Source: an uncultured archaeon
Lineage (GTDB): Archaea; Asgardarchaeota; Lokiarchaeia; Sigyniarchaeales; SOKP01
Reading direction: 5' to 3'
Length of the DNA stretch: 59,893 nt
Assembly: GCA_964493715.1 (NCBI GenBank)
Contig: CAZBPC010000013.1
Location: 1-59,893, forward strand
Shown: piece after piece, positions 1 to 59,893 of the stretch
Layout: each line of letters starts with the position of its first letter
Numbering within the stretch: position 1 is the first letter of the stretch
Translations under genes and position numbers: made by a program
The notes under the pieces: model-generated
Told to the model about the DNA's origin: nothing
Seen by the model: the letters and a program-made list of their open reading frames with translations, nothing else
Database searches by the model: none

Positions 1-2
1 GA

Positions 3-1157
3 CATTCAGAAGAACAAGAAAGGGGTATCTCAATAAAGTTAGGATATTCAAATGCTACGATTCTTTATTGTCCAACTTGTGATCAATATTTAACCTATCA
101 TATGGCTGAATTGGCAAGAGATAAGGGAAACCCGAAATTTCATTGCGCAAAATGTGGAGGTATTTTAGAATTTAAAAGAAATATTTCTTTTGTTGATGCT
201 CCTGGGCATGAAATATTGATGGCAACAATGTTGAGTGGTGCTTCATTAATGAATGGTGCTTGTCTATTAATCGCTGCTGATGAAGAGTGTCCTCAACCTC
301 AAACTCGAGAACATTTGGCTGCTCTAGAAATAGCAGGCATAAAAAATATTATAATCATTCAAAACAAGATTGATGCTGTTTCTAAAGAGCAAACCCTTGA
401 AAACTATAAACAGATAAAAGATTTTATACGTGGAACTGTTGCTGAAAATGCTCCAATAATACCTATCTCCGCAGTTTTTGGAGCAAATATTAATTTAGTA
501 GTTAGAGCATTTCAAGAAATTATCCCTACACCAAAAATGAATGAAAATGATAAATTTCAATTCCTTATTGCTCGATCCTTCGATATTAATCGTCCTGGAA
601 CAAATATTGAAAATCTGAATGGAGGTGTTATAGGGGGATCAGTATTGAAAGGGAAGATTGAAGTTGGTTCAACAGTCGAGATTCGTCCTGGTTTACATGT
701 TGAAAATAATTATAAACCTATTATCTCAACTATTGTCAGTATAAGTCAAGGAAGTAACAGGTTAGATGTAGCAAAACCCGGTGGCTTAATAGGATTAGGT
801 ACTAAATTGGATCCATCAGTGACGAGAGGTGATTCTTTAATTGGACAATTAGTTGGAGAATTGGATTCTTTACCAGACATAATCTCTGAAGTTGAATTAG
901 AAGTAAATTTATTAGAACGGGTAATAGGCACAGAAGATCAGATTAAAGTCCATGATCTTAGGCATAATGAAAAATTATTATTAGTTGTAGGAACAGAAAA
1001 AACCGCTGGAACAGTTGTAAAAATATTGAAGAACTCTTATATTCTAACTCTTAATCCCCCAATTTGCATACCTGAAAATTTTATTTTTGCGGTTTCAAGA
1101 ATAATAAATAGGAGATATCGACTTATCGGTTATGGAAAATCTATTCATCATGATTAA
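3..1157 (+). CDS. eif2g: Translation initiation factor 2 gamma subunit (5' end outside window)
   Basis: Frame is open from base 3: HSEEQERGISIKLGY, Zn-knuckle CPTC...CAKC, DAPGHE, QPQTREH, NKID, RSFDINRPG. Confidence 0.97.
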   Translation, partial: HSEEQERGISIKLGYSNATILYCPTCDQYLTYHMAELARDKGNPKFHCAKCGGILEFKRNISFVDAPGHEILMATMLSGASLMNGACLLIAADEECPQPQTREHLAALEIAGIKNIIIIQNKIDAVSKEQTLENYKQIKDFIRGTVAENAPIIPISAVFGANINLVVRAFQEIIPTPKMNENDKFQFLIARSFDINRPGTNIENLNGGVIGGSVLKGKIEVGSTVEIRPGLHVENNYKPIISTIVSISQGSNRLDVAKPGGLIGLGTKLDPSVTRGDSLIGQLVGELDSLPDIISEVELEVNLLERVIGTEDQIKVHDLRHNEKLLLVVGTEKTAGTVVKILKNSYILTLNPPICIPENFIFAVSRIINRRYRLIGYGKSIHHD

Positions 1158-1159
1158 GA

Positions 1160-1489
1160 TCATGAGGAATAAGAGAGAAAAATTTCGCGAATCTTACCTT
1201 TCACAAGAACCAATGATTCATCTTTTTGACTAATAATTTTTTGTAACGTAGTAATTACTTGAGTTTCGATATCAGAATTTTTCGTTTTAGTTATTATTTG
1301 CTTGGTTTCATAAAGAATTAAGCTATTTTCAATCTTTGCTAGAAAATGGAGAATAATTTCAATGTTGGCTTGACTTAATAAGTCAGTTTGAGATTTTGTT
1401 TCATTAAACTCATAAAAAATTTCATTCATAACTCGTTTCTCAATAAATTGAAGGAAGTTTTCGACATTATCTACGAAAATTACTATCAA
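1160..1489 (-). CDS. Hypothetical protein
   Basis: 109-aa ORF packed between neighbouring genes; no motif recognised. Confidence 0.6.
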   Translation of the reverse strand: MIVIFVDNVENFLQFIEKRVMNEIFYEFNETKSQTDLLSQANIEIILHFLAKIENSLILYETKQIITKTKNSDIETQVITTLQKIISQKDESLVLVKGKIREIFLSYSS

Positions 1490-1491
1490 GA

Positions 1492-3198
1492 TTAACGTTT
1501 GCTTCTATTTTTTAAATGATAGATAAAACCAATTAAGATGATTATACCAAAAAAAGAACCCAATACAAGTATAACGCTGGGGAAATGAAGAAAATTTGTA
1601 GCAATATAATTTGTATCTTGAAAAGTACTAACATCTGTTTCCAGTAGGAGTTGGTCATCTAAATAAATCCTCGCACTATAAATTCCATTTGGTACATTTG
1701 ATATTATTATCTCTCCGTTTTCATTTGTAAAAGCAGGAGCCATAGGTTGAATTAGATCATTCGAAATATAAGTGCCATAGAGCTTATTAAAATAAAGAAG
1801 TTCCAATTTTACACCTGTTAATGGCATGTTGATATTATCAGTGATAATCAATCTTAGATCTTTAGTTGCCTTATATTTTAATATACATGGATTAGTTTCA
1901 CCCTTCACGAGGTATGGTAGAATTATTCTTAATCCCTTTTTCTTTATTGAGTTTTTGGTAAAAATTAAACTATTAACCAATTTATCTTGAATTATAGAAA
2001 CGTTGGCATCATAGTATAATAGAGATCTTTTAAATTCTGAACTATTACTCATAACTTGGTCAATAGTAATTGAACTTTCAAATAAAGTGATATCACGAAT
2101 GATAATTTTTTCTGGACCAGATATAACGGATGGAAAATAAATTCTCTCTCTTATATCACGATTTTCTATGAGTCTATCTATAGACCATGAGAAATCAATT
2201 GGATTCTCAAACCTCAATGTAAAATTTGCTGAAAAGTGAATCACTATCGAAGAAAATTCAGCGTAAGTTGTTAAGTTAATGACATTATTACTACCTAGAT
2301 AATTTGAGACTTCTAAACCAGATACTTCCAAAGAATGGTTAAATAAAACTTCCTTATCTGGAAGATTTACTTCGAGAAAAGCTTTCAGGTTATTAGCGGG
2401 TACTTCTATATCAATGGAAGTTTCATTCCATTTATACCCCACAAATGTGAAATAATATTCAAATCTTGGAGAAAATGATTTTTCTTGAGTTCTTATCACC
2501 TGATTTTGACTTATCTGGTCGAGGTACCAACTTCTTATTGTGAGATTATATTCATATTTAACATACATAGTAAAATTATTAAAAGTGCTTTCTTGGAAAT
2601 AGTTATAATAGTTAAAACTTATGAAATTTGAAGAATCAATCGAATACTGATCCTCATCTAATTTTACAATGGGATCTGTTGATTGGTTATTTATAAACAC
2701 TTCTTTAATTAAAATTGGAGATAGACGAAAACCATATATCAAATAACCCTCCGCACCAGACTTTGAATAATTATACTCCACGCTAATGGATTCATTCAGA
2801 CCAACAGTAATTTTATTGTTATATGATGCTTGATCGAGATTATCATAGCGAGCTGATAAAGTTGTATAGAGATATGATGTATTTTGATAGGTCATTTTAA
2901 GAGCTCCTGTACTAAAATCATCTTGTAAGTCGGGGTATTCCACACTATTGTTATAAAAACCCTTCTCATTAAAAATCAGATTTGATACTGTGATGTTACC
3001 AAGATTTTGGCTATCATCTTCTAAAATTGGTTTATAATCCTCGATTGAGATGGCAAGCGGATTCGGTAATTCTTGCGCAGTATTCTCAATCCGATAAAAT
3101 TTATTATCCTCAAAAATGTAACTTGTTAGAATTGGAATTAAGAATAAAATGAATAAAATCAAGATTATCCGATATTTCTTGTATCGTAAAAGTATCAT
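1492..3198 (-). CDS. Membrane-anchored extracellular/surface protein
   Basis: N-terminal signal-like hydrophobic segment, beta-rich body with many N-x-S/T sequons, TNENGEI...VPNGIY transthyretin/carboxypeptidase-regulatory-like motif, C-terminal TM helix with basic tail. Confidence 0.75.
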   Translation of the reverse strand: MILLRYKKYRIILILFILFLIPILTSYIFEDNKFYRIENTAQELPNPLAISIEDYKPILEDDSQNLGNITVSNLIFNEKGFYNNSVEYPDLQDDFSTGALKMTYQNTSYLYTTLSARYDNLDQASYNNKITVGLNESISVEYNYSKSGAEGYLIYGFRLSPILIKEVFINNQSTDPIVKLDEDQYSIDSSNFISFNYYNYFQESTFNNFTMYVKYEYNLTIRSWYLDQISQNQVIRTQEKSFSPRFEYYFTFVGYKWNETSIDIEVPANNLKAFLEVNLPDKEVLFNHSLEVSGLEVSNYLGSNNVINLTTYAEFSSIVIHFSANFTLRFENPIDFSWSIDRLIENRDIRERIYFPSVISGPEKIIIRDITLFESSITIDQVMSNSSEFKRSLLYYDANVSIIQDKLVNSLIFTKNSIKKKGLRIILPYLVKGETNPCILKYKATKDLRLIITDNINMPLTGVKLELLYFNKLYGTYISNDLIQPMAPAFTNENGEIIISNVPNGIYSARIYLDDQLLLETDVSTFQDTNYIATNFLHFPSVILVLGSFFGIIILIGFIYHLKNRSKR

Positions 3199-3479
3199 AA
3201 TTCTCTATAGCTATAATATATAAAAGTAAAAATTAAATCAAATTAAATAATTTTTCCAAAGATTTTAACTTTAATATCAATTTTTAATCAAATTGGATAT
3301 TATAGCAATATTTATATTCATAGAATTTATCTATATTTTATTTAAAACCTCTTTTAGAGATAGAATAGGATGAAATGAATTAATATTAGAGCTATAGTAT
3401 ATCCAATTGAATATACAAACAGCTAAAACTACCATTTCTATACTTTAAGTATTTTGAATTTTTATTATAACTGAAGGTA

Positions 3480-4868
3480 ATGAATATAAAACCAAATCGA
3501 AATAAATTCTTGACAGTTCTTAATAATGCAGTTGACACATTTATCGATAATTCCAAAAATAACTATAATAATATAATCGCTATTACTCATAATGATGCTG
3601 ATGGAATAAGTTCGTTAAAAATCATTCAAAACTTGCTTCATAAAATGAATTTGGAACAAGATTATTTTATATACAACAGGTCATCATCTTGGGCAGCATA
3701 TCTGAAAGGAATTTTACCTAAAAGCTATGAACGTAAAAGTGCTTTTATATTTACGGATGTAGGCTCTTCATTAACAGAATTAATTCCAATTATATCTTCA
3801 AGAAAGGAAGATTTTTATATTCTTGATCATCATGAAGTTGATGATAAGGTTGCTCTTGATCATCTACCTGAGAATTTATTTTTTGTGAATCCTACTGTAT
3901 ATGGGTATGATGGACTCGATCACATAGCAGGAGCTACTCTAACACACTTGTTTGCTAAACGTGTTAAGCCAGCAATTATCAACCAAGGGTGGTTAACTGT
4001 AATTGGTATCGCTGGAGATTCACTTAGATCTATGGATAAGTTAAAATCATTTAATAAGGATGTATATGAAGAAATTGTTAATGAAGACATAATTCAAGAC
4101 AAGGAGGGGCTCATTTTATTTGGAGCTATGAATGATAATATAAAAAATGGATTAAAACATAGCATTTTACCGTTTGTAAAGGATTATGGGGGAGAGAATG
4201 AACATAAAATAAAATCATTACTTAGTGAGCTGGCTATAGATCCTAATAAGAAGATTGTTGATTTGAATTCTACAGAAATTAATTCACTTCAAATTAAAAC
4301 TCATTTATCTAAGGGAAATTATGCTATTATCCCCCAAAAACAAGGATTATTACGACATGCTTTTGAACACGCATTATTACTCAATATCCTCTCATTTAAA
4401 AATATAAGTGCTGCTCTTTCAATAGTTCAACAGAATTCAATAACTCGATATGCACAGGGGATTTACTTAGAATATATTAACACTCTTTCATCTAATTTAA
4501 AAATATTATCAAAAGAACTCCCTCACATTGAGACAAAAAAAGCAATCTTTATTGATGCGGGAAATGGAAAGATTCCTCCAAGTAATTGGTCAGATACAGC
4601 AAGTTTTAGTACTGTTAATAATTTATTAAATCCTAATAAAATGTTATTCTTAGGAGGTCTTGAGAAGAAGACACAGATGATGAAACTTAGTATTCGTTGT
4701 TCAAGGAATTATTTAAAATCTCATGATGGATATGGAGTAAATAACGTCATTTCAAAAATTAAGAATAATTTTGGAGGAATGGGAGGAGGTCATAAATTAG
4801 CTGGAGGTTTAAGATTATCAATTCCCTCCTATAATAAACTAAAAGAAAATGTGGATAATCTTCTTTAG
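3480..4868 (+). CDS. DHH family phosphoesterase (RecJ/Cdc45-like)
   Basis: THNDADG, TDVG, LDHH and C-terminal DHHA1 GGGHKLAGG motifs. Confidence 0.88.
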   Translation: MNIKPNRNKFLTVLNNAVDTFIDNSKNNYNNIIAITHNDADGISSLKIIQNLLHKMNLEQDYFIYNRSSSWAAYLKGILPKSYERKSAFIFTDVGSSLTELIPIISSRKEDFYILDHHEVDDKVALDHLPENLFFVNPTVYGYDGLDHIAGATLTHLFAKRVKPAIINQGWLTVIGIAGDSLRSMDKLKSFNKDVYEEIVNEDIIQDKEGLILFGAMNDNIKNGLKHSILPFVKDYGGENEHKIKSLLSELAIDPNKKIVDLNSTEINSLQIKTHLSKGNYAIIPQKQGLLRHAFEHALLLNILSFKNISAALSIVQQNSITRYAQGIYLEYINTLSSNLKILSKELPHIETKKAIFIDAGNGKIPPSNWSDTASFSTVNNLLNPNKMLFLGGLEKKTQMMKLSIRCSRNYLKSHDGYGVNNVISKIKNNFGGMGGGHKLAGGLRLSIPSYNKLKENVDNLL

Positions 4869-4883
4869 AACTTTGGTTGAATA

Positions 4884-5192
4884 ATGAATTTCATTGAAAT
4901 GATTTCGGAATTTGTTTTTATTATACATATTAAAATTAAACCTAACAGCAAAAGACAATTTATTGCTAAGCCGAGTACAAATGATGAACAAATCCTAATA
5001 TCCATTCGTTCAGAAGCTAAACAAAATAAAGCTAATATTGAATTATTAAATTTGATTAAAAAAAAATTAAAAGTGGGCATTTCTCAACTCCAAATTATTT
5101 CAGGAATGAAAAATTCGAATAAAAGAATAAAAATTACATTTTCGGAAAGTCATCAAAAAGAAGAAATTCTAAATAAGTTATTGCATAATTAA
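4884..5192 (+). CDS. DUF167 (YggU/UPF0235) family protein
   Basis: KIKPNSK...KANIELLNLI...IISGMKNSNKRI pattern. Confidence 0.8.
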   Translation: MNFIEMISEFVFIIHIKIKPNSKRQFIAKPSTNDEQILISIRSEAKQNKANIELLNLIKKKLKVGISQLQIISGMKNSNKRIKITFSESHQKEEILNKLLHN

Positions 5193-5539
5193 CTGCCAAT
5201 TTTTTTCATTTTCCCACATTTTAAACACGTGATAAAGTGCGTCATTCCTTCATCAGCACTTCTTGTTTGACGCGTTTCAAGATGTGCTTTATCGTAGCCA
5301 CATCTTGGACATTTAAAATTTTTGATAGAGCTTCGTAAGTTCTCTTCCTTCCAATCCATTACATCTGTTAGAAATGTCACCTCCTCCCTTATCGGATGCT
5401 GGATCTTGGTAGATATTTTATATGATTCTGATTTATCCTCTTGAAAAGGTTTTGTAAAACCACATTTACACTTAAATACTTTTTGACCATCTAAAGTGGA
5501 AGGTACCATCATCCCTCCACATTCATCACAAAATTCCGA
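5189..5539 (-). CDS. tfs: Transcription elongation/cleavage factor TFS (RpoM family); true start lies upstream of the ORF-track start
   Basis: In-frame extension EFCDECGG completes the N-terminal Zn ribbon; C-terminal CPRC...QTRSADE...CLKC with catalytic DE. Confidence 0.93.
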   Translation of the reverse strand, partial: SEFCDECGGMMVPSTLDGQKVFKCKCGFTKPFQEDKSESYKISTKIQHPIREEVTFLTDVMDWKEENLRSSIKNFKCPRCGYDKAHLETRQTRSADEGMTHFITCLKCGKMKKIGS

Positions 5540-5609
5540 GTAAATACACCTTTTTATTCTTCTACCAAATTTATGGTTTTATTCAGAAAAAAATTTTACG
5601 TTTTTTGCA

Positions 5610-6632
5610 TTAAAATCTTAGACCAAATAACAAGGCACAAAATATGATCCCTGCCGTTATATCAGCCGTTGTTCCTGGATTCATCAGACCATTTTTAAAA
5701 TGCAATTTTTTATCTAATTTTATAACAGATTTCAGACCATTCTTTGTGGCGATCCCACCTAATCTTAAGACCCGATCTGCAGCCTTTGATACATTTTTTG
5801 CATTAGACAACCCCGATTTTCGTATAATCAAAGTATCAGGATGATTAGAAAGAACATTTAAAAACGTATTTACCGTGGCAATATTTATATCTTTATAGGT
5901 TTCATAGGTGTTGAAAAAAAATGGTAATCCTTCTTTTAAAGTGATGGAAAAGTTAGTAGAGTATTCCCTACTAATCATATCATAACTCTTTGAAAGGTCA
6001 AAAATCTTTTTTAATGTAATTTCATCATTCTTTATTTCATTAATTGAATTATTATCATTTAAATCATATTTGTCTATTTTACCTAAACCGCCCGGATTGC
6101 AATATTTAATTGCTTTATAAAGTGAAACAGTATCATTTATTGTAGTATCCTTTATGATTTTTTTTAATATCTCCTTAAAATTCGAAATATTATGTAATTT
6201 TTGTTTGAAGCAAATGATCCCTGCTGCCAATAAAGGTGCTAAAATAAGGAGGTGCCCTAACAAAACATTACCTCCTTTTTGCCATTGCATCATTTGAAAG
6301 GACGCAGATTCAAAAAATTGCCCCAATTTAATGAATCCATAATCAACTTTATTATTTTCTAGTTCTTCATAAATTCTCTCACAAAATATTCTGAAATTAG
6401 GTTGTATTGCCGCTATCCCTGCCAAAAAATGCTCAAATCTTGTGGATTCAAAATCTTTTAATCTATGCACATTACCCGGTTTTGGCCAACCAGAAAGTTC
6501 AAGTAAACTAGCTAAATTTATACATCTCAGTATGTCATCTAATGATTTAACAGAAATTAATTTAGAACTCACATTTAAAATATAGAAATGATACATAATA
6601 AAGTTTAAACAATTAGTAATAAGATAACTCAA
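5610..6632 (-). CDS. citG: Triphosphoribosyl-dephospho-CoA synthase (CitG/MdcB) family protein; true start probably near 6572-6596
   Basis: ELSGWPKPGNV, PDTLIIRK and NPGTTAD motifs. Confidence 0.85.
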   Translation of the reverse strand: MSYLITNCLNFIMYHFYILNVSSKLISVKSLDDILRCINLASLLELSGWPKPGNVHRLKDFESTRFEHFLAGIAAIQPNFRIFCERIYEELENNKVDYGFIKLGQFFESASFQMMQWQKGGNVLLGHLLILAPLLAAGIICFKQKLHNISNFKEILKKIIKDTTINDTVSLYKAIKYCNPGGLGKIDKYDLNDNNSINEIKNDEITLKKIFDLSKSYDMISREYSTNFSITLKEGLPFFFNTYETYKDINIATVNTFLNVLSNHPDTLIIRKSGLSNAKNVSKAADRVLRLGGIATKNGLKSVIKLDKKLHFKNGLMNPGTTADITAGIIFCALLFGLRF

Positions 6633-6927
6633 TTATTTTTTTCTCAAGAACTAAGTATCCTACTTTATCATCTTTTTTATATGATACTGGTCTAAATTTA
6701 TCTTTTAAACCTTTTTGATGTAAGAATTTTTTTATTCTGAGTTTAATTGTCCTATTGGAAAGATGTATGGGGGTAGTTAATTCTAAATCGTTTCCTTTAC
6801 GATTTACATCTATATGGGGAAGCATTTCAGAGATAGATCTCATTAAATCATTTGTATATTCATCTTTCCATTTACTGGTTGTTCCGCTAGCTTTTATATT
6901 GATAGTAATAGTTTTTGTTTCACTCAT
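6613..6927 (-). CDS. rpl22e: Ribosomal protein eL22 (L22e) homologue
   Basis: LSNRTIKLRIKKFLHQKGLKDKFRPVS...ELSYY matches the eL22 C-terminal pattern (FSKRYLKYLTKKYLKK.NLRDWLRVVA...YELRYF); basic, about 100 aa. Confidence 0.75.
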   Translation of the reverse strand: MSETKTITINIKASGTTSKWKDEYTNDLMRSISEMLPHIDVNRKGNDLELTTPIHLSNRTIKLRIKKFLHQKGLKDKFRPVSYKKDDKVGYLVLEKKIIELSYY

Positions 6928-7054
6928 TAAAAATCACTTTAGGTAATTTATGATATTATAAAATTTTTTTGATTTTCATTTTATTTTCAGTAAAGATAAA
7001 ACATTTATGTGAAATTATTTTTAATTCTTTAATATATATGCGAAGTTAAAGGTA

Positions 7055-8341
7055 TTGAACAATATGGTTGACTATATTAATTTAAATTACGAACCAAGTG
7101 AAAAAGACCTTGTAGTAATGTATTATGTTGAAAAATCTAATGAGTGCAAAAGTTTAGAAAGCGCATCAGAAGAAATTGCAAAAGAAAGTTCTATTGGAAC
7201 GTGGACTGAAATAGCCACTTTATCCTCCGCCATTGCTAAACGTTTGAAGCCTTCAGTCTTTTATATAAATGAAGTTAATGGTATAATTAAAATAGCATAT
7301 CCAGAAGAATTATTTGAATTGAATAATATACCCCAAATTCTGAGCGCAATCGCAGGAAATATTTATGGAATGAAAGTAATAGAAAATTTGAGGTTAATTG
7401 ATGTAAAATTTCCAAAAAATATGATAGATGCTCATTATGGCCCTAAGTTTGGTATTAAGGGAATTAGAAAACTCCTTGGTATTGAAAATCGCCCGTTATT
7501 AGGGACAATTGTAAAACCAAAAGTTGGTTTAAATGAGATTGAACATGCTCATGTTTGTGGAGATGCGTGGATGGGGGGTTTAGACATTGTTAAAGATGAT
7601 GAAAATTTAACCAGCATGAAATTCAACACATTTCAAAAAAGAATTATTGAAACCTTAAAAGTTCGGGATAAAGTTGAGAAGGAGACTAACGAGAAAAAAA
7701 TATATATGCCAAATATCACAGCTAAGGTAGATATTATGAAAAAACGTGCAGATATTGTTATAGAAAATGGAGGAGAATATATCATGCTAGATATATTAAC
7801 TGTAGGATTTTCAGCTCTGCAAGAAATAAGAAGCTATCTCGATGATAAAAATATTGTGATCCATGCACACAGAGCAATGCACGCAGCACTTACTAGAAAT
7901 AAAAGACACGGGATGACAATGCTTTCTCTAGCAAAAATTATGCGCTTAATTGGGATGGATCAGCTGCATACAGGAACGATTGTAGGTAAAATGGAGGGAG
8001 ACAAACGTGAAGTTCAAGAGATTAATCATGTTATCACCAAAAAAGAGATTGAAGGTAATAATATTACCCAATTACCTCAAAATTGGGGATCAATCAATTC
8101 GATACTACCCGTAGCATCAGGAGGATTAAGTCCTTTACACATCCCAGACCTAATTGAACTTCTAGGGATAGATATGGTATTTCAATTCGGTGGGGGTTGT
8201 CATGGTCACCCCGATGGAACATTATCTGGAGCAAAAGCTATTCGGCAGGCCGTTGAAGCTACTCTTAAAGGAATTAGCCTAATTGAATATGCAAAAACAC
8301 ACGATGAGATAAAAAGAGCATTAAATAAATGGAAATTATAA
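7055..8341 (+). CDS. rbcL: RuBisCO large subunit, form III
   Basis: ESSIGTW, GTIVKPKVG, GLDIVKDDE (carbamylated Lys motif), HAHRAMH, loop-6 VGKMEG, ASGG, QFGGG. Confidence 0.95.
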   Translation: MNNMVDYINLNYEPSEKDLVVMYYVEKSNECKSLESASEEIAKESSIGTWTEIATLSSAIAKRLKPSVFYINEVNGIIKIAYPEELFELNNIPQILSAIAGNIYGMKVIENLRLIDVKFPKNMIDAHYGPKFGIKGIRKLLGIENRPLLGTIVKPKVGLNEIEHAHVCGDAWMGGLDIVKDDENLTSMKFNTFQKRIIETLKVRDKVEKETNEKKIYMPNITAKVDIMKKRADIVIENGGEYIMLDILTVGFSALQEIRSYLDDKNIVIHAHRAMHAALTRNKRHGMTMLSLAKIMRLIGMDQLHTGTIVGKMEGDKREVQEINHVITKKEIEGNNITQLPQNWGSINSILPVASGGLSPLHIPDLIELLGIDMVFQFGGGCHGHPDGTLSGAKAIRQAVEATLKGISLIEYAKTHDEIKRALNKWKL

Positions 8342-8346
8342 TAATT

Positions 8347-9291
8347 TTAATTAATTAAATCAGGATATAGTTTCGCAAAATAATTATGCACGTGACTGCT
8401 TGCAAATATACCTGCTTCAGTTATTAAGCCATCAATGTATCTCCTACTTACGGTTTCGAAAGCAGGATTTAAAATTGTTAAATTTTTATGTTTATAATCC
8501 CAAATTTCTTTAGGATCTCTCATTTCAATTTTTTCCAAGATTCCAAAACTAGTATCGGGATTGTATTTCAATAACTGCGATGCTACATAAAAAGGAACGT
8601 GTTCTTCATGAGCTACTAGCGCTAAAAGGCGCGTTCCAATTTTATTAAGAACTGTACCTTCTGATGTTATAGAGTCTGCTCCCACAATTATCATATCAAC
8701 GTTAAAGTGATTCACTGCCCATCTCATTGCACTATCCACTATATGAATGACTTCTATTCCTGCTGAAAGTAATTTCTTTGCCGTTTTTCTCCCTTGCAAA
8801 CGAGGTTGTGTCTCGGTATTGATGACTTTAAAATTATCTTTTCCTTGTTTTTTTGCTTCTAATAATATTGCTGTTACAGCTGAACTATGACAATGTGTCA
8901 TTACGATAAAATCATCTTCAGTCTCCATATCTGGAATTCTTCTAGCCCCAATTTCTGCAATTTTTCTCTTAGAATCTTGAAACATTGATTTATATTCATT
9001 TTTTAAAACTTCAATGATTGCTGGAATATATTTTACTTCTAATTCATTTTTAGTTTTATCTATTTTGTTCATGATATAATTAAGTCCATTTCTCATTGCA
9101 GGCTCGGTAACTCTTGTGCTTTCCAACAATCTTTTCGCTTCGTGTAACTTTGTTATAGTCTCGTCCAAATCTAAGCAATCAATTCTTTTCGCATATTGAC
9201 TTAAAAAATGAATGGCACTTATGGCGACGTTTGAGGCTCCTTGAATTTCTAAGGAACTTATTCTTTCAGCGTCTTTTAATAATTGCTCCAT
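8347..9291 (-). CDS. Ribose-1,5-bisphosphate isomerase (eIF2B-alpha-like family)
   Basis: IQGA, TRVTEP, MTHCHS (catalytic Cys), ET.P..QG, VGADSI, NKIGT, NPAF; convergent with rbcL. Confidence 0.85.
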   Translation of the reverse strand: MEQLLKDAERISSLEIQGASNVAISAIHFLSQYAKRIDCLDLDETITKLHEAKRLLESTRVTEPAMRNGLNYIMNKIDKTKNELEVKYIPAIIEVLKNEYKSMFQDSKRKIAEIGARRIPDMETEDDFIVMTHCHSSAVTAILLEAKKQGKDNFKVINTETQPRLQGRKTAKKLLSAGIEVIHIVDSAMRWAVNHFNVDMIIVGADSITSEGTVLNKIGTRLLALVAHEEHVPFYVASQLLKYNPDTSFGILEKIEMRDPKEIWDYKHKNLTILNPAFETVSRRYIDGLITEAGIFASSHVHNYFAKLYPDLIN

Positions 9292-9297
9292 GATATA

Positions 9298-9483
9298 TTA
9301 ACTCTCAACATTCTTTTCTTCATCTTCTGAAATTATATCATTACGATCTATTTCTAAGTATAAAGAACCTAAATAACCACAATTCTTACATTCAAAATAA
9401 TCTGGGGATAACCACCCCGATACATTAAGAGCAGTTTTTAGCTTAGGTTGTTTACAATTGGGACAAATCCTTAATTTCTTCAT
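9298..9483 (-). CDS. Small Zn-ribbon protein
   Basis: CPNC...SGWL...CKNCGY, acidic tail; 6 nt upstream of the isomerase gene. Confidence 0.75.
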   Translation of the reverse strand: MKKLRICPNCKQPKLKTALNVSGWLSPDYFECKNCGYLGSLYLEIDRNDIISEDEEKNVES

Positions 9484-9595
9484 ACTTCTATTAATTATAA
9501 GAAATATTATTTAGTAAATTTATTCCCTATAATAATTAAATACTAAACCTTTTAAAATAAATGTAATATGTAAAGGAATTGTATTAAAGTGTGAT

Positions 9596-11425
9596 ATGAA
9601 TAATCTAGAATTACAAAGAAAAAGTCTCCCAAATGAACCAGGTGTTTATACGTTTAAAAATAACGAGGGTAAAATCATATATATTGGGAAAGCTAATGAT
9701 CTTAGAAAAAGAGTTTCATCCTATTTCCTTAAAACATCATATAATGATCCTTATTATGAAGAAAAAATTAAAGAATTAGTAAAAGAGATAGATTCAATTG
9801 AATACATTGTAACTGAAAATGAAAAAGAGGCATATATTTTAGAAAATATTAGAATTAAGAATTATCTGCCACGTTATAACGTTTTTATGAGAGATTCTAA
9901 GTCATACCCATGGGTGGCAATATTTTATGGTGAAGATTTTCCAAGAATAAGAGTAGTAAGAAATCCCGAAAATTATTCTCAAAACACAGTGTTCATTGGC
10001 CCGTATACAGATAAAAAGGAAATAATACGAATTCTTCGTGATTTACGTAAAACATTTCCCTATTGTTCATGTAAAAAGAAATTATCTAAAAGTAAAAGAC
10101 CGTGTTTATATTATCAATTGAAATTATGTCCCGGTCCATGTATAAGTAAGATTACTTCTAAGGATTATCTAGAAAACATAATGGAAATAGAATTATTTCT
10201 TAAGGGAGAAAAGAACTTATTAAAAAAACAAATTCAGAAAAAAATGGAAAAAGCTGCAGAATCTAAGAATTTTGAAACAGCTGCATTTTGGAGAGATAAA
10301 TTGCAAGCAATTGAAAACTCAACCACATCTCAAAATGTAATCTTTGAAAATGAAGAAAATAAGGATATCTTGGGATATTATTCAGATGATGAACAAAAAT
10401 ATTTTGCAATGACTGTAATGCACATTAGAGAAGGGCGTATCATAAATAAAAGTTCTTTTACAATAGATTTGAGAGAAAAAGTCATCCAAAAAAGTAAGAT
10501 GTTTTCTTATATCATGGAACAATATTATCTATCCACTAATCCCAATCTTCCAATTACTATTGTTCTTCCACAATTATATGAGGGAATTGAAATATTTAGG
10601 GATGTTTTAATGAAATCCAAGAGGGAATTCCAAATTAGAATAGCTCAAGATGAAGAATTTGGATTAATAAGAATTGCTCGGAAAAATGCCAAAGTTATTG
10701 TCGAACAAGAAATTAAAATGCAAGAAATTAAGTTAGAGGATGGAAACCTCCGAATCGAATTATTGGAACAGCTAAAGGAAATATTGGAACTTCCACGGAT
10801 ACCTCGGATTATTGAAGGCTTTGACATATCAAATATTGAAGGAACGGATGCTACTGGCTCAATGGTTTGCTTTCTAGAAGGAAAACCGGATAAAAAGAAT
10901 TATAGACATTATAACATCAAATCAAAATCCACCCCTGATGATGTTGCTATGATGAGGGAAGTATTAATGAGGAGATACTCGATGATATTAGAGCGGGATT
11001 TAGAATTACCTGACCTAATATTAGTTGACGGGGGAAAAGGACAATTGAATGCAGGTATCGCTGTTTTAAGTGAATTGGGAATTAAAAGTGTTCCAATAAT
11101 AGGATTAGCAAAAAAGTTTGAGGAAATTTTTTTACCAAATAGAAAAGATCCCATTCTATTACCTCTAGAATCACAAGTATTACAACTGTTTCAGCAAATA
11201 CGAGATGAAGCCCATAGATTCGCAGTAAACCTTCATAAAATACAAAGAGAAAAAAATATGAAAAGATCTATTCTTGATGATATAAAAGGCATTGGACCGT
11301 CCACCAGGAATAAATTATTAGTCCATTTCGGAAGCGTGGAAGGAATTAAAGAAGCTTCATTTGATGAGATTGTTAAAATTGTTGGAATTAAAATTGCGGA
11401 TAAAATTAAAAAAGAATTATTATAA
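9596..11425 (+). CDS. uvrC: Excinuclease ABC subunit C
   Basis: GIY-YIG PGVY...IYIGKA, UVR domain, GFDISN, LVDGGKGQ, RDEAHRFA, HhH GIGP. Confidence 0.97.
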   Translation: MNNLELQRKSLPNEPGVYTFKNNEGKIIYIGKANDLRKRVSSYFLKTSYNDPYYEEKIKELVKEIDSIEYIVTENEKEAYILENIRIKNYLPRYNVFMRDSKSYPWVAIFYGEDFPRIRVVRNPENYSQNTVFIGPYTDKKEIIRILRDLRKTFPYCSCKKKLSKSKRPCLYYQLKLCPGPCISKITSKDYLENIMEIELFLKGEKNLLKKQIQKKMEKAAESKNFETAAFWRDKLQAIENSTTSQNVIFENEENKDILGYYSDDEQKYFAMTVMHIREGRIINKSSFTIDLREKVIQKSKMFSYIMEQYYLSTNPNLPITIVLPQLYEGIEIFRDVLMKSKREFQIRIAQDEEFGLIRIARKNAKVIVEQEIKMQEIKLEDGNLRIELLEQLKEILELPRIPRIIEGFDISNIEGTDATGSMVCFLEGKPDKKNYRHYNIKSKSTPDDVAMMREVLMRRYSMILERDLELPDLILVDGGKGQLNAGIAVLSELGIKSVPIIGLAKKFEEIFLPNRKDPILLPLESQVLQLFQQIRDEAHRFAVNLHKIQREKNMKRSILDDIKGIGPSTRNKLLVHFGSVEGIKEASFDEIVKIVGIKIADKIKKELL

Positions 11426-11473
11426 ACTATTAGATTCTAAACTGTTACTTTGTTAATCTTGCATATCAATTAA

Positions 11474-12898
11474 TTAAAATCTAGAAATTACTAATTTTAC
11501 CAGCTCTGCCGTGGTTTGGCAGTAAATCCTTGCTAAAGATGAACTTTTTGATTCACATATAACTCGAATAATTGGTTCAGTGTTAGAGGGATGAATTAGG
11601 ACAAACCACTCTTTAGATTTCCCAAATTTAAGATCATTATTAATTTGAGATACTTCTTCCCCTTCATTACATAATTCCTCATTTATTTGGGAGATTAAGA
11701 TACTAATTTCTATATTTTGAATTTTTATATATTCTCTATAGTTATAATATTTAGGGAGATTCGATACCAATGTAGAGAGCTTCTCTCCCGAAGTAGCTAA
11801 TATCTCAACAATTTTTGCAGCAGCAAATATTCCATCTCGTGTAATATTAAATGATGGAATTATTACACCTCCACATGATCCTTCCCCCCCAAAAATAAAA
11901 CTCTTCTTAGAAATATTTTTTTCTATTAACTTACTCATCTTATCTACTAAAAATAATTCTCCAATTGAAGTTCTTATCACTCTTGCTCCATACTTCTCAG
12001 CAATAGCTTCAAACATTAATGATGATGCAAGATTTGTGACAAATACAATATCTTCAAATTCATTTTCTAAATTTTGAAGATAAAACTCCATGATAAGAGC
12101 TAATCCGATATCTTCAGAATAATAAATTCCTTCTTCTCCTATTATTGCCAATCTATCAGCATCACTATCATGAGCAAATCCAATATCATACTTTCCTTGC
12201 CATACTTCCATTATTAAATCATGCAAGTTATTTGCAATGGGTTCAATTCCTCGAGGAAATACATCATCTAAATACATTTCACCATTAATGAGTTTTACTT
12301 CACAACCTAAATCCTTTAACAATCTAGGAGTAACCATCCCTCCTGCTCCAGCACCTGTGTCTAAAACTACTCGAATTTTCTTTTTTTTGATTTTTTTCAT
12401 ATCAATGTGTTTGTATAAATCTTCTAAATATTCTGGTATAGGATTTAAAAACTCCACTTTCCCACCCGACTCTGTTTTGTGAATTAGACTCAAGTCAGTA
12501 TATTCCATTAATTCTCGAATTTCCTTTAAATCCTCATTATTCAAGTAATTATTTGTTGCAAGAAGTTTTATCCCGTTCCATTCCGGTGGATTATGAGAAC
12601 CAGTTATTATTAATCCCGCGGGGATGTTTAATTTATTTTTAATATAGATCAGCACAGGAGTGGGACAAATACCAACATTAATAATATCATATCCCATCGA
12701 TATTAAACCTTCTATTAATCCTTCCTCTATTTGCAGTCCACTTGGTCTTGTATCTTTTCCAATTATAACTTTTTTAATTTCTCCTTTTAACCATGATCCA
12801 AAAGCGATAGCAATTTTTTTTGCTATCGTAGTATTTAAATTTCTTCCTGCAATACCTCGTATTCCACTAAATGTAAAAATCAAATTTTTCTCTGGCAT
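11474..12898 (-). CDS. Phosphohexomutase (PGM/PMM/GlmM family)
   Basis: SGIRG, TGSHNP phosphoserine motif, DSDADR metal loop, GEGS, SNTEP. Confidence 0.93.
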   Translation of the reverse strand: MPEKNLIFTFSGIRGIAGRNLNTTIAKKIAIAFGSWLKGEIKKVIIGKDTRPSGLQIEEGLIEGLISMGYDIINVGICPTPVLIYIKNKLNIPAGLIITGSHNPPEWNGIKLLATNNYLNNEDLKEIRELMEYTDLSLIHKTESGGKVEFLNPIPEYLEDLYKHIDMKKIKKKKIRVVLDTGAGAGGMVTPRLLKDLGCEVKLINGEMYLDDVFPRGIEPIANNLHDLIMEVWQGKYDIGFAHDSDADRLAIIGEEGIYYSEDIGLALIMEFYLQNLENEFEDIVFVTNLASSLMFEAIAEKYGARVIRTSIGELFLVDKMSKLIEKNISKKSFIFGGEGSCGGVIIPSFNITRDGIFAAAKIVEILATSGEKLSTLVSNLPKYYNYREYIKIQNIEISILISQINEELCNEGEEVSQINNDLKFGKSKEWFVLIHPSNTEPIIRVICESKSSSLARIYCQTTAELVKLVISRF

Positions 12899-12913
12899 AA
12901 TGATGTGTGTTGT

Positions 12914-13906
12914 TTAGGATACTACTGTATTTCCTTCTAGCTTATATTTAACTAAGGTTAATGCTCCTCTTACGCCAATTTCAGCTATATATTTTGTAAC
13001 TTTTAGTTTAGGTGGATGATTTATGGTAAAAGGAAGAGGATCGTTTTCAAATTGTTGAATTAAGGGGGGTAATATTAAATCTTGATCATTCATCATCGCT
13101 CCACCAAAATATATTGAAGAGCAATCATAGTAGTTATTAACCAACCCTATTCCTATTTTTGAATAAAAGATACACTGCTCTATAATGCTTTTTGAGAATT
13201 TATCTCCACCTCGAGCCGCCTGAAAAAGTTTCTTTGCTGTGATATTGGATTTTTCATTGTCAATCATAAACATCAATATTTTGGATGATAAACTAGTATC
13301 CTCTATTAAGTCTAATGCTCTATTCTTTACACCTGTTCCTGAACTATATACTTCCCAACATCCATGTGCTCCACAATTACATTGAAATCTGCTCCTAGGA
13401 TCAACAATACCATGACCGATTTCAACAGCATTTCCATCCTTGCCAAGTAGTAAGCGTCCATTACAGATAACTCCACCTCCTATTCCCGTTGATAATGTTA
13501 TATAAACCAAGTTATCTTTTTCATCTTCAGATGCTTCGAAAAAATGAACTCCTAATACTGAAGCGTTACAATCATTAATAAGGAATATTGGGATACCCGG
13601 AAATCGCTCTGAAAGGGGTGCTTTTAAAGGTATTTCCTTAAATCCTAAGTTAGCATTATTAAAAACTTGCCCTTTTACTTGATCAATAGGACCTGCAGTT
13701 GCTAATCCTATTCCCACGATTTGATCAGTATCAATACTGTTTTCTACCATTAATTCAGTAATGAGTAATATAATTGAATTAATTATAGAAAATTCATTCT
13801 GCTTTGGAGTTGGGATTGTCTTGATCTTGATGTTATCTAAATTTCTCGAAGCAATTGCAACACGTATTAAACTCCCTCCAACATCTACTCCAATTATCAC
13901 TTCCAA
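12914..13906 (-). CDS. ROK family sugar kinase (glucokinase-like)
   Basis: GVDVGGS, NDCNA, STGIGGG, EIGH, CNCGAHGCWE; GGTGA SD upstream of TTG. Confidence 0.92.
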   Translation of the reverse strand: MEVIIGVDVGGSLIRVAIASRNLDNIKIKTIPTPKQNEFSIINSIILLITELMVENSIDTDQIVGIGLATAGPIDQVKGQVFNNANLGFKEIPLKAPLSERFPGIPIFLINDCNASVLGVHFFEASEDEKDNLVYITLSTGIGGGVICNGRLLLGKDGNAVEIGHGIVDPRSRFQCNCGAHGCWEVYSSGTGVKNRALDLIEDTSLSSKILMFMIDNEKSNITAKKLFQAARGGDKFSKSIIEQCIFYSKIGIGLVNNYYDCSSIYFGGAMMNDQDLILPPLIQQFENDPLPFTINHPPKLKVTKYIAEIGVRGALTLVKYKLEGNTVVS

Positions 13907-13953
13907 TATTTCATCACCATTTAATATTTAATTCAATACATAATATATTTCAT

Positions 13954-14745
13954 TCAAAAAAAAAATATCTCAATACTTTTATTATCAATGATCTGATTAA
14001 AAACATTCTTAATCTGATTCTTTTGATTTTCATCAATCGAGTAAACAAAATATTCTGCCGGGACTCTAGCAAGAGAATATATTTGTATTTCATTAGGGAC
14101 TATCTTTTTCATTGCTAATGCTAATTTTTCAATATTGTTTTCATTAAAATTTGGAATATAATCTTTATGATGCGAATTTAACATTAAACATTGAAGTACT
14201 AATTTATTGGAAATCATCTTACTCCGTAATTGAATGAGAGATTCAATAATTTTACTATTATCTGGACATAATGAATGTGGACGATTCGTTCTCAAATAAT
14301 CAGCTTGGGTCGCGACATCTAATTTTGCCAAAACGACTTCAAAATTTTTAACCCTATCTTGTATATCTTCAAAATATAACGTGCTAGAGTTCGTAAAAAG
14401 TGTAAGATGAGGCGGTTTTTTTGTCCACTTTAAGTCATCTCTTACTTTTAATGCAATCTCATAAAATTCCATTAGATTCTCATTTAGAGTAGGTTCCCCA
14501 TTATATCCAAAGGTAATCGAGTCTAAATGGGGGAAATATTTTAATATACCTCTTAATTCTTTCTCAAATTTAGAAGATGGGGGTGAATTTATGCGAAAAT
14601 TGGGTGGTACTAAGTTTGTTGTATTACCAATTTCACAATACACACAATCGAATGTACATGTTTTTATTTTAGGTAAAACATCAACCCCCAAAGACAAACC
14701 TAAACGCCTTGAAGGAAAAGGTCCATACGTATATTCTCGTGGCAT
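13954..14745 (-). CDS. Radical SAM protein; true start at ATG 14745
   Basis: [24 protein letters not shown] (CxxxCxxC), GEPTL, TNSS, KLD. Confidence 0.9.
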   Translation of the reverse strand: MPREYTYGPFPSRRLGLSLGVDVLPKIKTCTFDCVYCEIGNTTNLVPPNFRINSPPSSKFEKELRGILKYFPHLDSITFGYNGEPTLNENLMEFYEIALKVRDDLKWTKKPPHLTLFTNSSTLYFEDIQDRVKNFEVVLAKLDVATQADYLRTNRPHSLCPDNSKIIESLIQLRSKMISNKLVLQCLMLNSHHKDYIPNFNENNIEKLALAMKKIVPNEIQIYSLARVPAEYFVYSIDENQKNQIKNVFNQIIDNKSIEIFFF

Positions 14746-14752
14746 GATCTTA

Positions 14753-14821
14753 TTAAAAACATTTTTGAATGAATTCTTGAATGGTTTTATTAAATTCCTT
14801 GGATTTTTCAAACCAGAAAAA
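14753..14821 (-). pseudogene. Remnant C-terminus of a second alpha/beta hydrolase
   Basis: Translates [22 protein letters not shown], similar to the tail MVMLEKYEKVNESIIDFTKRLN of 14970..15731 and in the same position relative to a radical SAM start. Confidence 0.5.
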
Positions 14822-14960
14822 TCACAAGGTATATTGGGGGTCCAATTTCACAATAAACACAATTATATGTACAATGTTTCTCTCTTAATAACAAATCGAC
14901 TCCTAATGATAAACCGAGTCTTCTCGACTGAAATGGTCCATATGTATACAATCTTGGCAT
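14808..14960 (-). pseudogene. Truncated paralogous N-terminus of the radical SAM gene (50 aa)
   Basis: [41 protein letters not shown], then 9 unrelated codons and TGA. Confidence 0.85.
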
Positions 14961-14969
14961 AATATATTG

Positions 14970-15731
14970 CTAATTTAATCGTTTAGTAAAATCAATTATA
15001 GACTCATTAACTTTTTCATACTTTTCTAGCATTACCATATGCCCCGCTTCTTCAATTAAAATCATTTCAGATTTTGCAATATTATTATGAAAATATTGTG
15101 AATATTTTATTGGAGTCAACTTGTCCTCGGTACCACTGATAATTAAGCATGGTGCTTTAATTAGCTTGATTTTTTCGAATAGGTTAAATTCATTACAAAT
15201 TTTAAAATCATAATATGTAACTTCTGCACCAACTAATGATGATTGATTTTTGTATCTATCTATTATTTCTTTTGAAGTATTTTTGTAAAAAGCAACGTTA
15301 TTGAGATAATTTAGGTAATCTTCATAATCCTTTTTAAGAAATTCTAATATTACAGGGCTTACCCTGAGTTTTGCTCCGGTACTTATCAGGATTAAAGCAG
15401 TTATATCTTCTGGATATAAAAAATAATAAGTTTGAATTACGGTACCGCCCAAAGAATGGCCACATAAGACAATCTTTTCATATTTTAATGATTTAATAAG
15501 GCGTCTTAATACATCGACATATAAGTTTAAAGAAAGATTTTTAAATTTATCCGATTTGCCATGTGAAGGTAAATCTAAGGCAATAATAGAATAATTATTG
15601 TCAATATCAAATTGAAATCTCCATGTGGTAGAATCACCGCCAGAACCATGGAGGAAAATTAAGAAGTTTTTAGATTTAGCTTCTTTAATTTTATAATATA
15701 GTCTCTTGCCATTGTAATTGAAAAAAGCCAT
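14970..15731 (-). CDS. Alpha/beta fold hydrolase
   Basis: FLHGSGG, DLPSHG, GHSLGG nucleophile elbow, D in GTEDKL, H in AGH. Confidence 0.92.
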   Translation of the reverse strand: MAFFNYNGKRLYYKIKEAKSKNFLIFLHGSGGDSTTWRFQFDIDNNYSIIALDLPSHGKSDKFKNLSLNLYVDVLRRLIKSLKYEKIVLCGHSLGGTVIQTYYFLYPEDITALILISTGAKLRVSPVILEFLKKDYEDYLNYLNNVAFYKNTSKEIIDRYKNQSSLVGAEVTYYDFKICNEFNLFEKIKLIKAPCLIISGTEDKLTPIKYSQYFHNNIAKSEMILIEEAGHMVMLEKYEKVNESIIDFTKRLN

Positions 15732-16027
15732 ACTATTTTACCTTAAAATCAATCTATTATTAGAAAAGTAATATAAAATAAAGATTTTTTTTAAACTAAT
15801 TAAAATCATAAGACAATAATAATTATATATAGAAATTTAATTGTCTTGCATCTGTAGTAGTCTTTTAAAAAATCCTTCTGTGTTAGCTAAAACTCATTCT
15901 AATACAATCTTTACCTAGTTTATCTGAATCATATTAAATTAACGAGCAACAATACAATTTATGGAAAAAATTGCTCCATTTAAAAAATTTATTTTAGAAT
16001 TTTGAAAAATAAAACATTAAAAAAACA

Positions 16028-18811
16028 TTAGGATTCAATATTCTCAAGTGCGATGTCCTTGTATTGCATATCAAGGAGATGCTTGTATACACCATTATCC
16101 TTTTTGATCAATTGTTCATGTGTACCCTGCTCAACGATACCTTTTTGATCTTGATCAAGAACCACGATCCAGTCAGCATTTTTGATTGTAGACAAACGAT
16201 GTGCAATTATTATTGTAGTTCGTCCCTCTCTTGCCCGATCAAGGGCATCTTGAATCAATGACTCTGTATAGGGATCCACAGAGGATGTTGCTTCATCAAG
16301 AATTAATATCTTTGGATTTTGGATTAAGGCCCGGGCAAATGCAATAAGTTGACGTTGCCCTATTGAAATATTTGATGCGTTCTCTTTAAGTTTAGTATCG
16401 TATTTTTTGGGAAGAGTATTAATAAAATTGTGAAGACCTAAGAATTTTGACACTTCAATCATCTTCTCTTCCATCTCTTCTTTCTTCTCGATACTTGGAA
16501 ATTCCTCATCATATCCATAGAGTAGGTTCTCTCGGATAGTACCTGAGAACAAGAAAGAATCTTGAGGTACAAGACCGATCAAATTTCTAAGATTTTTCTT
16601 ATCCAAATCTTTTACATCCATACCATCGATCAAAACCTTTCCATCAGTTACATCATAGAATCGGCAAGTTAGCTTGATAAATGTGGTTTTACCGGCACCG
16701 GTCCTCCCAACAATAGCAATAGTTTTGCCCTCATCGATTTTCAGATCTACATGTTTTAAAACATATCCTAATGATGCCTCATGTTCTATTAGAGTCCGTT
16801 GTTCTTCGATAGCTTTCTTCACAATCTCGGGGAAATCTTTAGTAATTTCATTAGGTAAAGGTATTATAGCCAGCATTCGAAGAAGCTGTGTAGAATTCAT
16901 TCTCCCACTCATTCCTCCACCGCCTCCCATCATCCCACCTGTTCCACTACCCATTCCTCCTTCACTACCACCACCCCTTGGCATAGTTGACTGACCTTTG
17001 AGGGTCATTTCTAATCCCCGAATCATTCGCTTAATTGCATCGGGATTATTTAAAATACCTTGAAAGAATGGAGGTATATCTTGTATTGGAGATTTCTGAT
17101 TATCGTTAGATGTTTTTACTGAATTTTCAGTAACTTCTTGCCTTTTTACGTCTGATTTTCCTTCCATCATCATTGTCATCATAGAAGATTTAGGTATCTC
17201 TAGAAACGTTGTTTTTAAATTGGGATTATCTTTTGACTTTTGGGTTTCAGGAATTGCATACCCATGTTTAGTAAAGATTGCGTCAATCTTGTTAGGTAAG
17301 TTCTCGGGAGATGCTCCCATCAAGTCCATCATCATTTCTTGTCTAATTGGTTGAGGAACCTGCATTATATTCTTTTGGAAGAATGTCTTATAAGGTTCAG
17401 GAAGCTTTGAAAAGAATTGTTGTACCCGTTGCATCACCTGCATAGGATTGAAGTTAGCATCCCTTTTAAACGGCAGTTGAGTATCTATTTCCTTAGATTC
17501 AACCGATTGGAGAATTATTTTAGGCTTTTTTTGCGAGTTTTTAGTAGAAGTTTCTAGATCTTGCGTTCCGTTGAATTTATAGCCAAAGCTGACATCTTGG
17601 AATTCCATAAATCCCTTTGGATTTTGAATTGTCATGGGATGTTCCAGATCGGGAAGATCGACTTCCTCATCTAAGATCGCATAGATTCGATCTGCCGATG
17701 CCATTGCGCTTTCAATAACTTGTTGGATTTGAGTGAGAGTCATAAAAGGTTGGAAAAAACTTGACATATATTGAATGAATGCGGCGAGTGTTCCTACAGT
17801 GATCAATATTCCAAAAGGTGCAAAATGGATGATACTCACATACCCTCCGATTACGAGGATACTCGCAGTCATGATCGATGACAAGAAAGTTATGAGTGGG
17901 AAAAAAGTAGCAAAAATTCGTCGTGCTCTAAATGAGGCTTCAGCATTCTCCATATTAGCTTGATCAAACTCATTCATTGCTTTCTTTTCTTGGCCAAATG
18001 CTTGTACTGTTTTTGCCCCAGCAATATTTTCTTGAATTGAAGAAGTTACCTCACTAATCTTCTTCCGAGTTTCCTTAAAAGCCCCAATTACTCGATTTTT
18101 AAACCATCTGGACATTAGAAAAAAGACAGGGAAAACTATTAACCCAAATAATGCAAGGAAAGGACTCAATACAAACATAAAAGTAATACTTAATCCAAGA
18201 CTAATAATGCTCGTGATGATCTGGACAAGTTGCCCTCCTACCAATAAATTCATCTGGTCAATATCATTAGTAGCTCTAGAGATTACATCACCTGAAGGAT
18301 GTCTATCGAAATAAGACATACTCATTTTCTGAAGTTGCTCGAAAACATCGTTTCGCATCGAAAAAACAACATTTTGACCAATTTTTCCCAAACCGTAGGA
18401 GCCAATATAATTTCCTGAGGCCATAATTGCCAAAAGTGACATATAAAGGATAGAAATAATGAGAATTGCTTGAGTATTTCTCGCAATAATTCCAACATCA
18501 ATTATACTTCTTGTTAATAATGGTGTAATAACGTTTATGACAGAACCTGCAGCAATTAAAATAGCATAGAAAATAAGCAATTTCTTATGCCTAAAAAGAT
18601 AAGAAAAAATCCATCGCCATAAAATGCCCCGTGGATGTTCTAATTTAGCTTTTCCTTCCATAAACGCCATTGGACCACGATGACGACCAACTTGGGGGCC
18701 AATTGGCCTTAATTCCCTTTCTTTTTCTATTTCTTCGAGACGTTTTGCCTTATCCGGATTTGCTTCTTCTTCGGATACATTTAAATCTTCTTGAATTACA
18801 TTTTTCTTCAT
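16028..18811 (-). CDS. ABC exporter subunit (TMD+NBD) with a large insertion in the NBD
   Basis: 6-TM ABC membrane domain, Walker A GRTGAGKT, VPQD, degenerate signature ISIGQ, ILDEATSSVD, AHR. Confidence 0.93.
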   Translation of the reverse strand: MKKNVIQEDLNVSEEEANPDKAKRLEEIEKERELRPIGPQVGRHRGPMAFMEGKAKLEHPRGILWRWIFSYLFRHKKLLIFYAILIAAGSVINVITPLLTRSIIDVGIIARNTQAILIISILYMSLLAIMASGNYIGSYGLGKIGQNVVFSMRNDVFEQLQKMSMSYFDRHPSGDVISRATNDIDQMNLLVGGQLVQIITSIISLGLSITFMFVLSPFLALFGLIVFPVFFLMSRWFKNRVIGAFKETRKKISEVTSSIQENIAGAKTVQAFGQEKKAMNEFDQANMENAEASFRARRIFATFFPLITFLSSIMTASILVIGGYVSIIHFAPFGILITVGTLAAFIQYMSSFFQPFMTLTQIQQVIESAMASADRIYAILDEEVDLPDLEHPMTIQNPKGFMEFQDVSFGYKFNGTQDLETSTKNSQKKPKIILQSVESKEIDTQLPFKRDANFNPMQVMQRVQQFFSKLPEPYKTFFQKNIMQVPQPIRQEMMMDLMGASPENLPNKIDAIFTKHGYAIPETQKSKDNPNLKTTFLEIPKSSMMTMMMEGKSDVKRQEVTENSVKTSNDNQKSPIQDIPPFFQGILNNPDAIKRMIRGLEMTLKGQSTMPRGGGSEGGMGSGTGGMMGGGGGMSGRMNSTQLLRMLAIIPLPNEITKDFPEIVKKAIEEQRTLIEHEASLGYVLKHVDLKIDEGKTIAIVGRTGAGKTTFIKLTCRFYDVTDGKVLIDGMDVKDLDKKNLRNLIGLVPQDSFLFSGTIRENLLYGYDEEFPSIEKKEEMEEKMIEVSKFLGLHNFINTLPKKYDTKLKENASNISIGQRQLIAFARALIQNPKILILDEATSSVDPYTESLIQDALDRAREGRTTIIIAHRLSTIKNADWIVVLDQDQKGIVEQGTHEQLIKKDNGVYKHLLDMQYKDIALENIES

Positions 18812-20595
18812 TTATAGATCCCCTCTTCGGTTGTCACTATTGGCTTTGCGATAAGCTCCTTTTGTTTCTGATAAAGTGTTTCGAATATTTGTCGATAGAG
18901 GACATTCTCATTAATCAAAGTATCATGAGTTCCGAATCCCATTATTCTGCCATTATCTAACACAAGGATCTCATTGGCATTTCGAATTGTGGAAATTCGC
19001 TGTGTAATGATGAATGTCGTTGTATTCTTCATAATACGCTCAAGAGCTAGTTGGATCTTATATTCGGTTTCAACATCAACAGAACTAGTTGAATCATCAA
19101 AAATTAGAATCTTAGGTTTAATGATAATCGCTCGAGCTATACTTAAACGTTGTTTTTGCCCCCCAGAGAGACGCGTACCACGTTCTCCCACCATCGATTG
19201 ATAACCATCTGGTAAATTTGTGATAAAATCATGAATATTTGCACTTCTTGCGGCTTGAATTACTTCTTCCATCGTTGCGTCTTCCTTACCATAAGTGATG
19301 TTTTCCTTAATTGTTTTGTTGAATAGAAAGGTATCTTGGGATACAATCGCTATCTTTCCACGTAATTCAGAGATATTATAGTCTCTGACATCAACACCAT
19401 CAATTTTAATGGAACCATCACTCACATCATAAAAACGTGGTATAAGATTAATGATAGTTGACTTTCCAGAACCAGTAGTTCCAATTATAGCAACTTTCCG
19501 TCCTGAAGGCACTTTAAATGTTAAATTCTTGAGTACTCGATTGCTTGGAGTATATCCAAAGGAAACATTGCTAAATTCGATCTCCCCCCTAAGGTTCTTA
19601 GCACTCACAGGATTTGGCTTTTCCACAATTTCTGGAGCTGATTCAATTACTTCTCGTACTCGACGTAAAGCAGCATCTGCTTGAACATACATGATCATTA
19701 TCTGCCCAAGAATTACAAGAGGAAAGGCTGTTAGACCAATATAGGATTGGAAAGTGATGAGGGTAGATAACGACATTACGCCTTGTACAACTAAGTTTCC
19801 TCCGACAAAGAGGGTAAGGATTATCATCAAACCCATCAGAATAAGGTTGATTGGCATATAAAGGGAGTTAATTTTTACTGAGCGTACACTCGCATTATAA
19901 AATCTTTTGTTGTTAACCCTGAATTTTCGAAATTCTTTTTCTTGCATACTAAACATTCGAACGACTTGCGATCCAACAATATTTTCTCGAATGGTGTTGG
20001 TGAGTTCTCCAAATGCTTCCCGACTTTCGAAATATATTGGACGAAGCTTGCTTGTAATAATTAGTGAGATGGCAATTGAGCTAGGGATGAGGATCGCGAA
20101 AATCCAAATCATCTGGGTTCTGAGGACTGACACTGCGATCAGAACTCCGAATAATTGGATGATACTTTGAACCCCTACTGCTAAGCCGAAACCGAAGATC
20201 ATATCTGTTTGCTCAACATCTGAAGTGGCTCGTGCTATTAGATTTCCTGCTTCCATTTGGTCAAAATAACCAAATGACTGGCGATTTATTGCATTATGTA
20301 TGTCCTTTCTCACATAGTATAGCGCATTAGTTGAAACTCGTGCACCTAATATGCGAGAATAACGAAAAATGAGAAACACTGCTAATCCAAGAATGATAAT
20401 AACAAAATAATCAAAAAATAATTCAGTCATGCTCATTGGATTCGGTGAATCGGGATCAAGGCGACCTACAAGTTGTCCAATGAAGATAGGGATGATAAGT
20501 TGGAAAATAGTTGATATTATTTGCAAGATAAAAGCTTTTGCAAAAATACCCTTACTCTTCAGCCAATACTTTATAATCATTTGTAGCGAATTCAT
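18808..20595 (-). CDS. ABC exporter partner subunit (degenerate Walker B/switch)
   Basis: GTTGSGKS, LSGGQ, IFDDSTSSVD (E to D), ITQR (H to Q): TM287/TM288-type heterodimer; 4-nt overlap with partner gene. Confidence 0.93.
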   Translation of the reverse strand: MNSLQMIIKYWLKSKGIFAKAFILQIISTIFQLIIPIFIGQLVGRLDPDSPNPMSMTELFFDYFVIIILGLAVFLIFRYSRILGARVSTNALYYVRKDIHNAINRQSFGYFDQMEAGNLIARATSDVEQTDMIFGFGLAVGVQSIIQLFGVLIAVSVLRTQMIWIFAILIPSSIAISLIITSKLRPIYFESREAFGELTNTIRENIVGSQVVRMFSMQEKEFRKFRVNNKRFYNASVRSVKINSLYMPINLILMGLMIILTLFVGGNLVVQGVMSLSTLITFQSYIGLTAFPLVILGQIMIMYVQADAALRRVREVIESAPEIVEKPNPVSAKNLRGEIEFSNVSFGYTPSNRVLKNLTFKVPSGRKVAIIGTTGSGKSTIINLIPRFYDVSDGSIKIDGVDVRDYNISELRGKIAIVSQDTFLFNKTIKENITYGKEDATMEEVIQAARSANIHDFITNLPDGYQSMVGERGTRLSGGQKQRLSIARAIIIKPKILIFDDSTSSVDVETEYKIQLALERIMKNTTTFIITQRISTIRNANEILVLDNGRIMGFGTHDTLINENVLYRQIFETLYQKQKELIAKPIVTTEEGIYK

Positions 20596-20613
20596 AGTTT
20601 TTCCCTCTTTTGC

Positions 20614-21171
20614 TTAATACATCTTTTCTTTATTTAATTGTACAATAATTTCTTCAATTCTTTGTTTTTGTTTGTTTATTCTCTTTATATCACGTGAGAT
20701 TCTAAGTTTTTGCAGCTCAAGGAACTCTAATTTTTCTTCAGTAGACTTTTCATCTAGTTTCGCCAATATAAGATTAATAGGATTGAATGTATGAAAATTT
20801 TCAGAGATTAAACTTTTCTCATCATCTAACATAGCAGTTTTTAAAGTTTGTATAGAATCTTCTATAACTCTTTGCTTTTCAAGCATCATTTTTAATACAT
20901 TACTTCCTTTTGTAGTGATGTGATATACTTTACGAGTTCGACCCTCTTTCTGTTCTTCAGTAAATTCAATTAAACCTTTATCTAATATATTTTTTAGAAC
21001 AGTATACATTGTAGATGAAGGCGGATCCCAAATGCCTAAAGTACGAGTTTCAATCTCTTTTCCGATTTTATAACCGTAAGAAGGACCTTTTTCAAGGACT
21101 AATAAAATAAGTGCGCTAATAAATCCTTTTTTCATTGCACTTTCGAATTCTTCAGCAATTTTTTCTGCCAT
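20614..21171 (-). CDS. PadR family transcriptional regulator
   Basis: ILLVLEKGPSYGYKI...MYTVL...GLI...RKVYHITTKG; C-terminal coiled coil. Confidence 0.9.
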   Translation of the reverse strand: MAEKIAEEFESAMKKGFISALILLVLEKGPSYGYKIGKEIETRTLGIWDPPSSTMYTVLKNILDKGLIEFTEEQKEGRTRKVYHITTKGSNVLKMMLEKQRVIEDSIQTLKTAMLDDEKSLISENFHTFNPINLILAKLDEKSTEEKLEFLELQKLRISRDIKRINKQKQRIEEIIVQLNKEKMY

Positions 21172-21209
21172 GCTATATTACCTTAGAAAGGATATAATCC
21201 AATAGTAGC

Positions 21210-21245
21210 ATATATCATTAATTGATATATATCAATAATCGATAT
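21210..21245. promoter_or_regulatory. Tandem palindromic operator candidate upstream of padR
   Basis: ATATATCA-TTAAT-TGATATAT (21210-21230) overlapped by ATATCA-ATAAT-CGATAT (21229-21245). Confidence 0.5.
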
Positions 21246-21378
21246 TTGTATTTTACTCCTATAAAAAATAAACAAATTGTTTAAAGTTTAAATTTTTAAA
21301 AAGAAAATCAAAAAGAAATAAAAACTGGTAGAATGATCTTATTTTATTGAATAATCATTTCAACCAAATTAGATAATT

Positions 21379-22710
21379 ATGGCTCAAGTATTCATTTATA
21401 GTACTAATAAGGGAATAAGCGCTGCTGTAAATCAAATTTTTACTGAACTCGAAAAATCAGGTCCTATATTAAAGAGTTCAAAAGAAATCTATATAAAAGT
21501 GAATGGAATTGATTTTAAGAAGCATGCTTTTACTTCTCCAAAATTATTGGAAGCGGTCATACACTATTTAAGCAATAAACAAGCTAAAATTCATGTTATG
21601 GAGAATTCTACTCAAGCGAATATGACTAGAATTGTATTTGCGATTAATGGCTATAAGAAAGTTTGCGATGATTTAGGGGTAGATATAATATATTTAGACG
21701 AAGAAAAAACAAAAGTATTTAATTTTGAGGGGAAAAAGTCATCAAAAGAAGATCCCAAAGGTTATAATTTGAAGACATTCAGGATGCCAGAAACAATTGT
21801 TAGGATAATAGAAAATAGAGATTCAATGACCTATATAAATTTACCAAAGCTTAAAACACATTCCATGGCTAGAGTCACCCTCGGTATAAAGAATCAATGG
21901 GGATTTCCGCAACATGCAGATAGAGGTAAAGATCATAATTATAACCTCCATTCTAAATTAGTAGATGTGTATGGAATAATTAGACCCGATATCACAATTA
22001 TTGATGGTTCAGGTGGAGGAACAATTCATGGACACTATCCTCCGACAGCGTGGGAGGATAAATTAGTGATTCCTTTTAATATATTAATTGGAGGGCGAGA
22101 CACCTTGGCTGTTGATGTTGTTGGCGCTCGGATTTTTGGTCTGACAATAGATGAAGTTCCTCACCTAAAAATAGCATATGAGCGCGGATTAGGAGAAGGT
22201 GATATTGAAAAGATAAAGGTTATTGGTAAAGATTTAAGCGAGTATAAAGAGAAATATGACTGGAATCTTGTGCAAAAATTTCCGGACGATGTGAAAATAG
22301 TAAAAGGAAAAGAATTGGTATGCATTGAAGGTTGTTTAAACAATCCATTAGCAACCATACAAGGATTTGCGTTTGATTACCCCGATAAATTTAAAGGAAA
22401 CTGGTTTTTAGTAATAGGAAAAGGTCACGATGAAAATTTAGTAGAAATGTTAAAAGAAGAAGGCTACACAAGAGGGCTGGTAGCAGGATACTGCGCTATT
22501 AATGAGGTAGGCGATAAGCTTGTTAAGGAATTTGGCAAAAGGAAGGTGTTTTTCTCAGGAGATTGTAATAATTTAGCTGAAACAGTCAGAGCGGTTTTAA
22601 AATTAGCAAAAATGACCGTTTTAGATTTAGTTCCCATTTCAAATGATGAATTAATGGCACTTATCAACGAAGCTCAACAACATGGCAGTACTGCATTAAC
22701 ACCTCTCTAA
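21379..22710 (+). CDS. DUF362 domain protein (putative Fe-S)
   Basis: IYIKVN, INLPKLKTH, TLGIKNQWG, IIDG, AVDVVG, C-terminal CIEGC and GYCA...GDC. Confidence 0.85.
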   Translation: MAQVFIYSTNKGISAAVNQIFTELEKSGPILKSSKEIYIKVNGIDFKKHAFTSPKLLEAVIHYLSNKQAKIHVMENSTQANMTRIVFAINGYKKVCDDLGVDIIYLDEEKTKVFNFEGKKSSKEDPKGYNLKTFRMPETIVRIIENRDSMTYINLPKLKTHSMARVTLGIKNQWGFPQHADRGKDHNYNLHSKLVDVYGIIRPDITIIDGSGGGTIHGHYPPTAWEDKLVIPFNILIGGRDTLAVDVVGARIFGLTIDEVPHLKIAYERGLGEGDIEKIKVIGKDLSEYKEKYDWNLVQKFPDDVKIVKGKELVCIEGCLNNPLATIQGFAFDYPDKFKGNWFLVIGKGHDENLVEMLKEEGYTRGLVAGYCAINEVGDKLVKEFGKRKVFFSGDCNNLAETVRAVLKLAKMTVLDLVPISNDELMALINEAQQHGSTALTPL

Positions 22711-22906
22711 TATATTCGGAAATGAAATTGAGAAATTATATTACTCTCTAAATTCAATATTAATTCAATTTAAAAAACAAAACTATTCTTCTTTTTCATA
22801 ATCAAACTGAAATTCTTTGAGATTAACTGAATATGTAAATAATTAAATAGAAATTTTGACACTAATAATTTAAAAATATCAATAAATAAATCTGCAAGTG
22901 AAGCAT

Positions 22907-24379
22907 ATGGAAGAAAATGAAAAACAATTAACACCAGAGGAAATTGAGAAGCAAAAAGAGATTGTAGATAAGTTATATAGTAAAGAGAAAGAAGAACGAG
23001 ATGAATACTTTAAAGAATTCGAAGAGGAACGTAAAAAGAATTTCAAAGAAAGCAAAGAATTAATCTCAGCTCTTATTTCAGAAAAAGCATTTCACCGTGA
23101 AAAACATCGTCAAGAAGATTTACAGAGAATGGAAATAAAACCAGATATAGAGATGAAAGGAGAAGCAATTGAAAAAGATATCGAACAAAAAGCATTTATA
23201 AGAGAAAAACAGAGAGAAGATGACTTAAAACGAATGGATCTTAAACCAGATATCAAGGGAGTTGGAGAAATTATTGCTAAATCCATGAATGAGAAAGCTT
23301 TTTTAATCGAAAAAAAAAGGGAATCTGATATGCAACGAATAAAGATAAAACCAGATTTAGAAAAATCAATGGATGCTATTAGTAAATCAGTAGATGAAAA
23401 AGCTTTTATGATTCAGCGAAAGAGAGAGGATGACGAAAAAAGACATAAAATTAAACCAGATATAGAGACAAGCGCTCAAGCAATCAGTAAAACAATTAAT
23501 GAAAAAGCCTACTTTCGAGATATACAACGAGAAGAGGATTCAAAAAGGATGGAAATTCATCCAGACTTTAGAACAACAGGGGAAGCTATTGATAAAACCA
23601 TCGCAGAAAAAGCATTCAGGATTGATAAACAAAGGGAAATTGATCAAAATAGATTCAAGATCAAGCCAAATATCGAGGAAGCAACTTTAGCGATTAAGGA
23701 ATCTATTGATGAAAAAGCATTCAGAATTGAAAAGCAAAGAGAATTGAATCAAAAGAGAATGGAGCTCACCCCCGATATTGAAAAATCTGCTCAAGCCATT
23801 AGCAAGACAATCGCAGAGAAATCTTTTTTAAGAGAAAAACAAAGAGAAGATGATTTAAAGCGCATGGAAATTCATCCTGAATTTAGAAAAACAGGAGAAG
23901 CAATTAATAAAACCATCGCAGAAAAAGCATTCAGGATTGATAAACAAAGAGAGGTAGATGAGAAGCGGTTAGCCATTAGACCGGATAAGGAAAAAATAAG
24001 TGGTGCCATAGGAAAAACCATTGAAGAGAAAGCATTCTTTAGAGAAAAACTAAGAGAAGATGATCAAAAAAGGGTTACTATCAAACCTGATTTAGTCTCT
24101 GCAAGCGAAGCTATAAAATCATCAATAGATCAGAAAGCTTTCAGGATTGAGAAGAAAAGAGAAATTGATCATGAACGAATGGAATTACGTCCTGAATTTG
24201 AAAAAACAAGTGAAATTATTGAAAAAGCATTTGAAGAAAAAACATTTTATAGAGAGAAACAAAGAGAAGAGGATCGTAAACGATTTGAAGTTAAACCTGA
24301 CATAAAGGGACTTGGAGAAAAACTGGAGAAAAAAATTGAAAAAATCGAAGAAAAGAAGCGAGATGAAAATCTAAATTAA
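22907..24379 (+). CDS. Highly charged 35-aa tandem-repeat protein (nebulin-like candidate)
   Basis: 12 contiguous 35-aa units; ATG at 22907 (ORF track uses GTG 22898); no TM segment or signal peptide. Confidence 0.85.
   Translation: MEENEKQLTPEEIEKQKEIVDKLYSKEKEERDEYFKEFEEERKKNFKESKELISALISEKAFHREKHRQEDLQRMEIKPDIEMKGEAIEKDIEQKAFIREKQREDDLKRMDLKPDIKGVGEIIAKSMNEKAFLIEKKRESDMQRIKIKPDLEKSMDAISKSVDEKAFMIQRKREDDEKRHKIKPDIETSAQAISKTINEKAYFRDIQREEDSKRMEIHPDFRTTGEAIDKTIAEKAFRIDKQREIDQNRFKIKPNIEEATLAIKESIDEKAFRIEKQRELNQKRMELTPDIEKSAQAISKTIAEKSFLREKQREDDLKRMEIHPEFRKTGEAINKTIAEKAFRIDKQREVDEKRLAIRPDKEKISGAIGKTIEEKAFFREKLREDDQKRVTIKPDLVSASEAIKSSIDQKAFRIEKKREIDHERMELRPEFEKTSEIIEKAFEEKTFYREKQREEDRKRFEVKPDIKGLGEKLEKKIEKIEEKKRDENLN
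23075..24334 (+). repeat. 12 x 105-bp coding tandem repeat with 315-bp higher-order similarity
   Basis: 1260 bp = 12 x 105 with no indels; near-identical segments begin at 23549 and 23864. Confidence 0.95.
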
Positions 24380-24395
24380 ATTATTGTTAATTATT

Positions 24396-24887
24396 TTAAA
24401 ATCCAAAATTGTGATTAAAATTAGTGTTTAAGTTACTTATTTCTAATCTTTTTTTATAGTTAAGAATTGATGGCTCAATTCTACCATCAAAATGGTTGAT
24501 GCTTCCCTCAAATCTTGAGTAGAAATCATGAACAATCTGCTTTAGTATTGATCTTTCAATAGTTAAGTTTGTTTTCCGGGTAATAGCAACCACTAATAAT
24601 CTTCCGTATCTCTCATATAAAATTCTTGTTTCATCGAAGTTGATTTCTTGAATCTCTTCAGACTTGCTACCCGGTTTTACTTCTTTAATGAATAAGTACA
24701 ATGCATTTAAAAAACCTCCAATTAAATCCACATCAATTGCGCTATTTGGATTTAATGAATATTCTTTACTTAACAATAGAGATCCTGTTAGTTTATCTAG
24801 AAAATAAATAGCCAGAAATCGATTAGAATTAGCCTCTTGTTGTTTAATACCAAAACCATATGATTTAATATTTGAATTTGGATACAT
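24396..24887 (-). CDS. Longin-like domain protein
   Basis: AIYFLDKLTGSLLLSKEY...DLIGGFLNALYLFIKEV...IQEINF...LLVVAIT...LKQIVHDFYSRF: beta-beta-alpha-beta-beta-beta-alpha-alpha pattern. Confidence 0.75.
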   Translation of the reverse strand: MYPNSNIKSYGFGIKQQEANSNRFLAIYFLDKLTGSLLLSKEYSLNPNSAIDVDLIGGFLNALYLFIKEVKPGSKSEEIQEINFDETRILYERYGRLLVVAITRKTNLTIERSILKQIVHDFYSRFEGSINHFDGRIEPSILNYKKRLEISNLNTNFNHNFGF

Positions 24888-25113
24888 AGGTTACCATTTT
24901 TGTTATGAGTTATTCAATTCATTCCCAATCCCAAAGTTAACAATCGAGCAAGATCAAGTATAAATGATTTAAACTTAAATTCAGTTTAATAATTGAATAT
25001 TATCTTAATGACACTATCACATTTCAATTAAAAATATTAAAATAAAATAACAAAAATTAATAACAAACAATTTTTATTATTAGACATATATTCTTTCAAA
25101 TTAACCTTAGATT

Positions 25114-25590
25114 TTGTTGATAATGGAAGTTAACTCAAACTTGAATGACCAAAAAAAAAAAATTTCAACCGGTTTAATTATAAGTAGAGAAACTTTAGAT
25201 CAAACATTTTTTCCCGAGGAAATAAAAGAGGAGATTTCAAAAACTCCTTATTATCTTCTTATATTTATTTCTCGGGAGGATGTTATAAAGATTAGTTGTT
25301 TTCCAACCAAAAATAATTCAATTAAAAAGATTTTAATTAAGCTAGAAGAATTTTCTCCAGAAATTGTGAAAGGAATTTCGGAAGTCTTAAATAAATTAAA
25401 CTTGATTAAAGATATCCTTCATACAACGGGAATATGTTATGAATTAGAAAATTGTTTTTATGAAACATATTTAATAGGAGATTTAATAAATCAAAATTCT
25501 GAATATGATAAGAAAATTGAGCAAGAATTTATAAAATTACCAAGAGTCAGCAGTGTTGTAATAGAAGACATCCCAACTCAAGAAGGTTAA
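25114..25590 (+). CDS. Hypothetical protein with possible C-terminal ACT-like domain (ATG at 25123)
   Basis: ILIKL..FSPEIVKGISEVL...ILHTTG...YETYL...LPRVSSVVIE ferredoxin-like pattern. Confidence 0.55.
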   Translation: MLIMEVNSNLNDQKKKISTGLIISRETLDQTFFPEEIKEEISKTPYYLLIFISREDVIKISCFPTKNNSIKKILIKLEEFSPEIVKGISEVLNKLNLIKDILHTTGICYELENCFYETYLIGDLINQNSEYDKKIEQEFIKLPRVSSVVIEDIPTQEG

Positions 25591-25640
25591 AATATTTTAC
25601 AATTAAGAGGAAAATTCACTTTTTATCACTTTTACTAATT

Positions 25641-26033
25641 CTATAAATTGGTTTTTATAGAACTTAAAGTTCTCCAAGTTTTCCAAAAAATTAACAACAT
25701 GATTATGAAGATAAACAAAGCTGTAACGAAAGTATATCCTCCGATAAATGGATCCACTAATATCATAAATAATATACCTGCTATTGAAAAGCCTATCATG
25801 TATCCATACCCCCAATAACGATCTCTTAAAGAAATTATAATAGCAGGAATAAATGTGGTTAAAATTATTGATAAAAACGCAAGAACTTCAACACTTCGAG
25901 GAGAATTTTGAATTATAATCATGTTAAACCACGAAATTACAAAACCAACAATACAAAATAAAAAAGTTTTATAACTTACTTTAAAATCTGGTTCAGAGTT
26001 ACGAATACGTTGTATCTTATCAATATCGTTCAT
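25641..26033 (-). CDS. Small integral membrane protein (about 4 TM)
   Basis: Four hydrophobic segments in 130 aa. Confidence 0.75.
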   Translation of the reverse strand: MNDIDKIQRIRNSEPDFKVSYKTFLFCIVGFVISWFNMIIIQNSPRSVEVLAFLSIILTTFIPAIIISLRDRYWGYGYMIGFSIAGILFMILVDPFIGGYTFVTALFIFIIMLLIFWKTWRTLSSIKTNL

Positions 26034-26213
26034 TATAATTGATGTAATAGGTTATTTTTAATAGTTAAACCTTGTTCAAATGATGAATTATTTTAAATAG
26101 GTTGAAAGATATATAGTACATAAGATAAAAATTGAATTAAAATATTAGTAAATTTTTTAATTAAAATTGAACTATAAAAAAGAAAAAGAAAATAATACAA
26201 AACCATTAAACAT

Positions 26214-26359
26214 GACTCCTGCCTCACCCTGGATTTTTGTCTTTTGGTAGTGCATGTAATGCACTCTTATTTCGCCCTCCAAGAGCCGTGATATACACGG
26301 AACTGGGGAATCCCCCTATAATTTTTCTGACCTTATCATTAGGTCTCGGGGCAGGAGTC
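26214..26359 (+). ncRNA. Candidate structured non-coding RNA, family unknown
   Basis: 146 nt, 70 G+C (48%) in a very AT-rich spacer; 12-bp closing stem plus five internal stems; two U-G wobbles favour the + strand. Confidence 0.65.
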
Positions 26360-26700
26360 TCTCTTTTCTCCCCCATAACGTATTGGTTAATTAGCTTAAT
26401 CTTTAAATTAGAAAAGAACATTATTTTATTATAATACATTGAAGAAGAACCTCCTATTAAATATCTGTGACAATTTTAAAAGCATAAACATATAATTGAT
26501 AAAGAAAAGGTTTATTTTAAAACGTAGGATTTAACATTTCAATTATATCCTAAAAGAGAACAATTTAATTACTATTCAACTCTTCTTTAATAATACTATT
26601 ACAAATATGTATTACGCGATTAAATTTTTAAGCTAAAATGCGTTATTTGATTAATTAAATATTTGTTCAAATAGAAATAAAATTGAAAAAACTGATTCAT

Positions 26701-28401
26701 ATGACCGAAGAAATAATTAGACGTACCCGTAGCATTTGTCCAGAATGTATGAAAACCATTGACGCCGAAATCTATGTTGATCCAAAGACAGATTTCGTCA
26801 TGATGCGCAAAAATTGTGAAGAACACGGAGAATTCAAGGATAAACTTGCAAGCGCATCTGAGGAGTACAAGTGGGCACAAACTTTTACTGATGAGTTAGG
26901 ATCTACTATTGATAATTCCACAAAACCAGAATTCATAAGTTCTGGAATTAAAAAAACCGTTAATGGATGCCCAAATGATTGTGGTTTGTGTACGAATCAT
27001 AAATCCGCCCCAAATATAGCCCTAATTGATGTCACAAATCGATGTAATTTGACTTGCCCCATCTGTTTCGCGAATGCTAGCGCTAAGGGGTATGTGGTCG
27101 AGCCTACATTCGATCAACTTGTACAAATTATGGAACATTTTAGGTCAATGAAACCCGTTCCTCCTGTTTTGTTACAATTATCTGGAGGGGAACCTACTGT
27201 TAGAGATGATCTTCCAGATATCATTCGAAAAGGAGTAGAGTTAGGTTTTGTTGAGGTAATGGTCACTACTAATGGAGTAAGATTTGCAAAATCACCTGAA
27301 TTTATGAAGAAATGCATGGATGCGGGTATGAAAGCCATTTACCTGCAATTCGACGCTACTGATGATCCAGAAGTATGGAAAAAAGTGAGAGGTGTTAATT
27401 TGTGGCCTCTGAAGAAAAAAGTATTTGAAAATGCTCGAAAAATCGGATACTATGGAATTGTATTAGTACCTGTTATTGCTAAAGGAGTAAATGATCATCA
27501 AATCGCTCCGATAATGGAGTTTGCTAAGCAAAATACTGACTTAGTTACAGGCGTAGTATTTCAACCAGTATCACTATGTGGGCGCATAAGTTTCGAAGAG
27601 TTAATGGATTTACGATACACAACTTCTGATTTGAAAGTAGCTATCAATAAAGCTACAAATAATGCGGTTACAAGATTTTATCCTATAGCAACGACTGCCA
27701 AGATGACGAGATTATTAGCTTGGTTTGATGATGTTCCCGAATTTTCAATGACAAGTCATAAAGATTGTGGATTTGCCACCATCTGTATAGTTAATGACAA
27801 AGATGAGTGGGAACCTCTTGAAAAATATTTTGACGTGGAAGGGTTAGTTAGATGGTCAAATAAAACCTATGATATGGTTCAGAAACAAGAAATACCAAAA
27901 CCAACTGGTTTCTTAAAGAATGTAAATCTTGAAGACTTAGGAGCCGTTCCCAGTACTATTGGTAAATTTATCGATGATATGACAAACTTAGGATATCGCC
28001 AAATGATGAAAGCTTATTATCTAGCCGGTTCAATGCGTTATGTTAAGAATCCAGCAAAGGTACTGACAAGTAAAACATTCCAAGGATTTGCTCGATTAGT
28101 AATGGCTCCAAATCTATCCTCGGCAACGAACTTTTTACACACGCGAAATCTTTTAATAAGTGCTATGCACTTCCAGGATGCATATAATTTTGATCTGGAT
28201 AGAATATGTCAATGTTTAGTCCATTATGGTGTAATTGATCCGAATGACAATACTAAAGTATTAGAAGTACCTTTCTGTGCGATGAATACGATACATCGTG
28301 AGAGAATCGAGCTTGCTAACGCCATTCAAGGCGAAGAAGCTAAGAAAGCAGAAGTCATTCAAGCTGAAATTGAGAACCTTATAAAAACCGTTGAAAAATA
28401 A
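26701..28401 (+). CDS. tes: Tetraether lipid synthase (Tes / GDGT-MAS, MJ0619 family radical SAM)
   Basis: N-terminal SICPEC...CEEHG, CPNDCGLC.NH, DVTNRCNLTCPICFA, SGGEPT, C-terminal MHFQDAYNFD...C.VHY...PFC.MN. Confidence 0.88.
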   Translation: MTEEIIRRTRSICPECMKTIDAEIYVDPKTDFVMMRKNCEEHGEFKDKLASASEEYKWAQTFTDELGSTIDNSTKPEFISSGIKKTVNGCPNDCGLCTNHKSAPNIALIDVTNRCNLTCPICFANASAKGYVVEPTFDQLVQIMEHFRSMKPVPPVLLQLSGGEPTVRDDLPDIIRKGVELGFVEVMVTTNGVRFAKSPEFMKKCMDAGMKAIYLQFDATDDPEVWKKVRGVNLWPLKKKVFENARKIGYYGIVLVPVIAKGVNDHQIAPIMEFAKQNTDLVTGVVFQPVSLCGRISFEELMDLRYTTSDLKVAINKATNNAVTRFYPIATTAKMTRLLAWFDDVPEFSMTSHKDCGFATICIVNDKDEWEPLEKYFDVEGLVRWSNKTYDMVQKQEIPKPTGFLKNVNLEDLGAVPSTIGKFIDDMTNLGYRQMMKAYYLAGSMRYVKNPAKVLTSKTFQGFARLVMAPNLSSATNFLHTRNLLISAMHFQDAYNFDLDRICQCLVHYGVIDPNDNTKVLEVPFCAMNTIHRERIELANAIQGEEAKKAEVIQAEIENLIKTVEK

Positions 28402-28651
28402 GATAATTTTTTAAAAATTTAATCTTCTATTTTTATTCATTTTAGAGCAACTTATCTCTTTTTTATGATAAATGCGATTTACAGAGAAATTATAAATCTC
28501 AGAATATTAGTTTTTTAAAGGTATTTTTATGAAGTTAAAAAATAAATCTTAAAAGCTTTAACATAACTTAAGATATTAAGAATGGAAATTATTATTCAAA
28601 TTTGATTCCACTCAAATCCTATGTAAAAATTACGATTAATTTTTTCGATTT

Positions 28652-29245
28652 ATGACTGATAATTCAGATTTAATTGGAGATTACAAAGGTACAGTAAAAA
28701 ATTGTGTGATAACGGCGTTATTACAAGCTTATTTAGATTCCCTTGATTATGATGGTATGAAGTCTATCTTAAGAGAAGCAGAATTAATAGAGTTAAAAGA
28801 TACGAGAGATGTTAACCCAGATGGTGAGATTGATTTTTTTTCATTTAAAAAGCTAATTGCAGCACAAAATTGTCTTTTATATGAATCTAATCAGTTACTT
28901 TATGAGATTGGAAGAAAATTTTCATTTTATCTATTCCCATATGGCAAGAGTTTTACCGAAATTATTTCTGAAATAAACCAATTAATCAAAACTAATTGGG
29001 ATGTACAAGTTAAAGAAAAGAGCGAAAACCAATACGTGATAAAAATTATAAAATGCGTCTTTTGCTCTGAAATTGGAGTTTCTTGTGATTTATTCAGAGG
29101 TTTCCTAATCCATTCATTAGAAAAGACGCTTTCTTCAGATTATATCATCTTTTCAGAAAAAACTAAGGAAAATGTTTTTGATCCAAATCATAATACCTTT
29201 ACATTAATCTTGAATATTGAAAAAAGAAATAAAAATGTGATTTGA
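28652..29245 (+). CDS. V4R / HNOX-Bet3-like fold protein
   Basis: GMKSILREAEL, LYEIGRKF, IIKCVFC...CDLFRGFL pattern. Confidence 0.6.
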   Translation: MTDNSDLIGDYKGTVKNCVITALLQAYLDSLDYDGMKSILREAELIELKDTRDVNPDGEIDFFSFKKLIAAQNCLLYESNQLLYEIGRKFSFYLFPYGKSFTEIISEINQLIKTNWDVQVKEKSENQYVIKIIKCVFCSEIGVSCDLFRGFLIHSLEKTLSSDYIIFSEKTKENVFDPNHNTFTLILNIEKRNKNVI

Positions 29246-29348
29246 CGAAACATTAATAAAAACAAAAGTCAAAGAAAAATTATGGAGAACTTTTAGTAAA
29301 ATATATGATTTTATTTGATGTGATTTAAAAATCTTAAAGCCTGATTAT

Positions 29349-29885
29349 ATGATGAATGAAGAACGTGAATATGTGTTTAAAATTACGCTTCTCGGTGATG
29401 CTGCTGTTGGTAAGACATCATTGATAAATCAGTTTGTTGAAAATACATTTCAAGAAGATTACAAACCAACTTTAGGTGCAAATATTATCCGTAAAGATGT
29501 AATATTGGAAGAGTTAAACGCTAAAGTGAGATTAATCGTTTGGGATCTTGCTGGACAAGAAAAGTATAATGTAGTAAGAAGTTTGTATTATCAAGGATGC
29601 GTTGGTGCTTTATTGGTTTATGATGTCACTCGGATTGTCACTTTTGAGAGTATTGTGTCGAAATGGCTTAATGATTTTAAAAAATATGTTAAAAGAGAAG
29701 GAGTATACTTGTTACTTGGCAATAAAAGTGATTTGAATGAACAGAGGGTGGTCCAAACCAGCGATGGAACTAAATTGGCCGAAAAAATTAACGCTAGTAA
29801 ATTCATTGAAACAAGTGCGAAATTCGGTGAAAATGTAAATAATGCCTTTAAAACACTTGTATATCAGATTCTTGAAAATCAATGA
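29349..29885 (+). CDS. Rab/Ras-like small GTPase
   Basis: GDAAVGKT, PTLG, WDLAGQE, NKSD, ETSAK; no C-terminal Cys motif. Confidence 0.95.
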   Translation: MMNEEREYVFKITLLGDAAVGKTSLINQFVENTFQEDYKPTLGANIIRKDVILEELNAKVRLIVWDLAGQEKYNVVRSLYYQGCVGALLVYDVTRIVTFESIVSKWLNDFKKYVKREGVYLLLGNKSDLNEQRVVQTSDGTKLAEKINASKFIETSAKFGENVNNAFKTLVYQILENQ

Positions 29886-29997
29886 GCTAGTTATGTTGAA
29901 AGTGCATATCTTTATCAAATGGAACATATCAGTTTCATTTTCTCTATATTTATAAAATATTATAACCTTTAACTATCATTAAAAGGGTGCTTCTCAT

Positions 29998-31149
29998 ATG
30001 AAAGAATTATCTATAAATGTAGCAAAGGCTCCACGATCTAAAATTCGGGAACTAATGGATCTTGCTGCAGGAAAAAAAGATATTATTAGTCTAGGAATTG
30101 GCCAACCGGATTTTTCAACCCCAGATCCAGCAATAGAAGGAAATATCAATGCCTTGCGTAAAAAGATCACTTATTATGCACCTACTAGGGGAATACCAGA
30201 ACTTTTACAACAGATTGAAATAAAATTAAAAAGTTTTAATAACATTCAGACCAACTGGAATGAAAATATTATCCTAAGCAATGGAGGATCTCAAGCATTA
30301 ACATTAACTTATGCAACTTTATTCAATCCGGGTGATGAACTTATTTTATCATCTCCCAATTTCATATCCTATTATTATTGTTCTTTATTTTTTGGAGTCA
30401 AGGTTATTGAAATTAAGAGAAATGATGACTTTAGCACAAATATCGAAAATATGGAGAAAGCAATAACTGAAAAAACAAAAGCAATTCTAATCAATTCTCC
30501 TAACAATCCAACTGGACATGTAATGAATTCTGAAGAATTAAACAAAATCATTGAATTAGTTAAAAAGTATGATTTATATCTCATATCAGATGAAGTATAT
30601 GAGAATTACTTATATGATGGGTACAAACATGCAAGCCCTGCTTCTTTTGATGGAATGCTTGATAGAACAGTAACAATAAATGCAATGTCTAAATTATATT
30701 CTGCAACTGGTTTTAGATTGGGATACGTGGTCGCTAAAAAAGAAATAATAGATTTAATGGAAAAATATCATCAATACACTGCTGCCGGAACAAACCATGC
30801 TGCTCAATATGGATTTTTAGAAGCTTTAAAAATGGATCAACACTTTTTTGATAAAATTTTAAAAAATTTTGATAAACGCAGATTATTTGTATATAAACGC
30901 CTAAAGGAATTAAATTTTGATGTTGTTCAACCTAAAGGTGCATTTTACATAATGCCTTCGGTTTCAAAGTTCAAGATTAACGGCTCTGAATTTGCAGAAA
31001 GGGTCATAAGAGAAAAAGGGGTGGCTATCGTGCCGGGAAATATCTTTGGATCTTATTCTGAGGACAAAATAAGAATATCCTATGCAACAGAGTTCAATCT
31101 ATTAGTTGAAGCCTTTGAAAGGATTGAAAAATTCGTATTAGGGTTATGA
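29998..31149 (+). CDS. Class I/II PLP aminotransferase (aspartate aminotransferase-like)
   Basis: LGIGQPDF, NSPNNPTG, SDEVY, SKLYSATGFRLG. Confidence 0.93.
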   Translation: MKELSINVAKAPRSKIRELMDLAAGKKDIISLGIGQPDFSTPDPAIEGNINALRKKITYYAPTRGIPELLQQIEIKLKSFNNIQTNWNENIILSNGGSQALTLTYATLFNPGDELILSSPNFISYYYCSLFFGVKVIEIKRNDDFSTNIENMEKAITEKTKAILINSPNNPTGHVMNSEELNKIIELVKKYDLYLISDEVYENYLYDGYKHASPASFDGMLDRTVTINAMSKLYSATGFRLGYVVAKKEIIDLMEKYHQYTAAGTNHAAQYGFLEALKMDQHFFDKILKNFDKRRLFVYKRLKELNFDVVQPKGAFYIMPSVSKFKINGSEFAERVIREKGVAIVPGNIFGSYSEDKIRISYATEFNLLVEAFERIEKFVLGL

Positions 31150-31158
31150 AATATTAAT

Positions 31159-32307
31159 TTACACATCTTTTAAAAAAGTAGTAATGAGGGATTGTGTTAA
31201 AAAATTAGTAGCATTGTACACATCTTTAACTTTCACGCGTTCATCACGAGCATGGATCAATTTTGGGTCTCCAGGACCAAAAATAATGAATGGAATAGAA
31301 ATTTTAGGATCGATAAGATTTGCTGCGTCAGTTGCATACGGTAATCCTATAAGTTCCGAATTTACGATTTGTAATAGATTTTTAATTAAAGGATGATTTA
31401 CATCCGTTTGGAGCGCGGGTAAATTTTTAAGCCGTTCAAGTTCAAGAACACAAGTTTCTAACTTGATTTGTTTCAATTTTTGAATAACCATTTCGGGATC
31501 CTCTTCTGGTACTAACCTATAATCTAATTCTAACTCTGCTATTTCTGGTACTACATTTATTACACTACCCCCTTGAATTTTCCCTATATTCACGGTTGAT
31601 TTGCCTAACATCATATTTTCCATAGGAACGATAGATCGATGTATTTCTGGGAGAATTTTTAATGCACATTCTATCGCGTTAACTCCCTCGTGTGGCATAG
31701 AACCATGTGCGGGTTTTCCCTTAAGTTTTAAAGCAATCCATAAAAGTCCCTTTTCAGCAACTCCAATCTTCATATTTGTAGGTTCTGCTACGATCAAAAA
31801 GGAACAATTTCTAGTTATTCCTCTATTTTTTAATTCCAATGAACCAGTCATACCATCTTCTTCATCTGCAGTACCAGCAAATATGAAAGTATGTTTTTTT
31901 AAAAGATCAGGAATTTGTGAAATGTTCCTCATGGTGTATAACAAGCTAACCAAACCTCCTTTCATATCTGCTGAACCACGTCCGTAGAGGTATCCATCTT
32001 TAACTTCCGCTGAAAAAGGTGGTAATATCCAATTAGAATGAATACCTGAAGGAATAACATCGAAATGTCCCAAAAGAATGATTTTATTATCACCATCTCC
32101 AATTTTACTCACTAGATTGTGAAGCTTTACTCCATTCTTAACGTGTGTAATGACTTCATTTCTAAAACCATTTTGTTCAGTTAGAATTTTTGATGTTATG
32201 AAGTTAACAATATCTTCTGTCAGCCCAGGAGGATTTTCTGAAGGAATTTGTACCAATTTCCTTAAAGCATCGATAATTTCTTCTTCATCCATCTTAGGGA
32301 TCTTCAA
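31159..32307 (-). CDS. M20 family metallohydrolase (DapE/ArgE-like)
   Basis: GHFDVIP, GRGSADMKGG, DEE, AEPT, AHGS, H.RDE. Confidence 0.92.
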   Translation of the reverse strand: MKIPKMDEEEIIDALRKLVQIPSENPPGLTEDIVNFITSKILTEQNGFRNEVITHVKNGVKLHNLVSKIGDGDNKIILLGHFDVIPSGIHSNWILPPFSAEVKDGYLYGRGSADMKGGLVSLLYTMRNISQIPDLLKKHTFIFAGTADEEDGMTGSLELKNRGITRNCSFLIVAEPTNMKIGVAEKGLLWIALKLKGKPAHGSMPHEGVNAIECALKILPEIHRSIVPMENMMLGKSTVNIGKIQGGSVINVVPEIAELELDYRLVPEEDPEMVIQKLKQIKLETCVLELERLKNLPALQTDVNHPLIKNLLQIVNSELIGLPYATDAANLIDPKISIPFIIFGPGDPKLIHARDERVKVKDVYNATNFLTQSLITTFLKDV

Positions 32308-32392
32308 CTTTCGGTTCTCCTCATTGATTCTAAAATAAAATTCATCAAAAAAACAATAAAAAAAAATATAAAAAAATTATATTAAGTTAATC

Positions 32393-32950
32393 TTAAAAAA
32401 CTCCCCTATGGCCCTTATTCTCTTCTTTTTCGTGATGGAGCATTAAAACTATGCCTAAAATTAGCATGGCAGAATCATCATCTATATCAGGATTCATTTG
32501 TACTCCATAATGACCTCTCAATAGACTTTTCCATAATTTTTTGCTAATTTCTGCGACTTCCTTGCCGTCTTTTATGATTTTGAATTTCAGAGTAAAGATA
32601 TTACCTTTCATCTCGAATACTTTATTTTCATTGGGATCCTCGAACCAGTAGGCTGGCTTGATTGAAACAAGTTTTCTTTTCAGTATCCCTAAATATTGAT
32701 TTTCGTCCTTTTCTCCGCCTTTATAAAACCGATAGGAAGAACGCAAGGAGATAATTTTTTCGGCTACTGTTAAAACCGGAGTCTCACTTAAATCCCTAAT
32801 TCTATAGGTGTTTCCAATTTTAATCAGTTTACCTCGGAAAGTCCCAATGAGTTCATTAGTTTTACCGTTAAAAATTTCTCCTTTATCCGTTAAAGAGATC
32901 ATTTTTTCTTTAAGCATAAATTCTCTACATTTCAATAATTGTTCAGACAT
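32393..32950 (-). CDS. LURP-one-related / Tubby-C2 / scramblase-like protein
   Basis: LKEKMISL, GNIFTLKFKI..GKEVAEISKK, and a C-terminal buried hydrophobic helix. Confidence 0.75.
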   Translation of the reverse strand: MSEQLLKCREFMLKEKMISLTDKGEIFNGKTNELIGTFRGKLIKIGNTYRIRDLSETPVLTVAEKIISLRSSYRFYKGGEKDENQYLGILKRKLVSIKPAYWFEDPNENKVFEMKGNIFTLKFKIIKDGKEVAEISKKLWKSLLRGHYGVQMNPDIDDDSAMLILGIVLMLHHEKEENKGHRGVF

Positions 32951-33161
32951 TGATTTTCACTATTTCTCAATAATTTGTTTTAATCCCCGTTATTAATTGG
33001 AGACTACTAAAGTATTTATCGAGTTTGTCTTTAAAAATTTATTTACAATTTAAAAATAGTATATAAAAATTGGACTTCACATGATATATAAGTGATTTAC
33101 AACATGATTAAATTAGAATAAATTCAAATATTAATCTCATCACAAACCATAATAGATAATT

Positions 33162-33632
33162 ATGTCATTAGTGTTTACAACGGATGGATATTTTTGTGAA
33201 GGTCATATTGTTCAGAAGAAATGGCAATATCAAATGGAATTAGGAAAAGTGTTATTAAGCGAAGAAAATCTTTCTTTACTGAAGAGATCAAATATCTCTC
33301 TTACTGGAATTGGTGCTTCAGTTGATGATTATAAGGATGGATTCAAAATACCTTTAACAAACATAAAAAAAGTATATCCATTAAAATTTCAGAATATATA
33401 CTTGATTGTCGTTGAAACAAGGGACAACCTCATATTTTCCATTAGTATGGCTACCAACAAGAATAATGGAAGAGAAAGTGCATATTATTTAAGCGAATTG
33501 ATAAATTCAACGATCCTCAAATCAGTCAATCTACAAAATGTTATTCCAAAAGAAAATATATGTAATTATTGTAAAGAAAAAATGGATCCTTCCGCAAATT
33601 TCTGTCGTCACTGCGGTAAAGAAAGAATTTAA
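33162..33632 (+). CDS. Zinc-ribbon domain protein with possible PH-like N-terminal domain
   Basis: C-terminal CNYC...ANFCRHCG; FKIPLTNIKKV...IVVETRD...helix resembles a PH-like fold. Confidence 0.65.
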   Translation: MSLVFTTDGYFCEGHIVQKKWQYQMELGKVLLSEENLSLLKRSNISLTGIGASVDDYKDGFKIPLTNIKKVYPLKFQNIYLIVVETRDNLIFSISMATNKNNGRESAYYLSELINSTILKSVNLQNVIPKENICNYCKEKMDPSANFCRHCGKERI

Positions 33633-33633
33633 C

Positions 33634-33643
33634 TTTTTTTTTT
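33634..33643 (+). terminator. Oligo-T archaeal-type terminator
   Basis: T10 tract directly after the stop codon, between convergent genes. Confidence 0.4.
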
Positions 33644-33660
33644 AAATTATTTTGAAAATT

Positions 33661-34869
33661 TTATACATAATCCACTTCAAATGGGGTTTTGGGTAAAACA
33701 TCTGCACCTTTACTTGTAATTAATGTTGGAGATTCCAACCTTAAACCACCAAGTCCAGGCTGATTGAACACAACAGCAGCAATTTCGACCATATTTTCTT
33801 CAAAGACCATATGTCCCCAATCTTTGCCAGGTACGACTACTGGCCACGATTCATTCCCTATGATACCAATTCCATGTCCTAGACCAAAAAATAAGTCATT
33901 AGCATAACCTTCTTTATCAGCTACCTTTCTAACTGCATGATAGCATTCATCAAATGTTGTACCAGGAGTCATATTATCGATAAGAGTATAGCAAAGTTGT
34001 TCATACACATCATTATAGGCTTTTAATTCAGGAGAACATTTACCAAGTACATAATTATGGCTTAAATCACCAAGATAACATCCTGTTTCACTATGAAGAT
34101 CAACTAACAATGATTCTCCTTCAAGTACTTTCTTATTTGTTGCTGGAGTGCAACCATTAAATGTGTAACTGGCTCTATAACCAGATCCAATTTCTTGGTT
34201 ACCTGTAAAAGTCCACTCATAATTACTCCCTGCTTCACGCATCGCTTTAGTTCCTATTCCCGCAATTTCATTTTCTGTAAATATCTTCTCTATTGGACGT
34301 TCAGATAATGCTTTTTTTACGGCTTTTTGACCTATATCTGTTATTCTGCTCGCCTCCCTTAACATTGCGATTTCTTCTGGCTCTTTTATGAATTGAATAC
34401 GTTCTGTCTTATCATTAAAATCAACTAATTCGCATCCTGGAAATAAATTCTTCAAATTTTCTGCTTCTGTATAAGATAACATTTGTCCAGTAATACAGAT
34501 ATCCACTCCTAATTCCACTCCGATTCTTGGGGGTTTTCCTTTTGGATCAAAAGCTCCGCTTTTTTTTGCTGCACTTTGAATCTTTTTTTCCCAGTAGAAA
34601 CCTTTCATTGGACCCCAACCACTTATTTTATTCAAGGATGATTCCGCTTTAACACGCTCTACATCTAAAAGTACTGTAAATAACTCTGGTTCTCCTAATT
34701 CTTCCTTAGGTAAGAATATATAACTTTTCCAAGGTACAAAGCAACCTGAAAGATATGTGATAGATTTGACTCGAGTTAGCAAACAGAAATCTAAATTTAA
34801 ATCTTCCATTGCCGCTTGATATTTTTTAACATGTCCTTCCCAATCTATTTTAATTTCACTCATTTTCAT
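33661..34869 (-). CDS. M24 (Xaa-Pro peptidase/creatinase) family protein with an altered active site
   Basis: Creatinase-N domain, IKEPEEI, VD...GDLS, GLGHGIG, GLRLES. Confidence 0.85.
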   Translation of the reverse strand: MKMSEIKIDWEGHVKKYQAAMEDLNLDFCLLTRVKSITYLSGCFVPWKSYIFLPKEELGEPELFTVLLDVERVKAESSLNKISGWGPMKGFYWEKKIQSAAKKSGAFDPKGKPPRIGVELGVDICITGQMLSYTEAENLKNLFPGCELVDFNDKTERIQFIKEPEEIAMLREASRITDIGQKAVKKALSERPIEKIFTENEIAGIGTKAMREAGSNYEWTFTGNQEIGSGYRASYTFNGCTPATNKKVLEGESLLVDLHSETGCYLGDLSHNYVLGKCSPELKAYNDVYEQLCYTLIDNMTPGTTFDECYHAVRKVADKEGYANDLFFGLGHGIGIIGNESWPVVVPGKDWGHMVFEENMVEIAAVVFNQPGLGGLRLESPTLITSKGADVLPKTPFEVDYV

Positions 34870-34964
34870 TCAAACATTTCAGTTTATATTATTATAATAT
34901 ATTATTGAATCTTTAAAAAATAGCATAGAGAAAAATATTTGCACATCAAGTGAATAAAAAGAGA

Positions 34965-37250
34965 TTATTTATAAAAATCCCCAGAGCTTTCGTCAAGATT
35001 CCGAGATTCGGTTATGATTTTTGCCATTTCTTCATAACGCTGAACAACACTTTGAGTTAAAGTTGACTTTATTCTATTTAAAGAAAGTTCAAAGTGTCGA
35101 TATTCTATTTTATCAAGATCATACATTGCTTCTCGAATTGCTTCCATTCCTGCTTCACGACATAAGTTTTCTAGATCAGCACCACTATATCCATCTGTAA
35201 CTTGGGCAAGATGTTTCAATGAAACATTGTCTGCTAATGGCATATCCTTTGTATGCACTTTTAATATCTCTTCTCTTGATATTAGATCAGGAGCCGTGAC
35301 GTAGAGTAATCTGTCTAATCGACCTGGTCGTAATAATGCTGAATCGACCATATCTGGACGATTTGTGCTTGCTATTACAACAACACCCTTTCGATTTTCA
35401 ATCCCATCCATTTCAACTAGAATTTGATTCACAATAGAATCTCTGAGGGCTGTACCTTCACTAACTCCTCTGACTGAACTAATGGCATCAAGTTCATCAA
35501 AATAAATTATTGAAGGTGCTGCTTGACGGGCTTTTCTAAAAATATTTCTTACAAATTTTTCACTTTCTCCAACAAATTTAGAAAATACTTCAGGACCTTT
35601 AACTGTAATAAAATTACTATTGGTTTCAGAAGCAATTGCTTTTGCTAAAAGAGTTTTTCCACAACCTGGAGGACCAAATAATAAAATTCCATTTAAAGGA
35701 CGAATACCAGCTTTTTCGAATAATTCCTTATGAAGTAAAGGCCATTCAACGGCTTCTTTTAATTCTTGTTTAATTTCATCCAAACCACCAACATCATCCC
35801 ATTTAATATTTGGAATTTCGATCATTACTTCTCTCATTGCCGAAGGTTCAATTAAATTAATAGCTTGCGTAAAATCATCATCACTTATGTTTAATTCTTG
35901 AATGATATCGGATGGGATGGGCTCATCTAAATTAATCTTGGGTAAAATTCGTCGCAATGCAAACATTGCTGCTTCTCTACTTACAGCCATTAAATCAGCT
36001 CCTGCAAATCCATGCGTTATTTCGGCATAATGATCTAAACTCACATTATCCTCTAAAGGCATCCCTCTCGTATGAATCTGCAAAATTTCTTTCCTTTCTT
36101 TTGCATTGGGCACACCAAATTCGATTTCTCTGTCAAATCTACCGGGGCGTCTTAGAGCTTCATCAATAGCATTAATTCTATTAGTAGCACCGATACAGAT
36201 GATCTCACCCCTTCCTTGTAGTCCATCCATCAATGAAAGTAATTGTGAAACTACGCGTCTTTCCACCTCTCCAGAAGTATCAACTCTTTTAGGTGCTATA
36301 GAATCAATCTCATCAATAAAAATAATTGATGGGGCACGATTTTCGGCTTCTTCAAAGATCTTTCTTAGTCTTCCTTCACTCGCACCATAAAACTTACTCA
36401 TAATCTCTGGTCCATTAATGGTAATAAAATGAGCATTCGATTCTTGAGATACAGCTTTAGCCATTAAGGTTTTCCCCGTTCCTGATGGTCCATAAAACAA
36501 AACACCTTTTGGGGGATCAATATTTAAACGATGAAATAATTCTGGATGTTTTAGTGGTAATTCCACTATTTCTCTAATTCTTTGAATCTCATCACTTAAT
36601 CCTCCTATATCATCATAAGTAACAACACCACCAGAAACATTCAAAACAGCTACTCTCTTGTTAACTTTTATTAGTGTGTCACGTGTTATTTTTACTACTT
36701 TATCTGAAGGAGTGCTATCTTCGACAATAAGTCTTAATGTGCCTAATATAGGTTTCTTTTTCTGATTTCGAAGCATGGGCATCATTTTCATAAATTCGTT
36801 CATAGCATTATCATTATCATTTGTTTGATATACTTCTCCTAAAACCTCTATGATATCACCGATTACAACGGGTTTATCAATTAATTTTGCTTTGATCGCT
36901 TCTCCTTGTTTTTTCAGATCTAAATTTGCTTTTGTAGGAGTCAAGATGATTTCTTCAGCAGCATATACCTTTGCTAATTTGATTGAAACATATTCCCCAA
37001 TCGTTGCTCCAGCATTAAGTCGTTGGAGTCCATCTAATCTAATGATGGATTTACCTTTATCAACAACACTTGAAACGACAATTCCAGTTGTTTTTTTTTT
37101 TCCACTAATTTCAATTATATTTCCAGTTGTTAAACCTAACATGTCAATTACATCAGGGTCAATATAACATAAAGAGCGTCCGCTCCGACTTTTTTCAAGT
37201 TCCTCTATTCTGACTTTGATATCCTCTTGATTTGTTGATTTTGGAGACAT
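34965..37250 (-). CDS. cdc48: Cdc48/VCP AAA+ ATPase
   Basis: N domain plus two AAA modules ([16 protein letters not shown]; [13 protein letters not shown]); C-terminal FYK. Confidence 0.97.
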
Positions 37251-37394
37251 AATAATTCTTATTAATTTTTGTTTTTTAATAATGAATTTGGTTATTATTT
37301 ATTTAAAAAGATAGAAACAAATTCAAATTTATAAAATGATTGTTTCCTTATTTTCTTTACTCTTAATTTTAATATGTTTTGATATTATAATCAT

Positions 37395-38189
37395 TCAATC
37401 AACGTCAACGTTTATCCTTTTTTTCAGAAAATCTAAAAAGTCTCTCGAGATTTCATCTTCAGAATCTATATTTCCTTTTTTTTCTTTTAAATATATCTTT
37501 CGAAGATTTAATACTTTAGATTTTAAATTTTGAGAGTTAAGATCATTTAAAAACTTCCCAACGATTCTTCTTGTAATAGTATCTAGTTTTTCTTTAGGTC
37601 CTTTTGTTGTAACTTTTTTGTGGGTTGATATCATTCCCATATTCAAATCTCTCAATTCCAACTCAATCTGATTAATTATGGAAAGAAGGGCCTCGTGAAT
37701 CTTATTAACGCTAAAATCAAAGGATATCAGGGGCTTATCCCAGTTATAATTATCAAAAGGATCAAATTTCTCATTAATTCTATGAATTATCTCATTGGGT
37801 ATTGGAGTTCCTCGTTCATTATTCCATTTTAGACATGTTTCAATTGGTGTTGAAATATATACTATAAAAAAGGGTATGCTATATTCATCAGCAATTTCCT
37901 TTAAATCATGTCTCATACTTGTATAGTAATTTAAATCATCACTTATCACAATATAACCTTGTGATAATGCTTCTTTAATTAGATTTATGTTATTGGTTTT
38001 TACTAGGTGTTCATATTCATAATTAAAGGGTAGAGATGAAATTTCTTTTCTTATACTATCTGGATCAATTATTTCAACTTTAAAATTAGGTGCTGCTGAT
38101 TTTAAAGCTTTTTTGATGAAACTAGCAAAAGTCGATTTACCCGCAGCTGGTAAACCTGCTAATATTAGTAAAAATTGATATTCAATCAA
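37395..38189 (-). CDS. pstK: O-phosphoseryl-tRNA(Sec) kinase / Kti12 family P-loop kinase
   Basis: GLPAAGKS, D.IRK, DDLNYYTSMR, WN..R, WDKP; GAGGA SD before TTG 38189. Confidence 0.75.
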   Translation of the reverse strand: MIEYQFLLILAGLPAAGKSTFASFIKKALKSAAPNFKVEIIDPDSIRKEISSLPFNYEYEHLVKTNNINLIKEALSQGYIVISDDLNYYTSMRHDLKEIADEYSIPFFIVYISTPIETCLKWNNERGTPIPNEIIHRINEKFDPFDNYNWDKPLISFDFSVNKIHEALLSIINQIELELRDLNMGMISTHKKVTTKGPKEKLDTITRRIVGKFLNDLNSQNLKSKVLNLRKIYLKEKKGNIDSEDEISRDFLDFLKKRINVDVD

Positions 38190-38463
38190 CTGTATCCTCA
38201 ATTTCATTTGAACTTTTAATTAGTTCAAATTTTTCTTTTCTTGAAAAAGTTTTAATCTCTAATTCCCGTCTCATTGCCTCTTTCCTCTCCAGGTATGTTT
38301 CAAAATATTTCAATTCTATTTTCTTCCCATTACAAAATTTGGCTCCTCTCCCGTTTTTATGCTCCTCTATTCTTCGATTCAAATTATTTGTATAACCCGT
38401 ATAAAATCTTTTCTTATTATTTTTTCCAATCGTTTCTAAAATATATACATAGTAGAAAGTCAT
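38182..38463 (-). CDS. GIY-YIG nuclease family protein (UPF0213/YhbQ-like)
   Basis: YYVYIL...YTGYTNNL.RR..EH..G.GAKF...EA..RE..IK. Confidence 0.9.
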   Translation of the reverse strand: MTFYYVYILETIGKNNKKRFYTGYTNNLNRRIEEHKNGRGAKFCNGKKIELKYFETYLERKEAMRRELEIKTFSRKEKFELIKSSNEIEDTVD

Positions 38464-38640
38464 GCTTTTTCCCTACATAAAATTACTCATCGTTCTATTT
38501 ATTTTTTTTTGAAAAATACAAGAATTTAGGAACTTTCAATTTATTGAATTAAACATAACTAACTAAATTTAAATTAAATTTATTAATGCTAATTTTTATA
38601 ATTTAAAAGAAGGTATATAGGAATGTTAAGGTGAGAGTAG

Positions 38641-39276
38641 ATTCCTCTAGGAATATTTCTGATTAAATGGAATGAGATCATAGGTGGGACAATTTATTTA
38701 AAGTATCCCGAGGATTTTGAAATTCCTGATAACGTTGTCCAACAAATACAAATCTCTCACAATTTTGTTGAAAGCTATATAACCATCGAAGAAAAGGATT
38801 GGAACTCAATTTCTTATTATAATGAGAATCGAGAAATAATTATCGTATTAGTTTTAGAAAAGTATGATGATGCCTCGGATTATACTATAATTCTTGATGA
38901 ATTCAAAAAAGAACTCGACTTAGATATAAAAGAAGAAAAACTTAAGAAACACCTCAAAGAAAAGTATGATTTATCGTTAAAGGTCTTTAGAACTCGGGAT
39001 GAGGTAATTGCTAAATTAAGTAATGAAGTAGCACAGCTAAAAACTTTTGAATATGATTGGTCAAAAAGAGTTGAAAAAATAGTTAAATCAAACCATCTGA
39101 AAGTCAAAAGTAAAATTCAGTTTCTCTTAGCAATGAACGAAGAGATGGAGTATTGTGACATCTGTAAAAATGTTGATACTACAAAGAATTGGATAAATTC
39201 TGTTCTTGAAACCTTGATGAAAAATAAAATCATTGGATATAACCAACAGAAAGATTCATACTATTTACAATTTTGA
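38641..39276 (+). CDS. Longin/uDENN-like + coiled-coil + winged-helix protein, apparent ATT start (absent from ORF track)
   Basis: 211 open codons (I/M)PLGIFLIKWNEIIGGTIYLKYPEDF...DSYYLQF*; in-frame TAG immediately before ATT; AAGGTGA SD upstream. Confidence 0.8.
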   Translation: MPLGIFLIKWNEIIGGTIYLKYPEDFEIPDNVVQQIQISHNFVESYITIEEKDWNSISYYNENREIIIVLVLEKYDDASDYTIILDEFKKELDLDIKEEKLKKHLKEKYDLSLKVFRTRDEVIAKLSNEVAQLKTFEYDWSKRVEKIVKSNHLKVKSKIQFLLAMNEEMEYCDICKNVDTTKNWINSVLETLMKNKIIGYNQQKDSYYLQF

Positions 39277-39417
39277 ACAAATTTTATCACATTGTTATAT
39301 TCCTACTATTTAATAATTATAAAATCATTACTCTTAGTTTTTCAGCAAAATTAGCAATGATTTTTGAAAAGATAAAAAGGTTTTTTATATATCAATATTT
39401 AGAATACTCGATTAACT

Positions 39418-40551
39418 ATGAATCTGACTATTGAGGAACAAAAAGAAGTAATAAAAGTAATGGAATCGCAAATGTTAACACTTCTTCATGGTGAATATGT
39501 TAAAAAATTTGAAAAAGATTTTGCAAGATATCATGGTGTTAAACATGCTATAGGAGTAAATACAGGAACCGCAGCTCTTCATATTGCTATAGCTGCATTA
39601 GATATAGGTCCAGGAGATGAAGTAATCGTTCCTCCTTTCACTTTTATATCAACAGCGAGCTCTATCATTCATAATAACGCAATTCCTATATTTGCTGATA
39701 TAGATAATAAATCCTATACTCTTGATCCTAAATCTGTTAAAGAAAAAATAACAGATAAAACAAAAGCTATTATACCAGTGCATTTAGCTGGTATCGCAGC
39801 AAATATGAAGGATTTAAAGGAAATAGCAAATGATTATGGAATATTCATTATTGAAGATGCATGTCAGTCATTGGGTGCCAAATGCAATAATAAAAAAGTA
39901 GGATCTATTGGTGAGATTGGGTGCTTCAGCTTTTATCCTTCAAAAAATATAACTACTGGTGAAGGAGGCATGATCATAACTAATAGCGACGACCTTGCAG
40001 AACAATGTAAATTAATTCGACATCATGGCGAACCTTCTTGGTATGTCTATAATAGATTGGGTTATAATTATCGCATGACTGAAATACAAGGAGCAATTGG
40101 AGGTATACAACTAACAAAAATAGATGATTTTATTAAAATCCGGAACGAAAATGCCCGATATTTAACTGAAGGAATTCAAAATGTTGAGGGAATTGATCCA
40201 CCATTTGTTCCAAAATATTGTGACCCCGCTTTCAATTATTGGATTGGACGAATAAATCCTTCTATCATTCATATGAACAAGATGGAATTTATAGATAAAT
40301 TTCCTAAGAGTAAAATTCTTTACCCAAAACCTCTTTATAAAACTAAATTATTTCAAGAAAAGATTGCGTACCCTAAAGGATGTCCTTGGTCATGTCCATA
40401 TTACGGAAGAGATATAAATTATAAGGATCTATCATTACCAATCGTAGAACAAGTTGCGAATGAAATCTTTGCTCTTGATATTCACCCAAAGATATCCAGA
40501 GAAATTCTTGATGAAAACATCGCTACAATAAAAAATCTCGCAAATAAATAG
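39418..40551 (+). CDS. DegT/DnrJ/EryC1/StrS aminotransferase
   Basis: GTAALH, GPGDEVIVP, IEDACQ, SFYPSKNITTGEGG, GYNYRM. Confidence 0.93.
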   Translation: MNLTIEEQKEVIKVMESQMLTLLHGEYVKKFEKDFARYHGVKHAIGVNTGTAALHIAIAALDIGPGDEVIVPPFTFISTASSIIHNNAIPIFADIDNKSYTLDPKSVKEKITDKTKAIIPVHLAGIAANMKDLKEIANDYGIFIIEDACQSLGAKCNNKKVGSIGEIGCFSFYPSKNITTGEGGMIITNSDDLAEQCKLIRHHGEPSWYVYNRLGYNYRMTEIQGAIGGIQLTKIDDFIKIRNENARYLTEGIQNVEGIDPPFVPKYCDPAFNYWIGRINPSIIHMNKMEFIDKFPKSKILYPKPLYKTKLFQEKIAYPKGCPWSCPYYGRDINYKDLSLPIVEQVANEIFALDIHPKISREILDENIATIKNLANK

Positions 40552-40636
40552 GAATTTGCTTTTTATTCTCCTATATTATTCTGATATCACCTGAATAATA
40601 TTCTTGAAAATAAATCAATGTAGAATTTAATTATTT

Positions 40637-40963
40637 ATGTCGAGTACATTAGAAAAAGAAAGATTTCTCCAAGAATCACCATCTTTTCGCAGCTACAAAA
40701 TACTGAAGATGTATGGAATCCTTAACGAAATGAATCTAAAAAGAGAAAATAGATATATTTTATGTAATTTTATTGATCAGAATAGCACTAAATTTGAAAC
40801 TAAAGGAGATATCTATGAGAAAAATAAAGATTACAGCTTAAATCACCTGTTTATTTTTGCTATCAATAACGCAAAAAAACATGATTTAATGCAATCTCTA
40901 TATGAAGAATACAGGACTTCTATCAATGCAATTGTACAAAAAAAAGATATAACATCATTATAA
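40637..40963 (+). CDS. Hypothetical protein
   Basis: 108-aa ORF with ATG start; no motif recognised. Confidence 0.65.
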   Translation: MSSTLEKERFLQESPSFRSYKILKMYGILNEMNLKRENRYILCNFIDQNSTKFETKGDIYEKNKDYSLNHLFIFAINNAKKHDLMQSLYEEYRTSINAIVQKKDITSL

Positions 40964-41047
40964 CATCTTCTGATATCAAATTGAAGAAAATAGTTAATAA
41001 GAATAAACTCTATTATCAATGTAGTAAATAATATGACTTGATCAATT

Positions 41048-41575
41048 ATGACTGAACCAAATTACATCATAAAAATATGTTTACTTGGAGAAGCGAATGT
41101 GGGAAAAACTTCTTTAGTTTATAGGTTCATTGAAAACAAGTTTAGAGATAACTATAAAAGTACGCTAGGAGTAAATCTTCTAAAAAAAGATTTGAATGTG
41201 GAAGGATATGGTGAGGTAGTAGCACAGATATGGGATTTGGGAGGTCAAGAGAGCTTTAAAAGTCTCCGAAAATTATATTTGGAAGGAGCAAATGGTGCCT
41301 TACTGATATTTGATGTCACGCAAAGTAAAAGTTTCGAAAAATTACGAGACTGGATACAAGATTTTAAATTAGCTCGAGAAAATGAACCACTCATATTAAT
41401 TGGAAATAAAAATGACCTAAAAGGAAAATCTCAAGTCTCAGATCAAGAAGCAACACAATTCGCAAAGGAATTTAATCTGCAATATCTCTCTACATCAGCA
41501 AAAACTGGAACTAATGTAGAGCAGGCTTTTAATAAGATGATAAAAACCATTTTGGATAAAATTTTGAAAGCCTAA
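41048..41575 (+). CDS. Rab/Ras-like small GTPase
   Basis: GEANVGKT, STLG, WDLGGQE, NKND, TSAK. Confidence 0.95.
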   Translation: MTEPNYIIKICLLGEANVGKTSLVYRFIENKFRDNYKSTLGVNLLKKDLNVEGYGEVVAQIWDLGGQESFKSLRKLYLEGANGALLIFDVTQSKSFEKLRDWIQDFKLARENEPLILIGNKNDLKGKSQVSDQEATQFAKEFNLQYLSTSAKTGTNVEQAFNKMIKTILDKILKA

Positions 41576-41759
41576 CTATTTTAAAAAGGTTAAATGTATT
41601 TCTCTTTATTATTCTCCCCATAAATTATGAGTCATTTATAAAGCATTTATAAACTATCACATATTTACATTAAATTATATCTATAAAATTACTAACTTTT
41701 TAAGATAATTCATTCAGTAAGTAGTTGAAAATCAAATCATATTAGGAATTGAGATTAAG

Positions 41760-42449
41760 ATGTCAAAAGAAGAAATTGAAGATATTGATGAGGAAGAGGA
41801 AGAGGAAGACGACGACGATTATGAAGAAGAAGAGGAGGAGGATGATTTAGAATCTGAAGAAGGTTTAGATTATAAAATAGAAAATGTTGTTGCTACAGTG
41901 GTAGTAGAGATTACGAAAAAGATTGATCTAAATCAGATTGCCAGAAAACACGCTGATGTAGAATATAATCCAGAACGATTTCCAGGTCTAGTAATGCGAA
42001 TCGAAAAGCCTCGTGCAACAATCCTCATCTTTTCTACGGGAAAAATGGTAGTAACGGGCTTAAGAAAAGCACGAGAAGCCCCAAGAGTTGTGGAAAAAGT
42101 TGTTAAAAATATAAGAAAAGCAGGAATTAAGGTAACCAATCCTGAAATTACCATACAAAATATAGTTGCAAGTGGAGACTTGCATACAAATATTGATCTA
42201 AATATGGCTGCGATTGTCATGGAATTTGCTATGTACGAACCGGAGGTTTTTCCCGGCTTAATTTATCGTATGCCCGACCCAAAAACAGTATTCTTGATAT
42301 TTTCAACGGGACGAATTGTATGTACGGGAGCAAAGAAAAAAGAAATTGTTAGAGATGCTGTGAGAAAATTAAATCAGCAAGTTCGAGAATTAGGAGTTGC
42401 TAAAAAGGAATTAAGTGATAATGACTACGAAGATATAACATTTATCTAA
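41760..42449 (+). CDS. tbp: TATA-box binding protein with an acidic N-terminal extension
   Basis: Two TBP repeats: ENVVAT...YNPERFPGL...LIFSTGKMVVTG and QNIVAS...YEPEVFPGL...LIFSTGRIVCTG. Confidence 0.98.
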   Translation: MSKEEIEDIDEEEEEEDDDDYEEEEEEDDLESEEGLDYKIENVVATVVVEITKKIDLNQIARKHADVEYNPERFPGLVMRIEKPRATILIFSTGKMVVTGLRKAREAPRVVEKVVKNIRKAGIKVTNPEITIQNIVASGDLHTNIDLNMAAIVMEFAMYEPEVFPGLIYRMPDPKTVFLIFSTGRIVCTGAKKKEIVRDAVRKLNQQVRELGVAKKELSDNDYEDITFI

Positions 42450-42558
42450 TTTTTTTCAATTATTTTTATATATATATTATTAGCAATAGGCTCTTCTGAA
42501 TATATTTATTCAGTAATAAATTGTTTTCTTAGAATCATTTAAATGATAAAAAAAAGGC

Positions 42559-43077
42559 CTATTCCTTTTGAAATACAATCATAAATTCACAATAAGGATT
42601 CCCTGATTGCAATCCGCACTCTACCTCTTGAGCAAAACAATGAATGTTTATCATGTGCTCTACGATGCCAGCAAGCATTCCCGCTTCAAAAGCACAAAAA
42701 CTACCCTCCGTTTTAATCCCTTTATTGAGGAGGTCTTTTATTGAAGAATGACCCTTTAGTCTTAGGTTAATGATCTCATCACTACTCTCAATTATCTCCA
42801 TATCACCTAAATTAAATTCTTTTACAATCTCTCTTAAACCATCAGGAATTTGGGTTGTTTCTCTCAATTGTTTTACTTTCAATATTGTTCCAAGTTCATG
42901 TCCCAAATAATAAAATATGGCTTCTAGTTGGTGTCCTAATTCTATGGTCTCTAAGAAGTTTAGAATAACATCTTACCTTGCTAGTAGGGCTCCAACTTTC
43001 ATGTCTCCAATTTCTTTTCCTTCTTTTAGGTGCTTTTTCATTTGGGTCAAAATTTTAGATAAAAGTTTTCTATCCAT
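42559..43077 (-). pseudogene. V4R/Bet3-like domain gene interrupted by an in-frame TAA (or a base error)
   Basis: ATG 43077 reads MDRKLL...LLAR*DVILNF...YYLGHELG in frame into ORF 42559..42906; V4R motif CAFEAGMLAG...EVEC...CEF. Confidence 0.75.
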
Positions 43078-43113
43078 TTTTTCCACTTCCTTTCTTTTAT
43101 AATTATTGATATA

Positions 43114-43407
43114 TTATATTCTTACTGATGAGATAAATCCAAAAAGGATTGCATCAATGATATCTTCTTCTTGGATATTTATCGATAATCTTTTTTCAGC
43201 AATTATTAATGTTGGTAATGAGGTTATTTTGTATTTTTGAGTTAACATGTAATTCTTGCTCACATCTATTTTTTCGATCAATAATTTCTTTCCAAACATG
43301 GAAATATTTATTCTTTTTAACATCTCTTCCACCGGTTGGCAAGGCGCACAATGTACGGATGAAAATAACAATATTTTCGGATATCCTTCTTTGAAAACTT
43401 CAGACAT
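43114..43407 (-). CDS. Thioredoxin-like protein
   Basis: CAPC active site, KIDV, cis-Pro motif SLPTL. Confidence 0.85.
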   Translation of the reverse strand: MSEVFKEGYPKILLFSSVHCAPCQPVEEMLKRINISMFGKKLLIEKIDVSKNYMLTQKYKITSLPTLIIAEKRLSINIQEEDIIDAILFGFISSVRI

Positions 43408-43445
43408 TTATCATCATTGCCAAACCAGTATGATTTAAATATTTC

Positions 43446-43991
43446 TTATTGGTCTTTAAACTTCTCATATAAATTTGTAATAATAGCTTGAAATGCTTCA
43501 TATACCCCATTCCCAGTTTTAGCAGATGTTTTATAATATCCAAGAAAATTTCTGTTTTTTGCAAATTTCACTGCTTTTTCATCATTAAACTTTTCGGGGG
43601 ATGTCAAATCAATTTTATTCCCAAATAATATAATTGGGATATCTCCACAATATTTTTTAATATCTTCATGCCATTCTTCTACATCATCAAAACTTTCTTC
43701 TTCTCCAGGACCGTGTGAAAACACAATAATTGCAGCTTTACTACCCTTATAAAATGTTGGTCGCATAAAACTAAATTGGGATTGACCAGCAATATCCCAA
43801 AAAAATAACTTCACAGCATTTCCATAAATCTTTTCATCATACTTGGAGAATTGAGCACCCAGCGTCTTGATATATTCCTTCTGAAAGCTCCCTTTCGTAT
43901 ATTTTCGGATTAAAGAAGTCTTTCCAACGCCACCATTCCCAATTACAGTAATTTTGAAAACGAAATCCTTTCTACCTTCGTTATCACTCAT
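43446..43991 (-). CDS. Rab/Ras-like small GTPase
   Basis: GNGGVGKT, KTLG, WDIAGQ, NKID, TSAK; ATG 43991. Confidence 0.95.
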   Translation of the reverse strand: MSDNEGRKDFVFKITVIGNGGVGKTSLIRKYTKGSFQKEYIKTLGAQFSKYDEKIYGNAVKLFFWDIAGQSQFSFMRPTFYKGSKAAIIVFSHGPGEEESFDDVEEWHEDIKKYCGDIPIILFGNKIDLTSPEKFNDEKAVKFAKNRNFLGYYKTSAKTGNGVYEAFQAIITNLYEKFKDQ

Positions 43992-44149
43992 AATATCACA
44001 TTTCAATATAATAACGTTTCTCTATTAGATTATCTTGTGCAATATTTTAAATATAAAATAATATAATGATTATAATAAAATTAATTCCTTTAAAGTTTTA
44101 CAAATAGAATATATAAATTCATATTTAATATGAAAGAGAATGAAAACTA

Positions 44150-44632
44150 ATGGAAAAATTCTCAAGATTAGAAAACGTGATTAAACAATTAATAAAGGAT
44201 GATTTATCTATTGCTTTTGCAGAATCATGCACTGGAGGATATGTTTCAAACATGTTCACAAATATTTCAGGAGTTTCAAAAACCTTTGAGCGTGGAATTG
44301 TTTGTTATAGTAATGAAGCGAAAATGACTCTTTTAAATATAGATCCCAAAACTTTAGATGAATTTGGTGCAGTTTCAGATGAAGTCGCCAAGCAACTTGC
44401 CTTTAATTTACGAATATTATCAAATGTCGATATTAGTGTAGGTATCACTGGTATAGCTGGTCCCACAGGGGGAACAAATGAAAAACCAATTGGTTTAGTT
44501 TATATTGCTTTCTCAACCGAAGAAGAAACAAGTGTTAATCAATATAACTTTCAGACTAATAGGTTGGAATTCAAAGAAAAAGTTTTTGAGAAAATTTTGG
44601 TATGGTTTGAAAAATTTCTTGATATAGAATGA
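44150..44632 (+). CDS. pncC: CinA C-terminal / NMN amidohydrolase (PncC-like)
   Basis: AESCTGG, YSNEAK, GAVS, ITGIAGPTGG...KPIGLV. Confidence 0.9.
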   Translation: MEKFSRLENVIKQLIKDDLSIAFAESCTGGYVSNMFTNISGVSKTFERGIVCYSNEAKMTLLNIDPKTLDEFGAVSDEVAKQLAFNLRILSNVDISVGITGIAGPTGGTNEKPIGLVYIAFSTEEETSVNQYNFQTNRLEFKEKVFEKILVWFEKFLDIE

Positions 44633-44640
44633 AAAAAGAA

Positions 44641-45825
44641 TTATGAAAGAAATTTACCTCGACTCATTACAGTTTTTCTTGAACCATCTTTATATTCTAC
44701 TATAATAGTTGCTTCTGGTGTAGATACAAAATCCCAATGCATTTGACTGCTACTAGTTCCCATCATCATTTTATTTCCTCCAAAGGCGACATGAACACTA
44801 CCATTAATTTTTTCGTCAGTCAAAATATATCCAATTGCTTTATCTATTTTTGGATTACATCCAATTCCCAATTCTGCAACATTATAAGTTCTCAGTTCTG
44901 GTACGTTATTTGCTTTATCAATCTCCTCACATTGCTTGAAGCTTTCTATAACAATATCTATATCATTGTATGCCGTTACTTTATCCATTTGAAGTTTTCC
45001 CTCCTTAAAAACCAAGTTGATTCCCTTTATGATTTTATTGGTATATCTATCCTTGGTCAATGGACAAAATATTGTACCTTCACCCATAGTTTCAATAGGA
45101 GGGAAAAATACTTCACCCGCGGGTAAATTTCCTCCTAAATCTCCAGCGGCTATTTGTTCGTCAGATAGAATCCCATCATCTAGGATTTTAGATCTACCCT
45201 CCACCGAAACCCAAAAATCAGTGCCTAAATCATCCTTTACGTATATTTTCTTTGCATCATTAAAATAGTTACCAATAGTAGTTGTAATTTCATGTAATTC
45301 TTCAATAGGTACTGCTGTGCCGTCAACAGTAAAACGTTCAAGCATTTCATATTCAATTCCATAAAATTCAGCAGCTTTTTTTGAAGGCCAACCAGCGTAT
45401 ATCCATTTTTTTCCAGGAGCATACTTTTCTTTACCCCCATATAGGATATCTCTAATTGGAGCTAATGCTTTTCCCTTTGCTTTGAGTTTTTCTCGAGGAA
45501 TTTCAACGTTTATACCTGGATTTTCTAATGGTTCTATGACAATGTATGCATCTATGTTTTCAATTAGTTTTATATAATGATTATGTGGAGTTTCTAGAGT
45601 TTTCATGCTAATATCAGGATCATTATATATTGATTGCTGATATAAATCAGTTGTATATGAAATTTGAGGTAATCCCCCTTTCCGGTAAACTTCTATTCCA
45701 ATTTCTTCCAGTAATTCTTGAGCATACGCACCTCCAGTAATATATATGCATTCACCTTCCTTTTTTATATTAATAGCTTTAACAATGTTTTTTGCACATA
45801 ACTTAATTTTATTTTTAGGGATCAT
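44641..45825 (-). CDS. M29 family aminopeptidase
   Basis: GTDF, NLPAGEVF, AELGIG, DEKI.GSVHVAFG, HWD. Confidence 0.9.
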   Translation of the reverse strand: MIPKNKIKLCAKNIVKAINIKKEGECIYITGGAYAQELLEEIGIEVYRKGGLPQISYTTDLYQQSIYNDPDISMKTLETPHNHYIKLIENIDAYIVIEPLENPGINVEIPREKLKAKGKALAPIRDILYGGKEKYAPGKKWIYAGWPSKKAAEFYGIEYEMLERFTVDGTAVPIEELHEITTTIGNYFNDAKKIYVKDDLGTDFWVSVEGRSKILDDGILSDEQIAAGDLGGNLPAGEVFFPPIETMGEGTIFCPLTKDRYTNKIIKGINLVFKEGKLQMDKVTAYNDIDIVIESFKQCEEIDKANNVPELRTYNVAELGIGCNPKIDKAIGYILTDEKINGSVHVAFGGNKMMMGTSSSQMHWDFVSTPEATIIVEYKDGSRKTVMSRGKFLS

Positions 45826-45970
45826 ACATCAAAAAAAGATGAATATTTATTAAATTATTATAATAAAAAGCTCTAAGAGTAAAATCAAAGAATTTATTAG
45901 ATCTGTCAGTTATTTTATGATTATCCATATGTAATAAATTAATATTATTAATAAATAGGATATCTTTCAA

Positions 45971-46435
45971 ATGGTCATAAGAGAAGCAGGATTACTCTTC
46001 AGAGGTTTCACACTTGTGAAAAAAAGTTATCACAAATCGACATTAGGTAAAATTGATTCTGATTTACGCAGTGGTTTATTAACAGCAATCTTAAATTTTG
46101 CTGAATCTGCAATATCCAAGGATTTCGTTGAATATTTTCAAGGAAAAAAATATGTAATTGCTTTTAAGAAGAATATGATTAAGGCAGATGATAGTTTTGA
46201 GCCTGAACTGTTAATATCATATGCCATCATGGATAAAGAGAAGCGAGTAGAAAAATATGTACAAAAAATTGTCCAGCCATTGCTCACATTGGTTGGACAA
46301 GAGTTTATCTCCAAAAATTCAGGAAAAAATTTATCAGAAATAACCCAATTCAAATCTTTTAAGAAAAATTTAGACCAGATATTCGGATCTGATACAATGA
46401 ACATCGATCAAAAATTTGAAGGATTATTTTATTGA
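45971..46435 (+). CDS. Longin-like domain protein
   Basis: IREAGLLFRGFTLV...DSDLRSGLLTAILNFAE...helix...F pattern, similar to 24396..24887. Confidence 0.65.
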   Translation: MVIREAGLLFRGFTLVKKSYHKSTLGKIDSDLRSGLLTAILNFAESAISKDFVEYFQGKKYVIAFKKNMIKADDSFEPELLISYAIMDKEKRVEKYVQKIVQPLLTLVGQEFISKNSGKNLSEITQFKSFKKNLDQIFGSDTMNIDQKFEGLFY

Positions 46436-46440
46436 ACTCT

Positions 46441-47394
46441 CTATTTACCAAATTGCTTTTTTTTTAAATACCATAATATAATAGGTAAAACAATAGTAGC
46501 ATCAGAAATTACTGTAGAGTATTGAGCTTTTTCCGCTACTTTTCCCCAAGATTTTGCTTCTTGTAATGTTGCACCACTTAATCCTCCTGGTTCTGGTCGA
46601 TCCATAGTAATTTGAATCGCATAATTTGCAGAATTTGGACAAAATTGAAGGGATTGTAATATAAAGTTTTTAGGTACTCCACCCCCTATAATGCACACTC
46701 CTGCTTTTTTTGAATCCCAAGCAAGATCAACCATCTTTAACATGTCTTTGAAATGGTTGAGATTAAGTTTTTGATGATGAAAACCGAGTTGTAACGCTAA
46801 ACCAGAATCAGTAAATGCTGGACAAAATATCGGAACGTTTTTTTCTGCACATACCTTTAAAATAGAATTAGAATTAGCAGGCAATTCGTCCCCTAAAAAC
46901 TTTAAAAACTCACTCACAGGCATGCTGTCATTTACTATCTTCAAATTTGATACAAAGTCTTCTATCCCTTCATAAACGTTATTTGGTAAGAATACGTCGT
47001 AAATTCGATTTATTTCTTCATTATGTAATTTAACATCATTAACTTCGCTTAAATTGATACTACCCTGAAGATGATGATACCCCAATGTTTCTGCAATATC
47101 ATGAGTTAAGCTTGCACCTGTAGTTACGAGAATATCAATAAAACCAGCTTCAATAAAATCATGAATTATTCCTTGAAATCCTGCGGGAATCAGAGCACCA
47201 GCAAGTCCGAAAAATTTGGTACAGTCTTTATCATTTATCATTGCTTCATAAATTTCACAAGCAATTGCTAGACGTTTAGCACTGAATCCCGTATTTGATA
47301 AATCTGCGATGAGTGATGATATATTAGTGTCTTTATCGATTTTAAATTGCTTAACTTCTTTTAAAATATCTTTAATTTCTGGAGTTGGTGTCAT
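46441..47394 (-). CDS. dys: Deoxyhypusine synthase
   Basis: TTGASLTHD, NRIYD, PAFTDS, GGGVPKNF, GGLSGATLQEAKSWGK (active Lys). Confidence 0.95.
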   Translation of the reverse strand: MTPTPEIKDILKEVKQFKIDKDTNISSLIADLSNTGFSAKRLAIACEIYEAMINDKDCTKFFGLAGALIPAGFQGIIHDFIEAGFIDILVTTGASLTHDIAETLGYHHLQGSINLSEVNDVKLHNEEINRIYDVFLPNNVYEGIEDFVSNLKIVNDSMPVSEFLKFLGDELPANSNSILKVCAEKNVPIFCPAFTDSGLALQLGFHHQKLNLNHFKDMLKMVDLAWDSKKAGVCIIGGGVPKNFILQSLQFCPNSANYAIQITMDRPEPGGLSGATLQEAKSWGKVAEKAQYSTVISDATIVLPIILWYLKKKQFGK

Positions 47395-47409
47395 AATTTC
47401 ATTCTAATA

Positions 47410-48306
47410 TTAAGTTGAAATAAAAGAAATAAACTCTACTAGCAATTTGGCTGCTAAATTGGATGTCATATTATTAGGGGCATCTAAATTCGGTGATACT
47501 TCTACTAAATCGCACCCATATATTTTAAAGTTTTTAGCTAATAATCTCAATATTTGCCATAACTCCCGATATGATAATCCTCCGGGTATGGCATAACCTG
47601 TACCCGGAGCAATAGATGGTTCCAATACATCGATATCTATTGACACGTAAAGAGATTTTATCCCAGAATTCTGAAAGAACGCTACGATATCCTTTGATAA
47701 ATTTGTAAATCCAAGATCTGAAAATAAAAATGCATCAAAATGAGTAATACCTTTTTCATTAGCGATTTTCATTTCAGGAATATCTATATCTCTCGTTCCT
47801 ACAATCAACAAATTATTTTTATCGAATTGATCTAAATCATAAATTCTATGTGAAACTGTAGCATGAGAATACACGCTCTTATCCCATTCATTATATAAAT
47901 CCAAATGTGCATCAAATATTAAAATACCGATATTTTCGTCTGTTATAAATTCCTTACTAATTGTTTTTACCACAGGAAACGTGCAGAAATGATCTCCTCC
48001 AATCATGATGGGGATGACATCTCCTTTCTGTTTAAATATATTCATTATGAAATCCTTAATTTCTCTGAAGTTTCTTTCTACGTTCGAGGGTTCAATGATT
48101 ACATCTCCCATATCAACAACTTTTAAACTTGGAATCTCTACTCCCATTTCAGTAGTTAATGCTAAATCTTGACTCACTTCTCGAATTTTTTGAGGTGCCG
48201 TAGAAGAATTGACATTATCTTTTGAACTTAAATAATCCCATGGAATTCCAAAAATTACAAATTCGGTATCTGATGCTATTGTATCTCCAAAATCATAAAA
48301 TTTCAT
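47410..48306 (-). CDS. speB: Agmatinase (ureohydrolase family)
   Basis: GGDH, DAHLD, SHAT, SIDIDVL.PS.APGTG, DLVEV. Confidence 0.9.
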   Translation of the reverse strand: MKFYDFGDTIASDTEFVIFGIPWDYLSSKDNVNSSTAPQKIREVSQDLALTTEMGVEIPSLKVVDMGDVIIEPSNVERNFREIKDFIMNIFKQKGDVIPIMIGGDHFCTFPVVKTISKEFITDENIGILIFDAHLDLYNEWDKSVYSHATVSHRIYDLDQFDKNNLLIVGTRDIDIPEMKIANEKGITHFDAFLFSDLGFTNLSKDIVAFFQNSGIKSLYVSIDIDVLEPSIAPGTGYAIPGGLSYRELWQILRLLAKNFKIYGCDLVEVSPNLDAPNNMTSNLAAKLLVEFISFIST

Positions 48307-48324
48307 GTCATTATCTCTCTATTG

Positions 48325-50037
48325 TTACATTTGGTCTAAAATATCTATACCCAGTATTTTTAATCCTATTCTTATTACAACTTGAACACATTTAATTAAC
48401 AATAATCGTGCTTTCTCTAATTCTTTATTTTCAGAAATCACTAGACAAGAAGAATAAAATGAATTAAAAGATTGGCATAGTGTTAATAAATATTGAGGAA
48501 TAATGTGAATATTATAGGAACTCTCTGCAGTATCAATGATCTCCGGAAAATACGTAAGATGCTTCAACAGGAGTAATTCAGTTTGATGTTTTAATAATTC
48601 CCAATTCACATTTAGATCAATATCTTCTCTTGACTTTGAAATGATGGAATTTATGCGTGCATTACAATATAATATATAAGGCCCAGTTTCTCCTTCAAAA
48701 GAAATACTTTCTCTTGGATTAAAGGTAAATCCTTTGATTGCGCTGAATTTCAAGATGTAAAATTTTAAAGCAGCCATTCCAATGATTTCTGCTCGATGTT
48801 TCTTTTCATTTTCAGAAAGATTTGAATACCTCATATTTACCTCCTCAAGCGCTAATTTTTCTATTTTTGCTATAATGTCATCGGCATCAACAATTGTTCC
48901 CTCCCTACTTTTCATTTTACCTTCTGGTAAATCGACCATACCATAAGAGAGGTGAAAATTATCTTCTTTAAAGCCCAATAAGTCAAGTATCGCAAACAAC
49001 CATTTGAAATGTTGAATTTGTTCATCTGCAACGACATAAATAGATTTATCATAATTGAAATCTTTCTTTTTAATATAAGCAAGATATATATCTTGAGTTA
49101 TATAAATTGAAGTGCCGTCACTCCTGATAAGAACTTTATCTTCAAGATTATATTTTTCTTTCAGGCGTACGAATATGGCTCCATCTTCTGTTTGTTCAAA
49201 TAATCCCTTTTTTAGTCCTTCATATATTATTTCTTTCCCCTTTAAATAAAGGCTCGATTCATAATATTCCTTATCAAATTTAATACCTAATTTCTCAAAT
49301 GTTATCTTAAAACCATCAAATGCCCATTTATTCATCTTTTTCCATAAATCGCGTGTTTCAGTATCTCCATCTTCCCATAACCTTAACATTTTTCTTGCTT
49401 CATTTTCTAATTCAGGATGTTTTTCAAGCATTTGATTGTATTTTACATAATAATTTCCAACAAAATGGTCGCTTTTTATGTTAGGTTCCTTGTTTTCCCC
49501 CCATTTCTTATATGCTACCATGCTTTTACAAATGTGAATCCCCCTATCATTATTTAAATTGACCTGGAAGACTTTATATCCCTTATATAAGAGTAAGTTT
49601 GAAAGAGACTTTCCAAGTAACATGTTTCTGATGTGGCCAAAATGAAGGGGTTTATTCGTATTTGGTGAGGGATATTCGATTACAACGTTATATTTGGATA
49701 TAGACTCGTCTGTTTCTCGAATTCTGCCATAGTCTTCTTGGAGTAAAGTAATATTTTCTATTATTATCTGGGATTTTACCGTGAAATTTAAATAAGGACC
49801 CTCTGATTCGACTTGTTCGATGGATTCTGGTAACTTAATTTTAGCTTTCAAATCTTTTGCAATGAGAAGAGGGGCTTTTTTTTCAAATTTAGCTAGTCTA
49901 TAACAGGGAAAAGCATAAGTATAACTGAATTCATCTGGAGGAATCTCTACAAAGGATTCTAATTCCTCAACTGAAAAATATGAGATATACTTGGCTAATA
50001 TTTCTGCTATAAATTTCTTATCGATAATAATTTTCAT
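48325..50037 (-). CDS. argS: Arginine--tRNA ligase
   Basis: SPNTNKPLHFGH (HIGH), KMKSREG, GETGPY, C-terminal GI...QM; ATG 50037. Confidence 0.97.
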   Translation of the reverse strand: MKIIIDKKFIAEILAKYISYFSVEELESFVEIPPDEFSYTYAFPCYRLAKFEKKAPLLIAKDLKAKIKLPESIEQVESEGPYLNFTVKSQIIIENITLLQEDYGRIRETDESISKYNVVIEYPSPNTNKPLHFGHIRNMLLGKSLSNLLLYKGYKVFQVNLNNDRGIHICKSMVAYKKWGENKEPNIKSDHFVGNYYVKYNQMLEKHPELENEARKMLRLWEDGDTETRDLWKKMNKWAFDGFKITFEKLGIKFDKEYYESSLYLKGKEIIYEGLKKGLFEQTEDGAIFVRLKEKYNLEDKVLIRSDGTSIYITQDIYLAYIKKKDFNYDKSIYVVADEQIQHFKWLFAILDLLGFKEDNFHLSYGMVDLPEGKMKSREGTIVDADDIIAKIEKLALEEVNMRYSNLSENEKKHRAEIIGMAALKFYILKFSAIKGFTFNPRESISFEGETGPYILYCNARINSIISKSREDIDLNVNWELLKHQTELLLLKHLTYFPEIIDTAESSYNIHIIPQYLLTLCQSFNSFYSSCLVISENKELEKARLLLIKCVQVVIRIGLKILGIDILDQM

Positions 50038-50162
50038 TTTAATAAAGGATGCCAATCAAGAGTTTCGATATATTAAGCGTATGTAACTTTTATCTGTTTT
50101 GTAAAATATATTCTAAATAGCTCATAAAACTTACGTTATTTTTTAAACGGATGTGATTTACC

Positions 50163-51377
50163 TTGTCATTCAAGCAAAATGCTAAGATTAAATTTCCAAA
50201 ATGGCCAATTTATGACGAAAATGAAATCAATGAGTTAACTGAAGTCATAAAATCTGGTCATTGGTGGTGTGGATCTCCAGGGTTGCACCAAGGAGAACGT
50301 GTGTGGAAATTTCAAGAAGAATTTGCACAGTTTCAGGAAGCCACTCATTGCATTGCCGTTTTTAACGGTACGGTTGCGATTGAATCAGCCCTAATGGCAT
50401 TGGACATAGGATTAGGAGATGAAGTCATTGTATCAGATTATACGTTTGTAGCTTCTGCTTCTGCTGTAATAGCTACGAATGCAGTCCCTTTATTTTGTGA
50501 TATAGATCCCGAGACTCTCGTAATGGATGTCAACAAAATAAAAAGCTTGATTACAAAAAGAACTAAAGCTATCATACCAGTGCACTTAGCAGGGAACCCC
50601 GTTGAGATGGATGGGTTGATGGAAATAGCAAATAAGTATAATCTTTATGTAATTGAGGATTGTTCACATGCACATGGTTCAAGGTTCAAGGGAAAACGTG
50701 TTGGTAATTGGGGTGATGCAGGCACGTTTAGCTTTCAAGCTTCTAAAGTTCTTACAGGTGGAGAAGGTGGTGCTGTTATCTGTAATTCTAAAGACTTGGC
50801 TGATAAAATTTATTCCTACACCGATTGCGGTAGAATAATCAATGGCTATGGCTATAAGCATAATACATATGGAACTAATTATCGGATGACTGAATACCAA
50901 GCAGCAGTACTTCGAGCTCAATTAAAAAAATTTCCCTCACAACATGAACTTAGGAATGAAAATGCCAAGTATTTAATGGAACAATTAAATCAAATAGACG
51001 GAATACAAGTAATGAAACCAACTCCTGGAACTACAGAGTTAGGATGGTATGTGTATCCCATTGTTTTTGAACCAGAAAAGTTTAATAGGTTGACAAAATC
51101 AGAATTTTATAAAAAATTAAATCGAGCTGGAATTCCGACTGACGATTGTTATCCTCCCTTGCATGGATTAGATTGCTTTAAAAATATATGTTTAAAAAAA
51201 AAAATCGATTATTCTAAAGCAAATTGGGGAAGTATTAAAAGTGAAGATAAAAATTTTCCTATCGTTTCAGATATTTATACCAGAAGTGTAGAATTTCCAC
51301 ATGAGATACTTTTAGCATCAAAGGACAAGATAGATTCAATTGTTAAATTTATTATCTCATTGAAAAAATCTGAATAA
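50163..51377 (+). CDS. DegT/DnrJ aminotransferase (AHBA-synthase/NtdA-like subgroup)
   Basis: FPKWP, NGTVAI, YTFVASA, IEDCSHAHG, SFQASKVLTGGEGG, GTNYRM. Confidence 0.92.
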   Translation: MSFKQNAKIKFPKWPIYDENEINELTEVIKSGHWWCGSPGLHQGERVWKFQEEFAQFQEATHCIAVFNGTVAIESALMALDIGLGDEVIVSDYTFVASASAVIATNAVPLFCDIDPETLVMDVNKIKSLITKRTKAIIPVHLAGNPVEMDGLMEIANKYNLYVIEDCSHAHGSRFKGKRVGNWGDAGTFSFQASKVLTGGEGGAVICNSKDLADKIYSYTDCGRIINGYGYKHNTYGTNYRMTEYQAAVLRAQLKKFPSQHELRNENAKYLMEQLNQIDGIQVMKPTPGTTELGWYVYPIVFEPEKFNRLTKSEFYKKLNRAGIPTDDCYPPLHGLDCFKNICLKKKIDYSKANWGSIKSEDKNFPIVSDIYTRSVEFPHEILLASKDKIDSIVKFIISLKKSE

Positions 51378-51455
51378 TTTGAGTTTTTTGTTTAAATAAA
51401 GATTATATATGAAAAATTAGGCTAAATAAATAACCATTAGTAGAGGTTTTTCTCA

Positions 51456-51800
51456 ATGAAGGAAAATAATACTTTATTATTGAAATGGAATGATAATATG
51501 GATAAATTTGAGCCAATTGAGTCAGATCAAGGAATGCATGAAGGCGTATTTTTAGAATTAATTGAAGAGGATAAAATTTGGAAATATTTTTACATTACTG
51601 GTGCATCTTTAATAACTAGGCGTACTGCAAGAAGAGCAGCAAATGGAATTGCTAAGACAGGATATGTTCACCCTTCCACTAACATTCGCCATGGAGTAGA
51701 CTTCACTCTTGAAGAAGAATTATCACCATTTGAAGACATGCCCGAAGATATTCAAAAATCCCAGAGGGATTGGTACGGTGGGCATTATAAGCAATTCTAA
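51456..51800 (+). CDS. Hypothetical protein, possibly a single gelsolin-like domain
   Basis: GVFLEL...IWKYFY..GASLITRRTARRAANGI pattern; GAGGT SD upstream. Confidence 0.45.
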   Translation: MKENNTLLLKWNDNMDKFEPIESDQGMHEGVFLELIEEDKIWKYFYITGASLITRRTARRAANGIAKTGYVHPSTNIRHGVDFTLEEELSPFEDMPEDIQKSQRDWYGGHYKQF

Positions 51801-51812
51801 ACTTTTTCTTTT

Positions 51813-52859
51813 TCAATCTCCTAATTCTTCTATTTTATTTGTTTGAGCGCTTTTATACATTGTTTCAACAATCTTCAATATTTTCAAACCATATTTTGCA
51901 TCTGTCAAAGGTTTCGTATTATTCAATATGCAATTCATAAAATGGGCGATTTCTTGCGGATATCCAAAATTCCAGGCTTCAGTTGGGACAGGGAATGACC
52001 AACCTCTTGTAGTTCCTGCTTTTTCAACGGCATATCCATATCCCTTTTCACTATATACACTTATTAAATTTGAAGAAGTTGGTGCTACTTTTATTTGACC
52101 TTCTGTACCAAAAAGTTCAAATCGTATGTCATAACCTCCTGGCGCCGTCCAAGATTCTTCAATAATTATTTGGGCATCATTTTCAAAATACAGTACTCCT
52201 ACAGCATTATCTTCAACTTCACAACTGCCAAAATTTCCTCTATCAGGCTTGATGGTTTTAACTTGACAGAAGACTTCAATTACATCACAATTTAAATACC
52301 ATACTAAACAAGCAATATCATGAATACCTAAATCTAAAAGAGCTCCCCCTCCTGATTCCTTAACTTTATAAAACCACGCTGAATGCGGACCAGAATGTTG
52401 CTCTTTTCCCCGACCCATATAAATTTGACCTAATGCGCCCTCATCAATCACTTCTTTAACCTTGCAAAAAGAGGGAGCATACATGTTATTTTCGCAATAA
52501 AAGATCTTCCTGTTGGATGATCTTTCAGCATCTAGCATCTCTTGCCCCTCTGTTACATTCCTTGCTAACGGTTTTTCAACAAGTGCATGTTTCCCAGAAG
52601 CCAAAATATTTTTTGTAATATCATTATGAAGATAATTTGGAACACATGTGGATATTGCATCACATTCAAGTTTTAACAGTTCTTCATAATTTTTTAATGG
52701 GTTGCCTGGAATATCATACTTTCTCATGAGAATTTTAGCTTCTTCTTCATTAAGTGATGAAAGTCCAATAATTTCAACGTTTGGTAATAATGAGTACGAA
52801 TAGCAATGATGTTCAGCAATAAAACCTGAACCTATGATGCCAATTTTTAATTTTTCCAT
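51813..52859 (-). CDS. Gfo/Idh/MocA family oxidoreductase
   Basis: GIIGSGFIA, PNYLH, VEKPLA, GGGALLDLGIH. Confidence 0.93.
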   Translation of the reverse strand: MEKLKIGIIGSGFIAEHHCYSYSLLPNVEIIGLSSLNEEEAKILMRKYDIPGNPLKNYEELLKLECDAISTCVPNYLHNDITKNILASGKHALVEKPLARNVTEGQEMLDAERSSNRKIFYCENNMYAPSFCKVKEVIDEGALGQIYMGRGKEQHSGPHSAWFYKVKESGGGALLDLGIHDIACLVWYLNCDVIEVFCQVKTIKPDRGNFGSCEVEDNAVGVLYFENDAQIIIEESWTAPGGYDIRFELFGTEGQIKVAPTSSNLISVYSEKGYGYAVEKAGTTRGWSFPVPTEAWNFGYPQEIAHFMNCILNNTKPLTDAKYGLKILKIVETMYKSAQTNKIEELGD

Positions 52860-52893
52860 CTATTTTTCCTTTTATATAAATTTAAATTAATAC

Positions 52894-54000
52894 TTATTTC
52901 CAAAAGTCAGTTGGAGTAAACTTTTCTTTTATATGTGAGAATGGGCAAGCTGTAATGCAATTACCGCAATCGCTTGAATTTTCAATCCAAAATTCAAAAC
53001 ATTTTTCTACATTAACATAATATTTTTTGATTCCTGGATTATTCGAAATACTGGTTGGAGTAAAATTTGGTTCTTTATCAAAACTAATTGCATCGGTTTC
53101 GCAAGATTCTGCACATTTAAAGCAACTCTTACAGGTTTTTTCTACTTTTTTTATGAACTTCAAATTAGGCAAATCGGAAATTAGAGGCAAATCAGTAAAC
53201 ACCTTACAAATTCTCACTCTTGGACCAAATTTGGGCGTAATTAATAATCCATGCCTACCTAAGGCCCCGAGACCTGCATCAACTGCTAATGGGATGCTTA
53301 GAGCCGTGTCATTTCCGCATTGAATAGCACGATATCCTATGTTCCTTATGAATTCTCCAAGACAAGAAATCACAAAGACCATTTTTGAATACGCTAGAGA
53401 AGCAGCTGCAGCAGCAGGTTGAGCGGGAGCTGTTGAAATTGCATCATGATCCATTTCAATTGCCATGACTATTACTTTATTTATCCCTTTGGGTAAAGTT
53501 ATTGGCGTATCTAAAATTGAATTTGTTTGAGATCCGTCTCTTACCCGTTTTTTTGACTCTGCTTCACTAATTCCAATCGGTCTTACAAACCCCGTCTTAA
53601 AAATCCATTTCTCACTCACATCTGCTATGCCTACTAAAGAAGCTCCAAAAAATCTTGCCGCTTTCTTTACTTGTTGAGTAAATAATTTTTGATCCGATAT
53701 TTCAAGCTTAGATTTCATCCAGTCTATCCCGTAACCAATGTCAATATCTTTCAATCTATCCCACGCGAAAGCGAAAGGGAACTTTTCATACATGGTCCAA
53801 CCAGCTACTACTAAAGCAAAATCGATTCGACTATATCCTTCCTTTTTGGAGTTAATGTGAGATTCAATATTTTCATCAAACATTTTTCCAAAAGTTGATA
53901 AAGTTTTGTCCCACGTACGTCGATAAATCATGTTGTTTTTTTCTTTAAAACGTTCGTACTTTGCCTCATCAATTTCATAGGGAAAATCTTTATAATTCAT
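52894..54000 (-). CDS. Reductive dehalogenase-like cobalamin/Fe-S protein, no Tat signal
   Basis: VKKAARFFGASLVGIA, IPLAVDAGLG.LGRHGLLITPKFGPRVR..KVFTDLPL, CKSCFKCAESC, C..FW...CGNCITACPF. Confidence 0.85.
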   Translation of the reverse strand: MNYKDFPYEIDEAKYERFKEKNNMIYRRTWDKTLSTFGKMFDENIESHINSKKEGYSRIDFALVVAGWTMYEKFPFAFAWDRLKDIDIGYGIDWMKSKLEISDQKLFTQQVKKAARFFGASLVGIADVSEKWIFKTGFVRPIGISEAESKKRVRDGSQTNSILDTPITLPKGINKVIVMAIEMDHDAISTAPAQPAAAAASLAYSKMVFVISCLGEFIRNIGYRAIQCGNDTALSIPLAVDAGLGALGRHGLLITPKFGPRVRICKVFTDLPLISDLPNLKFIKKVEKTCKSCFKCAESCETDAISFDKEPNFTPTSISNNPGIKKYYVNVEKCFEFWIENSSDCGNCITACPFSHIKEKFTPTDFWK

Positions 54001-54134
54001 TATTTAAAACCAAGCCGCCATAAAGTAACTTCGATTCGAGATAATACAATAAGTATAATTGATAGACAATACATAAAAAGTTTAAACAATAAACATATAA
54101 CTATCCAGTTAAATTCATTAAAAAAAATAAAATT

Positions 54135-54512
54135 ATGACTGATAAAAGATTTATCGTTCAACTAGGGTGTGGAACGGACCAACACGGACACGATAATGAT
54201 TGTACCCAAGCAGCAATTAAAGCAATAAAGAATGCAATTTCAAATAATTGTTTGACGGGGCTGTTAGAAATTTGTGAATTGAAGGATCCGAAAGATCTTC
54301 TGGCAATGAAGGTTCATGTGAAGATTGGTGCTCCCTATCCAGACAAATTAGATCATAAGAAAGTGTTAAAAGCTATACCATTTGGCTTGAAATCACTTGA
54401 TGTTGTTAAAGGAGGATTGGTTGCTAATGGAATCATGATAAAAGAATTAGGGGATACTTCAGATAAGATGATAATGTGCAATGCTGCGGTGACAGTGTCA
54501 TTATCAGCTTGA
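54135..54512 (+). CDS. Lin0512 family protein
   Basis: LGCGTDQHG...TQAAIKAI..AI, IPFG, GGL, NAAVTV. Confidence 0.88.
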   Translation: MTDKRFIVQLGCGTDQHGHDNDCTQAAIKAIKNAISNNCLTGLLEICELKDPKDLLAMKVHVKIGAPYPDKLDHKKVLKAIPFGLKSLDVVKGGLVANGIMIKELGDTSDKMIMCNAAVTVSLSA

Positions 54513-54540
54513 CTTCAAAGTAAAGAAATTGTCGATTAAT

Positions 54541-55116
54541 ATGGTAAATAGATGTGAATGGGTGGGCAATGACCCATTAATAAGAGAATACCATGATAAG
54601 GAATGGGGAACTCCTCAACATGAGGATCAAATCCTTTATGAGTTATTAATATTAGAAGGAATGCAAGCAGGTCTTAGTTGGAGTACGGTACTTAAAAAGC
54701 GTGAAAGCTTCAGAAAAGCATTTGATAATTTTAATTATAAAATTGTAGCTAAATACGATGAAAATAAAGTTGAAACACTACTTCTAGATAAAAACATTAT
54801 CCGGAATCGATTAAAAATAAATTCTGCCATAATAAATGCCAAAATTTTCATTAAAATACAAGCAGAATTTGGTTCGTTTAATAGTTATATCTGGAAATTT
54901 GTAAATAACAAACCAATCGATAATAAATGTAAATCAATAAGTGATATACCCGGTCATACTGAACTCTCTGATATAATAAGTAAAGATATGAAAAAGCGTG
55001 AATTTAAGTTCGTTGGTACTACAATCATCTATGCTTTTATGCAAGCAATTGGCATGGTAAATGATCATACTAACTATTGCTTTCGATATGATGATATTAA
55101 AAAATCAATAATTTAA
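54541..55116 (+). CDS. tag: DNA-3-methyladenine glycosylase I
   Basis: RCEW, YHDKEWG, LEGMQAGLSW, IIRNRLKI, FKFVG, GMVNDH...C. Confidence 0.96.
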   Translation: MVNRCEWVGNDPLIREYHDKEWGTPQHEDQILYELLILEGMQAGLSWSTVLKKRESFRKAFDNFNYKIVAKYDENKVETLLLDKNIIRNRLKINSAIINAKIFIKIQAEFGSFNSYIWKFVNNKPIDNKCKSISDIPGHTELSDIISKDMKKREFKFVGTTIIYAFMQAIGMVNDHTNYCFRYDDIKKSII

Positions 55117-56415
55117 TTACTTTTTGTCTAATCCAAGCTCTTGTTCAGCATATTGTTTTAATGCATTCCATTGTTCTTCAGAAGTCCCAAAATATTTAAA
55201 TACTGCTATTCCCAACCCAAAATCAAACCCTCTCATTTGCTTTAACATTTCTTGGGTGTTACATTCTACTGAATTTGTGACTGTTAAAACCGGGCTTTTA
55301 AACTCATAAGCTCTTTTTTTCATGTTCCTTATAAAATACCAATAGAATAAATCAGCTACTTTCCCCCAATACCATCCATCATCCCTTGTTCCCATTAAAT
55401 ATGGATATTCCATTGGTGACGCAACATCTAGAATTGATGATAATTTTTCCCAATCCTGACCTAATCTCTTCCGAGTGAACATTTTTTTAGGTCCTGGAAG
55501 ACAAAACCATCCTGAAACACAATTACTATTTGTTGATTTTATCGTATCGCGTAATTTTTGAGCATAATTGGCTATATTATCTGCTTTAAAACCATACCAT
55601 TCTTCGCTATTGAGTAATTTCGCTCTTGTTCCATATTGAATTTTAAATTTCTCTCTACATCTATCACACGCGCACAAATCTGTGAATGCACCATCGTATC
55701 TAATATAATCTGCAAAAAAACCCGTTATATTGTAATTTTTTACGACTTCCTTAGCAATATCAATTAAATAGTCTACGTGTTCACTTGTTGGACACATGAA
55801 ACTCGTAAGAGGGACATATCCTGTCCCCCTAGCTCCTCTCGATTTCCCGATTTTTTCATCGACCTCAGTTGTAAGGAAAGGTATCTTTTTTTGATATTCT
55901 TCAATTGATACATTTTCAGGTAGATCAACTCTCATCTCTCCTTCTTTTTGAGTCGAGATTTCTCCCTCAGTAAATTCCTTCCCCTTTTTTTTGCTACTTT
56001 TTCCATGTACACTGACTCGATCAGGGTGTAAATATCCTTGATATGCATCATTCATGCTGGTGAAGGATGTCATTATTTTTATGTCCCTATCTTTACCCAC
56101 ATCACAAAATTCTCCCAGAAGATCACGAGCAGTTGGATTCCAACCTATTTTTGTATTCCAAAGACAAGCTCCATCCGTATCCTTAATAACAAGACCAAGC
56201 ACATTGAAATGATGTTCTTCTAGTTTATCCATTATTTCAACTACATTTAATTCCTTCTCAACAAATTCATAATCCAATTTTCTAAAACCGTGAGGTCCCC
56301 TTACAGGCATTAATCCCATGGCGAAAATTTTTTTCGCTTCAAATTTATTGTGCATATCATCTATTTTTGCAGGGTCAAAATTGAAATATTTTGTCCAATT
56401 TATATTTTTTGTCAT
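55117..56415 (-). CDS. Glycoside-hydrolase-like TIM-barrel protein (GHL6/GHL10-like)
   Basis: KD.DG..LW.T, RDLLGEF, MCP, GFFADYIRY, CACDRC..KF, GQDW, SPM.Y. Confidence 0.65.
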   Translation of the reverse strand: MTKNINWTKYFNFDPAKIDDMHNKFEAKKIFAMGLMPVRGPHGFRKLDYEFVEKELNVVEIMDKLEEHHFNVLGLVIKDTDGACLWNTKIGWNPTARDLLGEFCDVGKDRDIKIMTSFTSMNDAYQGYLHPDRVSVHGKSSKKKGKEFTEGEISTQKEGEMRVDLPENVSIEEYQKKIPFLTTEVDEKIGKSRGARGTGYVPLTSFMCPTSEHVDYLIDIAKEVVKNYNITGFFADYIRYDGAFTDLCACDRCREKFKIQYGTRAKLLNSEEWYGFKADNIANYAQKLRDTIKSTNSNCVSGWFCLPGPKKMFTRKRLGQDWEKLSSILDVASPMEYPYLMGTRDDGWYWGKVADLFYWYFIRNMKKRAYEFKSPVLTVTNSVECNTQEMLKQMRGFDFGLGIAVFKYFGTSEEQWNALKQYAEQELGLDKK

Positions 56416-56591
56416 AATTCCAAATTATTTCTTATGTAATACTTGATATTATACTAACTTTTAAAATTTATAAGAAAAAATATTAAATATTAGATCTAGA
56501 ACTTAAAGTTAAAAAGAGTAAATAAATTAAATAAGTATAGATAGTAGAAGGCAAGAAAAAATAAGACAACACTATAGGAAAAAGTATTATA

Positions 56592-57113
56592 ATGTACGAT
56601 GCAACATTCAAAATAGTAATATTTGGAGACGCGGGTTGTGGAAAAACCACGTTAACTCAGCGATTTTTAACGAATTTATTCGTATCAGATTCCAAAATGA
56701 CGATCGGTGTAGATTTTGAAGTAAAGAGCCTAGTAGTTGATGAATCAAAAGTTAAACTACAAATTTGGGACTTTGGTGGCGAAGAAAGATTCCGATTTTT
56801 GCTTCCAACTTACGTTCGGGGAGCTCGTGGAGGCATTTTTATGTATGATATTACAAATTATTCATCAATAGCACATATTGATGATTGGTTAGCCGTGATA
56901 AAAAGAGAGATAAAAGACGAAGAACAGTTTCCAATAATAGTTGCCGGAGGAAAGGCTGATTTAGCAGAACATCGGGAAGTTTCTGCTAAGGATGGAATCA
57001 AAATCGCGAAATCACGGGGAGTAGATGGTTTTATTGAATGTTCCAGTAAGAACGGAGAAAATGTTGATAAATTATTCGAAGCTCTTACAAGATCAATGAT
57101 AAATAATTCTTAG
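56592..57113 (+). CDS. Rab/Ras-like small GTPase with variant G3/G4
   Basis: GDAGCGKT, TIGVDF, WDFGGEERFR, GKAD, CSSK. Confidence 0.93.
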   Translation: MYDATFKIVIFGDAGCGKTTLTQRFLTNLFVSDSKMTIGVDFEVKSLVVDESKVKLQIWDFGGEERFRFLLPTYVRGARGGIFMYDITNYSSIAHIDDWLAVIKREIKDEEQFPIIVAGGKADLAEHREVSAKDGIKIAKSRGVDGFIECSSKNGENVDKLFEALTRSMINNS

Positions 57114-57119
57114 TACTAA

Positions 57120-57974
57120 TTATTCAAGCGCTTTTTCTTCGTTAGAGTTTAGTGTCTCATTTTTCAATTCTAATTCTTGAAGTCTTTTAATATCTGATCT
57201 CCGACCAAGAACCATCGTTTGAAATTCAATATCTTTCTTATACTTACTCGCAAATTCTAATAAAGTGGTAATCATCTGTTTCTCGTTTTCTTCTTCCTTA
57301 ATATTAATACCACCAAATGTAGGAATTTCTGAAAAGATATCAGAAAGTTCAATTAGAAGATCGTCTGACAAAACATCTGCTCTATCTTTAATGGCCAGAT
57401 CTAAAATCTCAATTAGATCTTGATATCGATCTTGCTTACCAAATTGACAATTTAAGCATTTCATAGCTCGATTTTTTAGAATATATAATGTAATAATTCC
57501 AACTAAGTACTTGAAATTGAAAACAAGTTTATCTTTTTCTTCTTTAATTTCATACTCTTGTATGATTTTATCAGCAATTGAATAAAGACTCGCAAAATAA
57601 ATTGCTCTTTCGAAATAAATAGGATCGATACAAAAGAGCCGAGTAAACCAGAAAGAACTTATGTCTTCTGGAGGGTTTTCTGATAATAGATAGTATACAA
57701 CTCGACCATCCCGCTCCTTATAAAGTGTATTTTCACTCTTAAGCATGTTCAAATACGTAGAGATTGTAGAACGTGCAATTTCCTTGAAATATTTTTTATA
57801 TTCAAATTCTACATCTCTAGTAGTAACTTTTTTCTTCCCTTCAAAATAATACTTTAACATGATGCCTAATATTCGACTTCCATGGAGTCTCCCCGTTTTT
57901 ATACTTTGCTCTTCAGATTCATCCTCTCGAATATTATAAATATCAACAATTTCAGGAGCAACTTCTTGAATCAA
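57120..57974 (-). CDS. Winged-helix transcriptional regulator (start may be ATT at 58007)
   Basis: ARSTISTYLNMLK...KERDGRVVYY wHTH; helical C-terminal domain with CLNC. Confidence 0.75.
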   Translation of the reverse strand: MIQEVAPEIVDIYNIREDESEEQSIKTGRLHGSRILGIMLKYYFEGKKKVTTRDVEFEYKKYFKEIARSTISTYLNMLKSENTLYKERDGRVVYYLLSENPPEDISSFWFTRLFCIDPIYFERAIYFASLYSIADKIIQEYEIKEEKDKLVFNFKYLVGIITLYILKNRAMKCLNCQFGKQDRYQDLIEILDLAIKDRADVLSDDLLIELSDIFSEIPTFGGINIKEEENEKQMITTLLEFASKYKKDIEFQTMVLGRRSDIKRLQELELKNETLNSNEEKALE

Positions 57975-58217
57975 TCGTTCTAAAATATATATATTAAAAT
58001 CAGTAATTTTTCATTCACTCCAATAATTGACTTTCAAACTTATTTAAAATATTAAAAAAATTCTAACTTTTTAATAATTAGTGTTCGATTAGATTAGAGA
58101 ATCAGTGTAAATTGATCGAAATAATATCTATTAAAAAAGTGCTTTATGCTTTAGAGTAATTAAAAATTTAATAAAATAAAAAATAAAAAATCAGGAATTA
58201 TAAGAGCAATCATATAT

Positions 58218-59891
58218 TTAAGAATCCTGATGCTTTTCTTTCCAGATTGGATCGTTAATTTGGAGGATCCTGCGTTGAACCTTACCGAGTACATTTTTGG
58301 GAACTTCAGGAATGAACTCAATTATGGCTGGACATTTCCATTTCGTCAAATTTTCAAGAACCCAATCCATCAATTCTTGTTCCGTGATTTTACCAACATA
58401 TTCTGGTTTTAATTCAACCCATGCCTTAGTAATCTCTCCGACTTTTCCAGCGGGATCAGGCAATCCAGAAACTGCAGCTTCTGAAACAGCTTCATGTTTC
58501 ATTATCATGGATTCAACTTCTTTTGGAAATACTGAGTGACCAGCAACTTTAATTAGTTGCTTTTTACGATCCTTTATTTCAATCGTACCATCTTCATTCA
58601 TGAAACCAATATCTCCAGTTAATAACCATAGTTTTCCATCATAATTCTTGATCGTGTCATCACTTTCCTCCTTTTGATTCAAGTATTCATACATTACTTG
58701 AGGTCCGTTGACACAAATCTCTCCAGTAAATTCTTCACCAAAATTTTTATCATTAGGGTTCCCTAAACAAATTGGACCTGCGTTAAAATCATCAGCAGGC
58801 CAGATTCCCCATAGAGTTCCTGGAAATGGCATTCCAATTGTCCCAAGGGGACTTTCACCAAATAAACTTCCTGCACTTACAACTGGAGTTGCTTCAGAAA
58901 GCCCATATCCTTCAACTATCCGTCCTCCTGTATTTTTCTCGAATGCATCTCTGACTGGCGCATGAAGAGGACCAGCTCCAGAAACACTAAGTTTAAGCTT
59001 ACCCATCAAATTTGGATATTTTTCAAGATGTGGGAAATCAGCAATCCTCTTGAAAAGGATTTCAGCTCCAGCATATAATAAACCTTCAGGAGCGTCCATT
59101 TCTTCAATATGTTCCAAGAGTTCTTCTGTTGGAGGTGGTGACGGGAACATAAAGATCCACCCTCCTAAAGCGACTGTGGCGTGCATGACTACGGTATGAC
59201 CAAAACTATGGAAAAATGGAAGAACACCTAGATTTCCAATACCTGGATTTTCTCCACCAAACCAAGCTTGGCACTGTAAAGTATTTGATACTATATTAAA
59301 GTGAGTTAATACAGCTGCTTTAGGCAAGCCTGTGGTCCCTCCAGTCATGATATATGTAGCAGGATGTGTTTTTACATCGATATTGACTTTTGGAACGTTT
59401 GGTTCAGTATCTAATAAAGTCATGAACTTATGTGCATTAGGAACGTTTACTTTTCCTTTGGGAATCTTTCCTACTAATTTGCCTAAGATCCTCTTAAATC
59501 CTAAACCGTGAGCTAAATCTGCTAAATTAGTAGAAATGTAAATCTCTATATTAGTTTTTTCTATTATAGATTCTATACATGGTAGATTAAATTTAATTCG
59601 ACTTTTACTCTTCTCATCGAACATGGCATCATATGCAATCAAAACTTTTGCATTAGTCATGGTTAATTGATGCAAAATTTCCAAAGGTTTAAAGGTAGGA
59701 TTTACTCCTGTTGTAATAGCTCCAATTTTCACTGCTGCGAAATAGGCAACAACATATTGGATGCAATTTCCCATCAGTAAAGCTACAACGTCTCCCTTTT
59801 TAACATTTAGATTACTGAGAGCCGTAGCAAATCGATCCACATAACCTTGAAATTCTTCGTAGGTTACCACCGTATCTAAAAACCAAATGAA
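58218..59891 (-). CDS. Long-chain acyl-CoA synthetase (AMP-binding); 5' end outside window
   Basis: TGGTTGLPK, EGYGLSE, GPQVM, TGDIG, DRKKQLI, PKNVLGK; frame open to the window edge. Confidence 0.95.
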   Translation of the reverse strand, partial: FIWFLDTVVTYEEFQGYVDRFATALSNLNVKKGDVVALLMGNCIQYVVAYFAAVKIGAITTGVNPTFKPLEILHQLTMTNAKVLIAYDAMFDEKSKSRIKFNLPCIESIIEKTNIEIYISTNLADLAHGLGFKRILGKLVGKIPKGKVNVPNAHKFMTLLDTEPNVPKVNIDVKTHPATYIMTGGTTGLPKAAVLTHFNIVSNTLQCQAWFGGENPGIGNLGVLPFFHSFGHTVVMHATVALGGWIFMFPSPPPTEELLEHIEEMDAPEGLLYAGAEILFKRIADFPHLEKYPNLMGKLKLSVSGAGPLHAPVRDAFEKNTGGRIVEGYGLSEATPVVSAGSLFGESPLGTIGMPFPGTLWGIWPADDFNAGPICLGNPNDKNFGEEFTGEICVNGPQVMYEYLNQKEESDDTIKNYDGKLWLLTGDIGFMNEDGTIEIKDRKKQLIKVAGHSVFPKEVESMIMKHEAVSEAAVSGLPDPAGKVGEITKAWVELKPEYVGKITEQELMDWVLENLTKWKCPAIIEFIPEVPKNVLGKVQRRILQINDPIWKEKHQDS

Positions 59892-59893
59892 CT

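What the first reader, a model, noticed from the sequence alone, without database searches (positions are those of the whole stretch)
22907..24379. Candidate nebulin-like actin-filament-binding protein: 12 exact 35-aa repeats in an Asgard archaeon
Seen in sequence: 23075-24334 encodes 12 contiguous 35-residue units with no indels, consensus h-x-(E/Q)-K-A-(F/Y)-x-x-E-K-Q-R-E-x-D-x-K-R-h-x-h-x-P-(D/E)-h-x5-A-I-x-K-(S/T). Pro, Lys, two Arg and the aromatic position are kept in every unit. The protein is highly charged, helical-looking, and has no TM or catalytic domain. Established: nebulin/nebulette/LASP modules are about 35 aa, contain an SDxxYK motif preceded by a Pro-acidic-hydrophobic helix start, and bind one actin subunit each; Asgard archaea have polymerising actin. 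Inference: PD-h...A....(S/N/D/A)EKA(F/Y) parallels PE-h...A....SDxxYK with one extra residue, and 35 helical residues (about 5.3 nm) match the about 5.5 nm actin subunit spacing. It may be a filament side-binder or ruler for Lokiactin, by homology or convergence. I know of no described prokaryotic nebulin-like protein.
Basis: partly seen in the sequence, partly recalled or inferred. Interest (0 to 1): 0.9.

Follow-up and report, generated by a model that had tools for sequence, protein, structure and literature searches.

The report
Orphan 35-residue helical repeat protein
A real, conserved gene of an Asgard archaeon encodes twelve exact 35-residue helical repeats of unknown function; it is not a recognisable relative of nebulin, and whether it lies along actin filaments remains untested.

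Summary
Residues 60-479 are 12 contiguous 35-aa units without indels; K4, R12, R18, P23 and F/Y6 are kept in 12 of 12 units. The gene is under purifying selection (dN/dS 0.10-0.20). The genome is a Promethearchaeota (Asgard) MAG with true actin and gelsolin genes. AlphaFold2, run twice, gives one roughly 31-residue helix per unit and a 4-residue break at the Pro, with no confident tertiary packing (pTM 0.18 and 0.21). Nothing supports homology to nebulin: the Pfam Nebulin model does not match, and no PDB sequence or fold match was found. The family is confined to one GTDB family (107 of 132 genomes). Weak relatives in sister families have units of 37 and 40-41 aa. Actin stays 95-100% identical even in genera where this protein was not found. 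Best reading: a lineage-specific elongated helical-repeat scaffold whose partner is unknown. I put actin side-binding at about 0.12.

The parts
22870..22879 (+). A+T-rich TATA-box-like element about 20-28 nt upstream of the GTG start; suggests a leaderless or near-leaderless mRNA (inferred)
   Evidence: Read directly from the sequence. The single metatranscriptome contig laid here begins at 22892, 6 nt before the GTG. That is weak evidence: one 151-nt contig at depth 2.
22898..24379 (+). Complete CDS, 493 aa, GTG start, TAA stop; about 59 kDa, pI 7.7, net charge +1
   Evidence: Orthologues in 23 of 24 other genomes of the genus. GTG start in 15 of 15. dN/dS 0.10-0.20. Single copy in its genome.
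22898..23074 (+). N-terminal unique region (residues 1-59), acidic (pI 5.0), predicted helical; the best-conserved part of the protein and the part shared with distant relatives in sister families
   Evidence: Invariant columns. Highest pLDDT (77-87). Shared with the G030, G029 and G027 homologues. No PDB match (best Geminin, E 0.021).
23075..24334 (+). Twelve tandem 35-aa units (residues 60-479), net +7, pI 9.0. Each is predicted as one roughly 31-residue helix (position 24 to position 19-20 of the next unit) plus a 4-residue break around h-K-P-D
24335..24379 (+). C-terminal 14-residue charged tail and stop codon; conserved in the genus
   Evidence: Invariant and near-invariant columns 477-487.

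Best explanation
The gene encodes a lineage-specific, non-globular helical-repeat scaffold. It is a chain of twelve stiff, highly charged helices of about 31 residues, joined by short Pro-containing turns. A more conserved acidic N-terminal helix precedes the array. On a helical wheel the best-kept residues lie on two faces. One face carries a narrow Ile/Ala seam (positions 25, 28, 32, 1, 5, 8) continued by K4, R12, D15 and R18. The opposite face carries F6, E13, E30 and K34. I read each unit as one copy of a repeated binding surface. The protein would then lie along, or link, something periodic: other copies of itself or an unidentified cytoplasmic partner. The N-terminal region would act as the anchoring or pairing module.

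It is not a detectable homologue of nebulin, TPR/PPR, GvpC or apolipoproteins.

Shown: the gene is real and conserved, the period is exact, helices are predicted, no known family matches, and the taxonomic range is narrow. Inferred: the extended shape, the repeated binding face, and the role as scaffold or tether.
For: The repeat is exact and far above chance. The period is kept in 820 of 831 unit spacings across 91 homologue frames, some genomes counted twice. Selection is purifying, dN/dS 0.10-0.20. The protein was found in 107 of 132 genomes of its GTDB family.

AlphaFold2 on the whole protein (15-row alignment) gave pLDDT 66 and pTM 0.18. On a 4-unit fragment (93-row alignment) it gave pLDDT 66 and pTM 0.21. 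Both gave one 29-33-residue helix per unit broken at the Pro, and no compact fold. Foldseek found 0 PDB matches for either model.

Conserved residues are position-specific charges plus a narrow hydrophobic seam. The N-terminal region is the most conserved part and is shared with sister-family relatives whose repeats differ. Unit number is narrow: 11 or 12 units in 15 of 15 same-genus orthologues. Among 32 genes judged complete out of 77 family loci, the counts were 12 units x13, 11 x12, 10 x3, 9 x1, 8 x1 and 6 x2. Units at the ends of the array keep positional orthology while inner units do not: the same-index unit is the best match for 6 of 12 units.
Against: Both structure models are of low confidence (pLDDT 66), so the absence of a compact fold is weak evidence. 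No partner is identified. Neighbouring genes give no functional hint. The helices are not amphipathic beyond chance: mean hydrophobic moment 0.241 against 0.229 +/- 0.034 in shuffles. The 'binding face' therefore rests on conservation alone. Expression is barely documented, by one 151-nt metatranscriptome contig. Self-association was not tested.
Confidence: 0.4

Rival explanations
1. Nebulin-like F-actin side-binder or ruler by convergence. Each 35-aa unit would contact one Lokiactin subunit along a filament strand, stabilising filaments or setting a length of about 12 subunits.
For: The genome has a true actin (Pfam Actin 440 bits) and gelsolin-domain genes. The Lokiactin filament rise is 27.9 A per subunit, hence 55.8 A along one strand (PMC9834061, passages). 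One unit (46.5 A helix plus up to 14 A linker, or 52.5 A as a continuous helix) can span that. The period is strictly kept and unit number is narrow. The repeat region is basic (pI 9.0) and the actin acidic (pI 5.2). No compact fold is predicted. The 37-aa Pro-less units of the G030 relative would measure 55.5 A as a straight helix (my arithmetic). Papers read name only profilins and gelsolins as Asgard actin-binding proteins (PMC13716822 and PMC11853071, passages), so the niche is open.
Against: There is no sequence match to the Pfam Nebulin model. Pfam finds no SH3 or LIM module or any other domain. The protein occurs in only one GTDB family of the phylum. It was not found in genera g17 (0 of 2) and g23 (0 of 7), whose actin is 95-100% identical to this genome's. 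The unit length is 37 aa in one sister-family relative and 40-41 aa in two others. No actin, gelsolin or profilin gene lies near it; actin is on contig C41 and gelsolins are on C12, C18, C25, C37 and C38. The length match is loose and would fit other lattices.
Confidence: 0.12
2. Compact alpha-solenoid derived from a TPR/PPR-like helix-turn-helix repeat. Each unit would be a hairpin (helix 24-34, turn near 35-2, helix 3-20) and the array a protein- or RNA-binding superhelix.
For: The period of 35 aa equals PPR and is one more than TPR. The h-x-h-x-P-D end of the unit resembles the TPR/PPR inter-repeat loop. Two 759-aa TPR proteins were hit at E 5e-9 and 1.8e-5 in the 1.84-billion-protein search, and at BLASTP E 3e-14 pairwise. 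A designed PPR came up at E 0.026 in PDB. Position 2 is Gly in 40% of family units and position 35 is Ser/Thr in 78%, which could cap or break the helix there.
Against: No Pfam TPR or PPR model matches this protein at E<=10 or any of 15 orthologues at E<=1. The pairwise score is the sum of about eight weak, non-independent unit matches centred on the K-P-D motif. Positions that would correspond to the TPR small-residue core are Lys, Gln and Arg here (the TPR signature itself is recalled). About half of all residues are charged. AlphaFold2 predicts a continuous helix through the supposed turn and no packing, twice, and Foldseek finds no solenoid.
Confidence: 0.12
3. Partner-less polyampholyte: a hydrophilin/LEA-like protectant or entropic spacer whose repeats only need to stay charged and helical.
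For: Composition is extreme (50% charged, GRAVY -1.29). Model confidence is low. The relatives come from sediment and salt-marsh metagenomes (coded run records; the main holder may be the source sample).
Against: Specific residues are kept at 85-96% over 752 units, including an aromatic, Ile and Pro, and the period is exact. Generic charge or helicity would not require either. The N-terminal region is conserved.
Confidence: 0.08
4. Surface binder of a membrane, lipid body or gas vesicle through Pro-punctuated amphipathic helices (apolipoprotein- or GvpC-like).
For: Helices punctuated by Pro recall apolipoproteins. Apolipoprotein A-IV appears at E 0.11 in the PDB profile search. GvpC has repeats of about 33 aa (recalled).
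Against: The hydrophobic moment is not above shuffles, and the hydrophobic seam is narrow and made of Ile and Ala. No Pfam hit to GvpC or apolipoprotein models. No GvpA was found in the genome, although that search's controls were silent, so it is inconclusive.
Confidence: 0.04

Closest known systems
Nebulin / nebulette / LASP repeats (Pfam PF00880)
   Same: Tandem units of about 35 aa, largely helical, with many copies in a row. The repeat region is basic. The unit begins with a Pro-acidic-hydrophobic helix start and contains a conserved aromatic next to Lys. The unit length is compatible with one actin subunit.
   Different: The Nebulin HMM does not match. The conserved motif is E-K-A-F, not SDxxYK (the latter recalled). 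There is no 7-unit super-repeat, only a local 3-unit duplication, and no SH3 or LIM module. The protein has 12 units and 59 kDa, against hundreds of units in nebulin (recalled). Actin binding is untested.
TPR (34 aa) and PPR (35 aa) helical hairpin repeats
   Same: Same or nearly the same period. The h-x-h-x-P-D inter-repeat motif is shared. There is a weak cumulative pairwise similarity to two TPR proteins.
   Different: No Pfam TPR or PPR match. Charged residues sit where the hairpin core would be. One long helix per unit is predicted instead of a hairpin, with no solenoid packing.
Exchangeable apolipoproteins (A-I, A-IV): Pro-punctuated helical repeats
   Same: A string of long helices separated by Pro. 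There is a sub-threshold PDB profile hit to apolipoprotein A-IV (E 0.11).
   Different: The period is 35 aa, not 11/22 (recalled). The helices are not amphipathic above chance. No Pfam match.
ER/K-rich single alpha-helix (SAH) segments
   Same: The C-terminal third of each helix (positions 9-18) is a run of E, K, R, Q and D. Opposite charges are frequent at i+3 and i+4: 69 and 62 pairs, against 42 and 46 at i+6 and i+7.
   Different: The helix is broken every 35 residues by Pro. It has position-specific invariant residues and a hydrophobic seam, which generic SAH domains lack (recalled).
GvpC of gas vesicles (about 33-aa repeats)
   Same: A short array of charged helical repeats thought to lie across a periodic protein lattice (recalled).
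   Different: No Pfam hit to the GvpC family. No GvpA gene was found, with the caveat that the controls were silent.

Membership tests
Nebulin repeat family (PF00880) | Match to the Nebulin repeat profile (SDxxYK-type module) | tested here: not met
   hmmscan of the protein at E<=10 lists no Nebulin, and none in 15 orthologues at E<=1. A whole-genome scan with PF00880 at E<=10 hits only contig C72 at E 1.16, not this gene, and 9 of 14 control genomes ring at that level. HMMER filters may hide very weak matches. No profile-profile (HHpred) test was possible.
Nebulin repeat family (PF00880) | Tandem units of about 35 residues | tested here: met
   12 units of exactly 35 aa; 820 of 831 spacings equal 35 in the family.
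Nebulin repeat family (PF00880) | Seven-unit super-repeat (recalled as typical of nebulin proper) | tested here: not met
   Autocorrelation is flat over multiples of 35 (0.47-0.52), with a slight excess at 105. TRF finds a 105-bp period only.
Nebulin repeat family (PF00880) | Accessory modules (SH3, LIM, Ser-rich linker; recalled) | tested here: not met
   No Pfam domain reaches its cut-off.
Nebulin repeat family (PF00880) | Binds F-actin laterally, one unit per actin subunit | not testable with these tools
Only the length compatibility could be computed.
TPR / PPR repeats | Match to Pfam TPR or PPR profiles | tested here: not met
   None listed at E<=10 for the protein or at E<=1 for 15 orthologues. 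The same tool finds 24-28 TPR-type models in the two TPR proteins that the protein weakly resembles.
TPR / PPR repeats | Each unit folds as an antiparallel helix hairpin that stacks into a solenoid | tested here: inconclusive
   AlphaFold2 twice predicts one continuous helix per unit and no packing, but at pLDDT 66 and pTM about 0.2. Foldseek found 0 hits.
Apolipoprotein-type amphipathic helical repeats | Strongly amphipathic helices (high hydrophobic moment) | tested here: not met
   Mean moment 0.241 against 0.229 +/- 0.034 for shuffles.
GvpC (gas vesicle protein C) | Profile match, and presence of the GvpA shell gene in the genome | tested here: inconclusive
   No GvpC match in Pfam scans. 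PF00741 was not found in the genome, but nothing rang in the control genomes either.
Entericidin EcnA/B (PF08085) | Small lipoprotein matching the 20-position profile as one stretch | tested here: not met
   7 of 15 orthologues reach whole-protein E down to 2.8e-12, but no single stretch passes. The match is a 12-residue motif (profile 8-19) summed over repeats. The window protein itself does not match.

The most novel reading that the evidence does not exclude
The protein is a prokaryotic, convergently evolved lateral binder of Lokiactin filaments. One 35-aa helix-plus-turn unit would lie on each actin subunit of a strand, and a conserved N-terminal anchor would fix one end. It would therefore stabilise or measure filament stretches of 11-12 subunits (about 60-67 nm). 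That would be the first nebulin- or tropomyosin-type side-binding or ruler protein outside eukaryotes. The sister-family versions with 37-aa Pro-less units (55.5 A as a straight helix) would be a second solution to the same spacing.
Probability: 0.12. Interest if true: 0.85.

Novelty: new variant of a known kind. Interest (0 to 1): 0.42.

Why it matters
[quoted passage not shown] The papers I read name only profilins and gelsolins as Asgard actin regulators. My searches for 'Asgard' with 'nebulin' (4 papers, none relevant) and for 'Asgard archaea' with 'tropomyosin' (14 papers, listing only) turned up no side-binding or ruler protein. A filament-length or filament-stabilising protein in an Asgard lineage would therefore be a real addition to the story of cytoskeleton evolution.

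Even without that, this is a clean orphan family that is easy to express: 59 kDa, soluble-looking and single copy. Its repeat period is exceptionally strict, which makes it a tractable object for structural work on non-globular helical repeats. As it stands, the evidence shows an unexplained conserved protein, not an actin-binding protein.

Tried and rejected
Complex prediction. The tool answered NOT FOLDED because one chain looks eukaryotic. It says nothing about binding.

Word-index homology searches. The whole protein at near lengths and the 4-unit profile at longer lengths each returned none of 8000 scored candidates. The tool says crowding by low-complexity words makes this weak evidence. 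No fused form was seen among open frames in 112 matching genomes (longest frame 555 aa).

ESM Atlas: no usable hit.

Foldseek against PDB: 0 hits for both models, which is expected for low-pTM models.

PDB sequence and profile searches. For the whole protein the best hits were designed helical proteins at E 0.013-0.026. For the 4-unit profile the best were designed coiled-coil barrels at E 0.023 and apolipoprotein A-IV at E 0.11. For the N-terminal profile the best was Geminin at E 0.021. None is significant.

Mean-field direct-coupling analysis on 652 distinct two-unit windows (effective number 336). The only strong couplings join positions 7, 11 and 26 of one unit. These track unit subtypes, not a recognisable contact pattern. 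There is no evidence for hairpin or inter-unit contacts, but the rows are not independent.

The first unit-orthology matrix had two of nine comparison rows out of register and was replaced.

Reads. One RNA-library contig covers 22892-23042. The rest of the gene has no RNA cover in that run, which shows nothing. DNA runs X2 and X4 cover the gene.

The GvpA and profilin family scans of the genome found nothing, but their control genomes were silent too, so neither shows absence.

Supplementary files of papers were not consulted. Supplementary lists of Asgard proteins in the cited papers could mention this family, and I could not see them.
Full report
OBSERVATION. The window holds an open reading frame at 22898..24379 on the + strand, 493 aa. 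Cutting the translation every 35 residues from residue 60 (nt 23075) gives 12 units in perfect register up to residue 479 (nt 24334). K4, R12, R18 and P23 are present in 12 of 12 units, and position 6 is F in 11 units and Y in 1. Mean pairwise unit identity is 49%. Residue autocorrelation at lag 35 is 0.483, while the maximum over lags 10-99 in 1000 shuffles never exceeded 0.165. At DNA level only a degenerate 105-bp period is seen (64% matches), so the array is old and not an assembly artefact. The only correction is the start codon.

THE GENE IS REAL.
- A protein search of 40 related genomes found it in 23 of 24 other genomes of the genus at 56-85% identity.
- All 15 orthologues that I extracted begin at the homologous GTG. 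Eleven of the 15 are 492-494 aa (12 units) and four are 455-458 aa (11 units).
- Only the window and its nearest relative have Met at residue 4, so 22898, not 22907, is the start.
- dN/dS is 0.196 against the nearest orthologue and 0.10-0.17 in five other close pairs.
- The gene is single-copy in its genome.
- An A+T-rich TATA-like element lies at 22870-22879.
- The only RNA-library contig laid on the region starts at 22892 and runs to 23042 (151 nt, depth 2). This is a weak hint of a near-leaderless transcript and no more.

ORGANISM.
- The window is contig C13 of a 3.68-Mb genome in 160 contigs, rated 100% complete.
- It encodes four actin-family genes, the best at 440 bits to Pfam Actin.
- It has seven gelsolin-domain matches.
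- Related public contigs carrying the same gene are titled Promethearchaeota or Promethearchaeia archaeon. A few carry other Asgard labels, and one carries an evidently wrong bacterial label.

PREDICTED STRUCTURE.
- AlphaFold2 with the 15 orthologues gave mean pLDDT 66.4 and pTM 0.18. It predicted a long N-terminal helix (13-114) and then helices of 29-33 residues, with breaks of 1-7 residues (mostly 4-6) at the h-x-h-K-P segment.
- A second run on four units, with a 93-row alignment of non-redundant 4-unit windows from the whole family, gave the same picture: helices 25-55, 60-90 and 95-125, four-residue breaks, pLDDT 66.4, pTM 0.21.
- Neither model matched anything in the PDB by Foldseek.
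- No compact solenoid is predicted, but the confidence is low, so this is only moderate evidence for an extended chain of helices.
- The helices are not amphipathic beyond chance: mean moment 0.241 against 0.229 +/- 0.034.
- On a helical wheel, Ile/Ala positions 25, 28, 32, 1, 5 and 8 form a narrow seam that K4, R12, D15 and R18 continue. F6, E13, E30 and K34 lie on the opposite side (angles, conservation).

TESTS AGAINST KNOWN FAMILIES.
- Pfam lists no Nebulin, TPR, PPR, GvpC or apolipoprotein model for the protein at E<=10, or for any of 15 orthologues at E<=1.
- The Nebulin model scanned over the whole genome at E<=10 hits only an unrelated 60-aa frame at E 1.16, a level at which 9 of 14 control genomes also ring.
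- PDB sequence searches with the protein, a 4-unit profile and an N-terminal profile give nothing below E 0.01.
- An apparent Entericidin match in 7 of 15 orthologues is a 12-residue motif summed over repeats, with no single passing stretch.
- The one notable similarity is to two 759-aa TPR proteins: E 5e-9 and 1.8e-5 in the search of 1.84 billion proteins, and BLASTP 3e-14 pairwise. The alignment shows the shared part to be the h-x-h-K-P-D inter-repeat motif plus scattered charges, repeated about eight times with a one-residue gap per unit. Such scores add non-independent unit matches, and the positions that would form a TPR core are charged here. I keep a TPR-like origin or fold as a rival at about 0.12.

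DISTRIBUTION.
- Full HMMER against 1.84 billion representative proteins found only 44 hits at E<=0.001. Apart from the two 759-aa TPR proteins, they are 42-405 aa long, mostly fragments, and those I inspected are of the same family.
- A profile search of 398 genomes of the phylum found the protein in 112 (including the window's own genome). By GTDB family the counts were 107 of 132 in its own family, 1 of 14 and 2 of 4 in two sister families of the same order, 1 of 12 (E 1e-4) in one other family, and 0 in all other families. Within the family it was not found in genera g17 (0 of 2) or g23 (0 of 7).
- Across 91 homologue frames, 820 of 831 unit-to-unit spacings are exactly 35 and 7 are 32 (some genomes entered twice).
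- The sister-family relatives share the N-terminal region but not the repeat. One has six Pro-less units of 37 aa, and two have units of 40-41 aa.
- Synteny (DUF362, the repeat gene, then three small ORFs without Pfam match) is kept across the family: 62-69 of 77 loci. This is ordinary family-level synteny and carries no functional hint. The wider window is housekeeping.

THE ACTIN QUESTION. In favour:
- The organism has actin.
- The published Lokiactin filament has a rise of 27.9 A per subunit (PMC9834061, passages read), hence 55.8 A along a strand. A unit modelled as a 46.5-A helix plus up to 14 A of linker can span it.
- The repeat region is basic (pI 9.0) and the actin acidic (pI 5.2).
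- Period and unit number are tightly kept.

Against:
- There is no homology to nebulin.
- The actin is 95-100% identical across the whole family, including the two genera in which this protein was not found. Actin function therefore does not depend on it, and nothing co-varies with it.
- The unit length changes in sister families.
- No cytoskeletal gene lies nearby.

I therefore put actin side-binding at about 0.12. That is well above a random orphan protein, but far from established.

BEST READING. The protein is a lineage-specific elongated helical-repeat scaffold. It is anchored or paired through its conserved N-terminal helix and presents one conserved surface per 35 residues to a periodic partner or to itself (confidence about 0.4). 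The end units keep positional orthology across the genus while inner units have turned over: the same-index unit is the best match for 6 of 12 units, with diagonal identity 0.57 against 0.48 off the diagonal. The total nevertheless stays at 11-12, which fits selection on overall length. This last point is an inference.

NOVELTY AND LIMITS. The family has no Pfam model and no relative of known function. Its general kind, a Pro-punctuated helical tandem repeat, is known. In my two literature searches on the point ('Asgard' with 'nebulin'; 'Asgard archaea' with 'tropomyosin', listing only) I found no paper describing such a protein in Asgard archaea. Nebulin's properties (SDxxYK, one module per actin, 7-module super-repeats, SH3) are recalled, apart from the abstract line of PMC2289916 seen in a search listing. 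No profile-profile search, no multimer model and no experiment were available.

Noticed in passing
window 24396-24887 (-), 25114-25590 (+), 25641-26033 (-): Three small ORFs (163, 158 and 130 aa; the last looks membrane-embedded) have no Pfam match even at E<=5. They stay next to the repeat gene in 69, 67 and 65 of 77 family loci. Their function is unknown. By eye the 163-aa protein resembles a roadblock/longin-type fold; this was not tested.
   Followed up: partly
window 29349-29885 (+): A Ras-family small GTPase (Pfam Ras 168 bits, Roc 104 bits), a typical Asgard eukaryotic-signature protein, lies about 5 kb downstream of the repeat gene.
   Followed up: no
window 7055-8341 (+): A RuBisCO large-chain homologue (catalytic domain 296 bits) lies in a heterotroph-like Asgard genome. 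It is presumably the archaeal form III type; this was not checked.
   Followed up: no
G000 contigs C41, C46, C29, C1; relatives: The main actin (381 aa) is 95-100% identical across 13 of 13 genera of the family. Several genomes carry a second actin at 81-84% identity, and some a third at 46-51%.
   Followed up: partly
L053: One public contig carrying a 59%-identical orthologue of this archaeal gene is titled as a Nanopelagicaceae bacterium MAG. Others are labelled Hod-, Odin-, Hermod- or Thorarchaeota, although the genome search places all strong matches in one GTDB family. The record labels are probably loose or the bins mixed.
   Followed up: no
P0001, P0005: Some metagenomic relatives have a C-terminal extension after the repeats with a shared short Trp-containing motif that is absent from the window protein. 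Its meaning is unknown.
   Followed up: no
window 23519-23952: Units 5-7 and 8-10 look like an old duplication of a 3-unit block (TRF period 105 bp, 4.1 copies, 64% matches). This also explains the slightly higher autocorrelation at lag 105.
   Followed up: partly

Follow-up and report, generated by a model that had tools for sequence, protein, structure and literature searches.

A candidate stand-alone RNA gene family with an invariant uridine-rich core in two Lokiarchaeia families

Overview of the RNA gene

Comparison of homologous copies makes it very probable that positions 26214-26359 of the window (the whole stretch of 59,893 nucleotides analysed here) belong to a real stand-alone RNA gene. 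The family it represents covaries strongly across two large families of the Lokiarchaeia, closed genomes included: that of the source genome (f1) and its sister family (f2). Its parts follow one another as P1, core, P3, a short GAUUU-type linker, an optional P3b, a pyrimidine linker, P4 and again P1. The core is the only long stretch conserved in sequence, with the stems varying freely around it; by comparison, P3, the optional P3b and P4 are conserved as shape rather than as sequence, and P1 brings both ends together, making a multi-branch loop. As to function, we tentatively propose a scaffold or decoy that would bind Sm-like archaeal proteins (SmAPs) and whose 5' end could mask its own core, a mechanism that, taken as a whole, we regard as possible rather than probable. 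The parts of the gene and its neighbours in the window are as follows.

25641..26033 (-): hydrophobic 130-aa ORF, divergent, without a Pfam match; it marks the syntenic locus and lies outside the RNA
26092..26099 (+): conserved TATA box at inferred -30 to -23, aligned in most of 18 loci from several lineages, with a 30-nt spacing peak
26109..26114 (+): A/T element near -10 of the inferred start, seen as conserved AT columns in the upstream alignment; we take it to be an archaeal -10 element
26122..26132 (+): anti-core, the 11 nt with which the transcript is predicted to start; it can pair with core positions 26233-26243, one pair being U-G (duplex -9.6 kcal/mol)
26133..26213 (+): 5' leader rich in A and poor in G, its length variable (start to P1 69-154 nt in the 25 copies with a long leader)
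26214..26225 (+): 5' strand of P1, the closing helix (probability 0.97-1.0; 10/10 pairs change on both sides)
26231..26248 (+): U-rich core, invariant, with one U-tract on each side of GUC, the first (G-A-U5-G) Sm-site-like; defined by conservation
26249..26265 (+): P3 hairpin (pair probability and covariation)
26277..26310 (+): optional hairpin P3b, comprising the 30-nt insertion 26281-26310 with CCGUG/CACGG (6/167 f1 copies)
26311..26328 (+): pyrimidine-rich linker, its character but not its sequence kept in alignments
26329..26345 (+): P4 hairpin (5/5 pairs covary)
26348..26359 (+): 3' strand of P1 (pair probability and covariation)
26360..26375 (+): pyrimidine run after P1, a probable terminator (composition and end of homology)
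26701..28401 (+): radical-SAM gene (PF04055 and PF23545), labelled tes in an earlier, sequence-only reading of the window and lying outside the RNA

Fold and covariation

The sequence-only reading had noted a G+C island with a stable fold in an AT-rich spacer, and this was borne out. The element has a G+C content of 47.9% against 19.4% in the remaining spacer, which is bounded by the divergent 130-aa ORF on one side and the radical-SAM gene on the other; its + strand folds at -56.7 kcal/mol (z -5.87, with none of 200 shuffles equally stable) and its - strand at z -4.75. Four of the six stems proposed in that reading stood, at pair probabilities between 0.75 and 1.0: the closing stem P1 (26214-25 with 26348-59; 12 bp, one U-G; 0.97-1.0), AGUGCAU/AUGCACU, which is P3 (0.75-1.0), CCGUG/CACGG (0.99-1.0) and GACCU/AGGUC, which is P4 (0.93-1.0). 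The remaining two fell to 0.02-0.05: CUUUUGG/CCAAGAG is complementary on paper but reaches just 0.02-0.03, its 3' arm ending within the 30-nt insertion 26281-26310, and GGGG/CCCC reaches 0.05 in the register given, the minimum-free-energy fold moving the pairing by one base. A near-isoenergetic alternative (-50.0 vs -51.8) pairs GGGG with an upstream CUCC, and this is the helix found at the corresponding place in f2. The positions that the reading gave for TATAAAAA (26173-80), GATTTTTG (26232-39) and AATTTTTCTG (26320-29) were correct.

P1, P3 and P4 covary. In an alignment of 37 copies, drawn from both families and a virus record and fitted to the covariance model, all 21 of 21 pairs show two-sided change and 95.1% of cells are paired, a figure that falls to 36-46% in a slide control, with the pairing partners displaced. 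Furthermore, an independent MAFFT alignment of 58 copies has 95.5% of cells paired, with 15 of 28 pairs changed on both sides. Our shuffle control for covariation disregards relatedness, and more weight is therefore given to the slide control and the counts. Where only one side of a pair has changed, the result is G-U on the + strand, for which reason the RNA is read from that strand.

Some parts come and go. P4 is lost in two f1 genera (g18 and g24 copies), and the 30-nt insertion 26281-26310 occurs in 6 of the 167 distinct f1 copies; since most f2 copies carry a hairpin at the P3b place, the long form seen in the window is probably the ancestral state. At the 3' side, the first 12 nt past P1 are 77% C/T and 2% G (126 copies), and homology among copies usually stops at this pyrimidine run.

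Distribution and copy number

Conservation across the Lokiarchaeia and the copy number in the genome, both suggested as checks alongside the sequence-only reading, were examined in genome collections. Covariance-model matches occur in 117 of the 124 other f1 genomes, at 1-18 copies each, and a 17-mer is found in 124 of 132 f1 genomes. In f2, a broader model followed by a pattern search recovered well-folded intergenic copies in 11 of 14 genomes, including three single-contig genomes with 2-4 copies each. The 26-nt word occurs at no fewer than 114 places (at least 114) in a species-representative genome collection; among the 80 matches listed, the titles name Promethearchaeota/Promethearchaeia (60), other Asgard archaea (13) and an uncultured archaeon (7). 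A metagenome scan with the f2 word gave 35 matches, 18 of them above 28 bits with model R3.

Searches of other Lokiarchaeia families and other Asgard classes returned nothing credible. Outside f1, the 17-mer matched 18 of 265 genomes, all but one with mismatches and at about the level of the reversed control; the best E value of model R2 over 40 genomes of other classes was 0.002, and model R3, run over 40 genomes, gave significant matches in f2 only. Weak model matches outside the two families were set aside, as those inspected all lacked a long closing helix and mostly lay within ORFs or overlapped them; the g5 candidate (L184), for example, sits within a 393-aa ORF.

The source genome itself holds a second copy, on contig C1 at about 126060-126210 (L031). 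Its interior is 92% identical to that of the window copy over 103 nt, and the two have the rare 30-nt insertion in common, while the closing and last helices are wholly different yet paired. A shared insertion and interior between unrelated P1 and P4 helices suggests that old paralogues underwent gene conversion. A number of copies sit no more than about 150 nt from the end of a contig, which is where they should lie if assembly tends to break off at such repeats, and draft genomes probably hold more copies than were counted.

Genomic context

The gene does not follow any one neighbour. Copies are intergenic in 146 of 147 contexts and their neighbouring genes form 131 clusters; Pfam searches of 110 of these revealed no function shared among them, nor any transposase, integrase or reverse transcriptase. 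The divergent 130-aa ORF adjoins the RNA gene in 51 of 147 contexts. The sequence-only reading had offered, as one option, a regulatory RNA upstream of tes. Such an arrangement is poorly matched by the contexts: the radical-SAM gene lies downstream in just 40 of 147, 39 of 128 downstream genes are convergent, the gap has a median of about 375 nt, and the position upstream of functionally related genes that a riboswitch or 5' leader would have is inconsistent. Likewise, the core shows no conserved frame with synonymous variation of the kind expected of a leader peptide or small toxin. Intergenic copies with unrelated neighbours thus argue against a tes regulator, a peptide gene or a MITE.

Other observations concern particular loci. 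A second long-lived locus adjoins a gene for a helix-hairpin-helix protein (14 contexts; L051, L081, L100, L103, L107, L124), in six contexts upstream of a DEAD-type helicase gene. A syntenic f2 locus (L266, L275, L281) is flanked by what we take to be a phosphofructokinase-like gene and possibly a THUMP-domain gene. In the window, 22898-24379 (+) encodes a 493-aa highly charged protein with repeats of about 38 residues and no Pfam match.

The other option of that reading, a novel ncRNA, is strongly supported by the covariation, the wide conservation, the gene's own promoter and the pyrimidine-rich 3' flank. The Rfam covariance-model check that it had proposed was run: Rfam (15) gave no match over the element and no significant match over 14 homologous loci, and no tRNA was called at the element. 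A divergent 5S had been considered when the Rfam 5S cut-off was passed in only 2 of 59 family genomes, and was dropped on finding a 5S-like sequence elsewhere. This divergent 5S-like sequence of the source genome (contig C8:73114-73232, - strand; also L173) scores under the Rfam cut-off and is apparently followed by a second copy. With it, RNase P RNA and SRP RNA lie elsewhere in the source genome, so the element replaces none of them. In metatranscriptomes, 20 RNA runs contained 0.04-0.10 of the sampled words, and four were compared as assembled contigs only; among the pieces listed, only those of run X2 fall on the element (26251-26340 and 26311-26400), and this run has pieces on the spacer and both genes as well; those of the other three runs cover the downstream gene and the adjoining upstream spacer only. 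Such coverage fits the presence of a discrete transcript as well as its absence.

Promoter and 5' leader

Archaeal promoters carry a TATA box at -30, and with this geometry the conserved box at 26092 makes the anti-core the first 11 nt of a predicted RNA of about 245 nt. We infer that the transcript begins at 26122, about 90 nt before P1. The sequence-only reading had misplaced both features: its TATA box at 26173-80 corresponds to TATAAAWA in only 8 of 202 copies, and its 5' boundary at 26214 cuts short what is apparently a larger gene.

The anti-core is the reverse complement of core positions 3-13. A degenerate anti-core motif occurs in 38 of 116 leaders, compared with 3 of 400 regions upstream of genes and 5 of 348 shuffled sequences, and the spacing from TATA to anti-core is exactly 30 nt at 25 of 217 TATA-like sites, every other distance accounting for 0-7. 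The 30-nt peak is absent genome-wide (18 of 6409 sites), and none of 27 regions upstream of tRNA genes reaches 10 of the 11 anti-core positions; these two controls rule out a generic BRE or initiator. The anti-core positions that vary face U and alternate between A and G; a C in the core is faced by a conserved G, and a G by U, a tally partly conditioned on the remaining positions. The margin of leaders scored against 60 shuffled cores is thin (20.5 vs a maximum of 20.3). Under nested folding, the mean probability of pairing between 5' end and core is 0.41 before P1 closure and 0.02 after it; for the window copy the values are 0.15 and 0.01, in a model of nested, pseudoknot-free folds.

The leader differs between lineages. 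The anti-core is clear in part of f1 only, and 11 f2 copies tested had no anti-core sites. In 8 of 23 f2 copies the TATA box lies 52 nt before the core, which places the start at P1 itself. One f2 genus thus apparently starts at P1, suggesting that function resides in the domain closed by P1 and that the leader adds a control specific to certain lineages. Two further leader features were seen. In four loci (L092, L100, L107, L124), a core-like copy lies directly 3' of the anti-core and can fold back as a hairpin. Many short-form leaders contain an AAUAGG(G)-type segment that is complementary to the C-rich linker and co-varies with it (L005-L021, L042, L043), and the duplex of leader segment and linker is more than 3 kcal/mol better than shuffles in 35 of 119 copies.

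The uridine-rich core and its candidate partner

The core reads G-G-A-U5-G-U-C-U4-G-G-U in f1 and U-A-U4-G-U-C-U5-G-G-A-U in f2. Its f1 positions are 98-100% identical among 116 dereplicated copies, selected at no more than two mismatches, and RAU4-6G is present in the core of 166 of 167 copies. A word of this type is expected by chance 0.13 times per 146 nt in the source genome, so that the invariance of the tract counts, not its presence. Four U of the first tract are predicted to be unpaired at about 0.95, the tract's flanks lying in a predicted weak 4-bp hairpin (-3.2 kcal/mol). Variable stems around a fixed, largely unpaired U-rich word suggest a frame that presents a recognition site; moreover, a protein partner is indicated by the fact that no conserved RNA complement was found except the 5' end of the gene itself.

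Which protein this might be is suggested by the first tract, located between P1 and P3. Single-stranded RNA rich in U is a ligand of SmAPs, and the Sm site has the consensus PuAU4-6GPu, flanked by stem-loops (PMC3710371). In f1, the final purine is present in just 5 of 167 copies, and in f2 the A is preceded by U. The sequence-only reading had seen Sm-site-like U-tracts and a possibly Sm-bound RNA. Its first tract proved invariant, whereas the second does not fit AU4-6G, and 12 of 167 copies have a counterpart of it; Sm binding, with an invariant AU4-5G tract and three SmAPs on one side and a rarely complete consensus and an unconserved second site on the other, is a plausible inference. The source genome has three SmAP genes with intact-looking Sm1/Sm2-type motifs and a longer, 137-aa Sm-like paralogue (L165-L168); one SmAP gene adjoins a small basic ORF that we take to resemble L37e. 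Three to four SmAP matches per genome are typical of f1. SmAP genes occur in 69 of 69 genomes of the class, families without the RNA included, and the virus record that carries a copy of the RNA has no SmAP gene, so that there is no co-distribution signal.

On the mechanism that we favour, a stand-alone small RNA would act in trans. A folded frame with freely changing stems would present two U-tracts to a conserved protein partner, most likely host SmAP rings, and the RNA would either scaffold an RNP or titrate the partner as a decoy, at a dose that would be higher the more copies a genome has. In f1, the 11-nt 5' end of the nascent RNA could mask its own core, which would be exposed by removal of the leader or by displacement through the partner. 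Against SmAP binding counts the position of the tract within a closed loop, since a ring already formed could not be threaded onto it. A more specific version, which we consider quite unlikely, would have an Sm-like ring, possibly a heteromer of three SmAP paralogues, assembled on the internal U-tract as on eukaryotic snRNAs, with the 5' end gating loading and the copy in a jumbo virus exploiting or titrating the host complex. If true, it would mean a prokaryotic snRNP-like particle in close relatives of eukaryotes. The short invariant word can be synthesized and tested at once. If SmAPs do load on the RNA, it would give direct experimental access to the question of which RNA the Sm rings of archaea carried before there was a spliceosome.

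A copy in a virus record

One copy lies between co-oriented ORFs in a complete 225-kb virus record with terminal repeats (G398; G+C 41%), suggesting a role of the RNA during infection. The RadA of this record is 67-68% identical to that of f1, compared with 50-57% for the other Asgard genomes tried. Besides RadA, it encodes MCM, three RNA ligases, Thg1, a nucleotidyltransferase and 8 tRNA genes, together with an AAA_33 gene, presumably polynucleotide-kinase-like. Among its proteins, 129 searched in Pfam and 27 in PHROGs gave no capsid or terminase match, so the record may belong either to a novel virus or to a jumbo extrachromosomal element of f1. Scans of viral sequences gave no matches to the 26-mer or to the f2 word, and 8 to the 18-mer, of which 7 lie inside ORFs and 1 is the true copy.

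Alternative explanations

A 5' end complementary to the core would also suit a base-pairing sRNA, whose core or C-rich, anti-Shine-Dalgarno-like linker pairs with conserved targets, the anti-core being a self-made copy of the target. The core is able to pair with purine-rich RNA, as its own leader shows, and the f1 linker contains CCUCC, like the 3' end of the source genome's 16S rRNA. We nevertheless hold this to be unlikely: the genome has no extended complement of the core, a search at six or fewer mismatches in 26 nt finding only the two copies of the RNA gene, the best G-U-tolerant sites are scattered and mostly coding, shuffled sequences form duplexes just as good with the 3' part of 16S rRNA and with 5S, SRP and RNase P RNAs, and the linker sequence differs among genera and families. 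The same complementarity could instead reflect a 6S-like decoy of RNA polymerase, in which P1 would close, the core would serve as the template in the bubble and product RNAs equal to the gene's first nucleotides would release the enzyme. The copied core would indeed equal the gene's own +1 to +11, and the topology (closing stem, 5' bulge strand and a hairpin on the opposite strand) fits that given in PMC8414754. Such a decoy is rather improbable, however, given that no Rfam 6S match was obtained, that the apical stem is a short hairpin of about 5-11 bp in most copies and not a long rod, and that f2 lacks the match to the start of the gene, which is no general promoter feature either. To our knowledge, no archaeal 6S RNA has been described.

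The repair genes of the virus record raise the prospect of a stable RNA, similar to Y RNAs or tRNAs, that would serve RNA repair or quality control and travel with the tRNA-repair kit of a virus. Y RNAs have paired ends, a pyrimidine-rich internal loop and a U-rich tail, all of which have counterparts here, and the record has its 8 tRNA genes, three RNA ligases, Thg1, nucleotidyltransferase and AAA_33 gene. Yet TROVE/Ro60 was found neither in the source genome (100% complete by markers) nor among the 129 viral proteins, the element has neither a tRNA call nor an Rfam match, and the viral copy lies away from the ligases and tRNA genes, which leaves this explanation very unlikely. Equally improbable is the selfish spread of a non-autonomous mobile element (MITE-, REP- or SINE-like). 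In its favour, a genome may hold as many as 18 dispersed copies, larger genomes tend to hold more of them (rho 0.59 over 85 genomes at least 90% complete, kin not being independent), and some copies lie among defence-like genes; but the ends change compensatorily (10/10 pairs) around an invariant interior, the opposite of terminal inverted repeats, some loci are syntenic and long-lived, the 110 of 131 neighbour clusters lack transposase, integrase and reverse transcriptase as the source genome lacks RVT_1, shared blocks take in the promoter and stop at the terminator, and target-site duplications were not seen in the junctions inspected. Finally, a cis-regulator of tes, or a leader-peptide gene with AUG at the start of P1 and a 12-codon frame holding two Trp codons, seems highly improbable. 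It could draw on the radical-SAM synteny in 40 contexts and on an ATG 30-14 nt before the core in 81 of 119 copies vs 80 of 357 control windows, an excess inflated by shared ancestry. However, neighbours and orientations vary, a terminator-like run lies 3' of P1, frames are open across the core in all three frames (41, 49 and 28 of 119) and the core letters are invariant at every codon position.

Comparison with known RNAs

In the literature searched, from which supplementary tables and subscription journals were outside the scope, the RNA family is not described and the core words have no match; a term search of 10.64898/2026.02.13.705702 likewise gave no match, and the structured RNAs described for Asgard archaea are the universal ones and SECIS. 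The family thus appears, with strong comparative support, to be an RNA gene family undescribed in that literature, its partner being putative.

Like 5S rRNA, SRP RNA and RNase P RNA, the element is a G+C island typical of stable RNA and has paired ends, but those RNAs lie elsewhere in the source genome (5S as the divergent 5S-like sequence). With Y RNAs it shares paired ends, a pyrimidine-rich loop, a length of about 110 nt, a U-rich 3' flank and occurrence in a virus; it differs in that no Ro60/TROVE gene was found in the source genome and that there is no conserved Ro-binding helix, the sequence of P1 being free to change. Bacterial 6S RNA has a similar closing stem formed from both ends, a conserved 5' bulge strand and a hairpin opposite, whereas here the apical stem is short, the branching is four-way, the host is an archaeon without sigma factors and no model match was obtained.

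Closer to the proposed mechanism are the Sm-class snRNAs (U1, U2, U4, U5), which also have an internal A-U4-5-G between helices in a multi-hairpin RNA of 110-150 nt with its own promoter. In contrast to these, the full PuAU4-6GPu is reached in just 5 of 167 copies, the tract lies in a loop closed by the 5' and 3' ends and is followed by a second U-tract, and there is no Rfam similarity; we know of no spliceosome in the host. Hfq- or SmAP-associated sRNAs and protein-sponge RNAs of the CsrB/RsmZ type are likewise stand-alone, often multi-copy, and show a fixed protein-binding word on variable stems. In the Lokiarchaeia RNA, the word is an 18-nt internal U-rich core in place of a 3' U-tail or repeated GGA loops, and the predicted 5' end complements that core; a 5' end that complements the RNA's own active word would be an unusual design whichever partner it serves.
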